Shown: piece after piece, positions 1 to 64,000 of the stretch
How positions within the stretch are numbered: position 1 is the stretch's first letter
How the letters are laid out: each line of letters starts with the position of its first letter
Assembly: GCA_021613535.1 (NCBI GenBank)
Contig: CP075493.1
Span: 8,246,001-8,310,000, forward strand
Length of the DNA stretch: 64,000 nucleotides
Direction of reading: 5' to 3'
From: Adineta vaga
Taxonomy: Eukaryota; Animalia; Rotifera
Program-made: the position numbers and the translations under genes
Notes under the pieces: generated by a model
The model's database searches: none
The model's input: only the letters and a program-made list of their open reading frames with translations
Told to the model about the DNA's origin: nothing

Positions 1-1
1 C

Positions 2-1767
2 AGAAGTCCTAATTGTTCATTTATACAATCTTTGAAATCATCTTTACCGAAAATAATTCATTCTTCATCGTCTTCATCATCCTTATCTTCAAGCATTCGA
101 AATCTATCGAAATCAAATGAACCAGAAAATCCATCTAAACGAATAAAAATTGAAACAAATGAATTAACATCATCAACTTATACTTTATATGAAACTCCTT
201 TACTTCAACAAGTACGAAGAAGAACTTTTTCTCACTGGCCACATCGTACTATTCCATCAACAGCACAAATGATCGAAGCCGGTTTTTTCAACTGCAATGT
301 TGGTGATCGAGTCATATGTATCTATTGCAACCTTATCTGTCAGCAATGGACGCCTCATACAGATGATCCATGTGAAGTACATAAAACACTTTCTCCTAGA
401 TGTATATATGTTATAGCAAAATTAATACGTCCAGCTGCTTCATCAATAATTATTGTTAATGAAGGTGCAACAAGTGTAGTATCTAATCTTAATTCATCAT
501 CAACTAATCTTGATCCATTAAGATCCAATGAAATTGTTTTTACTGCTGCATGTAATCCTGCCTATACCGAAATACCCAAACGTCATGCATCATTTGAGAA
601 GTGGCCAGAAGAGAATTTGCCAGCGGTCGATGATTTAGTTCGAGCAGGATTTTTTTATACAGGGACGAAAAGTATTGTAACTTGTTTTTATTGTAATGGT
701 TCCCTACAAAATTGGGGTCCAAATGATAATCCGATGATTGAACATGCACGATGGTTTCCACACTGCGCATATGCTAAACAACTGTGTGGTGATGATTTAT
801 ATCGAAAAATTCAAGAATCTAAACGAGCACAACAAGGTATAGTTACTAAATACAAAAGTTTTGAGATAATCATTGATCTCTTTTCTTTTTCTTCGTTTTA
901 GAACGTGCACGAGCGAATGAATCGAAGGAGAAAGCGACCACTGGTGCAACAACAAATACTACTAGTGGTGCAACAACAAGTAACACTCGACAGTTACTCA
1001 TACCTGATGAAAGTACTCTGTCCAGGCTTGTTGCAGCACGACTTGATTTGCCCATTTCACAAAGATTATTAGATCAAAATTTCAAATTATCAATCATAAA
1101 ACGATGTTGGGAAGATCAACTAAGATTAAAACGTGAGTTTTAACTTATCGATAAAGTAAATACATTAATAATGTATTTTCGTTTTGTTTTTCAGAAGATG
1201 ATTTTACATCAGAATGTGATTTATATATGGCTTGTTCAATTCTTCAAAAGCAAATTGAACATATCGATGGTAAAAAAGAAAATATAGTCATACCAAGTAT
1301 CAAAATGAAACAAATCAGAGAACAAAATGGTAAACTAACTTTTAATTTTAATATTCATTTTTGATTTTCTTTCTTTCTTTTTAGAAGCACGTGTTCGTGA
1401 TCAATCATCTAATCCAACACAAATTATATCCAATTCAACAGATGCCGAAATGACAACATCATCTCAATCATTAACAAATGAATCCCTATCTTCACAATCT
1501 TCTGTAGAATCATCATCCAAACCGACAACACCGGGTATTCAAGGTGAAGTGAAATCAATTAAAGCCTTGACTTCATCAAGTAATGACCAAGATCAATCAT
1601 CGAATGCTACACCATCCAATCCATGTGTTCTTTGTTTGACTGAAGAAAAACGACTAGCCTGCATACCTTGTGGTCACTTGGCAACTTGTGTGCCTTGTGG
1701 TCATTCCTTAAGATCATGTCCAATGTGCAGGCGAGAAATAGAAGCATTTGTACGCATATATATTTAA
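2..1767 (+). CDS. Inhibitor of apoptosis (BIR/RING E3 ligase), copy 1; 5' end lies outside the window
   Basis: Frame opens with the end of BIR1 (RSPNCSF), then BIR2 (CIYC...H...C) and BIR3 (CFYC-x16-H-ARWFPH-C). GT-AG introns at 837-901, 1133-1194 and 1330-1384. UBA-like helical segment, then C-terminal RING CVLC...PCGH...CPMCRREIEAFVRIYI. Confidence 0.95.
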
Positions 1768-2269
1768 ATCTATCAAGGTATGTTATCATTTTATTGTCAC
1801 CTCACACTCTTTCACAAATCATATACTTCAAGAAATGACTAGTCATATCATGCTTTTAAATGTTCATTTTTTGTTAAATCTGTTTTCTGAAATTTGTTTC
1901 ATTTCTTTTTTTTGTTATATATTTCAGCATTATTCGAAACGAATGCACTGATATCATTTCTCAAATAAAACTTGTTGAACTACTGGAATGATCATTTAAT
2001 ACTGGCTGTATAATAAATACATCACACAAAAATTTTATTTATTTTATTGTCTAATTTTTCGTTTTGTGTACATTTGTATATAAAGAATCTTAATCATGCA
2101 CCTATGAAAACTAGAATTAGTATATTTCTTCCTAAAAATAATTCAAAAAAATAATAAAGAAAACATATATATATATTATTTCCTTTAACAGATGTAAATC
2201 ACAAATCGACTGTCGACAAACGATAGCGTTGTATTTTTTGTTCTAGAAAAAAAATAAATATATATCTTC

Positions 2270-4158
2270 ATGCCGCGATATTTACTTTTTTTTGCACATG
2301 AACTAATCGATTTTCGTATGGCTGTGAGTAATAATAATCGATCATACCTCTGTAAAAACTATTCAATTATCATAGGAATTATTCAGTTTGGCGGAAATGT
2401 TCGGTTTTCGTGAGAGCATGACAATTGAAAGAAAACCAGAACAAGTGTGTATCTTTCTACATGATAAGAGAAATAAATTGTGAATTGAGATTACATTTTA
2501 GGACCCATTTATGTTATGTACATTTTCTCACGTTGATCATCTTAAATTATATTCATCTCGATCTGTTTTGTTGAAGTAAGATTTCGAACATCAGTTGTAT
2601 ATGTATGTATGCAAGAAATCTGTTTACTTAGATCAGCTTATGAATATTGGACTCATGGATCATCAATGGTAGATGTTGTTGATAAATTAACTATAAATTC
2701 TGATTTGGTAATTAAAAAGATTCGACACAAATGAAAATAAGTTCTTTTTCTGATTGCATAGCGACCAAAATCAAATGAAACATGGCGTATACTTGTTCAA
2801 GCATTTCGAAAACAATTTACACAACCAGAAAAAATTCAGCGAATTGATGTAAGATTCAAAGATTTCATGTTGATGCGACAGTTACATATTGTTCAATGAT
2901 TATTGTAGGCATTCAGTGATCGATTGAATATTAAAAATCGATTTTGTTTGAATAACAAAGCAGATTGTACTGTTGGACTTTTCGAAAGCTTTGAAGAAGG
3001 ACGATTAGAACAGCCGAAAGAAGTTTTTGTTGGTCGATGGGTAAGTAGTTTCTATTGGATTGTTTATAAGAAGAATCTTTGAAATAAATTTAAGATATGT
3101 GACGGAGCACGTAATTTAATTGATAAATATGATGTTCGAAAACGTTATTTTATTGGTAAGTTGAGATCGTGTGGATGAAAGTGCTATTAAACTTCACCCG
3201 GCTAAGGTAACGATTAGATTGCGAAAGTAATGATCTATTTAGGTAATACAACAATGGATGCTACACTATCGTTTGTTATGGCAAATATGGCTCAATGTCA
3301 ACCTAATCATATTGCCCTGGATCCTTTTTGTGGGACAGGTTAATTTTCTGGCCTTGCCTTCTTTCTTTCTTTTGATATTTAAGATGAACTTTATATACAG
3401 GTGGTATACTTCTTGCTTGTGCAGAATTTGGTAGTTATGTAATTGGTAATGAATTTGATTGGCGTTTACTAACAGCAAAAGGTAATTTATTCGAAAAAAA
3501 GCTACTTTATTATTTCTATTATTTTGCATATTTAGCTAAACCAACAAAAGCAAATACTAAACAACGTGCTCGTAATCCCGATGAAATGATGTATCGAAAT
3601 TTTTCTGATTATGGTACATTAGATCGATTTTTAGGCGTCGTTGGAGCTGATTTTGCTTATTCACCCTGGCGTCGAACATTTACATTTGATGCGATTATTT
3701 CTGATCCACCCTATGGTATTCGTGAATCATCTCAACATAAAAGTCGTCGTGTGGGTGATGAAACTGAAAATGAATCAGACAAATACGATCTAACAAATAT
3801 CTATGTGGATTTATTAAATTTTGCAAATATTTATCTACGTGTTGACGGAAGATTAGTTTTCTGGATGCCAACTCATATAATGACATATGATGAAAGTTTG
3901 TTACCCACACATCCATGTTTTCAATTATTTTCAAATGATGAACAACAACTCAATCGAACAACTAGTCGACGATTGATAACAATGGTTAAAATACGTGAAA
4001 GTCAAGGTGATGAAAAAGCTACAGTTAATGAAAAATTATTCAGTAATTTTCGTGATTTGTATTTTACACCGAATACAAAAATATGGGAACAAATGAATAA
4101 TGATAATTCTGTGATTGATTCTTCCGTTATTTCAAAAAAAAGACATCATGATGAATGA
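2270..4158 (+). CDS. TRMT11: tRNA (guanine-10-N2)-methyltransferase TRMT11 homolog, multi-exon
   Basis: Starts MPRYLLFFAHELIDFRMA. Contains RYFIGNTTMD, the SAM motif LDPFCGTG, DAIISDPPYGIRE and C-terminal SRRLITMVK; many short introns. Confidence 0.92.
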
Positions 4159-5462
4159 TTGTTAAAAGAATAATAAAGAAAAACTTCCGATTCTGTGATG
4201 TTAATCAAATATTTATTTTTTGATTTTATCTTTGACTGATTCTATATGCTTAATGTTGTGACAGAGCAGTTGCCGACGGGTTAGAGTCTTCTAAAGACTT
4301 AACTATTAAAATACCGAGAAAAAAATATGTATGTTTTTGTTTGGTTTCTTATATGTACGTCTACGGCAAGAAATATTCGGCGAAAAAGGTGTGTGTTTTT
4401 GTTAAATATAAATTTCCAACTTTGAATGCAAACATGTCTATAAATTTGAGACGCATGAAAATATTCAGTCGGAAGAAGAAAATTTTATTGATAGAAGTTA
4501 AGCTTTCAGACTGAGATAAATGTTGACAATATATATTAATTTAGTCTCCATTAAAAATAAGAAAGAAGAAAGGTATTTTCAAATCCATTATCAAAATATC
4601 ATTTTCTCCAATATTTTTTTCTGTGTAGAGTCATTGCATACATTTAGATAAATAAATCGTCATTACATATGCAAATAAGCGATGAATATCTACTTTCTCA
4701 ATCATCTTTGTTACAGTAGAAAAGGGAGTACAGAACGCTATGACACAAACCAATGTAACATCGTGTCCTATATGACAAATGCGCGAAAAGAAAAACTCGA
4801 GATTACATCTGTTATTTCTCATCTAAATATAGAAATTTGAAGTGATATCGTTTACATTCGTGGTAGTATTCCCTGATATAGAATTGCTATTATGTTGGAA
4901 AAATCCTTTTGACCATATTAACGTGAAGATAAAAGCTATCATTGTGTGCTATGTATTGAAGTTATCGCAATAAGAATCGATGAAATTTGCTTGTAAATAT
5001 TTCGATCATGTAGATATATGTTTACTTGGTTTTTTCCACAGCGAAAAAAATTTCTTCGCTTATTGCTTATCAATTGCATATAATAGTCGTTTTTTTCTTC
5101 CTATGGTGGGTTTTTTCCAACCAACTTATTATAAAAGAAAAAGAAAAAATTTGAAAACTTATTTCTGAATTGATTTGAATGCAAACATATTAAGTTATGT
5201 TCGTTGATACGAAATTTTCAATGAAACTATGTACTGTAAATCGCTAACATTACTATTAATTAATACACAAGAATTATATTCTCATTTCAAGTCTTTTCTA
5301 CCAACTATAATCAACAGGCACCAAGTGAGTGTTATATGCAGAAAAACTTATATTGACAAAAACAAAAAAGAAAGATTAGAATCACGAAATCAAATTGAAT
5401 TATTCCTAACGTTCTACTGATCATAATCGTTGTTCTTCTGGAAGACCAAACTAGATATTAAC

Positions 5463-7342
5463 ATGAAATTGTCACATACGGAGATCATATTCAAATCGAA
5501 TCTATCCAATAGACATGAGTTCGTCGTCCCTAATAGAATAGATCAAACTACTCATGTCATTGTACAATCAAAACAAAGAACATGTTTAGAACGATATTTG
5601 TCACCTAGCAAAAGAGTAGGTTTTTTTCATGTCATCAATATATGTCGAAGTTTATCAAAAAGACAAGGAGTACATTCGCTTATTACTATGAATGCAGCAG
5701 GTTTTGAATATACAGACAGTGAAGATACCGCTCGATGCAATATTTGTGGTCTAGAAGTATCTGGGTGGATAGTGGACATGAAACCGTTTACTATTCATGC
5801 TCAACGAAGTCCAACGTGTGATTTTGTTCGTTCGATGATACCCGAAGGTCTCGTCAGTACATTCTCAAATCTGACCTACTTATCAACGGATGACCCATCA
5901 AATGACCATGATGAAAACCCGCCGAAACGCAAGAAACTAGAAACAAGTCAATGGCGGCAATCTCTGCCAACTCTAATCGAGGTTGATAAACTACAACAAA
6001 TACGAAAGAGAACATTTTCACATTGGCCTCAAGGTGCATCTCCATCCAGTGCACAAATGATCGATGCAGGCTTCTTTAACTGTAATGTCGGTGATCGTGT
6101 AATGTGTTTGTATTGTAATATTATCTGTCAACAATGGACACGTCACACAGACGATCCATGTGAAGTTCATAAGACATTATCACCCAAATGTCCATATGTC
6201 ATTGCCATGATGAAACGTCAACAGACAGCATCGATAATAATCCTCAATGAATATCCAACAAATGAGAATAGTGCAGGCACATTTAGATATAATGAACTAG
6301 TACATACAGCTGCATGCCATCCTTCTTACATTGAAATTCCACAGCGATATAGTTCATTCGAAACGTGGCCAAAAGAAAATCTACCATGTGTGGATAATTT
6401 GGTCCGAGCAGGCTTTTTCTATACTGGTACAAAGACTATTGTGACGTGCTTTTATTGCAATGGATCTCTGCAAAACTGGGGTGCAAATGATAATCCAATG
6501 ATTGAACATGCTCGATGGTTTCCAAACTGTGCATATGCGAAACAGTTGTGCGGTGCCGAACTATATAAAAAAATACAAGAATCGAAAAAAAGTCATGAAG
6601 GTAAGTTATTCGTTTTTGCTATGAAATATATAATAATATGTCAGTATATTTTGTTTTCAGACAGAAATACATTGAACGATCGTCAAGTTGTTAGAGGGTT
6701 GTTGAATATACCTGATGAAAATTTTTTATCGCGACTAGTTGCTGCTCGACTAGATTTAATAATTTCACAAAGGCTACTTGACCAAAATCATCGACTATCC
6801 ATAATTAAACGTTGTTGGGAAGATCAATTAAGAATAAAACGTAAGTAGAAAGAATAACAATTGATCGAATGAACCATTCAATTTCCACTGTAGATGATGA
6901 CTTTGTTGATGATTGCGATCTGCTCGTAAGTTGTATAATTTTACAGAAGCAAATTATCTTTATTGATGGAAAGAAAGAAAATATTCTTATTCCAAGTCAA
7001 GCAATAAATTCATCTCCTCTACTCAATTCATCAACAACGAATACAGATGTTGATATGTCGACATCATCAGAATCGGTTGTAAGTGAAACGAATTTACCAA
7101 CATCAGAAAACATCGGCCAGAAAAATCAGAATTTAAAAGCATCAGTAGTAAATACTGTTTCACAAGATCGCAAAGAAGATCCACAACCATCTAATCCTTG
7201 TGTTTTATGCCTAACAGAAGAAAAAAAACTGGCTTGTATACCTTGCGGACATTTAGCTACTTGTGTGTCATGTGGTCATTCTCTTCGAGTATGTCCTGTG
7301 TGTCGTCGAGAGATCGAAGCTTTTGTTCGTATCTATCTGTAA
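5463..7342 (+). CDS. Inhibitor of apoptosis, copy 2 (3 BIR + UBA-like + RING)
   Basis: Three BIRs (CNIC, CLYC, CFYC), introns at about 6601-6660 and 6842-6893, RING ending CPVCRREIEAFVRIYL. First ATG is at 5463; the ORF track uses TTG 5430. Confidence 0.93.
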
Positions 7343-10142
7343 TCATTCGAAGTTTTATATTTATCGCTAATGTTAATTTTATCTAATTATTATGATAGTT
7401 TCAGTGGCGTTCATAAGCTGTTAATAAAAATAAGACTCCAAACTTACTCCCAACTAGACAGAAATTTTTGGAACCCAAAATGTTTTTGATTCATCACTAA
7501 TAGCAATCATAATTCAACGAAAGCTAGTAATGCAAAGAACTAAAACTGAACGGATCTTTCATAAATAGATTTGACTTAAAACGACTAATTCTTATCTCAA
7601 ACAATTCATTGACATATTCAGCTGTTACGTACGTGTTATTGTAGGCTTCTCATCCCTTCATCAATAAGACTTTCGCCAGTCAGATATTCTCTACTGACAA
7701 ACATTTGGTATTATATTGGCAAAGTTTCACGAAATGTATTGGCGAAGAACAGCAGATGACTTTGACGAATTTGTTATAAATAGATTGCCAGCAGTCCAAT
7801 GTAGTTGGATGGGCTAGCTCCTCCCACTTTTGGAGAGTGTCTGCGAAAAACTTTTCCGTTTATACCTTCGAAATTTTTCAGCTGCGTGTAGGTCTCTGGC
7901 TGGATCAACAGACAGAGCAGAATAGTTGGCAGGTAATACACAGCATAGAGTCAATTTAGCTGACACTCTATAATAGCTTACAAATATGGCAGACAGTTCA
8001 GATTATTTAAGGAATCTAGTATGAAGGAACCGATACCTAAGGAGTTTACCAGGTAACGCAGAGTTTCTTTTCAATCTTACAAAGAGTGTAGAGTATATCT
8101 ATCGAATCCAACAAACAGTGCAAAATATGCAACGAATCTGACAAAAAGTTTGTATTTATCAGACCTGACAGACACTCTGAGGCTTTTATCAAGGCTGAAC
8201 GATAGGCAGTGGTAAATGTTATCACTAACGGTGGCAGCTACAGTTTAATTTTTCAGAACAAAGCTCAGAAAAACGTTTCCTACTGGCAAACAGCTACAAG
8301 CTTGGGAATTTTCGACAGAAAAATATAGATAACGTTCTGTAAATTGTATGTAAATTGACTTTATTTCTAAAGATTGCGAGATAAGTAGAACCCTGAATAC
8401 CTCGTGAAAAACTATTGTCTCTCTAGCTATGTAATTGACAAAAAAGTCAATTTTGCGCGTAGAAACGTCGTGTTTTTAGCACAAACAAAAGAATTCATAG
8501 ACAAGAAAACTACGGCAACCAATCAGACAACATCGATGAAAATAACGAAATTTTCATGTTTTCAAAAAAATTGTTTTTCTAAAACAAGCTAGATTTGATT
8601 GATCAAGTTCACATCCTTATTTTCCTGGAAAATTTTCAGTGTAAAAATACTTTTGTTTAACCTTGTCCAAAAAGCATTTTTAGCACTGTCTGCGAAAAAA
8701 ATTTAGCCCACCCCGCTACCGAAAATAAATTTCATTTAAAGAGAAAGCATATAAGCATGCTAGATGATAATTTGTTATAGAACATTTCCTGATGAAAGTA
8801 CATAGTCAATTCTAGCTATTTCATTAACAACGCATATTCATGAAATCACAGGGAAAATGCAATGACAACCTATTATTGATAAGATCCTGTCTGTATGGTT
8901 CGATGGAAGGAAAGGACCTAAAAATCTCTTGACTAAAAACGTATACTGATTTTTCTTCAAAACAAGATCACATTGTCCGACAATTTCACGCAACTACCCT
9001 TCTGTTGTGTACATGGAACAAATGGTTTCCACCATAAGGTGAAACGCTTTTAGCCTGATTGCTTCATTGCCTTTCGAAGAAACGAAAAGAGTTTTCACAA
9101 TCATATCAGCCTATGACTCAGATTTAATAGTAGTGATGATGGATTAGAACCTTTGTATCTGATGAAATTTCTAGAGTGGGCGCACTTTCATACGAGCTAA
9201 AATACATGATAGTTAGAATAAAATCAATATTCATTCAAACCTTCTGGACCTTCAGAGGATTTCTAAAAAGCATCTCCCATACATTATTTATGAATGTCTA
9301 ATAAACCTACAATACATAATAAGAGGATTTTCAAAATCTGAGACTATCAGAAGGAAGCGTAGCAAACAGTTTCTCTACACATGTATTTTCGAAGTGATAG
9401 AGCATAATTTCGAAGAGATACGTAGAGATTTTGAAGAAATGTGCACATCTTACTTATGACGTTTTCATGGTTCTCAAGTGCTTTTGAACCAAACAGCCTC
9501 CTTTTAACATCTTAATTCACATTGAATTCAAATCCAAATACAGTATCCTGTAGCCTTTGTTGAGCTCTACAAAACTGCGTATCTTGATTTCTAAAACAGA
9601 TGTCTTCTTGAAGAGTGGATTCGATGTATGACATATAAAACATGGGTGGACATGATTGTGAACATTCTATTTTTCCTCACAGAAACATTCACGATCATGA
9701 GTAATCATTGGGAAACTACTTTACATTATTAATCAAAGCATTTTCATCACACAACTATATTAACCATGATTCGAAATGTGTTGATGTGGAAATGTTCAAG
9801 TATCGAAACGTTTTCCTTTACAAACATAGAACGTTTAAAGTACTGTTAAAATACATTATTTTGTCGCTTAGTGCTTGGGATCATGCATATTAAGTGTAGC
9901 GTGAGCACAAGTAAAGCGGAAACTATGTTTAAATTATAATTTCATTTTTTCGTAAGATCGACAAAAAAATGGTTGCGTTCGCAAAGCATATGATTTTTCT
10001 TTCTCTTCCTTATTTTTCCACGTGCTTCTTATTTGTTTTCTCTTTTCTTTTAGTGAAGGTAGGTTTTATCGTCATTGCTCCTTCGTTGAAAATTTCCAAC
10101 TTACCAACAAAAGAGAAAAAATATTGTTCTTTGCATCTTCAA

Positions 10143-10414
10143 TAAATGGCAGGCGCCGAAATCCGTAAGTTTGAATCATTTTTTATCCTACCAAAATCGG
10201 GACATTACACTTCTTACATTTTATTGACATATTTTTTAAGAAAAAAACCTATATTACGTATCGCGCACCCAGGTGTTGTATATAATGTAATGTATCCAAA
10301 TCTTTACCAGAAGTTATTTGTAAAAATGTTATACAGTTTTCTATAAGACTCTTTAAAACTTCGTTGGGCTGAAAAATTCCAGTTCTCCATAGTGTGCTTC
10401 GGCGCCGCCATTCA
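10143..10414. mobile_element. Small non-autonomous TIR element (MITE-like)
   Basis: Left end aatggcaggcgccgaa (10145-10160) is the inverted repeat of right end ttcggcgccgccatt (10398-10412), with a one-base indel. TSD unclear (cttcaa/cttcga). Confidence 0.6.
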
Positions 10415-10688
10415 CTTCGAGATCAAAACTAAACTAATTACAAGAAAACATAATAACGTACTTGTGCATTACATATAATCTGAAGCTAAATTTCTATCAG
10501 AGTAGATAAGTTCCGACATCTGCGTTGATTGATATTTATCAGCACTTATGACAATCTAGTGTATCTTATGTACGCGAATCCGATCTGTTCATAATACCGT
10601 CGGTGAGACATTGGATGTCTGTATTTTGTCGAAAAAGAATACCACTATCACCACGGTAGGAAAATGTTTCATAAGATATGGTTTAAAA

Positions 10689-11113
10689 CAGAGATAAGCA
10701 AGTCAAGTCACCTTTTGACTTGACTTGAAATTAAGCCATCAACTCAAGTCAAGCCAAAAAACATATATGAAGAGGTTTCAATATTGTTTTTTTTGTATTT
10801 CATAAGTCTTATTATAGAATCAGAATCTAAAACGATAAATATAATCAAAAATTTTAAAAATTTTCTAAGAGTTAATTCGAAATAAAAGAAAATTTGCATT
10901 CCACAATTTTTTCAATCGAATTTCTTTCGGCAGATTTGCTTTTTTTCATTATTGTGAAAATTTAGTAATTAATAAACGTCTTTTGTCATTTCCAAAGAAA
11001 CTAGAAATCATTGTCTACGAATAAAGATAAAGCATTTAAAAAAAAAGTTTATGATGACCATTGACTGAGTTTGACTTGACTTGACTTTTGAAAACCTGAC
11101 TTGACCATCTTTG
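10689..11113. mobile_element. hAT-like MITE
   Basis: Left end cagagataagcaagtcaagtca matches the reverse complement of the right end, caaagatggtcaagtcagg. Arrays of gactt/aagtc subterminal repeats. Degenerate 8-bp TSD gtttaaaa (10681-10688) / gttcaata (11114-11121). Confidence 0.75.
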
Positions 11114-12174
11114 GTTCAATAACATAATGAAGAAGTTGCGTTTTCTCAACAATACTTTGATGAACAAACAATATATTAGAAAAACGTGTCGATGTTCATT
11201 GATTTTTATCTATAAAAATCTAATCAAGTTGCTTATTTTCTTTGTTATTTTCAGATCAACTCATATTCATACTCTAATAATATTCTATTATTGGTATTTT
11301 TGGTGGAAAAAACTATTTTACTGAACAGTGAATCAATTAGTCAATAAAAATTCTACATATTATATCTGGCTTTATTTTTCAGCGCAACAAAATGACGAAG
11401 ATTTTCTTCATGATGGATTCACAGAGTACTCAGATGTAAACGATCGCATTATTGAAGAAGCATACACGGTTGGTGAAGGCGAAGTGATATTTGACGAGAG
11501 ATTGGTGAATCTTAAACAATTCATACAATATTTCATTGATTGTTGTAATATACAAAGAGCTATCTAGAGAATGGAACTTAATAATAACGAAAAAGGATTG
11601 CGAAAAGACAGATTTGCGTCCAATTTTTTCGAATTTGGACAGACAATTATGGATGTATACAATTATTTATCGTCTTTTATTGTCGAAGTTAAAAGGTTAC
11701 ATGAACTACTGGAACATGGATATTCATTGCGACATCAAGAACTTGTATCAAGACTTGTTGAGCAAGCAGAGACTGGTATCATCGAAGCAATTAAAGGTAA
11801 CACGAGATAATAAAATGATAGATCTATGGAAATGTTGTGCACAATTATATTCCAAAAACAGTTTTCTTTTCACGAGCTTGAACAAAGTAATGCGATTGCC
11901 GAATCAAAAAAAGTTTGAACAGATATGTCGAAGTAAGATTCGAACATTAGGATCATTTTGCTCGCTTCCTTGGAACAATTCATTTCATAACCGGAGAAAT
12001 AAGATGAATGGATTTGTCTATCGTGGCTTGCATCTTTCGAACGCTGAGCTTAATTTATATAAAAGCAATTGTTTTAAACAGTTGAAATCAACATTATTAT
12101 TACAATCTTTTACATCATGCAATATAAATATGTCCGTAGCTGAACAATTTGGAAATGCACTATTAGTCTTCAAG

Positions 12175-12229
12175 TATGGATGTAATAATACCAATACCAA
12201 CCAATACTATTGGTATTGTTATATCCGTA
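12175..12229. mobile_element. 55-bp hAT-type mini-element with perfect 8-bp TSD
   Basis: TIR tatggatgtaataataccaata vs reverse complement tacggatataacaataccaata (19/22). TSD tcttcaag at 12167-12174 and 12230-12237. Confidence 0.85.
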
Positions 12230-12360
12230 TCTTCAAGATAAAAAATGCAAAAACAATAGATCTCACATCATTCTCTAACTACACGCAAGAAGAAGTACTA
12301 CTCTATTCAGGAACTCAACTTATTATCAAAGATGTGGAATTCGATGAATTGCAGAAAAAA

Positions 12361-13459
12361 TCTATATATGTATATATATATAGTAAAACCTCTCTAATGT
12401 GAACACCATTGGAACTGTTCAAAAGTGTTCACTATATAGAGGTGGTGTATATTCTGCTGAGAGAGATAATTAGATGAATGAGAAAAAAGTCGAGAGACAA
12501 CTTCGTCTGAACAATAATGAGAAATGAGACTGATGCCTCTTATTCAGAACAAACGTTATAGTCAGAAAAAAATAGGTCAGACATACAAAATGTATGCGTA
12601 ACAGATAAGCAGAAAAATGAATATCTGTTCACATTAGAGAGGTTATAGTAGCTAAAGGGACTGAGAAAAGGTGTTCATGTTCAGAACCAAGAGGTGTTCA
12701 CTAGTAGAGGTTTTACTGTATATATAAAGAAGAATATTTGTTTGTCCGTCTTTCTGTTCGCTATGCATTCAATCCCTGTTATAGCTAACGTCACGAAACT
12801 TTCCACGGTACTTTCTTAAGCGTAATAGAGAGTGGAGAGGAAGCTAGAGACGCTGTTCGAGGTTGAGAGAAGGTAGCTGCGCGAGATTTCACCCAGGTGG
12901 TAATGTGATAGCTAAGGTCATCAAACTGTTCGTAACAATTCCGTATGTATAGGGAAAAGTGGAGAATATTGGACGATGGAGGGTAGTTGAAATTTAATCT
13001 AATTTCGAGCAGCTCATTTGATCGATGTTTAGACTATCCATCTCTTATTATGATTTCACCCTAATCTAGTTGTGTTACACGGAAGTGAGGGCGATTGAAA
13101 ACTAAGATACTCATACCCACGCAATATCCGTTGAACTATAGTGTTTTGTGGGCGTGGGTGTACTCACGATAGATGAAACTTTAACCTAAAGTCTAAGGCT
13201 TTTTAGGTACGAGCTGAAGTTGAGATAGAGTTGGAGCGAGATCTGTACGAGAAGATTTTGCAGCGGAAACTGTTTGGAAACGGGTGAATTTGGGATGCTG
13301 CACGGTATAAGTTGTTCTTTCTTAGATATACGCGACGGGAAATGTTGTAGTATAAATGAAAAATTTCAAAGACAACCCTCAGTGCGTCTCCTGCCGTTTT
13401 TCGACATATAAAGTATTCACTCTAGAAAGATCTGAACTAACATCGGGTACCTCCTCTAG
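12361..13459 (+). mobile_element. Non-autonomous Helitron
   Basis: Inserted between A12360 and T13460 with no TSD. 5' end TCTATAT...TATAAAGAAGAATATTTGTTTGTCCGTC. 3' degenerate hairpin tctga...tcggg followed by tacctcctCTAG. Removing it restores the ART reading frame. Confidence 0.8.
12381..12718. mobile_element. Tc1/mariner (pogo/Tigger-like) MITE nested in the Helitron 5' TA run
   Basis: Left TIR (t)agtaaaacctctctaatgtgaacacc vs reverse complement of right end cagtaaaacctctactagtgaacacc. TA on both sides. Internal gtgttcac...agaggt repeats. Confidence 0.85.
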
Positions 13460-13764
13460 TTCTTTATCAACATTGCACACTAGAAAGTGCATTGTTATTC
13501 TCAAAATATTAAAATAGTTTCAAACGGTTTATAGAAATTGAGCGATCGTCCATGATAAAATTTATATTAGATAAGTGATAGATATCAAATGTTAATGTTT
13601 GTAGAATTTAAAAAAACGTATATAAGTCATTTCTTACACATCACCCATTTAGTGTATGTGTATGCGGAGGAGGAGCCATTCTTCTTCACCTTTGCTTCCC
13701 AGAAAATGATCAGTTGAATCCTTTATACTAATTCTACTACGGATGAAATTTAGACTTTTTAGAT

Positions 13765-15789
13765 ATGAATAAAGACTTCTATTCTACTCCTGTAGTATAT
13801 GACTCCACTACTGGTCTGACAGAATATCCTTTTATGATGAACAATGAGCAGCAATCATTGAGTTTAACTTCGGTATCAAAAACAATTTTCGCAAGTCGTA
13901 TACTTTCAAAATGCGACTCACTATTGAAAAGTATTGAAACAATCAAGAAACTCACACAAAAATCAGGTGTACACTCTTCAATTGCAATGCAAGCAGCAGG
14001 ATTTCATTATATAAACATTGGAGACACGGTTCGTTGTGTTTCATGTGGATTGGAAGTATCTGATTGGACAGCTGACATGGCACCATTCACTATTCATAAA
14101 CAGCGAAGTCCAACGTGCACTTTCGTTTCTTCTATGATGCCTGACCAAAAAATCACTATTTCGTTACCGATTATGTCAACCATCGCAGATGATCAAAATC
14201 CAGCGAAGAGACAAAAGAAAGATTTCTCGCAAGAAATTTGTCAACCTCATCTTCTAACTGAAGTAAACCTATTACAACAAATACGAAAGAGAACATTTTC
14301 ACATTGGCCTCAAGGTGCATCTCCATCCAGTGCACAAATGATCGATGCAGGCTTCTTCAACTGTAATGTCGGTGATCGTGTGATGTGTTTGTATTGTAAT
14401 ATTATCTGTCAACAATGGACACGTCACACAGACGATCCATGTGAAGTTCATAAGACATTATCGCCCAAATGTCCATATGTGATTGCCAAGGAGAAACGTC
14501 GACAAGCAGCATCGATTCGTATAATGAATGATCAAGCTACGAGAGACAATATGGATGGTGTGATGAACAATGATCCATTTCGATGTAATGAGATAGTGTA
14601 TACAGCTGCATGTCATCCTGCTTATATCGAGATTCCACGTCGACATGCATCTTTCGAAAAGTGGACAAATGAAAATCAACCATCTGTAGATGATTTGGTC
14701 CGAGCAGGCTTTTTCTATACTGGTACAAACACAGTAGTGACATGTTTCTATTGCAATGGATCTCTGCAAAATTGGGGTGCAAATGATAATCCAATGATTG
14801 AACATGCTCGATGGTTTCCAAACTGTGCATATGCGAAACAGTTGTGCGGTGCCGAACTATATAAAAAAATACAAGAATCGAAAAAGGCTCAGCAAGGTTT
14901 GATATCATTTAGTATTTATTGATGGAAGGAAAAATTTGATTGTTCATTTTCGAATGTAGAGAAAGCCAAGGCAAACGATTCGAGTAGACACAATGGAAAC
15001 ACAACTGAGAGTGTAGGACGAGGACAGTTGGGTATACCAGACGAAAGCACGTTATCTAGATTTGTGGCAGCTCGACTTGATCTACCCGTTTCTCAGAAAC
15101 TGTTAGATCGAAATTTCAAAATGTCAGTTATCAAGCGTTGTTGGGAAGATCAGCTTCGATTAAAACGTAATATATAACATTATGCTTTTTTTTGGAAAAG
15201 AAAATTCACAGAATTATTATTTTTTTGTAATATAGATGATGATTATATTGATCTATGTGATCTATTCATGGCATGCCTGATTCTTCAAAAGCAAATTGAT
15301 TGTATTGGCGGAAAGAAAGAAAATATTATTGTTCCAAATATAGCAATAAAGAAGCTTCGTGAACGAGAACTAGCAGGTATTTATGACGCAAATAAATTGA
15401 GATAATAGTTCACGCTTTGTGCCATTGCAGAGATTGCTGCGCGTGAACAGGTGGTCGACACATCTTTGCAGACGAATACTTCTAATACAACAGATGTGGA
15501 TATGACAACATCATCTACTAGTAGTACTGGTGATGAGAATATTGAACAATCGACAACAAATATTCAAAGTGAAAAATGTAGCAAAACTCAGAATGCGACA
15601 GGAGCTGGAAACAAGCAGGCAGACAATGCTACACCATCCAATCCATGTGTGTTGTGCCTGGAAGAAGAGAGACGTCTGGCTTGTATGCCCTGCGGTCATC
15701 TGGCTACATGTGTTCCATGCGGTCATTCTCTTCGATCGTGTCCAATATGTCGTACTGCTATTGACGCCTTCGTTCGAATATATTTATAG
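13765..15789 (+). CDS. Inhibitor of apoptosis, copy 3
   Basis: Three BIRs; introns at 14897-14959, 15167-~15235 and ~15377-15430; RING ending CPICRTAIDAFVRIYL. Confidence 0.93.
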
Positions 15790-18207
15790 AACAGTACTGA
15801 TCTTCTTCATTCGCATCAGCTGAAGCTACTTATCGTAGTGAACTATCAAAATACTTTTTCATACATTGTACAACAATTTTATACCAGAATATTTTTTCAA
15901 CTTTTGAACGATTAAAACAGAGGAAAGCTTTTCCTATCGAATATTCAGATGAAGAGTTATGGATAAATATTTAGACATTTTACAATTCAGCTTTCGATGA
16001 CTTTGATTGTATTAGCAGCCAGTGTCAGTTAGACTTCTAAATTGTAGAGAATTCAGCACCAAATTGGCTTATCTCAGAAAAATTTCCGTAACTCTTTTGA
16101 TCTTTCGCCTACATGACAGAAAATCAATTACAAAAAACATTAAATAAAAAGCACTATTGTAGAGAAGGATATACATATAATGTATAGAATTCTCCAAATA
16201 AGAGTCGAAACATTATATGGCTATAGATAATTCTTTATGAGTTTCACAAACACTTCTATTACAATTTCTTAATTAGAGCTTTCATATTACTGTTTTAATT
16301 GCTGAAAAATTGAACAAATATTTCGTCAAAAGCTTTCGTAGTATTCACTAGTTTTCAATGAAATCCAAACGCTTTATAAAAGCGCATCACCAGTGGTTCG
16401 TCGAATACTATCATTAAACTATTTTTTTTTGGAAAATAATGCGTAATTCTGATTTGTTTTATATAAATAAAATTTAAAACGAAATATTATTGGTAATATA
16501 AAGACCATTGACAATGCTCAACGTTTTGAGATAAATGATAAATAATAAGACGCTATCCAATTTTAAAATTCTTGAATATTTTCCAGAAAATTGCAAATAC
16601 TACTTCTGTGATATACAGAGAGGACCTGATTTTCGAAATAATCCGAATTTCATTACGTATGTAACGTTACGTATCAAAGATGACAAGAGGCCACGTTTTC
16701 TTTGGCCTGGTATACAGGTTCGGTTGGGCTAGTTTATATCTTGTACCGATTCTGTTTGCATAGTAAAAGTGAGAAAAAACCACTACTCACAGGCTATGTA
16801 ACGAGTAGTTTTATATGCATCAAACGTTCATGGCTGAATCTACGAATAACATGAAATCAAATGTTTGACAGAACCAAAATATATTATGCAAATATAATCA
16901 ACGCTGAGCAAAAGCGTGTCCATTACAAAAGACTTTACTATAAAAAAGGACGACAAACGATATTATTTGCATTCTTCCACCGAAAAGAGATGTACTTACT
17001 ATTTGTTCTTTTACTGTTGAAACAAGCAAATTCTAATAACTGTCACTTACTTGTATGTGATAACATACTGTTATCAAAACATGATGCAGTCTTCTACGTT
17101 TTTTCAAATTATTTACTGAAAATAACTAATCTTTTGTCATATCAGACCATTAACTTTGTTCTATCCTGTAATAGTTCTCTACGCACATCTACACCCTTTC
17201 ATGTTTTCTCTTTGTAGATTCTGGTACAGGCATCTATCACTTTGTTTGCAAGCTGAGAAAGACTACGAAATACGGTGACTTTTCGCTTAAAAATCTTGAA
17301 TTCAAATAAAGCGTTTGTTACGCACGCTTCTATATTTCACTATAGATATTTATTATTGGTAACAGCTATCGTCAGATACAATGTGACTAAATCCACATTC
17401 TTAAGATAATGAAATTTGATAAATTATTCATTTATGGGAAAAAAAACATGACATTTTAATGACTCATTGTTGAAAAAATCATTGACTATGAAAAGCAAGG
17501 AAAGAAGAAAAAACCAAGCATGTGGCTACTGAGAAGTGTCGCAACAGGAAGACATGTTTGATTGTTGGTGTGACTCATGAAACATACTTATTTCACAGCT
17601 ATTATGCATATAAGAAAGTACTGAACATAACCGTGACAATTGATGCAGTATTTTCACAATAGATAGTGATGAATAATATTGGAAGATTATTTTATTATCA
17701 TAACATTGTAGAACAATTATTTCCAAAAAATCGATTTGCCGCTGACGACACGTTCTGTTATAGTTCCAGATTGCTTATTTAACAAATTGAAAATTACAAA
17801 TATGTTTGAGAACTAAATGTTGACACAACGTCAAAGGTAAGTATTTTTTAAAACAAACTGAATACTGAAGACAAAACAGTGTTGCTATCTATGATTTTTT
17901 CCTTTCTCAAAATGACAGATTTTTCATAATATCCAAAAATCCCTTCTATATTCATCAGACGATATTTCCCTGATGTAATACATACATATATATATGTATA
18001 TATAAATACGTATCATACTCGCATTACTACTATTGTTAAACATATTTATCATTAAAATTTCCGTTGTTTATATTTTACTTTCTCACTTGTTCGAAAGCTA
18101 TAATATTTTGAATACGACCCTATATACAATCTGAATTTTGTTGTTGTGGAATACAAGCATTTGTTGTGGTGTTTACCCAACTCTTAAACTATTTTTAGTA
18201 ATTAATC

Positions 18208-20160
18208 ATGCCAACATTAACAGATTCACAATGCAACTCGGAAGATGTTTCAACAGCAGGAAAAACAACTTTAAAATTATTTGAATTATCCAAAAATTGT
18301 AACAAGTATCAACGCGTACGCGACATATGTCAAAAACTAAACCTCAAACAAGGTGTACACTCTTCTAGTGCAATGCAAGCAGCAGGATTTCTGTATACAA
18401 ACATTGGAGATACGGCTCGTTGTGATTCATGTGGATTGGAAGTATCTGGTTGGACAGCTGACATGGTACCATTCACTGTTCATAAACAACGAAATCCAAC
18501 ATGTGCATTTGTCTGTTCTATTCAATCATCCATTAAAATTGTACCAACACATATGTCCACTGCTCCTCAGTTAGCATCAGCAACAGTTGATGAAGAAAGA
18601 CCGTACAAACGACAAAAAACAGAGATAACAAAAACACTTGTTCAATCAAATGAGTTAGTGGAAGTGGAAAGTCTAAAAGAAATACGCAAATGCACATTTT
18701 CACATTGGCCTCAACATGCATCTCCATCCAGTGCACAAATGATCGACGCAGGTTTCTTCAACTGTAATGTTGGTGATCGAGTCATATGTATCTATTGCAA
18801 TCTTATCTGTCAACAATGGATACCTAACACAGATGATCCATGTGAAGTTCATAAGACACTATCACCGAAATGTCCATATGTTACTACAGTACTGATACGA
18901 CCGTCCATATCAATGGTACCCATAATAAATGAAAATGTAGATGGTAACACTACTGTTCCTGATGATTATATAACCCAGTTTGACCAAATTGTTACTTTAA
19001 GTGTATGTCATGCATCTTATAAAGAACTGCCCAAAAGATATGCATCATTCAGTACTTGGCCAAATGAACAGTTGCCAAATGTTGATGATTTAGTTAATGC
19101 TGGCTTTTTTTATACTGGCACAAAGACAATAGTGACATGTTTCTATTGCAATGGATCTCTGCAAAATTGGGGTGCAAACGACAATCCAATGATTGAACAT
19201 GCTCGATGGTTTCCAAATTGTGCATATGCGAAACAATTATGTGGCGCAAATTTATATAAAAAAATTCGAGCAACACAGCAACGTTTTAAAGGTATAATAC
19301 GTATTTTCCATTGATATATCATACATCATAGTCTTTCTTGATTTTAGAACGTAAAGAATCAAACAAATCAAGCAATCAGAATGAAAACTCAACAGATAAT
19401 TTGTGCGGACAAAAATCGAAGTCAATAGAAGATCGATCATTAGCTAGATTAGTAGCTGCTCGACTTGATTTACAGAGTTCACAAAACATGCTCAATCAAA
19501 ATTTTAGTTTAGCAGTTGTCAAACGTTGTTGGGAAGATCAACTTCGTTTAAAACGTTAGTTACGAAAGATGCTTGAATGAGATAGTATACATATAACCAT
19601 CCTCTTCTTCTTTCGATTTAGATGACGATTTTATTAGTGACACTGATCTATTCGTTGCTTGTAATATACTACAAAAACAAATTCAATATATTGATGGTAA
19701 AAAAAAGAATATTATTATTCCAAGTGTTGCACTACGAAAAATATTTGAAAGAAAACAGACAGGTAATTGATATCAATGAGTTATAAAATTCAATAATTAT
19801 ATGAATATTCCTTTAGAAAGCCTTGAGCACGAACAAACTTCGTCGAAATCGAAAATGGAAGTGACATCGACTATGCATAATGATGCGATGAGTGAATCAT
19901 CAGAATCGAACACGTTTGAAACGAATTCAGAGAATGTTGAAAATTCTACAAATAGAAAAGAAGATATAAAGTCAGATGATATCAGGAAGAAACTCACTGA
20001 TCAAAAATTTGATTCTTGTGTACTATGTTTAACTGAAGAGAAGTGCCTTGCTTTTATTCCTTGTGGGCACGTTGCTACATGTGTTCCGTGCGGTCATTCT
20101 CTTAAATCATGTCCTATATGTCGTACAACAACCAAAGCTTTTGTACGCGTATATCTTTGA
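18208..20160 (+). CDS. Inhibitor of apoptosis, copy 4
   Basis: Three BIRs, three short introns at homologous positions, RING ending CPICRTTTKAFVRVYL. Confidence 0.93.
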
Positions 20161-20274
20161 GACTATATTCGATGATTTGTCTTTTTTTCGTTTTTAATAA
20201 AACTTATTCAAATATGACGAAAGAATAATCTTATTTCTATTCTTGAAAAATTATCTTATTCAATAGAGTTTTAA

Positions 20275-21430
20275 CCCTTTCCAGCCACCTACCAGAAGAT
20301 ATGGCGTGCACAAAATTCTACTTCTTTATATTGTTTGTCTTTTAGATGTGGAGGTTACCGAATTCCAATAATTTGCTATTAGTTTTAGTTCAGATTGTCC
20401 AACGAAAGCATACTTAATTCATCTGTCCACTTTTTACAGTCTTATAAGATATTGGATATATTCCAATAATACTCAAAAGCTTACCGAAATAACGCAAATA
20501 TCTCCTATTTTCTCTAGGGAAGTTCACCAATTTAGTGAGATTCTAACAAAATTTACAGCACATCATAGTATTCCTATTCAGACTATTATAAAATACAAGT
20601 AGTGTGGATCTAACGGATTCGCTCACCTTTTTCTATAATAAAGAAAGTACATCGTTGCATGATTGCTTAGAAAATTCAGCCCGAAGTTGTACGTTTGTTC
20701 CCGAATCAATATAGTCATACTCTTCACAATAGGTTTATAGACGAGTTCGAAGCTTGACGTTAAGGAGCAAGAGTGGTTTCAATGTAAGACAGAATACATT
20801 GTACCGTACAATATTGGAATTAATGCTTTATGTATGCATTTTATAGACTCATCGTAGCTATTTTTCAAATAATAAGATATATTTTTTTACACTTTCAAGT
20901 TTGCTTGGCAAGGTGCTATGAACGTTTATTTCAAATTCTGAAACAATTGCTTATGTTGGGAGTGTCGCATTCCATAGACAACTGCATATAGACATATAAT
21001 TAAGTATACTTAAGATGGAAATTAATGCTTAAATGTATTGAAGTTGTTTTGTGTATGTATAGGAAGCAAGCTCCTTCATATCTTTATATTCAACGAAGTT
21101 GCTTGTTTTTTTTCCAAGTAGTGGTTATACTGAGGATGAATCAACGAACCGTAGAATTGCATACACATGGTATGGTAGGTTGGATATGGATAAATATCTT
21201 TCATGCATGGCTTTTTCATGACACTGCACTACACAATTTGTCTTTCCTTTGCATTCCTTGCCCGATATAAGAAAAAAAACGAACGTACCATGTTTTCGAT
21301 TGCGACGAACTTGCATCACAACTGCGATCGCACTGTGACTCGTAATTGCCAAAAATCCCGACTTGATGTTCTCGGTTATTCCAGTCTTAGTCACCATATC
21401 GCAGAGTTACCAAAATCGATCAGCATAATT
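20275..21430 (-). mobile_element. Decayed piggyBac-like transposon 3' part
   Basis: TTAA|CCCTTT terminus at 20271-20280. Minus-strand relic translation MLIDFGNSAIW*LRLE*PRTSSRDFWQLRVTV followed by KECKGKTNCVVQCHEKAMH, resembling the piggyBac transposase C-terminus and Cys-rich domain. The other terminus was not found. Confidence 0.4.
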
Positions 21431-22627
21431 TTTTAAGTATATTTTTTTTCTAAATTATTTTCATTAATGAACGTGAAGCAGTTGGTGATGAGAAAAAATG
21501 GAGGCTGAAGTGTCACTAAAATGTGGATAGTTATGACTACATCCTGAAAAAAGAATCTTCTGAACTATACTCTAGGTATCACCCTCAAGAGGACGATATG
21601 ATTAGTTTTCGTTTTTCGACGCATATATTCTATTTGTAAAACTACGCTTGATAAAGGTTTATAGTCAACACGTTGAGGTAGTCAATCGCTAAAAAGAATT
21701 CCGAAATAAATGCTTTCCTTCGATGGAAGAATGTTTTGCTTTAATTTTAGAGCACATGTTCCAAAGTATATGTTATCATGAGCATTGTTAGCTGAAGTGG
21801 ATCTAAATTTGTTTTATACTGACTCAACATATATAGTATGCTAGTGATATTGTTTTGTATGTATAAGTCACCGGGTTTTTCGTAATTTTTTGGTCAAATT
21901 TATATCTATGCTTAAAATTGATAAATATAATTAAAGACGCTCGTTAATGAAAAATATAGCGTTTTCAATGCACTTCACGGCGTAGCTGGCTTAATACTAA
22001 CAGAAAACTACGCCAAAAAACTTACGCTTTTTAGATGACGCGTTACGCGTACAAGCCGATATACCAATTTTATTGTTTCCTTACCACGTTTTTACGCTCT
22101 GCGAACCAAAACATGCTGGTTGTAATTTTCCAACTTCACTAAAGCAATAATTGTGACAAAATACGATTCGTCATTTTCTACCAACCAACCAGTATTTAAG
22201 ATTGCGTCATCCAGTCATTATATATTAGTCGTAACAAAACTTCGAGCTTTTCCTTTTCAGTTATGCAGTTTCTAAAATGTACGATAGCATTATTCGATTG
22301 GAAGGGTATGACATCTTCGTAGCAGAGTTTATCGATTTTTTTCCACTACTAACTGTATTTAACAAACGTTTTTATCTATGTCCTATTTGTAATCACTAGC
22401 ACAGCGAAAGCAAGACGTTTTAGCATCGTTCACCCTTACTTTCAATGGCATACAACTTCGAACTGTATGAACGGTACCATTATTGATTTTCATTTGAAAT
22501 AGTTTATATTTCATATGATTATCAAGTTAATACAATGGGAAAAGAATGAATAGGAGTTAACATAGGATCAATTAAATATTCTCTACTTTTCACATAGATC
22601 TTTCTTGATAAAATACATAATCATATC

Positions 22628-24343
22628 ATGCAGAGCAGCGTAAATATACGTTCACCAAGTGTCGAGGAAGCGGTGAACAAGTATTCTCACAACATATCTC
22701 TTGTTGGAAAATTAAAAGAGATCCGCAGTCTGTTACAAAAAAAAGTCCTTAAACAAGGTGTACACTCTTCTAGTGCAATGCAAGCAGCAGGATTTCTGTA
22801 TACAAACATTGGAGATACGGCTCGTTGTGATTCATGTGGATTGGAAGTATCTGGTTGGACAGCTGACATGGTACCATTCACTGTTCATAAACAACGAAAT
22901 CCAACATGTGCATTTGTCTGTTCTATTCAATCATCCATTAAAATTGTACCAACACATATGTCCACTGCTCCTCAGTTAGCATCAGCAACAGTTGATGAAG
23001 AAAGACCGTACAAACGACAAAAAACAGAGATAACAAAAACACTTGTTCAATCAAATGAGTTAGTGGAAGTGGAAAGTCTAAAAGAAATACGCAAATGCAC
23101 ATTTTCACATTGGCCTCAACATGCATCTCCATCCAGTGCACAAATGATCGACGCAGGTTTCTTCAACTGTAATGTTGGTGATCGAGTCATATGTATCTAT
23201 TGCAATCTTATCTGTCAACAATGGATACCTAACACAGATGATCCATGTGAAGTTCATAAGACACTATCACCGAAATGTCCATATGTTATTAAGAGTTTAG
23301 AATGTCGTCAAATATCGTTGTCAAACAACAATCAAAAATCTCAAGTGGATTCGAAAGTTCACGTTGGAGCTCAGCATGACATCTATGCAAGTTCAAAAAG
23401 TCGTTTTGCTTCTTTTGTTACATGGCAAAATGAACAGTTGCCAAATGTTGATGATTTAGTTAATGCTGGCTTTTTTTATACTGGCACAAAGACAATAGTG
23501 ACATGTTTCTATTGCAATGGATCTCTGCAAAATTGGGGTGCAAACGACAATCCAATGATTGAACATGCTCGATGGTTTCCAAATTGTGCATATGCGAAAC
23601 AATTATGTGGCCCAAATTTATACAAAAAAATACAGGATGTTAGACGACGACTTGAGAGTATGTCGATTTGAAAAATAACTACATTGCATTTGTATTCTTT
23701 TCTTAAAGGAAAAACGCTCTGTACGAGCCCCAATTTTGAATGGAGAACAACGAATGATGCTGAAAATGGTGAAAGTTTTCAGCCACATGGTGATAATGTA
23801 TTATCAAAAATGGTCGATGCTCGTCTAGATCTGCCTATATCTCAAAGAATGCTAAGGAAAAACTATGCTTTATCTATCGTTCGGCGCTGTTGGGAAGATC
23901 AACTTTTATATAAAGGTAAAATGTAAAAATACGTTATCATATTGATGAGAACTATAACATATGTTATCTTTTATTGAAGGTGACGATTTTGTTAGTGAGG
24001 GTGATCTATTCATTGCTTGTACAATTCTAAACAAACAAATTCAATATATTAATGGTAAGAAAGAAAATATTATCATACCTAGTGAATACAAGAAAAAACT
24101 ACGAGAAAGTGAACAAACAGGTATTTAATAGAGATAATGATCTTATTCCTATATGAAAATACATTCTATCTAGTAAATGGTGTGCCACCATCTACTCTTT
24201 GCAATTTATGTCACGCAGACGAGAAACGACTAGCCTGTATGCCTTGTGGTCATTTTTATGCGTGTGTACCGTGTGGACAAAAACTGCGATCGTGTATGAT
24301 ATGCCATAAAGATATTGATGGTTTCTTACGCATTTATATCTAA
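22628..24343 (+). CDS. Inhibitor of apoptosis, copy 5 (short linker, divergent RING)
   Basis: Three BIRs and three introns. The last exon goes almost directly into the RING CNLC...PCGH...CMICHKDIDGFLRIYI. Confidence 0.9.
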
Positions 24344-25234
24344 CTTTTATTATCTGTAGCAATATAATTATTTTAGTTTCTTACAGATAAATTTTTTTGT
24401 TGTTGTGTATTTTGTCTAATATATTTATTTCGAATATTAAATAAAAGTTGTCTTTTATCTTTCTATCGAAAACAAATTCTGATGCCTTTGCGTGTCCGAT
24501 AATTTTCAACAAAACGAAACATCAATATTCGAACAGATGATTTTTTATTCATCTGTTTGAGAAAACATCACTTAATGGTTTTCAATAAGTTATAATACAT
24601 GAAAATGTCTTACTAAAAGCACAAGCGAATAAAATCACTATCGAATTGTCTTGTTAAACGTATGATCGAACAATATTTATCTCATAGACTATTAGAAAAT
24701 GAAAACTTAGCTACAAATATCTTCTTGAAATTTCTCATACAATGGTTAAATACGAGAGACTTCCTTTCACATTGTCTATCATGTAAAACCAATAGAAAAT
24801 TACTAACACATCAGAGTTAATGAATTTAATTAATTTTCAACGATCCTCCGAAATACTCTTTTTCTTAATTCAATCGAACTTCCAACATAATTTTCTTGTC
24901 AAGATATCCTTGCTTCAATTAAAACATCTCAAGAGCATTACTCTTCTAATCTTGTTATCTCGATTTATTCTATTACATGCAGGAATTACACGCACTCTTT
25001 CTATTAATCCATTGATTTCAATACTCTAGAGCATAAAGAAATCGTTCGAAATCTTTCGCTTCTATGCTCACAGATCAAACGTTTATATCATTTCATATAT
25101 TTCTAAAATCTGGTTGAGAGAAAAAAAACACACTGTATGTATATACAAATGCATATACAGCAAAAAAAAATGTTAATAAAAGAATGCACAGGAAAAAAAA
25201 GTGAGAGAAGAAAGTTCCATTCATAGCACCTGTT

Positions 25235-25272
<38 letters not shown>

Positions 25273-25278
25273 TAGAGA
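25235..25278. repeat. (TA)n(GA)n microsatellite
   Basis: Directly visible, just downstream of the Cys-loop receptor stop codon. Confidence 0.9.
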
Positions 25279-25292
25279 GAAGCAAAGAAAAG

Positions 25293-28200
25293 TTAGATCA
25301 TTGTTAAATTATCTGTAGCACTTGTATTAATCAAGAATGATGCTGGATCTTGTATCGGTGATCTATTTGGAAATGCACCAGATTTTGGAAACATAACAAG
25401 AAGAGAAATAAGAAACCAGCCAAAATAGATAAAGAAAAATGTTCGATCAAGAACCAGTGCTACTTTCTTCCAATCATTAGCATTTTTTATTGATTGATCT
25501 GTACTTTCAATTTTCTTTTTCATATGTCGAAGATAATCTCGAACTTCTTTAAGATCATTTTCAATTGAACGTAAATTTAAACTAAGTGCAGCCATGGTTT
25601 CACTTGTAGTTGAATTTTCACTGATTAAACCTTGTTTTTGTTGTTGATGATATTCATGAAAACGTTGTTTAAGTAATTTAAGTTTTTTAGAAAATTCTTC
25701 TTCATGATAATGTGGAGTAAGAAAGATTTGTTCAGGTAAAAGAAGAGCACCGGGTGAAGGCGGACCATGACGTGATGATACACTTGTTGGTAATGTTTGT
25801 GGTGGTTTGGGAGCCATACAATAGAATCGTGCTAAGAATTGAAGAAATATACGACGTATTGATGGTGGAATTCCTTGACGACGATCACCACGAACATATA
25901 TATGGATGACAATAGTAGCAAGAACGGCTGTTACAGAAACAACAACCATATTAACACAATAATAATAACCAATTTTCGGTGTACCACCTCCACCTAAAAC
26001 ATACAAACAAATTATTCAAGTTTGATTTCTAGTCGAAATATAATGATCATCTAGTAAATTTGATCTTCTAAAGATCCGTGAGCGATTCCGACTGTTGAAT
26101 TAATCATCCTACGCACGATGCTAAACAATAATCTAATCATCTGCATCTTCAAATAAGAATAAGATTAATGTAGATGCAGGAAGAAATGAAGAGAGAATGC
26201 GCTTTGTTTATCAAATTTCATATTAAGTGTTAGATCAGATGGACAGTCTACATAGAATTCTTCATCAATAAAAGAAAAAATACCGATTATTTAGACGTGA
26301 AACTCGAGCAAAAAAATGTCATGTCATTGGATAGACGAACGATGTATGCCAATAGCAGTAAAGTCAAGGGTGTTTTAATGAATTGTTTACTTAATGAACA
26401 GATCCTAAGAAGGAAAAAGCAATCAATTTGAACCTCATACATATGTATTTACAAATATTAACTGGTGTGATTGAGTATAAAACGATATTTTAATCTTTTT
26501 TTCTTATGATGTCAAATAGTTCTCACGCAATCTTGACATTCATGAAATAAATAATTAAATTGATCTATCATATTCGGCGAAAGAAAGAAAGAAGATGGAA
26601 AACTTTTCGTTCATACTCGGCATGGATTCAGCAAGTAGAAGTAATAGAAGAAAGAGACCAGAAAAAATCGATACAGTTAAAATCATTTTTGCTGGTGATT
26701 CAGGTGGAATCCAAAAGACAACCATAGTTGCCGCAGATAATAATAAACAAGGTAATATTAAAATATAACCATAAAGACCACCTTTTCGTTCAATAATTAA
26801 TGTATAATTTAATATTGAAAATGTTCCATTTGCTAACGATTTTTGTGCTTCAAGTTGATCTATTTTCCATTCATTGGAAACAATATATGCTGTCATATCC
26901 ATACTTGGTTTATTATCTTTAAATTCTAATTCAACTTTCGTATTATCATATGTCCAAGAACGATATTCTAATGAACATTGATGGATATCAAAAGGAAAAT
27001 TTGTTATATCAAGAAAACAAATACTAAATTGCATAATAGCTGGAACATATAAAACATCACCTGTACTTTGTATAACAGCAGAGATTTCTCGCCAATCTTT
27101 CAAACGTTCATCAGCATAATTATAAAGAACAACATCCTAAATAAAATATGAATTAAAATACAAATAGTTTTCTTCTATTTTCTTCTTACAGGTGTCCAAA
27201 TTGAATCAGCAGGTAAACATACAGTCGCTAATCCGCCGTAATCTTTTGGATCCCAAGCTAAATTCATATCTTGCCAATTAAATGTTTTCCATGTATTTGT
27301 TTGCATCTTTTGACCAGTTGAACCCAAATCAAATAATTGTGTAAATGTTAAACCAAATGTAATTACTAATGGTTGAGATACATTACGAATTGGACGTGCA
27401 TAAATCGTTGGATAATTATCAAGTAAATCACGTATAAGACGTTTTTCAAAAGTTAAACGTTTCGCTTTTCGTACAGGTATTGTCGAATTAGATGATGATG
27501 ATGGATTATTTTGTCGATATTTTGCTTGTTGATGATCTTCGTCATTGACAGTATTAACACCGTAGAAATCTAGGTTAAATAAACGAATAGATAAAAGATT
27601 CTATAGGAAAGAAAAGCTATCTCAGACAAATTTCTTATCAGATATAAAAGTCATGTTGACAAGTATTGATGAACAGATGACAATAGATTACCAAGTATTT
27701 TTTTTTTCTTTCCTAAGATTTAGATTTACATTTAGTCATAATGATAAACTATCTTCGAAATCTAATATGTTATTCAACGAAATGAAAAGTATGAATGAAT
27801 AATTGATTTTCTTAATCAAGAAGTTACCAATCGTACTCTTTATTTTTCATAGAAGTTATGTTTATTCGCTTATACATGTCCTAATATTCAGATCAGGTTT
27901 ATCTAATCTCTACGGTAACAAATGTCATTAATTCCGTTTTTTTTATATTATAATAACTAATAATTTATGAATATGATCAATGAATAAACCAATAAGGTAA
28001 AAAAAACAGGCGTTTTGTTATTCTGCATTGTTTAGAAATATGAATAAAAGATTTTCGATCAATCTTTTTGTTTGACAAAAAAAATCTAATCATAAAAAAT
28101 AAGTGCATTATTAAAAAAAAGAAGCAAACACATGTATTTTATATAAGATTTCACTGATTATTTATGTACGATATGATTATTATTCTTTGTAGAGTCGTTT

Positions 28201-28528
28201 TCTTTCCGTCGTTTTCTCTCGTTTGTAAAATAGGACTATGACTATATGAAAGATAAATATTGAAAATCAACTTTTTTATCTTACCTTGAGGAGTTTTCTC
28301 GAGAATTTTTGATGATGATTGATCTTTTTGTTGTTGAATTTGTGATGATTGAGAAAAAACAATCGTTATATTGAGCATAACAAAAAACATTGTTATGCCA
28401 ATTAAATGTAAAATTGTCGTAAAATAACAGGATTTTACATGACGATATTTAATATTATCGACAAAATATTGTTCAACATCATAATTAATCGAATTTTTAT
28501 GTGCTAAATAGCGACAATAGTAACACAT
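25293..28528 (-). CDS. Nicotinic acetylcholine receptor-family (Cys-loop) non-alpha subunit
   Basis: Exons at about 28285-28528, 27190-27569, 26617-27136 and 25293-25993. Motifs EKRLIRDLL, WTPDVVLYN, Cys-loop CFLDITNFPFDIHQC, SWTYD, M1-M3, and M4 DWKKVALVLDR. No vicinal CC in loop C. Probable 5'UTR exon donor near 30020. Confidence 0.93.
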
Positions 28529-30263
28529 AGTATCCTTCCGACCTTCTTCTTAAATGTGGTCGTTTTTGTCGCCGTTCATCCAAGGGATTTATCTAAATAT
28601 ATGTAGAGAGAGAAGGAGAAGAAAGAGATGAAGAAGAAAAAGCTGATGTATCCAGATCTTATCATAGAACCATTATAAGTAAATGTAATTACTAAAAGAA
28701 AATGAGGGAATAAAAAGTGAAAAGAAATTCTTCTCGTCGTCGTCGTCGTCGTCTTCTTCTTTCTCTACTATTCAAATAGCGGTACCTGATCTCTTCGAGA
28801 ACTATTCACTATTTATCTCGAGATTTTACATAGATTTCGACATGAAGGCCATGGGAAAATAGTTCTGACATTCATCTGTTGATGGATTCTATGCCGATGG
28901 GTGAATTTTGTTTTTCCATTTTCTTTCCTTATGTACTCATTGCATCGTTTCTGTCATCACTGATAGATCTAACAAATCCACAACTACAGAATAGATAGAT
29001 AGTTGCATATGTATATGATTAGACTTATCTCTCTTAGTCTAACAAATGCAAGTCGAGAGAGAAAGTGCATATGCGTTTGTGTATACTGGATTAATCTAAA
29101 CAAGGAATTGCAGACATTCATAGAAGAATAATACTTGACAAGTTGACACAATTAAATTTTCTTTCTTTTTTTTCGTCTTCGTCTTCTTTCTATAGTTATA
29201 GTGATGATTAGAATGAGAGTCTTCACCCTTCTGCTCATTTCCGCACAGTCTTCCTACTTGACGTCATTTACAATTGCTCGAGAACTATGTGACTATATGT
29301 ATGAATTGGCTTTTATATTCTTCATCAAAAAGAAAAAGGCAATAAAGAGATTCTATTCAATATACAGTCAAAGAACGAAAAAAAAGAGAAGGAGATAGAC
29401 TTTTATCTTGTTAGAAAAAATAGTATGCAGGAAGTTGATTACAAACTCTCATTATGATCTTCGAAAAAAAAAAAGGTTTCCTTCGATTGTTTCTCATTGA
29501 TGAATACTTCGTGTAAGATCGAGGTCTAAATCGAATGTTTTGTGAGAAACAAAAGAAGACTTTATTTTCCACTTATCCTCTTCTAATCGATTGCATATGT
29601 GTAACAAGATGAGTAAATCTCATCATTATGTCAAAAAAGATGTATGATATGTATACATGCATATATTTCTTCCAATCAATTACAAAGAGTTTTCTATCGT
29701 CACATCCATAGTAAGATTACTAGTTAGATCTGTCTAACATCGAACTAAGTCAGTTAAATGATGATGTCGGCTAGAAAAAAGAGAACATAGTGATCAGAAT
29801 TCTCTAGAGATATTCAGTCAACATATTTGATCGATTTAATAAAAGCAGAAGAAAAGCGATTAACAATGTAACTGAAAAACTAACATTTTAACAGCATACA
29901 TTTATATTAACAGAATATAATTTGTAAATATCATGCAGATAATTGTAAGTTACTATAGATTTCCATGTGAATATATATCGTAATTAATGAATAAATGATT
30001 ACTATTATAGAAAAGTCTTACCTGGTAATCGAGATAAGAATAAAATAGTAACATGTAATAATAGTCATCGAAGTGTGCGTTATAGATCTCTATATTTCTT
30101 TTTCTTTATGTTCTCCAAAAACAAAGACCATCAAGCACAGCGCAGAAATCGGTTGCATTTCCTTCTTATTTGTGTCTCTGTGTTCTTTTTTTCTTCTACT
30201 TCTTTTCTTTTCCTGATGTTCTCCATTTTCATCATCATCATCTTCTTCTCCTTCTTCTTCCCC

Positions 30264-30397
30264 TACTCTACTCTACTCTACTCTACTCTATTCTATTCTA
30301 CTATACTGGATCTTTGCGTCTCTTCTGTCACCAACATCACCATCATCATCACTATCATTCATTCATTCATTCATTCAGTCATTCATTCATTCATTCG
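30264..30397. repeat. (CTACT)n and (CATT)n simple repeats
   Basis: ctactctactctact... at 30264-30304 and cattcattcatt... at 30356-30397. Confidence 0.85.
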
Positions 30398-31779
30398 CTA
30401 GTGTGCATTCCTTCTTGCCTCAAGCTATCAAGCTACGAACAGAAATAATAAATAAAATAGTCGAACTCATTTTTTTCTCTTGCTCTTGTTCTTCTTCTTT
30501 TTCTTTTTTTCTTCTTCGTATCTTGAGCATTCTATGTTCTTATTCTTCTCTCTTCTGTACTAAAGTTCGTTTTAGTAAATCAATTATAAAATTAAATTAT
30601 TTCGATGAAAAGAAATTTGGAATACTTAGTAAGAAAGACAAAATCGAATGTGAATAACAATGATGTACGATACGATTGACAATAATTTTTCAAAGAACGG
30701 ACTTCTAATTGATCATATTACATGTACCAAACAACATTAATAAAACAAATCAAACTTTTGTAGGAGGTTGCGGGAGTACGCTATATTCATTAATAAATCC
30801 AAAAGCAGAAACAAAAAAAATGCAAAATGCTTGTCTGTGTAAAGTATGTCATCGTCTAGTCTCCAATGACTAGATTATAATCATGTGAAAGTGTAAACAA
30901 TTGTATGTTATCGATTGATAATCAATATAAATATAAATATGTTTCTATCCGATTAATTATTTCTCTTAATATCAGTGTAACAATCTCCCGAAAGAAAAAG
31001 AAAAAAAACCGAATAGATAAAGTTTAAATATAGTAACAATAATAAAATAACAATTTATTTGCCAATATTTCCTTGACAAAATTAGAGAGAACGAGAAAAA
31101 AAATGTTTTATTACAATCAAAATACGAGTCTCGATACAATTGCATGTATTGGTGCCGATCGCCTGCACTTTCCGTTCAAGACTACTTGACAAATGTATCA
31201 TGATTCAATAACTGTTGTAATCGAAAATGCTTCTTTCATCGTTATCGTCGTTCTTTCTTTTGTCCTTCACTACTACTTCTAGCATTTCCATTACAGCAAC
31301 ATTCATCTATCTCTCTATGTGCATGATCAAGCAGCTAACGGCCAACTATCAAACTCGATTTGTTGCACACGATGACAACGCTGATTAGAGACATGCAATG
31401 AGAGTATAAACCGTGTGTTGATTATACGAATCATCTAGGAATAAAACAAAATATATATATATATATATAATATATAATATATGTAGTTAATTCAATTAAA
31501 TTGAGACGCCTGATTGATTGAAATAATTGAGCGAATATATTTCGGAACTATGGTTACTGATGGGAATCATGGAAGAATTATTTTTCATTGCATTACGACT
31601 AGTCTTGTTTCAATCAAATGTAGAGAAAAAAAAGAAGTTCTTGTTGATTGAAATTCAAAAAGAAATTACGAGAGTTTGCGACATCTTGCTCTGATATGTA
31701 ACTGAAGGCAATTGTTAATGACATTGTCAAAAATAAAAAATGGCATATATCATCTTCAATTCATTAAAATTGATTAATT

Positions 31780-33725
31780 ATGGCTACGGCCAACGAAAAT
31801 AGTTCAGCACAAATGGAACGTTTAACAACGTGTCCAGTTTGTTTGGATAAATTTCGTACACCAAAAGTTTTACCATGTATGCATACATTTTGTTTAACAC
31901 CATGTTTGACAAATCTTGTCGATCCACGAGCACGTTCGCTACGTTGTCCAGAATGTCGACGAGATCATCCAATTCCACCAGGTTTTATCTTTTTTTTGGT
32001 TTTTAAGTATCTTTTCTTCTATAAACAAGCTTTTCAGGTGGTGTACAAGGATTTCCTGCTAATTTAACCATGATTGGATTCTTAGATCTTCAACCAACAA
32101 CTACTAGTCAACCAGATCGTTGCTTTATTTGTAAAGAACAGAAGCAAAGTATGTATAAATTGAATTCAATTTTCACGTACGAATTATTTTTTATAGATCT
32201 TGCAAAATGTCATGATTGTTCAAAATCGATTTGTTCGGATTGTCGTGAACAACATTTACGTGAAACATCATATAATGTTAGTTCACTGATCAGCCAACTT
32301 CGGCGTAGTTTACCAAAATTAAGTGATAAAATAGCTTCATATGAACAGCGCGTCAATAGTGTACAAACAAATCATGAACAAATTCGACGCGAAATTACAT
32401 CAGCCATTGCCATGTTAATTGAAGAATTAAAGCATCGAGAAACCGCATTATTTACAGAAGCAGAAGTTTATATGCAATCACAATTAAGGTATTTGAAAAG
32501 AAAAACAATCTATATTTCAAAAAATGATAAATCACATTTGATTTAGAATGTTTCGTTTACAACAAGAAACAGCAGAAGTTGAACTAGCTAGCGTTGCAAG
32601 CTTTTGTGAATCTGTTGAAACATCGCTAGCAAAGTAAAAGTTCAAAAGTTCTTTCAAATTTATTCTATATAAAATATTCTTCTAGTGGACAAACAATGAA
32701 TGATGTTGATTTAGCTAATATGCGATCAGAATGCAATCGATATTCTCAACAAATTCATACACTAGAAACACAAATGCCTACTGATGTTCAGAAGGTGAGC
32801 AGGTAAAGATTGGTTGAATTGTATCTATCTATAATCAATATTATCATACAGTTACGATTTACATCTGAAAATCAAACTGCAATATCATCAACCGTTCATG
32901 AATTTGGTCGTTTAATTGATATGAATGCTCAAACTTCAATTAATCATGCACGAGTTCCACCTGCAGGACATTTACATTCAGCAACACACTATGTAACAAC
33001 TGCACCGAATGCAATGCATCGACAAGATCAATCATCAACTGATGCATGTAAGTTATTATGAATATAAATGTTTAAATATTAAAATTTTCTGTTTAGATCG
33101 ACACTTGGAAAATTTATATTATTCTCGTGCATTACCCATGCACAATCGAGCACCTTTACCCTCTCAAACATTAGCTTATCGTCCAACACAAAATTCTTTT
33201 TCTGGAAGTTTTGATAATCCATTTGTTGATCTTAATTTTACTGTACCTGCTCGTCAACATCCACATTCACAGCCACCATCAGCGTACGTTGCATCATGGC
33301 ATCCACAATCAAATCGTCGTGCTTTATCTATATTTGGAACTAATCCACTTGTACCCAATAATCCTCGATCGTCACTACCAGCATCTGAATCATCGCCACG
33401 TCGAGTCGGTCGTTCAATTGAAGGCGATGATCGACCTATTCTTGGTGGTGGAACACGAGGAAGACCTCAACCATCTGCTCCAGCTTCAACATCTGTTCAA
33501 GAACAAGAATCAACCCCGCGCGTTGATCGACAAAGACGGGGCACGTTTGTATTAGATGAAGCTAGTTTACCCAATTTACCTCAATCCGGTGCTCAAAGAC
33601 CTCGTGATCCAGTCAATGTTCAAGATTTGTACAATGTTAGACCACGTGATCGTGCTCAAACACCTGTCGCTTTCACTATAAATATCAATGAAGCAACACA
33701 ATCATCTAATGACAATCCTTCATAG
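31780..33725 (+). CDS. TRIM/RBCC-type protein (RING, B-box, coiled coil, disordered Pro/Ser/Arg tail)
   Basis: CPVCLDKFRTPKVLPCMHTFC...CPECR; B-box CFIC...CHDC...CSDCREQH; heptad coiled coil; multi-exon. Confidence 0.88.
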
Positions 33726-33803
33726 AATTATTTTTATATAATCACTATCTGTGTTCTATATGTTAAATACAATACATCATACAAAAAAGAAAAACAAAGT
33801 TTA

Positions 33804-36283
33804 TTAAGTACGTTGAGTCATCAAAGAAAGTCGTTGTTGATAATCGACTAAATCTTGTGTTTTAATTTTGTTAATCTAAAAGAAATGTATCAAAACGTTT
33901 CTCTTTTGTTTAGGAGAAGACAACATATAGACATACAATGTTTTCATATTCTTTTACTTTGTTATTTAATTCGATTAAACGTTGTTTTAATTTTACATGA
34001 GTATCGTTATGTTGTAATAATTGTGTATCGGTTTGTTCTAAACGTTCATAAGCATTGGATAATTTCATACGTAATTCTTGATTTTCAACAGTCATTTCTT
34101 GAACGATTTCACTCTTCTGTTCCAGAACTGTTTCAATTTCATTGGTTAATTGTCGTGAATACAAACGTAATTTATTTAGTACTGTATTTTGACTACAAAC
34201 AAGATCTTCAAGATAGGATAAAGATTGATGACGTTCTAATTCAAGTTTTTCAATATTTGTATGATAATCTTGTTCACGTTTGTTTAAAATAACAGTAATA
34301 GCATCCATATTTTCTTCACGTGATCGTTCAAGAGTTTGTTTGATACTTTTTAACATTAAATTCTATATAGAAATGAATATTGAAGAATCTTTCGAAATAG
34401 AAAAGAAACAGAAAATTACTTCACGAGTAAGACGATTGATTTCTTCCGTTAATTCAAGGCAATGCTTTTTAGAATTGAGTAATTCACCTTCAATATCATT
34501 AAAACGATTTTGATTAGAGCCAAGTTGATGACGAAGTTGAAGTGTATCCTTTTTTTTTTTATAAAACGTCATATCATTCTAGTTATGAAAAAGAACATTT
34601 CGTACTTGATTGCTTTGTAATAATAATTTCTCGAAATCTGTACGAATCTGCATTGTATTTGCATTGGCTTGATCACGTTCACGCATAGCTTTTTGAATTT
34701 GAAGTTTAACTGTATCCGATGTCTTTATAAAAGAAAAGGATATATAAACATTTTCTATCTTACAATGAGTTTTAGAATTCAGTTTCAGCATAGATTTATT
34801 ATTAAGCGAATGTTTTCTTCGAAAATCTTTACCTGACTAAGATCAATTTCTTGTCGATGAATTCGATTTTTCCATTCATCTAAATCTGAAGCTAGCGATG
34901 TCTTTTCTCTTGCTAATCGATCGATTGTTAATTCATATTGTGCACATTTTTCTTCTATTTGATGGATCTAATGAAAACGAAATCGATTCATTCTTCTATT
35001 TCTCTTTCTATTTTCGTTTACTTTTTCCGTATTTTCTTTCAATCGTTCTTCACACACTTTCTCGGTATTTTGTTTTTCTATTTGAATTTTTTCATTCATT
35101 TCATCGATCATCTTTCTGATTCGTTTTTGTGTTTCAACAAGTTCAATTCTGACTTGATCACGTTCAACAATTGCCTGAAAAAAAAAGTTCGAGTTTCAAC
35201 AAATGCATTTTCTACTATGAAAATGATGTACTTCGTTCTTTTCAAATTGATTTTGTTCAACGATTTGGATACATTCTTGTAATTTTGCTAATGTACTCTC
35301 TTCTTTACTTTGACTTTCATCAAATTTGATTTGTAACTGTTGTAATTTTCGTTTATTAGTTTCGTTTTCACTGAAAAAGAAATTCAATTTGAATAGAAAA
35401 CATCGTTTATCATAAACTTACGTGATTATATCAGCAACTCTGTCGTTATGTTCTGAATTATGTTGACCAAATGGAAGCAATGCTCCACATTTTAGACAAT
35501 TTGTTAGATCATTTGGTGCTTGCCAAACACTTTCATATGTACTCAATTTTTCTCTAAGAAAACATTGTCTATGATATTGGATTACTTTATTCGATCATAT
35601 TTTATTACTTTGCATCTTTTAATTCGATTTCTAAATGACGCATTTTTTTCGTATAAAGATCGGCAATTTGTGACTTGAGTAAAAAGAAATAATATTTCTA
35701 TTTTCTATGGATTCATCTTACTTCTTTATCTGTCATTGATCGTCCATCGTCAATATTAATTAAACGAAGCATATCAGATACAAATGTACCACGGATTTCT
35801 TCATGTAAACGATTGTTTTCTTCGATTAAAGCTACTACATTTGATCGAAGTTTTGTATTATCATCCTATTAAAAATATAATAAAAAAACGCCAATGTAAT
35901 TCATGTTTTCTCAGATACATACAAGAAAATGGATACGTTTCATTCTCATAAACTTACACGTAATGCTTCATTTTCATCTCGCAATCGATGACTTATCTCA
36001 TCAGCTGCTTGAACAAGTAAATAAAGTTCATTTGATTTCGGCGTATCTGTTGATGTCTAAGAAATGACAAAGGAATAATTAGACAGATAAGGAAAGTGTT
36101 AACGATTTGTTTATACTTTTAATGAACTAGACTGGTGAATCGGTGTCGAAGGAGATTGATGATGATCTAATTGTGATAGAAGATCACGGAGTTTATCAGC
36201 CGCTGTAAGTGTTTTACCTAAAATTCTGAGAGATAAAACTTATCAAAATCTTTTTCATAGGCACTTGAACCGCTTGATGCCAT
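33804..36283 (-). CDS. SDCCAG8: Centrosomal/ciliary coiled-coil protein, SDCCAG8-like
   Basis: Multi-exon long coiled coil containing NCLKCGA and IQIVEQNQFEKNEAIVERDQVR, which resemble SDCCAG8 motifs as recalled. Ends RLSLMTQRT*. Confidence 0.7.
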
Positions 36284-36960
36284 ATGTGTCGAAATAAGAA
36301 TAGTGAAAGTAGGAAAGATTACTGATGAATTCTCCTAACTGTTCTCTTCTTATTCAAAGCAACCATTCTTTTTTAATTGCCAAGGTGTAACCGCAAAAAA
36401 ACGTTATTCCTTGACATCATGCTGAACATTTTAACCGTCGTCGTGACAATCGTATGCATGAAGGAAACATTATAACACATCCTATGATTAATGATTTGGT
36501 CTTTTATTTGAATAGTACACTTAATTAAACAGTTGCTAAATAAAAAACATACTAGAATTCAAAAACATAGATGTCGCTAGTATGCATTACGTATATCCAA
36601 TGTAATCATTATAGGCTCTTAAAAATTCTATTCAAAACAAAATATCAGAATCAGAAGATGTATTTTTGTGTTAACTTAATAATATAATTTGAAACTTCAC
36701 AACAATCTATCAACACAGTCTAATAGTTATTGTACATCTATCGAAAAGTTTCGTCATATCTTTTCTGAAAAATTGTATGTATACTAGAACAGCTGTAAAT
36801 AATCAATGTCTGAATAAACATTTGTCTCAGCGTAGATAATTCATTCGATTTGTATGATCAGAGCGTTGAAAATTGTCCGCGTGCATTGATTTGTTGCTAT
36901 TCTTAATCCGGCAGACAGAGAAAGAAAACTAAGGCTTTTTTCTATCCATCATCATATGTC

Positions 36961-37032
36961 GACTCCGTGGCGCAACGGTAGCGCGTCTGACTCCAGATCA
37001 GAAGGTTGCGTGTTCAAGTCACGTCGGGGTCA
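36961..37032 (+). tRNA. trnW: tRNA-Trp (CCA)
   Basis: GACTCCG acceptor stem, anticodon arm TCTGA-CTCCAGA-TCAGA, T-loop GTTCAAG, downstream oligo-T terminator. Confidence 0.97.
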
Positions 37033-37053
37033 AACTTTACTTTTTGTTCTTAA

Positions 37054-37262
37054 CTCTTTCAATCCCGCATGACATCTCGTAGATATCATACACAACACAA
37101 AAGATTTTATTTCCTTCTTTCGTCGAATATCATATGATGTGCCATCGAATTATCACACCTAATCACATTATATCTAAATACAGCTGATTCAACGCAAGAG
37201 AGAAAGATTTTCTTTTTTTTCGTATTTCTGCAGAACAAAAGAGAATCTCGGGATTGAAAGGG
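37054..37262. mobile_element. piggyBac-type MITE (TTAA TSD)
   Basis: TTAA (37050-37053), then ctctttcaatcccg ... cgggattgaaaggg, then TTAA (37263-37266). TIR match 13/14. Confidence 0.85.
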
Positions 37263-37333
37263 TTAAATAATGTTGTGCTAACTAATCTGAACTGAATTGA
37301 AAAAAAAGGACAACAGCCCACAATTCTATCGAA

Positions 37334-37405
37334 GACTCCGTGGCGCAACGGTAGCGCGTCTGACTCCAGATCAGAAGGTTGCGTGTTCAAGTCACGTCGG
37401 GGTCA
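37334..37405 (+). tRNA. trnW: tRNA-Trp (CCA), identical second copy
   Basis: Same 72-nt sequence as 36961-37032, followed by a T run. Confidence 0.97.
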
Positions 37406-37487
37406 ATCTTTTTTTTCACATTTTATTATTCATTTAGATAATTATTAGAATCAACAAAAAATGGCATATATATATATATATTTATTA

Positions 37488-39190
37488 CTATAATTTCCAT
37501 TGTAGATAAATTCTATCACTTGTTCGTTTTATTGCATATTCATCCATAAGAAGTTTTTCTTGATGAATGATTTCTTGCAATTGTTTAATCATATTATCAT
37601 TTGTTACTGGTACCCATAAACAAAGAGATGAAAATTTATTGAGATTTCTTGATAAAATATGACGTAGAATTGAAGGAATATTGAAAATATACTTGCAGCG
37701 TACTTGTAGAGATTTCATCGATGAACATAAATTGATAAAAAACTGAATTTTTTCAAGATCATTTTCTTCCATAAAACTTTGTATTTCTAAGAAAGTTATG
37801 TAATTCTTTTCTAACCATAATTGAACAAATTTTACATCTTGCTTTAAAGAATCTTTTAATTTGAAATACGATAGTGAAGTAATTCTCAACGATTGAAGCT
37901 TTGATAATTTATGTATAAGTTGAATCAATTTTGGATACGATAGTTTTTGACAATCAACATTCAAATGTATAATTTGAAAAGTACAAATATATGTGAATAA
38001 TTTATCAACTAAAGTTTCTCGAGAGGCAGCAAAATAAAGATGATCTATCGTTAAGTTTACACCTGCATTGTCGCAACACATTTGACCAGCACGATTTCCG
38101 AAACTAAGAAAATCAACGAAGTAATGAATGAGAGAAAGTTAGATGTTTTTTAGTTGACATACTTTTCAGGATAAATACAATAGGACATTTTAATAGGTGG
38201 CCAATAATCTATATCAACTATGATTCGAAAAAACCAACCATGTTTCATCCAGAATGAATTCGTAAATTGATTGAGTTGTTCATGATACGAAGCTAATTCA
38301 ATATTTTGATAAAAATATTCATCATATGTAAATTTAAATACACGTAACGATTGCATATACTTTGAAATCAACTGTTCCCATCGATTTGCATCCCAATAAC
38401 AAGCATCATACGATGTATTCATCGAAAAATATCGAAGTTGTTGACAGAAATATCGAATGAATATTTCAAATTGATGAAACTGTACGTTACACATCTTAAT
38501 CGTGATACTAATTAAATTCATCATTTTTAATGGGATCATTTCTGCAATAACTTGATCAGGTTCACATATATCCATACAAGTTAAATGAGTCAATGAAGGT
38601 GTATATGAAAGTAAAATAATAAGTTCATCGAGTTTACAAGCATGATTGATAATTATATATTTGATCTGACTGTATTTTTCCGATTTATTGATTGGTAATG
38701 ACATTGTCAATGAATAACCTTTCGCTGAAAATTCCAATTGTTTTAAAGAAGATAACTGAAATACTGAATGATAGATTTCAGTAAGATTTACAATATCGTT
38801 ACAAAATTGAACAGTAAGTGAAGACAGATGAAGTAGAGATGTTAAAAATGGAAGAATAGATAGAAATTTATGATGAGGAATTTGATTATAAACAAGTGAT
38901 TGAAGACGATTGAAGGATGAGTCAATTGTAAATGAATATGATGACGAAGCGAAATACAGTGAGACAATGCGATGTTTATTTGGTTTGATAAATTGCCTGT
39001 AAAATTGTTCAATTTTCGATTCAGATTCTGCGATAATATTCATCTTCAAACGAAGAAATGAATAGTTAAGAAGAGTTTCAAAACGATTCTTTAAGTTAGA
39101 AAATGCTTGAATTAATTGATCATAGTCGATATATTCAAATATTTCATAAAATATTTCATTAGATAAATCTTCAATGCATGTACATAACAT
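37488..39190 (-). CDS. F-box domain protein with degenerate LRR/RNI-like body
   Basis: N-terminal IEDLSNEIFYEIFEYI...AFSNLKNRF, Leu-rich repeats, WEQLISKYMQSLRVFKF; one intron at about 38105-38163. Confidence 0.8.
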
Positions 39191-40239
39191 ATTGTTTTCT
39201 AAAACAAATCAATTACATTAAGAAAAGAATGAGTTTATACGAATAGATTAACTCACCTGGATGCATACACATTTTATCTTCAAATAATCGATTATCATCC
39301 ATTTTTTCAACAATCTAAAAGTAAATTAAAAGAAATAATACTGAATCGGTCTACGAGACTACTATCAACATAAGTACTTTTCTAGTTCGGTCAGTTATGT
39401 CATTACTAATACAATAAATACTACGTTCTTTTTCTCTCTTCCTTCACAATTTTCCTCTTATGGTTTGTTTCTTATTCTACTGACCGTTATTTGCACTCTT
39501 ATCTTCCTCTTCTCAAATTCACGTTCTATATACAATGGGATAGTAATAACATAATATCGACTACATTTCTGTACATGTAATAAACGTATTTAGATGAACA
39601 ATTGTTCATACATATGTCGATTATATTTGAGACAATACAATACTTTATTTGTTTTTTTTATGGACGTTTGTCTAGTTACACAATTGCGAAGCGAGAAATA
39701 GAATGGTAAATATATAGAAGTAATGAACAAAATATGACAAAAAATAAATGTGAATCATTTGAATATATTGCTTAGTCATTTTTCTGTAGGGCCATCAAAA
39801 GTTTGTTAAGGCAAAAATTTGACTGGAGCGACAATACGGAACTCGAATATTCATTCTTTCATGATTTTTCTCATTTACAAATGAAGAAATGATGAATCTC
39901 CTTGATAAGTGATTGATTCGTGGACTACAATTCTCTCGCAGCAGAGGGAAACAAAAAAGAGATTGTATTGATTTTGAATGTGATTACCATGTAATCACAA
40001 GCTGAAATTTGATAACACTTGGAACTTCTGAACACAGTATTTCATACTTGCAACATGATTAGAATATTCACAAATTCTAAAAGTAACATTTGGATTACTT
40101 TATTGAAAGAAGAAAAAAACATTAAATAATTAGAAGTATATAATTTATCACTTGAAATGAGACGAAAAGTTCAGTATAAGACTATTGTTTATCTTCAGTC
40201 AGTACCTAAATTAGATGTCAAAGTAACAAAAATTGATCT

Positions 40240-40958
40240 TTAAATATAATCTTTACCGAAATATTTCTGTCCAAAATTATTGGGTGTAACATCATTGATT
40301 TCTGAAACGACAATCGCGATTTTAGGATATTGTTCACAGATTTTTTTCATTCCATCAGGTGTAGAAAATAAACTGATAAGAATAATACTCGATGGATCAC
40401 ATAGATAGGTAGTTAATAATAATTGAAGACCAGCAAGAACTGTTGAACCAGTTGTTATTACAGGAAATGTCAGAAGAATACGTCGTCGATGTGCATCAGG
40501 TGGCAGTTTAGCATATGTCACAATACCTTCATTGATCAAGATTTTTCCAATACGAATAGATCTGCAACTTGTTCAAGTTTAGTAAATGAAAAACGAAAAT
40601 ATTCTCTTTCTTACCGGCAACATTCGCGAATGCCTTTTTCCATAGCTTCTCCACTTCTCATTAATGATACACATAGAACTCCTTGCTCATGACGTAAACC
40701 TTCAAAGCAATGACCCGTTGGTGTTGTTATCTCACATGGAACGTATGGCAAATAATCTAATGCTACTTCGACTGTTAAACGTATTAAACGATCGGCATAA
40801 AATTTAAAATCACTTCGACAAGTCGTTCGATCAATTAAAAATGTTTGCAGTTCTCGTATTTGATTATTGGATTTCACAATATGAACATTGGATGAATATT
40901 GTTCATTAGGTACTTCTTCAAGAATAACATTTTCTTCATTTTTCTCTATCACAGACAT
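40240..40958 (-). CDS. UPRT: Uracil phosphoribosyltransferase homolog
   Basis: DFKFYADRLIRL, VSLMRSGEAMEKGIRECCR|SIRIGKILI, NFGQKYFG; intron at about 40563-40614. Confidence 0.9.
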
Positions 40959-41340
40959 CTGAAATGAGATAAAAACAAAAGAAAAATATTTCCTTTAATC
41001 ATCGATCGCATTCAAACTTTTATCAAGTCTATTTCTGTTGGAAATGCTTCTCTTTTTATTAATTTATCAGACATTATTCTCATTCTAGCACGTATATACT
41101 TACTGATAATAAAATTGATAGTTATCTCGTAAATGAATACATTGATATTTCAATCATGCTTGAAACTCAATAATAGAATCATACATTGCTTTTAAACATT
41201 GAAAATTATAATTGTTAATTGTACCCGTTGCATAACATTCATTCAGTTATTTGAAAAAAAGGAAGACAAATTGGATTCAAAAGTACATAGAACATAATTT
41301 TTCTATTTGCTTGCATTAGAGATAAAACATGCTTTTAATA

Positions 41341-41730
41341 CTATGTCATTTTTTTACACATAAACAACAAATCTCTATTAAAATGTTCAATGAGCAATCC
41401 TTCTGAAGTTTGTCGAACAGTAATAACACGTTCAATTGTTCCAAATTTAATGGTTGCAAGAGTCTATAAACAGTACAAGAATATGCATTAATAATGTGAA
41501 TTGTAAAATAAACCTTTTCATATTGCACTACTAGAATCATCTTCTGGATTTTTATAGCTTTCAAACATGTATTTTATTTATTCATCTGGATTGAAATATT
41601 CATTAGTTGATTATTTGACTAAACTTCCTATGGAAGCATATTGTTCAATGTTATATGAAAATTTGTCGAAATAAAAGTTCCATGTACGTTTCTTCTGAAT
41701 GACATATTCCAAAATATAACCATCTTTCAT
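41341..41730 (-). pseudogene. Possible decayed gene relic, family unknown
   Basis: Exon-like segments bounded by AG/GT sites read MKDGYILEYVIQKKRTWNFYFDKF...*...*...* then TLATIKFGTIERVITVRQTSEGLLIEHF, with three in-frame stops. Confidence 0.3.
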
Positions 41731-42325
41731 CTTAAAATGTTGATAATGATATTGGAAATACGAAAGAAAAGTGTATTATACTCATTCATAGATCATTGCG
41801 CATTTCATTTATATTTAGTTCAATAATATTCATTGCTAAATCATGATTTAATTGATTTTACATCTGAACTTGATCTAAAATGAAAAAGACGAGTTTCATT
41901 TTATGATTACTCCACATTTTAGCAATTCAAAAGCTTTATTTCTATCTACTCACATACTATTATATTGAAATCAAATTGTCATTAACTAACTCAAACTCAC
42001 TCATTCATTCATATGAAAAAAGAAAAGAAGTTGACTATGAGTCATAGGAGTATTTACTATTAGCGATATCTATAATCACATTTTTGCTACTTTTTTCAAC
42101 TGTATTTTCTAAAGAGATAACTATGAAAATATCTTTTAAAATCATTTTCTTCGAATTCAATTGATGGAAGTTCAAAATAAACTATTGGTTCATAACATCG
42201 AACAACAAGAAAGCAGAGAGTTATAGTTATATGTTGTATTGTATTATGTTCTTTTACTTATTGAATTGAATTGAATTGAATCGTTCGTTTGTTGCTTACA
42301 ATTTGAAATTTTAGATCTCATAAGA

Positions 42326-43676
42326 ATGTCGAACGTCTCAGGAGATTCATCGTTAATAAATCCAGATAAACCTTCGAAATTAGATGAACCGTCAATGTCT
42401 TCACCTTCATTTCCCAATACACGATGGATGAATATCACAACAGATTTTTCACGTAATCCAGGTGTATTTGATGATGTATTTAAAAAGATAAAAGGTAAAA
42501 AAAGTTCCTCTGATAAACAAGCATATCTAAAAAATCATCTCTAGATTTGATGCCACCAGCATTCGAAGGTGCAAAATTATCTGTCACTAAAATGCTCAGT
42601 AGTCATTTTCAAGTTAGTCATTCAATGACATTAAGTAGTGGATCAAATAGTGGTTATAAATTCGGTGCTAATTATGTTGGTACACAACTCTATTCACAAG
42701 CTGAAGTAAAGAAAAGATTTATTATTTATTCGTCTAATTATTAAAATCAATATTTTATTGAATAGGTTTTTCCAGTTATCTTAGGTGATATAGATCCGAA
42801 TGGAAATGCTAATGCTCAAATTATACATCAATGGAATGATAAACTACGAACACGTATATTAGCACAAGTATGAATAATAATTACGATTATCTTTTTATTT
42901 GATTGTTTATCGTAGGTACAATCCTATAAAATGGCTGGTTATCAACTTGCTATGGATTATAGAACACAATTTACAACAACAACATTAACATTAGCAAATC
43001 TTGACTTGATCACTAATTCTGGTAATAAAAAGAATTGAACGATAAATGTATGGAAAATCAATTCTAGGAATTGCTGTATTACAACATTTGACACGTGTAA
43101 CAAAAAACTTAGATATCGGTGCTGAAATTCTATATCAAAGTAATCCAATGATGCCTGGAGGTCATATTGGTATAACTAGTTTTGTTGGAAGATATCGCGG
43201 TAAAATTATTCAAAGAAAACAAAGATATACTTTTAAATTCAATTGTAGGTCTTGATTGGTTTACTGGTTTAAAACTAAGTCCAGCTGGTGTTCTTAATCT
43301 CGGATATTTTCATCAGAAATTAAACAGTCCTTTACAATTAGGTGTAGAATTTGAAGCATCACTTGCATCAAAAGAAACTTCAGCAACATTTTCCTATCAA
43401 TATGATATAACAAAAGCAAATACAACATTTCGAGGTAAAAGAAAGAAGTAACGAGTTCATCGTCGGTGTTGTTCTTATATCAGAAGACTTTTCCTTCGTG
43501 TTCGATTATGACAAATCATATTCTGTTTTATTTCAGGTATGGTTGATACAAATGGTCTTGTAACTGCTGTTATTGAAAAACGTCTTGCGCCATTACCATT
43601 TACATTCATGTTAAGTAGTTCATTAAATCATGCTAAAGCTGCCTATCGTTTTGGTGTTGGTTTGATGATTGGTTAA
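42326..43676 (+). CDS. TOMM40: Mitochondrial import receptor TOM40
   Basis: NPGVFDDVFKK, FEGAKLSVTKMLSSHFQVSHS, GYKFGANYVG, LEKRL-like EKRLAPLPF, C-terminal beta-signal RFGVGLMIG. Confidence 0.95.
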
Positions 43677-43955
43677 TATTCGTATTTCCTACTTATCAGA
43701 CCAATCGAGCATTAATTTTAGTATCATTTTTTCTTTGTTCTTGCGTATTGAAAACGAAAACAGTTCGTTTTTTTTTCAATTCTATCGGATAGATTTTGTT
43801 TTCTATTAGTCAACCTGTGATTGTTGTTCAGTTGTTTTTTTCTTTGAATGAAACAACGAATATTTAGGCGATTTGTTTCTTTTGGTTCACTCTTTATTAG
43901 AAAAATTGAGTACAAAAAAAAGATGTCTCTGATTTTGTTTAAGATATTTTTTATC

Positions 43956-46675
43956 ATGGCTGATGCTGGATTCTTCAAAGTACGTTTTTCAATAATTCTT
44001 AATTCTAAATATTAATGTATGGATATATTCTAGGGTACATCAGCTGATCAAGATAGTCGATTTGCAAATAAGCAAAAAAAATTACTTAAACAAATGAAAT
44101 TTCCAGATAATATCGATGTTAAAGTAAGAGAAGAAAATGTTTTGATATTTGTTTTCAGAGTGAATAGATTGTGCTTCTTTTTTTTCCTTCAGGTCGATAT
44201 GTTGAAAGTAAATCTTGATGTGATTAAACCATGGATTACAATGCGTTTACAGGAATTATTAGGAATTGAAGATGATGTTGTTATCGAATTTGTTTTTAAT
44301 CAATTAGAAGATAAAGTTTGTTGAACATATGATTCTATATTTCAAAGCGATTGATTTTCATTTAGAATCCGGATCCTAAGATGATGCAAATTAATTTAAC
44401 TGGTTTTCTTGGTGGAAGTAAAGCTCGATTATTTATTGGAGAGCTCTGGAAAATTTTATCTGATGCTCAAGCATCACCCGATGGTATACCAGCAGAATTG
44501 GTCGAAATGAAAAAAAAAGAACTATTGAAACGACAGGTAGATTTCAAAGATCATGTTGAAATGAATTCTTTTTGTTTTCTAGGAAGAAGATGATCGATTA
44601 CGTGAAATTCGTAAACGTGAAGAAGATAGTCATCGACAGGATATTAAACCTGCTCTTCATAAATTAGATAATAAAACAAATTTTCGTCAATCCTTGACAT
44701 CAGCGAATAATAAATCACGCAATGAAAATGGTAATAATGCTGGATATAAGTCACGACAACACTATGGTGATAATAGACGACGTTCACCACCTAAATTACA
44801 TCGAACACGGGATTCACATAGTCCAGAAATGAAATCCAGGTTAGTAAAGTTAGTTTATTTTCAATCAGAGATTCGAAAATTTACATCGTATTTAGACGTT
44901 CTGACAAAAACACTACCCAATCTGTTGTAAAAAATAGCGAAACTAAAGACGATCATCATCGTCGACATGAAAATCGTAAATTGGCATCAACTCGTCATCG
45001 TTTCTCATCCAAATCTCCATCGCACAGTCGCAGTCCTATTAAATCCTCACAAAAACCTGTTAAGCGTGAGAAAAGATCGTCTTCGTCTTCTTCCGCAATT
45101 AGCAATGCTTCACATCAGGAATCTAAAAAATCTCAAAAAACGAAATCAAAACCTGGAAGTCGTTCGTCTTCGTCGAATTCAAGTGTCAATCCATCACATG
45201 AAAAAACGAAAAAGCCAAGCAGTAATATGGCTGATGATCATAATCAATCATCGAAATTAAAAAAGAAACACAAGTCACTTACACCTTCTCCTCCACGTTC
45301 GAATAAAAAGGATTCCGTATTGAAATCTATGGCGAATATTGACAAAGTCAAACCCAAAGTATCACCAGCAAAAGAAACAAAAAAGACGAAAAAAAACTCG
45401 AAACGAGATCGATCAACATCGAGTAATTCTTCATCTACTTCACGTTCGAAATCAAATTCATCCTATTCTACATCATCATCGTCTGATTCCGAGATCGACA
45501 AGAGAAGAAAACAAAAGAAGAGTAAATTTCATATTTTAGAAAACATAACATGACAATAACAAACATTTGTTTTTGTTATTATAGAAGCACAATCAAAGAG
45601 AAAAAATTCATCCAGTCGATCACGATCACGATCATCAAGTCACCATCGAAGATCTACTAGAAAGAAAGATGACCATAGATCAAGAAAGCATAGTATTCAT
45701 GATAGGTAAGCTTGTCTAATAATTCAGTTTTTTATATGTTTTTTGTACTTATCAAGTAAATCTTCATCAAAAAAACGAACAAAACATCATCAAAGTAATG
45801 ATACTAATCGAAAATCACATCGTGGTAAGTCGATTTAAATCTATCTAAGGAAAATGTAAATGAAAATGTAGTGATAGTAGAGAACTGTCTCATCAATATT
45901 GAACTTCGAGAGCTACTGTGACTGTGTATTTTGTTTCTAGTCTTGAGAATTATTCCAAATGGAAACACATGAATTTAGATCGTCCAGATAGATCATCGAA
46001 TAGAAAGATACATCGAGATGAATCACCATCATCATCATCATCAAAAAATAAAAAGAACAATGATACGGACAATGAAAAGAAAATTCATCATTCCCATCGA
46101 CCAACATCAGATAACAAGAGTTCGAAATTGTCGACACCACCTAAGAAAGTGCGACTCGAATCTCAAATTAGAGTACAAACACCGCCGCCACCAACGTCGA
46201 AATTACCTGTCGAAAAAGTTAGTCATACATTTATCTATTAACTATTGTATCTATTTATATTTCTGCATAGATATCACAAAAGGAATTAGCACAACCATCT
46301 TCGACACCAATCAAATCGAATCGTACCGAACGAATTGTAAATAGTCGATATATCATTCTAATTCAATTCATCTTTGTTTATTATTTTTTTTATTAGGTTT
46401 TATTAGAAGATTCAAGAACTGATGATACTAGTTCCATTTCAACACGTGTATCAATCATGACCAAAACTGTTTCTGACGAAAAACATTCAAATAATGGTGA
46501 TAATAACAATAATAGTAGTAGTGAAGATGAAAATGAAATTGATTTACGTGAGCGTCTTTTACGTGAAAAAGCTATTAAATCCATGCGACAACGACAATTA
46601 ACTAATCCTAATAATAACAATAATATCAATACAAAAACAACCACAAGCGATCGAATTGTTTATGATTTACATTAA
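43956..46675 (+). CDS. SRRM1: Ser/Arg repetitive matrix protein 1 (PWI domain)
   Basis: MADAGFFKGTSADQDSRFANKQKKLLKQMKF, PWITMRL...EDDVVIEF, MQINLTGFL, S/R/K-rich body, C-terminal LRERLLREKAIKSMR. Confidence 0.93.
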
Positions 46676-47638
46676 TGAAATATTGAAAAAATGTTGACTA
46701 TTCAGTTTCTTCCTTCAAGTATCTGTATGCGTGCATGTAGCCATCCATTGTTTTCTTTTTTTGTTCATGTTCACATTCAACAAAACTTGTATAATATAAA
46801 ATAACACAGGTTATATTAAGATAATAGCATATATTAAGATTTATCTGTATGAATGAAGATTATACTAACCACAATGACCGAATCCTATTCATTGAGAAAA
46901 CTCAGATGATTATTCAAGACAACTCATGAAAGAAAAAGACACATGAAATAGATTAAATCAATTGCATAATCTTTCTGAATATCTATAAAAAAAACTGCAT
47001 CCAATTAATTGTTATTCAAGCAATCGTCCTCGACGATGTTTTTGTATCATAAAACGTACTATCAGAATTATACAGTATAGAGACTATTTCAAAAACATGG
47101 TAAGAAGATCCCAAAGATCTAGCCTCTTCAGAATTAGACGTAAATGAAAATATACTTATGTTGACTCAATAATACAAAGACTGTCGTGATGATAAAGATT
47201 CTAGAGTCAAAACTTAATGAAATCAATATTCTTGTTATTGCTGTTGTTTTTGTGTCTACAATCGATTTCATATTGGTTATTTTCATTATCAAGAGAAAAG
47301 AACAATTTATAAAATAAGGTTCATTATGTTTCCGAAGAAAACTATTGTTAGGCGTACATTTTAATCAAAGGATTTTGAAATAAAAACCGAGATAGTATAA
47401 TTATATATATATATATATATACATCTCACAAAAAACACATGTTGTCATTTTAATTAGTTTATCCAATCCGCCGAATCATCTATTCAAATAGATCAATCGC
47501 TTCCGGAGTCTTCACATATACGTATTATTGTCATCATCATCTGAATATTTCAGATCAAAGTTCATTTCAAATCAGAAGACATTAGATATAGATATGAATG
47601 TTAGACGGAAAAAAAGATGAATTCTTTATTTTGTTTGT

Positions 47639-49485
47639 CTATGTTAGATATAAAACTTGTGTTGCTGAAATAGCTCCACAAATACTAAGAAAACTAGCGA
47701 CAACAGTTACAACAACAGTAGAACCAGCAAGATGAATCAATGTTCCCATAGTTGACGATAAACATAATTGTGCTAAGAAGACCATACTGCTCACTACAGC
47801 TACATCAGTACCGATACCACGCACTTGTCCATTGACATTAGAACCATTCAACTGATCAAACTATTGATGTAAAGAGATGAAATAATTGGTTTTTTTTTGA
47901 AAACTATAAACTTACTGTATTCGATGTATGATATTTTGCAATTAATAAATATGGAATCGTAAATAAAGTTGAATACAGAACACCAGCTGCTGCTGAAAGG
48001 ATAATCACACCCACACGATGTCGCATATATCCCATTAATAACATTCCAACTGCATATATCAATTGTGATCCAATATAAACACGTTTGATACCTTTGAAAA
48101 AGAGCAAAACGAAACATTCACAGCTATAATTCATCAAATATCAAACATACCAAAATAATTATTGAATGATTCAATATTATACGAATAAATTGAACATGAA
48201 ATCGAATAAATTGACATACCCCACGAACCAAATCGAACACCTTCATTATATAACAATCGTAATGGATGATTACGATCAAGTTTGGGATTTCCGCCTAAAT
48301 TAAGAAGAAAGAATGTCCGTTAGTGAGTAAATCTTACTTCGCAGTTCTTTCTTACCAAAAACAGCTTGTCCCACGAAATCAGTAAAAAATAATGAATATG
48401 AAACTAACGCCATCCAACAGAAAAAGTTCGTTAAACAAAGCCATCTCAAAGATGAAGGCATATGAATAATTGATCGAATATAATCAAGATATGAGATTCG
48501 TTCATTTTCTGTTGATACTGGCTCAAAAAGACCTTTCTGATGGTTATTTTCTTCACCATTATCATTATAAAAACTTCCACAAGATACAATACATTGTCGT
48601 GATGAAGATCGAACAAGATTTGGTGCTAAGATCATAACATTCCTTGGTTCTTTCGCTGCTGTTAATGTTAAAATTACACAAATAATATAAATAATCCAAA
48701 CTAATGTAAAAACGACATGAATATGATCACCAAGAATATTACTCAGAAAAGTATCTTCCCATGAAATACCACCAAGAAAATATCCTACACAACCACCGAA
48801 ACCCGCCATAAATGTAAATGTTGTTAAACCAGATGCATGTTGATTTGGATTAGTAACATCAAGTAAATAGGCTCGACTTGGACTTTGACATGCATCACAA
48901 TCAAGATCAAGTAAAAGAACGCCGAGTACAGTTAATGTTGTACTAAATTTACGGGATGATAATGAAGTGTAAACTTTTCGATGCTTCTCAATAATAGTAC
49001 CATTAGAAAAACTTTTTATACTCATCAATGGAGGTTTCACATCACCAAACCATTCACCCAGAGTACGGCCTAACAAAAAAATCACTATTTTTACAAAACG
49101 CAAAAATTCTACTCTTTCTCAACTCACCATTCGCAACTAACATCAATCCGACTAGAATACCAACTGAATAGAGTAAGATAAATGGTCGTCGTCGTCCAAA
49201 ACGTGTATGACATTTATCACTGAGCGAACCAAGAGCCGGTACGAGAAAGAATCCAATCAATGGTGGCAAACACCATGTCCAAGTCATGAGCATAACCGGT
49301 AAACCAAGTTGCAGTAAAATTGGTGAAACAAAAGCTGTTTCAGCAGCATAACAAAATTCAATTCCACAAACGACTGCACTTAAACGCATAAGATCTAATC
49401 TAGTTTTATAATTTCTTACACCATCATAATTAAATTGTTCGTAAGAATCTTGTCTTTGAAATTTTCGCTTAAGAAAATCGACCAT
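47639..49485 (-). CDS. SLC45-family proton/sugar symporter (MFS)
   Basis: GIEFCYAAETAFVSPIL, SDKCHTRFGRRRPFI, DACQSPSRAYLLD, LFFTDFVGQAVF, RGIGTDVAVVSSMVFLAQ. Confidence 0.92.
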
Positions 49486-50380
49486 GATTGTTTTTCAAGT
49501 AAAAGAAGAAAGAATGAAAAAACTAATTGGTATATGATTGAATCTCAGCAATAGTGTCACGCACCAGCCTATGACAAAAGCACGCTATTTATAATTGTGA
49601 TTTCATTCAATATGGTTTTACAAGAAGTACAAGTCTCGCATTTCTCTCTTTCTTTCTCTCGCATGTCATTTGAACGTATATAATGTCAAAATTCTAATTG
49701 TATTGAATAGGAGAAAAAGATAATTCAAAATATTGACATTATTAATTAACAATCTTATGTAAATTATGTTTTCGTTCTGATCAGAATTCAATTGCGTATA
49801 TATCTCGGAGGAATTAATCAAATATACTAATTTCTATTCTAATGAAGCTAGTTACTCGACGTGTTATTTCATTCTTAATAGATATATAATATTTCCGTTG
49901 TTATTAGTGAATTCCGGAAGGGAGAAAGCGAGAGATAAGTTTTCTTTTTGCGTGCCCTATGAGAAACTTGTTGATTTGAAGAGTATGCGTGAGACAAGAA
50001 AGAGAATTTATGGCAGAAAATAGTACTGTCAACTTATTGAGATAGAGAGTATTCTTATGAAATGTGTGGAATCAGGTCAATAAATTGATTAATATCCATT
50101 TTGGAACGTAGAATCACGAGCGTATACAAATGTCATTCTTTCAACTTTGTTATATCTTATTGTTTGAAGCCAAACTATAAGAATTTTGCTTGAATAGAAA
50201 ATGAGTAGATATATATTATCGGATAAGAATAATACACTTGGAGATTAGATTTTTTGTAGCTGATATAAGAGAAAAAAACAAAAATTTTCTGAATATTCCA
50301 TAAAAATAATAGACTTAAAAATGAAGAGACAAAAAAAGATCTAGATCGTTCCTTCGTTGATCAATATATACGAGCGATGA

Positions 50381-52879
50381 TTACTTCTTTGGTGGATTAT
50401 ATGTTATTTTTGAGCGAAGATCAAATACTAAATCTTGATCATTAAATAGAGATTTTTCATCATCAGGATCTTCATCCGCATCATGATCATGTGTAACGTA
50501 CAATGGTAAATCAGGTGAAACTTGCATAGATAATGAATGATTCAAACGAGGTATAGTTGCATAAACTTGATCAAGTGTTGAACGACGACGTTCAACTGAA
50601 TCTGCCTGAGTAGGTTCTTCACCCCAGGATTTGAAATGCATTGGTTCTTCAGGATCGACAGTAGATTCATGAGGCATCTACAAGGAAGAAGAGTATAATT
50701 GGAGAAGAAGATTCATAAACAGATCACATACTAATTGAGGTACAGCACGAAAAAAATAAAAGAATGGATAATAAACGAGATTCACTGCTGTGGAAGCATA
50801 AATATCAGCAAATCGTGTAACTTGTGATGCAAAATGAGTTTGACGAGAGCCTTTTATCCGAAGAAAAGATTTTGAAAAAGAATTTGATTAGTAAACATCA
50901 TTTACCTGTTCGGAAAAGTGAACCCAAAAGACCAAAATTCATATCCAACTCATGAGTACATTGCTAAATTCGATATATCATATATAAATCATTTCCTTTC
51001 GAAAACAAAAATTCGTTTTACTTGAATTTTTTGTTTAATTCTATTCACTGCGTCTGGTCCATGACTAGAAGTCATATCGAATGATCGAAGTAATTCACTA
51101 ATCGTTGTATCTAATGATTCTAATGTATTAAATAAATCTCGTTTTTCATGAAAAACTTTCAATTCATGATTTAATTCAGGTACAACAAGCATTGTTCGCC
51201 AGGCTTTTTGTTTTTTTGATTTAATTATATCACCAAAGATATGATCACCAACATATAAAACATCTTTACCCATTGAACCAATCAATTTTGAAACAACTTC
51301 ACATGAACCACCACTATAAACTTCATTTTGTTGTAATTGACCAGCATATGAACCCAATTTCATACTACCAGTTTGAGGATCAATAATTCTTAATGTTGTA
51401 CCTTCAGCAAAAAACAATGGTTTTTGAGCATCAACAATAATAAAATCAAAATAAGATTTCCAATCACGTTGTACATTATTTTGAATACCATTTAATAGAT
51501 ATGTCATTAATTTTTCTGTATACCAATATTCACTATTTGTTAATAGGAATGTTTTTGCATTATGGGAACGAATACTACAAGAAATCGATTGATTAATTCC
51601 TTTAAAAAAAACCTATGAGAGACATTTACCGATCTAACAGAACCGGTAATTGTTCATCTTTATGAATGTATTTTTCAATATTTTGACAAACCATTTCTTT
51701 AAGTTTACCCTTAAATGAAACTCATAAGATAACAAATATGTTATTAGTTGATTAAGATTTACTTTTCCATGAATACGTTCAACTGAATTTCGAACATCAT
51801 TGAATATCGCACGAAAGGTAAGAATATTTCCTCCAAATTGAACAGCCGTTCGAGCTCTATGAAAGAAAAATCGATCAAATTACAATAGTACAAAAATTTA
51901 ACGAAATAACTTGTCGATATTTCATTTTCAATATCATCAAATGTTGAAATAAGAATATACATACTCAACATAAGTAGCTACTGTTGAAAAATAATCAATT
52001 AAACAAGCCATTAGATAAATTTCTAAATTTAAACAATCATCGTTTTTCTTTCGTATCATGTTTTCTTTCTTGATCTTACCTGGTAGATTAAAAAGTGTAT
52101 AATGAACATAGATACGATCATCACCGACTATATACTTATTCGGATAAATTTCACGAACTTCATGTCTAGAGAGAGAGAGAGAAGCAAAAAGAACAAGACT
52201 GAACTGAATTAATTTAATGAAAAGATATTTACCCATTAAGAAATCGAAAACCATGAACAACTGTAAGAATATTTCCATAGGCATCAACCTTCAAAAAATT
52301 TCCATACAATTTATCATACCAAAGACCACTGATTCGAAAAGAAATCAAACGAATGAATTTAAAATTTGAAGAAAAAAAACCAATGTAATACTAACCGTAA
52401 TGGAAATGTTCGATCATAGATAAATTGCCTAATTTCTTCGGGATATCCAAGTCCAATAACTTCATCGGTAACTAATTGAAATGTTAATTCTTCAAATTCA
52501 GGTGATTTATATAAAGCTAATGTATAATCCATATCAAAACCGTAGAATTTAATACGATCTAATTGTAAACTTCGATTTACGAAGATACTAAAACATTGAA
52601 ATGAAATATTTCGTTTCTATTTTATCATTTCAATAATTACCGATGACCAGGTTCACGTTTAGTTCTCATACTTCGTTTCTAAAGAAAACAATTCTAATAG
52701 AAATCATTAATATAAAACACATATTTACTCGTAATTCAGCATCAGATGAAAGTGATTCTCGTGTAGCATCACTTCGTTTCATTTCGGAATCTGTTTGGTC
52801 GTCAGTCTAAAAAGAAAAACAAAAATTCCTCATCATCTTTTATCTTTGAAATATAAATCAAACAAGGATTATTTACCAT
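50381..52879 (-). CDS. NT5C2: Cytosolic purine 5'-nucleotidase (HAD)
   Basis: IFVNRSL...[43 protein letters not shown]. An ATG-only first coding exon at 52877-52879 is inferred. Confidence 0.93.
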
Positions 52880-53417
52880 TATCTTTTTCTTTCTAATACA
52901 AAGAAAACAAACAAACGAATATTACATAGAACAAGACTCAGGTTTGTTTGAAATCAAGGGCATTCTCTTTGCTTGCGACGCACTTTATATACAATTGTAA
53001 TTTGATAGAGAATGATCGGGGGTGTGTTTTTGTGATCGGTAAGTATAATAGGTTATATTCTTCTCATATGATGTACACGAAAAAAGTAAGAATGTCGTAC
53101 TTTATTTTATATAAGATTAATCTTTTGAAGAATACTATAAGTCTAATAGGAGATTAGGAAGAGAAAAAAAACCTGATCCTCCAGATTTGGAATTCATCTA
53201 TCATTTTGACAATAAATTATAAAACATATGTATCTACTATCTACACATCAATTCCTTTCTCATTTTCAAACTAAAAGCTTTATGAATACTTAACAAATAA
53301 TCTATTTTTAACATTTTCTTCAATTAAATCTGACACATTCATTACCAAAGATAAAAATGATTCTGTCTGTCATTCTCTCTAAGAACATCCCAACGGAATT
53401 ATGTCAACAGTTTTTCT

Positions 53418-53449
<32 letters not shown>

Positions 53450-53867
53450 TATCTATTTCTTGCAAACGAAAAAGAAATCGACTATCCAATACAAATTCAT
53501 TTTATTTTATTTATTGCTGCACTTGTACGTGCTTGAATAGAGAAGAAAAAACAGAAGTACAATTTTTTTGGCACTGGCATTTCCACAGATGAAATCCACC
53601 AATGTTGAGAGATATACCATTCGTCAACTAGCGCTACTATCGTTGAGATAAAAACTTTTGAGCAAAAATGAATTAATTTTTAATTTTTAATGATTTTTAT
53701 TAATAAGAAAATTTTTTTCATTTCTCAGAAACGTCTTTTTTATTTTAACCAATAAAATTCAAGATCTGTAGACATCCAATATAGTGGGTTTAAGAATGTT
53801 GATCATTTGCCGATTGTAATTTCTTCACTACATTTGTTTTATTTATAGATATTTATTAATATCCATC

Positions 53868-54526
<659 letters not shown>

Positions 54527-54775
54527 GCAATTGATGAGGATTTCTTTTTTTGTTTTCGCTAACTCGAAAGAAAAAAAACATCTGTTGAAATAACAAAACA
54601 AGAATAAAACGATAATATCTGGATGATTTTATTGATCTCTTTCTCTCTCTCTTTCTTAAAGTCTTTCAGAGTGACTTCACATTTTATTTTATTTTATTAT
54701 CCATAAAGAATAAATACAACTGATTATCGCAGATCAATTTGAAAAAATCATACACACAAAGAGAACATATTCATT

Positions 54776-55330
54776 TTATTTCTGTGCAAAATTATCTGCC
54801 ATTGTTTCTTTTATAACAATATATATATAAGTTTGTGAGCGATCTAATGTATTTAAATAGGCTTTCAAATCAGTTTGATTGCCAAGTAATTGTGGTCGAG
54901 ATAATTTTGAATCAAGATTATAAAAATTTTCTCCATCGAGACTTTTTATCGTTAGCCAATGTCGTGCAGGTTTTGTCCAGGAACGTACAAGTGGTAAACG
55001 ATCGAAAAATGCTCGATCAAGAGTAATATTTAATAATAAACCAAACGAATCTTTGAAATCAAATGTATCAAATGATTCATTGATATCAATTGCACGTAAA
55101 GTATAACCTTCTCGTTTTAACGCATCGAGAATAATTGTTAAATCATAATTACCTGTGAATAATGTTGAATATTCATTCCAACACCATGATTGATCATATT
55201 CATGTACAATTGAATCAAGCGTTTGCTTATTAAAATGATGTTTTTGAAAAAGATTATTCAATGAATGTAATGCACAGAGTTGAAGTTTTTGTCGTTCATG
55301 ATAAAAAGTCGGCTTCTCTGTACTCATCAT
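54776..55330 (-). CDS. Josephin-domain deubiquitinase (JOSD1/2-like)
   Basis: YHERQKLQLCALHSLNNL (catalytic Cys), RHWLTIK (His), YNLDSKL (Asp); intronless CDS. Confidence 0.93.
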   Translation of the reverse strand: MMSTEKPTFYHERQKLQLCALHSLNNLFQKHHFNKQTLDSIVHEYDQSWCWNEYSTLFTGNYDLTIILDALKREGYTLRAIDINESFDTFDFKDSFGLLLNITLDRAFFDRLPLVRSWTKPARHWLTIKSLDGENFYNLDSKLSRPQLLGNQTDLKAYLNTLDRSQTYIYIVIKETMADNFAQK

Positions 55331-56588
55331 GGAAATATAAAGGTAGGAAAGTAAGAATTATTATGCAGAAAATTTTGTATCACATGATCTAGAAAGAGAA
55401 ATAAACAGGAAATAGTTTCATATTGATTTAAGATAAAAATTAAAAGTAAATTAATATTTGCGTCAAAAGAAAATGTACCAATATAATTCATTGTAGAATA
55501 TCAATATGTCGGATGAATATCTAATTAATATATAATGACCTAATGTTGAATTGAAGGGTGATAAAATTTCGTTCGGTTTCATCTTCTTCTCAGTATATCT
55601 CGTTTAAGAAAAATTGAGCGAAAAACTATTTACTTCGTTATGAATTCTAATCTTTGAAAACGGATATTTACACTTATATAAATAAATAATTAATTAGATT
55701 ATTTATTGTACCGTTGTACATACCATATGATCACTTTTTTAATACGAGTATTCTATTGATCGTACTTTTAAATCCTTTTAAAGGTTTTATCAATATTTTC
55801 CTGTCACAATCGTAGTTAATTCTCGCACATCGATCAATTCAATAAAACTTTCTACACAAATATTTGCCTATACATGCGTAATATAAGAGAACATATGGTT
55901 TTCTATTGAAAATTTTCTACCTGTTATTCGTATTAATATGATGAAAGAAATTCAAGATTGTTATTGAATAAAGAAATGAAGATGACGAGCAAATTTTTTC
56001 ATCTCATCTCATCCCCAATCATGAACAATAATAGACAACGAATAGAAATCATCTAAGCTTTTTTTTACATCATAGACGACTACTGTCATCTATCACCAGC
56101 TACTCTCTTTTTCTGTAAAAAACTTTTTTCTACTTTTTTTCCTTTCCCTATTCCGTCAAAGATTCACACTTTTTGCAGGTAGTAAGGAATAACAAAAATC
56201 TTTTTTGTTTTATGATTTATTATCTCTTGTTACTTGAGAAAGACATGTTCTGCATATTATTGAGTTAATAACTCTGTTATTTTCTCTGACTTTCTTCCGT
56301 AATGAGCAAAGACAATCTGAAGAAGAAAAAAAAACTCTATTGACGTCAGTTTACTTGCTTTAATTTTCTCATATGATGACAAAACACTTCAAGACGCCAT
56401 TTTCATATAGACAACTGGCTTTTTTTCCACGGATATTAGTTTTTCTTCAACACAGAATAATATTTACAACATTTTATGCATTGACAGTAGCATAAAGAGA
56501 GATAGAGATGTTTACCATCGATCAAATTGATATTGATATTTAAATTTTATTTGCTTAAAACAGAATACTTCATTTGTCTCGTTTTAGA

Positions 56589-59500
56589 ATGAGTATCTGT
56601 CGACAAATTCGTATAGTTCTATGGAAGAATTTTACTGTTCGACGTCGACGTTGGGTTTGTTGAAGAATTTTGTCGATAAAAATTTCATCATTGTATTTTC
56701 AGGCTCGAGTAATATTTGAATTGATATGGCCGTTGTTTCTCTTTCTAATTTTAATGTGGATTCGAACGAGAAATTTAACATTCTATTATGATGCTTGTAA
56801 GAAATTTTTATCGAAGTTTTGATACTTTATTTCGAATCTATGTTTAGGTTACAATGATCCGAAATATCTTGGTTCAACAGGAATTCTTCCTGCAATACAA
56901 AGTTATATTTGTCAATGGAATAATACATGTTATAATCATTTGAAAACAAGTGATGAATTTCAAGACGATTCTTCGTACGTAGATTTTTCAATACAATAAA
57001 TCATTTTCTCTTGTTTTTCTTTGTTTCAAAAGATTTTGGAAACAATTTTCATCTTTAACCGAAAGTCTTTCACTAATTTTGAACGATGAAGAAGCAGGTA
57101 ATTTACTAAGTGATCTATTTATTCAATTAAATTTATTAAAAAATTCTTCAAACATGTGGAATGGTAAGAGTAGATATTTATCTTTTTATCAAATATTGAT
57201 TTAGTTATTTGTTTTTAAAAAAATCATAAAAGGTACTGTTTGGACAAATAAAAGCATGAATGATTTTAATCAAACAATTCCAAACAAAATAATTACAAAT
57301 CTTTTTGAAAATTCAGTAAATCTATCGAATCTTCATCAAGCATGGTTTATAAATAAAACAGAGAAGCATACATCAAATTTCAACGTAGCTATTGAAATAT
57401 ATTCTGCGCTATTATGGTCAAATTTTACCTATGTAAATCTGAATAACGAATGAAATCGTTTGAATGATTGTTTTTCTTCATTATTCTCTAGTCATATCAA
57501 TCGGCGACAAATATTAACACATCATTTTGTATTACAGATGAATTTCAACGAACTTTTCTAGTCAATCCATCACGATTGATAGAAACACGATATTTTCTAT
57601 GTAATAATTTAACAACAGTTGATTTAAAATCATTTTTAATTAGTGTACAGAAACAATTAGATGAAATCGCTATGGTAAAAGATATAAAAGAGTGTTTGAT
57701 CGAAAGTTTTTCGTTTTATTTAGGTGGATTTGCAACCATTAGCTTTTAGCTTTGCTACGCAAATGATTCAAGTAGTTGTTTTGGGTTTTCATGAGTTAGT
57801 GAATAGAATATTTCGAATTTTTAGATTACGAATACAGTAACACAACTTGGCACACGAATGGAAGCACTCAATATTAGCTTTGCATCCAACGACAGTAATA
57901 GTAATTTCAAGTAAGTTGAACATCGAGAAAAAAGAATGAAATATTTTTCTTAACAGAACGCATAGAATGTTATTATTTATAATTAGTACAACACAATCAG
58001 ATATTCTATTCATGTCTAATACTTTTCAGTTTTTGACGAGTATTTAAATTTTAGTTTGACATCTTTCTGTGGTGGTCGCAACGATCTTTCACGTTATTTC
58101 AATACTAATCCATCGTCAACTGTTCAAGGTAAACAAAGTAAATCAACTCAAAGCCGTGCATCAGCTGATGAATCATTAATATATTATAATTGGACAGTCT
58201 TAGCAAAAGATTTACTTTCGTATGGTGAATCTCGAATGTGTCAACAAGGCTATGTAACAGGTTCGGGAAATATCCTGCAAATCATGACAACAAATCGTAC
58301 CTGTCGTTGTGTTTTATTTGATCAAGTTTTCAATTCAAATAAAATCTTAAAACAATTTGCTAGATTGGTACGACCAATTCTTTACGGAAAAATTTATTAT
58401 CATCCATCAAATATTCACTATGATAATATTATAAAACGAATGAATCAAACATTCGAATCTCTTGACGATCTTATACGATTATTTCGTCATATACAATCAA
58501 CAATTCAACCAAGTAATGATATAATAATATCTTTCTGTAAACGAAATCTGACATCATCAAATCTATGTAAACAATTAGTAACATATGAAACATACATGAG
58601 TTTATTTACTGTTTTAACGGAATTTCTTGCATGTACAGAACGTAATCGTTTTATTCCAATGAATAGTGAATCGGAAATGGTACGTCAAGGAAAAAATAAT
58701 TCCATAACAAATACTTTTCTTGCTGCAATTAAATTTCTCGATGAAATTTCTGATAATGATACTTTACCAAAACATATACGATTTAAAATTCGAATGACAC
58801 CCGATTATGTTGATAATACATTTCGAACAGAAGATCGGTATGAAGTTTTTCGGGAGAAAAAAAACTAGATTTTAACAAGATTTGATTCTGTTTATGTAGA
58901 TATTTTTCATATGCACCACGTGTAACTGTTCCTTCTTCGACAAAATATCATTCCTATATGTTTATTTATTTACAAAATGCACTTGAACGTGCTATCATTA
59001 GCGTACAAACAGGTAGAGATGTTCCATATGGAATTCAAACTCAACAAATGCCTTATCCATGTTGGATTAATGATAAGTATGTTGAAAATTTTCATGTAGT
59101 TCTGTTCATTATTGATCAATTTTAGATTTGTCAATTCAATTAGTCGAATGTTACCTTTGTTTATGGTACTGAGTTGGATATTTACAGTATCAATGAATGT
59201 AAAAGATATTGTTCATGAAAAAGAAAAGTAAAGATCTATCTAAAAGAATGTTTTTTTCAAAAACAAATTCTTTTCTATTGTTAAAGGCGATTAAAAGAAA
59301 TTATGAGAATTATGGGTTTAAATGATTCTGTACATTGGCTTACATGGTTTATTCTTTGTACAACTGTGATGATGTTAATAGCTTTCTTACTTGTTTTACT
59401 TTTAAAGGTACGTAGAGATTATTAAAAATAACTATATATGTGTAGATATACAAAGTATAGTTAAATCATTTTTTTTCTTCTCTAGTTTGGCAAAATTACT

Positions 59501-62500
59501 CAGTTTTCAAATTTTTTTATATTAATCCTATTTTTTATCAGTTATACATTTGCTACAATTACTCAATGCTTTCTCATAAGTGTTTTTTTCAATCGTGCGA
59601 GTCTGGCCGCATGTGGTATGACATTTTCAATAGAAAGATCTTTCTAATTGAAATATTATTTTTCTTTCAGGAGCTGGAATTATTTATTTTCTACTCTATT
59701 TACCATATACGATCTTAATCAATTATGATACTCAAGTGAAAACATGGCAAAAAATACTCGCTGTAAGATTTTGATGGTTCTCAATTTGAGAAAGAATTAT
59801 ATATATATATGGTTTTTAGTGTCTTTCATCGACGGTTGCGTTTGGACTTGGTTGTGATTATATAGCACGTTTTGAAGGCACGGCAAAAGGTATTCAATGG
59901 TATAATCTTAATGAAGGTGTGAAACCAAATGATAATTTTACATTACTTTATTGTATTATTATGATGTGTATCGATGCGATTATCTATATGTTATTGGCAA
60001 TTTATATTGAAAATGTCTTTCCCGGTATGTACGAAGAGAGAACGAAGAACTCGAGTTGAATTTGAATTCTAGGTGAATATGGAATTCCACAAGTTTGGTA
60101 TTATCCATTTACAAAAACTTATTGGTTTGGTTTTGATGCGGAAAAAATTCGTCAACATACTGAAGAAATGAATTGTAAAGCCAATGAAAATCTCACTGGT
60201 TAGTTTTACCTTCTTGATTTAAATGATAAATTAAAACTAATTCGAAACATATGTTTAGATAATAGTGATGAAGGAGAAGTTGGCATTAGTATTGATAATC
60301 TATCGAAATATTATGGAAATAAAATGGCATTAAAAACTCTTTCAGTAAAGTTTTATCGCAATACGATTACGGCATTTCTTGGAAGAAATGGAGCTGGTAA
60401 AAGTACAACTTGGTCAATTCTAACAGGTTTAATTCCTCCATCGAGTGGAACAGCATATATCGATGGATTTAATATTTTAACTGATATAAAAATCGTACGA
60501 AAACGACTTGGTTTTGCTCCACAATATAATATTTTATTTGATTTGTTAACTGTTAGAGAACATTTAGAATTTTTCTCTGAGTAAGTTCAATAATTGATTT
60601 GAATGAAGAATAAGAAGTTTTGCCGTGATGATTTAGATTAAAAGATGCTCCAAAAGATTTGATCGCAGCTGAAGCGGATAAAATGCTATGTGATTTAGCA
60701 CTAGAAAATAAAGCAAAGAATTATTCAACTGAATTATCCGGTGGAATGAAGAGAAAACTTTCTGTTGCTATTGCTTTCATTGGAAATTCGACAACAGTTA
60801 TTTTAGATGAACCTACAGCAGGTATTTATTTGTCTATATAGTCTAAAACTTCGGTGCATTAGTGCCATCATTACAGTTCTTTTTCAATAAGAGAAAATGA
60901 TATTCATGTCGATGTTTTTTTTCATAGGTGTTGATCCATATGCTCGTCGAGCAATTTGGGATTTAGTATTAAAGTATAAAATTGGACGAACGATTGTTCT
61001 ATCGACACATCATCTTGATGAAGCTGATTTACTAAGTGATCGGTTAGCGATTATATCTTCCGGTGAATTACAATGTATTGGAACGACAATGTATTTAAAA
61101 CGAAAATATGGTGAAGGTTATAATTTAATTATTGAATTATCAACAACAATAAATGAAAATGGAGAAAAATATGACACTTTTCTCAATCCTATAACACAGA
61201 AAAATTCATCAATAAATTCAATGCGTTTTACGAAATTAACTCATTTTCTTCGAAATTATCTACATGATATAAATATTAAAGAACAACATGGTGATCAAAT
61301 AACCTATGTTTTATTAGATGATGCCGAACATACAAAAATATTTCCAACAATGCTTGCTGACTTAGATGTTAATAAAACGAAATATAATATAAAAAGTTAT
61401 GGTCTATCAAATAGTAGTCTTGAACAAGTTTTTCTCCGTGTAGCTGATGAAATAAAACGACCAGAAGATTATGAACGTACAACTTGGTGGAAGAAATTTT
61501 GTAATCGTTTCAAAAACTCCATTGAAAAATCTGAAGATGGTAAAAAGGAAACAATAGAACAGGAAAACAACGACCAACCATTAGAAATATCTACTGGAAT
61601 AAGTGGTAGGAGTTTTATTTCTTTCATAGAAACTGACTGATCTCGATACGTTTTTTCTCTCTAGACGAATGGAGTTCATATACAGATGATCGATATGTAG
61701 GCATTCATCGTGTATTAATACAAACGAAAGGTTTACTAATTAAACGATTTCATCGAACTAAACGTAATATTAAAGGATTAATTGCGGAAATACTTCTTCC
61801 GATCACTTTCATTTTACTTGCTATGTGTGTAACAAAACTAGCGCCAAATGAAACTGAACCACCACCACTGATTCTTCATCCATGGTATTGGAGTCAACCA
61901 ACTTATATGTTTCAATCATTATCACCTAATAATTCAGCAAGTCTATCAAATACAGTCCAACAAACTTTTACTCAATCACCATCACTAGGTACGCGTTGTA
62001 TGTCATCAACAATGTTAAATAAACGATTGTATCCATGCTCAAAATCGGACGTGGGTCGTATCAATGTAACATCGAGTTGGGAAGTAATGAATGCATTAAA
62101 GCAAGTCAATTATAATCAAACACGTATCTCGCCAGAATGTGATTGTTGGAAAAAAATGCAAACATGTCCAGTAGGTGCTGGTGGACCATCAGTAAATTTT
62201 GATAGAACCGAAACCAAAGATATTCTTTATGATTTGCAAGAATTTAATATAACAGATTGGTTAATAAAAACAGAATATAATCTTGAATATCTAATGAAAC
62301 GATTTGGTGGGTTTGAATTTTTGTCGTCATCTATGTCGAAAAGTATTGATCTTGTCAATGAAACATTGCTTAATCAATTAATAAATGTTACCAATGGAAA
62401 TAATCAATCATCAACAAATATCGATAGCAAGAAAATTGCTTCATTATTTCGAATCTATCCACCACAAGCTTCAGTAAGTAAATTCTTTTCTAGTAACCTA

Positions 62501-64000
62501 AGATGCTTCAACTTTGCTTTACAATAACATTCACTTGTATTTCTCTATAGGTCTGGTATAATAATAAAGGATGGTTATCAAGTGTTGCATTTCTAAATGT
62601 ATTCAACAATGCACTCTTACGAAGTATTCTTCTCAAAAACGATTCATTAAGCCCTATCCATGATTATGGTATAACAGCAATCAATCATCCATTGCCTCAA
62701 AATGATATTCAAATTGATAATGATTTACAAAGTCGTACTGTATTAGAACTTTTTACTGCAATATGTATTATCTTTGCACTAGCATTTATTCCTGCAAGTT
62801 TTCTTGTTTTTCTTATTGATGAACGTGTAACAACATCGAAACATTTACAATTTGTTAGTGGTGTCAAAGGTAAACATTTTCAAGCTTTAATTTGATCTAT
62901 AGAAAATCAATCTATTCTTTCTTTTTCTTTAGGTATGACCTATTGGTGTTCGAATTTTCTTTGGGATTTATCAAATTATACTATTTCAATTATATTTTGT
63001 CTGATCGTATTTCTTGCATTTAATATTGAAGCGTACGTGGCGAAAACAAACTTTCTCTGTCTTGTTCTACTTTTGCTTCTTTATGGTTTTGCAATTATTC
63101 CATTAATGTATCCAGTTAGTTATCTATTTGAAACACCATCAACAGGTTTTGTACTTATATCATGTATAAATATATTTATTGGTTTAATTACAACAATATC
63201 AACATATACATTGGACACATTCGATGATGAACCTGATCTTGTACGAATTAATAACATTTTAACAAAATTATTTTTGATTTTTCCACATTATTGTCTTGGT
63301 CGAGGCTTATTTGATCTGAGTAGAACACATGCAACCAATGTGTTCAGTGCTAAATACAGTTTGTTATAGAATTTACGAAGAAAAGTGTTTTTAGAGTAAA
63401 TGTTTCAATTTTAGTTTCAGGTTATGTTTGGATCTCACCACTTCAAATGAATATTGTCGGACGAAATCTATTTGCTTTATTTCTCGAAGGAATCATTTTT
63501 TTTCTATTGGCTATTCTTGTTCAATATCGATTTTTTATACCTGATCGGTAATGATAAATGTTTTTCCTTGTTGAAAGCATCATTCAATTCAATTCTTTAC
63601 ATGTTATTCATAGAGGTTGCATTCGTACATCGAAGAATTTAAAATCAACAAATGAAGATGAAGATGTTAGAATCGAAAGGGAACGAATCTATATGGATCG
63701 AAATAATACCACTAATGATGTTTTACGAATGGTAGATCTCGTAAAAGTAAAAACAAAGAATTCGAAATTAAAAAGATATTTCAATGTTTCTAAGTATAGA
63801 TATATGGAGGAGTGGTTGGTAAACAATTTACGGCTGTTAAACAAACTTGTGTTGGTGTAAAACAAGGTGAATGCTTTGGTCTATTAGGTATAAATGGTTC
63901 GGGTAAATCAACAACATTCAAAATGCTTACAGGAGAAATATCTATGACAGATGGAGATGCTTATGTGAATAATTATAGTGTTATTAAACAATTAGATCAC
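56589..64000 (+). CDS. ABC transporter subfamily A (ABCA1-like); 3' end lies outside the window
   Basis: [33 protein letters not shown]1 [10 protein letters not shown] / [10 protein letters not shown] / ILDEPTAG, second TMD, NBD2 Walker [12 protein letters not shown] near 63890. Confidence 0.95.

Follow-up and report, generated by a model that had tools for sequence, protein, structure and literature searches.

Identical BIR-coding tracts in two divergent, neighbouring IAP genes of Adineta vaga: probable non-allelic gene conversion

How can two neighbouring genes that are otherwise nearly unalignable share two stretches without a single mismatch? The question is raised by a window of 64,000 nucleotides (the whole stretch of DNA analysed here, to which all positions refer) from chromosome 1 of Adineta vaga AV20. 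I4U23_002633 (copy 4) and I4U23_002634 (copy 5) are members of a six-gene BIR-BIR-BIR-UBA-RING cluster and lie in direct orientation, 4.4 kb apart. They are old paralogs of the cIAP/XIAP type, and their relevant parts are as follows.

18208 to 20160, forward strand: IAP copy 4; exon 1 encodes the three BIR domains (BIR1, BIR2, BIR3) and is followed by UBA-like exons and a RING exon
18346 to 18883, forward strand: tract 1 of copy 4 (BIR1, BIR1-BIR2 linker, BIR2); 538 bp, 0 mismatches to 22751-23288
18884 to 19061, forward strand: BIR2-BIR3 linker of copy 4, unconverted; 178 bp, coding, 42% identical to the copy 5 linker
19062 to 19245, forward strand: tract 2 of copy 4 (BIR3 core); 184 bp, 0 mismatches to 23428-23611
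22628 to 24343, forward strand: IAP copy 5; four exons, protein P0002 (515 aa), transcribed and spliced
22751 to 23288, forward strand: tract 1 of copy 5, equal to 18346-18883
23289 to 23427, forward strand: BIR2-BIR3 linker of copy 5; 139 bp, an outlier with 43-47% identity to every other linker
23428 to 23611, forward strand: tract 2 of copy 5, equal to 19062-19245

The preliminary description of this DNA had reported both exact identities, a 39-bp difference in linker length and strong divergence elsewhere, and all three observations are confirmed here: there are no mismatches in either tract, the linkers differ as listed, and outside the tracts identity is 30-45% in the flanks, 42% between the linkers and 51-64% at the amino acid level for the copy 5 RING. 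In a MAFFT alignment, no further identical run of at least 20 bp was found elsewhere in the two genes. Both tracts fall within one long first exon, and the linker between them is coding sequence of that same exon and not an intron, which corrects the earlier account. The tract borders deviate from exact exon or module borders. Sharp edges, which had also been claimed, are found at three of the four borders, where identity drops immediately to flank level (from 50/50 to 13-23/50 per 50 columns where tract 1 begins and on either side of the BIR2-BIR3 linker); the claim fails for the right edge of tract 2, where identity decays gradually (the following 21 bp contain 3 mismatches). On its left, tract 2 starts inside the BIR3 homology. 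Across the whole 100.8-Mb assembly, matches of 100% to either tract occur only at these two places, so that a mobile element carrying the BIR blocks was rejected, and the next-best genomic matches are 96% (BIR2 only) and 87% and below.

Both loci are complete, and each has an open first exon that encodes three BIR domains. A Pfam search of copies 4 and 5 matched BIR (PF00653) to three stretches per gene (E = 2e-52 and 2e-51, respectively) and zf-C3HC4_3 RING (PF13920) to the C-terminus (E = 7e-12 in copy 4 and 2e-10 in copy 5), the RING match of copy 4 depending on the following intron.

19763 to 19816, forward strand: intron of copy 4 joining exon 3 to the RING exon; 54 nt, GT..AG, phase 1, absent from the annotation

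Mapping of protein P0001 places the exons of copy 4 at 18208-19290, 19353-19556 and 19633-19767, and the RING open reading frame runs from 19801 to 20160. The intron was read from sequence alone, without RNA support, and its position is the same as that of the copy 5 intron at 24121-24173, which is backed by an RNA contig. The annotation gives copy 4 no RING, probably through an error in the gene model. In copy 5, RNA-like contigs carry GT..AG joints at 23657/23709 and 23912/23977, and at the third joint such a contig has a loose end at 24120 and continues at 24174. The exon with the UBA-like segment received no Pfam score. The likeness to cIAP/XIAP-type IAPs (three BIR, UBA and a C-terminal RING) consists of the three BIR matches and the C3HC4 RING in copies 4 and 5, together with this UBA-like segment, which the paralogs have conserved; the rotifer set differs in being a lineage-specific, fast-diverging expansion. 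Beyond A. vaga, the closest proteins reach 55-63% identity, and apart from the two AV20 models no protein in the collection (including other A. vaga assemblies and Logan contigs) exceeded 65%. In the search for an orthologue of the copy 5 tail in other bdelloids, the best match among the 120 proteins listed was 40-47% identical, too distant for a cross-species dating of the tracts. No paper on bdelloid IAP clusters was found in the literature collection searched. An unrelated dispersed element of 430 bp (20361-20790) is the sole repeat in the vicinity.

Several lines of evidence speak for conversion between the two genes. Between copies 4 and 5, dS is 0 in BIR1, the BIR1-BIR2 linker, BIR2 and BIR3, as against 0.10-2.8 in other paralog pairs, and the BIR1-BIR2 linker is unalignable (43-55%) in every other pair. 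In a GENECONV-type permutation (543 polymorphic sites, five paralogs), the longest matching run of the two copies spanned 268 polymorphic sites, a length reached by 0 of 5000 shuffles. Furthermore, tracts and tails conflict, as judged from pairwise identities without a formal tree test: copy 5 equals copy 4 in the BIR blocks, yet it is the outlier in the linker and in the RING, where copies 1 to 4 are 75-89% identical to one another. Each locus also keeps its own flanks and a unique linker. Neither linker has a second copy in the genome and no third-party donor for either was found in the assembly; thus, a third donor is unnecessary. GC content (37-39% in the tracts, 33-39% in neighbouring coding parts) gave no clear signal of GC-biased conversion. 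The alignment, dS and permutation checks that had been proposed therefore support the ectopic (non-allelic) gene conversion already suspected, and it is the only reading that fits dS of 0, saturated flanks, sharp edges, kept flanks and the tract-tail conflict together.

We put at roughly 0.82 the probability that the tracts arose by non-allelic gene conversion between copies 4 and 5, as one instance of a process repeated across the cluster, with copy 4 as the likely donor. Homologous-recombination repair, most simply synthesis-dependent strand annealing after a break, would have used one gene as the template to rewrite two segments of the other, the BIR1-to-BIR2 block and the BIR3 core. In each gene the N-terminus, the BIR2-BIR3 linker, the introns, the UBA exons and the RING would have stayed as they were. 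Between the paralogs, the conserved stretches that code for BIR domains are the sole homology islands and could anchor such an exchange, so that tracts would stop where homology stops; repeated action across the cluster would leave tracts of graded age. We infer the repair pathway, the direction, the age and whether one discontinuous event or two took place. Copy 4 is probably the donor and copy 5 the recipient: copy 5 stands apart from the other paralogs in its linker and its RING, the status on which the direction depends. The tracts are nearest to copy 3 (BIR1, 87-91%) and copy 0 (BIR2, 95-96%), and copy 4 groups with copies 1 to 3 elsewhere, which would fit copy 4 as donor. The preliminary description had spoken of a swap of BIR modules; the modules have indeed been made uniform on two different tails, but a reciprocal swap is without support. 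Several points count against the conversion reading. The tracts reach the limit of alignable sequence, so that tract 1 has hardly any unconverted homology on its left to prime the exchange. The heterology between BIR1 and BIR2 was converted, yet that between the tracts was not, so that two events or one discontinuous tract are needed. Finally, the perfect identity derives from a haploid, short-read-polished assembly, and read contigs carry the variants described below.

Could something other than conversion have produced this pattern? That BIR domains are conserved (pN is 0.00-0.13 among paralogs in BIR2/BIR3, up to 0.37 in BIR1) might suggest purifying selection or codon constraint on these stretches, or a recent duplication with very fast divergence elsewhere, but we give such accounts practically no weight. 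As the preliminary description had argued from the identity of silent sites, protein-level selection is contradicted, since other pairs under the same constraint have diverged at these sites; the identical stretch extends over the BIR1-BIR2 linker as well, a segment that varies freely in every other pair, and a recent duplication would have to set saturated flanks beside 722 bp with zero change. A microhomology-mediated, template-switching replication error, with several switches in one event, is another candidate, in place of classical homologous recombination. A single event would account for the pair of patches, for the linker left intact between them and for edges at the homology limit, and there are in fact two patches within 900 bp, neither with later change, and no unconverted homology beyond three of the edges. 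However, the edges fall where the conserved BIR blocks end, as homology-guided exchange predicts, the left edge of tract 2 lies within homology and its right edge is gradual, and the junctions carry no insertions or rearrangements. We therefore regard template switching as unlikely.

The remaining alternatives concern the assembly itself, and here independent short reads are informative. Three studies supplied one DNA run each; in all three runs contigs stop at 18367 and at 22772, the breaks lie no more than 8 bp from the tract edges of the assembly, and a contig at 18854-19086 leads from tract 1 across the copy 4 linker into tract 2. This is the pattern of a k=31 graph of genes whose common sequence runs from about 18338 to 18883 and resumes at about 19057, which places the tract end points of all read sets 8 and 5 bp away from those of the assembly. 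Short-read contigs join the copy 4 flank to the tract, and likewise the copy 5 flank; an RNA-like contig from run X15 (22287-23551) leads from the copy 5 flank through tract 1 and the copy 5 linker into tract 2. A contig of run X2 (18514-18721) has a depth of 51, against 23-30 in the flanks, with no difference to the reference over 208 bp. The coinciding breaks and this double-depth contig make a wholesale error, in which the assembler pasted BIR blocks present in one gene only into an unrelated second gene, very improbable; beyond the general risk of tandem repeats nothing favours it, and the joined flanks and the two open exons with three BIR domains apiece oppose it. A subtler artefact is possible, although we do not think it probable: an older conversion, with BIR blocks at about 97-99%, could have lost its last copy- or haplotype-specific differences to polishing with multi-mapping short reads, so that 'very recent', as the preliminary description put it, would be exaggerated. 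The clone behind AV20 is 1.7% heterozygous, and its haplotypes are collapsed in this haploid assembly (PMC8494291). Runs X1 and X15 contain an alternative branch with four changes, at places matching 23096, 23107, 23129 and 23138, which in X1 is deeper than the reference branch (77.6 and 69.5) and which an RNA-like contig of X15 ties to the copy 5 flanks. Of the four, only the first is matched in copy 0 or in any of the other paralogs, so that the branch is not simply copy 0 in the wrong place. Furthermore, the X2 tract contig begins only at 18514 (break 18513/18514), the X4 tract contig has nine differences at unlocated positions, all runs contradict the reference at 22718, 22731 and 22739, and contig ends imply that it is also unsupported at 22743, 22745, 22746, 22750 and 23427. 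From contigs, the tract 1 variants can be assigned to neither copy nor haplotype. Against polishing stand the edge breaks, the double depth of tract contigs and the X2 contig without a difference, and other tracts of the same assembly retain mismatches (96-98%), which argues against a general flattening. With as many as 13 hidden differences, identity would still be 97.6% next to flanks of 30-45%, and therefore conversion itself stands. In the proposed check for an assembly artefact, contig breaks and depth thus support shared sequence, but given the hints of a few tract 1 variants, perfect identity holds for the assembly and not demonstrably for every haplotype, and the very recent date is upheld only to that extent. 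More generally, short-read mapping and polishing are unreliable in this cluster.

Conversion in this pair does not stand alone: older tracts make patchworks of the entire cluster and of its counterpart on chromosome 4, and copies 4 and 5 form the youngest layer.

5992 to 6235, forward strand: older tract, BIR2 of copy 2; 96% identical to copy 3 at 14273-14516, dS = 0.10
13965 to 14114, forward strand: BIR1 of copy 3, nearest outside relative of tract 1; 91% identical to 18351-18500, dS = 0.25

The BIR2 tract of copies 2 and 3 (96-98% identity) has a global permutation P of 0.0026. BIR2 of copies 0 and 4 is 95-96% identical with a sharp left edge at 18691/18692, the linkers of copies 0 and 3 are 87% identical, and a pair in the chromosome 4 cluster shares a 470-bp patch at 97.4%.

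Non-allelic (interlocus, ectopic) gene conversion is known from tandem families such as the globins, MHC/KIR and plant NLR clusters. As in those systems, short identity tracts with identical silent sites lie between old paralogs, tracts run counter to the gene tree, both copies are kept and tracts of graded age extend across the cluster. The IAP tracts differ in filling whole homology islands between unalignable stretches, which accounts for three base-sharp edges, and in forming two patches in one exon with an untouched coding linker between them. The IAP pair is a new example of a well-known, ordinary process and leaves general knowledge of gene conversion unchanged. Its interest is that of a clean, well-bounded case among paralogs, in an animal whose massive DNA-break repair and lack of conventional sex are well known. 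In A. vaga, gene conversion, loss of heterozygosity and frequent recombinational repair have been documented, and earlier reports of conversion signatures cited (Simion et al., 2021; PMC8494291). The organism, the frequent repair and the conversion signatures are the same here, but those reports concern large tracts between homologous chromosomes (alleles), whereas the IAP genes are paralogs on one chromosome. Thus, repair-driven copying probably acts between neighbouring genes too. One practical result is that rotifer IAP trees built on BIR domains will mislead.

Through conversion, two very different RING tails may also come to carry the same BIR modules, which are predicted to bind ligands. 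It is conceivable, if doubtful, that continuing, frequent conversion keeps the BIR modules uniform, fast enough to differ between haplotypes or laboratory lines, as N-termini, linkers and RING tails diversify; this would amount to a cassette-like arrangement of one predicted binding module with several effector tails in an asexual animal. Hints of continuing conversion are seen in the shifted tract end points (8 and 5 bp) and in the four-change patch, which is present in some runs only.

Direct comparison of copies 4 and 5 of the BIR-RING (IAP) cluster, retrieved by word search as the Adineta vaga genes I4U23_002633 and I4U23_002634, bore out the two identical tracts proposed in the preliminary description, both without a mismatch. 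The window corresponds to positions 8246001-8310000 of chromosome 1 in the AV20 assembly, which has six chromosomes and spans 100.8 Mb (PMC8494291). The cluster has six members.

Cluster members and shared tracts (window positions unless stated)
Copy 0: chromosome 1, about 8241602-8242754, just upstream of the window, minus strand, inverted
Copy 1: about -196 to 1764, crossing the window start
Copy 2: 5661-7339
Copy 3: 13918-15786
Copy 4: 18208-20160, plus strand
Copy 5: 22628-24343, plus strand
Tract 1: 18346-18883 (copy 4) = 22751-23288 (copy 5), 538 bp
Tract 2: 19062-19245 (copy 4) = 23428-23611 (copy 5), 184 bp

A global alignment of both genes revealed no further stretch of 20 or more identical bases. 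The edges had been described as sharp, and three are: at both ends of tract 1 and the left end of tract 2, identity per 50 columns drops from 50 to 13-23, the level of unrelated sequence in such AT-rich DNA. However, the right edge of tract 2 is gradual: similarity runs on for 21 bp, 3 of them mismatched, and then disappears. The sequence that separates the tracts (178 bp in copy 4, 139 bp in copy 5) is not an intron but coding sequence, part of the one long first exon of each gene (ORFs 18208-19314 and 22628-23671).

Identity at synonymous sites had been claimed and was found in all three BIR domains when the six first exons were aligned by codons.

Nucleotide identity and dS by block (copy 0, which lacks BIR1, is omitted from the BIR1 figures)
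BIR1: other pairs 56-87%, dS 0.25 to over 2; copies 4 and 5, dS = 0
BIR2: other pairs 77-98%, dS 0.10-1.5; copies 4 and 5, dS = 0
BIR3: other pairs 74-93%, dS 0.21-2.8; copies 4 and 5, dS = 0
BIR1-BIR2 linker: other pairs 43-55%, unalignable; copies 4 and 5, identical

A permutation test used the 543 sites of copies 1 to 5 that are polymorphic and free of gaps. Copies 4 and 5 agree at 268 of these in a row, a run reached in none of 5000 shuffles; a run of 36 between copies 2 and 3 was likewise significant (global P = 0.0026). Protein-level selection, already discounted in the preliminary description, is therefore excluded as the cause by the zero dS, the identical but otherwise variable linker and the permutation result.

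Could the assembly itself have placed the tracts in both genes? Logan contigs of three DNA short-read runs from three studies (X1, X2 and X4) and of one RNA-like run (X15), aligned to window 18150-24149, make wholesale misassembly very unlikely, because they reproduce the shared tracts. In all three DNA runs the contigs entering from the copy 4 and copy 5 flanks stop at 18367 and 22772, and a 233-bp contig (18854-19086) extends from the last part of tract 1 across the copy 4 BIR2-BIR3 linker into the first part of tract 2. At a word length of 31 letters, such contigs are what one would expect of two genes that share 18338-18883, and again from 19057, in the reads. The X2 tract contig (18514-18721) has a depth of 51 against 23-30 in single-copy flanks, no differences from the reference, and an end that coincides exactly with the onset of copy 0's identity to the tract (18691/18692). 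In X15, one contig runs from the copy 5 flank through tract 1 and the copy 5 linker into tract 2.

The same contigs leave perfect identity unsecured. Judging by their ends, the sequence shared in the reads extends beyond the assembled left edge by 8 bp in tract 1 and by 5 bp in tract 2; at 22718, 22731 and 22739 none of the four runs agrees with the reference, and contig-end arithmetic adds disagreements at 22743, 22745, 22746, 22750 and 23427. At these places (22718-22750 and 23427) the assembled copy 5 may represent the other haplotype or local errors. A change at 23427 would make WQ the canonical WP of BIR3. Furthermore, X1 and X15 contain an alternative branch with four changes at places matching 23096, 23107, 23129 and 23138 (depth 77.6 versus 69.5 for the reference branch), the first of which (CGC) restores the Arg found at the BIR2 start of all other paralogs; the X2 tract contig starts no earlier than 18514; and the X4 tract contig carries nine unplaced differences. 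AV20 is a collapsed, haploid representation of a clone that is 1.7% heterozygous, and losses of heterozygosity distinguish the clone's laboratory lines (PMC8494291); these variants may therefore be allelic or copy-specific, which contigs cannot tell apart. Were all thirteen copy-specific, tract 1 would still be 97.6% identical between flanks of 30-45%.

The tracts of copies 4 and 5 are the youngest layer of repeated exchange, as graded older patches indicate. From 18692 onward the tract is matched at 96% by BIR2 of copy 0, and the left edge of this match is sharp to the base; the BIR2-BIR3 linker, hypervariable elsewhere, is 87% identical between copies 0 and 3; and copies 2 and 3 share 96-98% in BIR2 and 91-93% in BIR3. 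A patch of the same kind occurs in a second cluster, on homoeologous chromosome 4, where a 470-bp stretch is 97.4% identical (12 mismatches) between two inverted IAP genes that lie 11 kb from each other.

Chromosome 4 patch pair
C4:4306498-4306967 and C4:4317977-4318446: inverted paralogs, flanks unalignable

Mismatches are thus retained in older layers of the same assembly. Copy 0 may be degenerating yet still take part in tract exchange; neither BIR1 nor RING was found in the range searched, and the conserved Trp-Gly stretch of its BIR3 is replaced.

We conclude that the two tracts arose by non-allelic gene conversion within a tandem family, a well-known process. The conversion documented earlier in A. 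vaga is between homologues (PMC8494291), whereas this case is non-allelic; a literature search on bdelloid IAP clusters found no paper. The finding is real, neatly bounded and of use for annotation, if unsurprising to a specialist. Of the earlier claim of a very recent ectopic conversion, the conversion stands, but "very recent" hangs on the identity holding for the assembled haplotype. Only if it does can zero differences in 722 bp set a 95% upper bound on divergence of about 0.4%, less than the 1.7% that separates haplotypes and much less than the 13% that separates homoeologues (PMC8494291).

The BIR-coding stretches are the only homology remaining between the paralogs. They can serve as anchors for strand invasion and annealing when breaks are repaired, so that the ends of homology would bound the converted stretch. 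Tract 1 passed over the heterologous BIR1-BIR2 linker, as in gap repair between two homology anchors, with the BIR2-BIR3 linker left uncrossed. A whole-genome search found no relative of either BIR2-BIR3 linker elsewhere, so conversion occurred either twice, independently, or once but discontinuously, by patchy repair of a heteroduplex or by template switching.

Outside the tracts, copy 5 is the outlier: its RING has 51-64% amino acid identity to those of copies 1 to 4 (75-89% among themselves), its BIR2-BIR3 linker is 43-47% identical to every other, while that of copy 4 still aligns with copies 0 to 3, and it lacks the long Ser/Thr-rich stretch ahead of the RING. Within the tracts the sequence is of cluster type (for BIR1 against copy 3, 87% across the block and 91% in the best 150 bp; for BIR2 against copy 0, 95% across the block and 96% in a 199-bp match). 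This points to, but does not prove, copy 4 as donor and copy 5 as recipient.

Both genes encode three BIR domains in the first exon and a C3HC4 RING in a downstream ORF. At the BIR2 start (18691 and 23096) both have Cys (TGC), versus a conserved Arg in all other paralogs. The RNA-like contigs place the introns of the four-exon copy 5 at 23657/23709 and 23912/23977 (both GT..AG joints) and, for the third, at 24121-24173. The annotated copy 4 protein (476 aa) lacks the RING, terminating at a stop inside an unrecognised 54-nt GT..AG intron (19763-19816), read from the sequence, that matches its copy 5 counterpart in position and phase. Copy 4 is probably complete as well, because this intron connects exon 3 to the RING ORF (19801-20160), in frame once spliced. 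No sense-strand contig over the unique parts of copy 4 was seen in X15; one contig there joins 19751-19945 to 20627-20727 with CT..AC ends, a spliced minus-strand transcript that is antisense to copy 4 ahead of its RING and runs on into 20698-21515.

Between copies 4 and 5 lies a dispersed repeat of about 430 bp (20361-20790), with read depth 8-10 times that of its flanks. At least 20 copies (81-87% identity) are scattered over several chromosomes of the genome; they frequently form inverted pairs spaced by about 1 kb, perhaps transposon ends. A close, inverted relative of copy 1 lies 170 kb off (chromosome 1, about 8416867-8418394, minus strand) and adjoins other, more distant BIR-RING genes. 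Immediately downstream of copy 5, a 237-aa minus-strand ORF (25293-26006) resembles, by eye, a Cys-loop receptor subunit in its C-terminal part.
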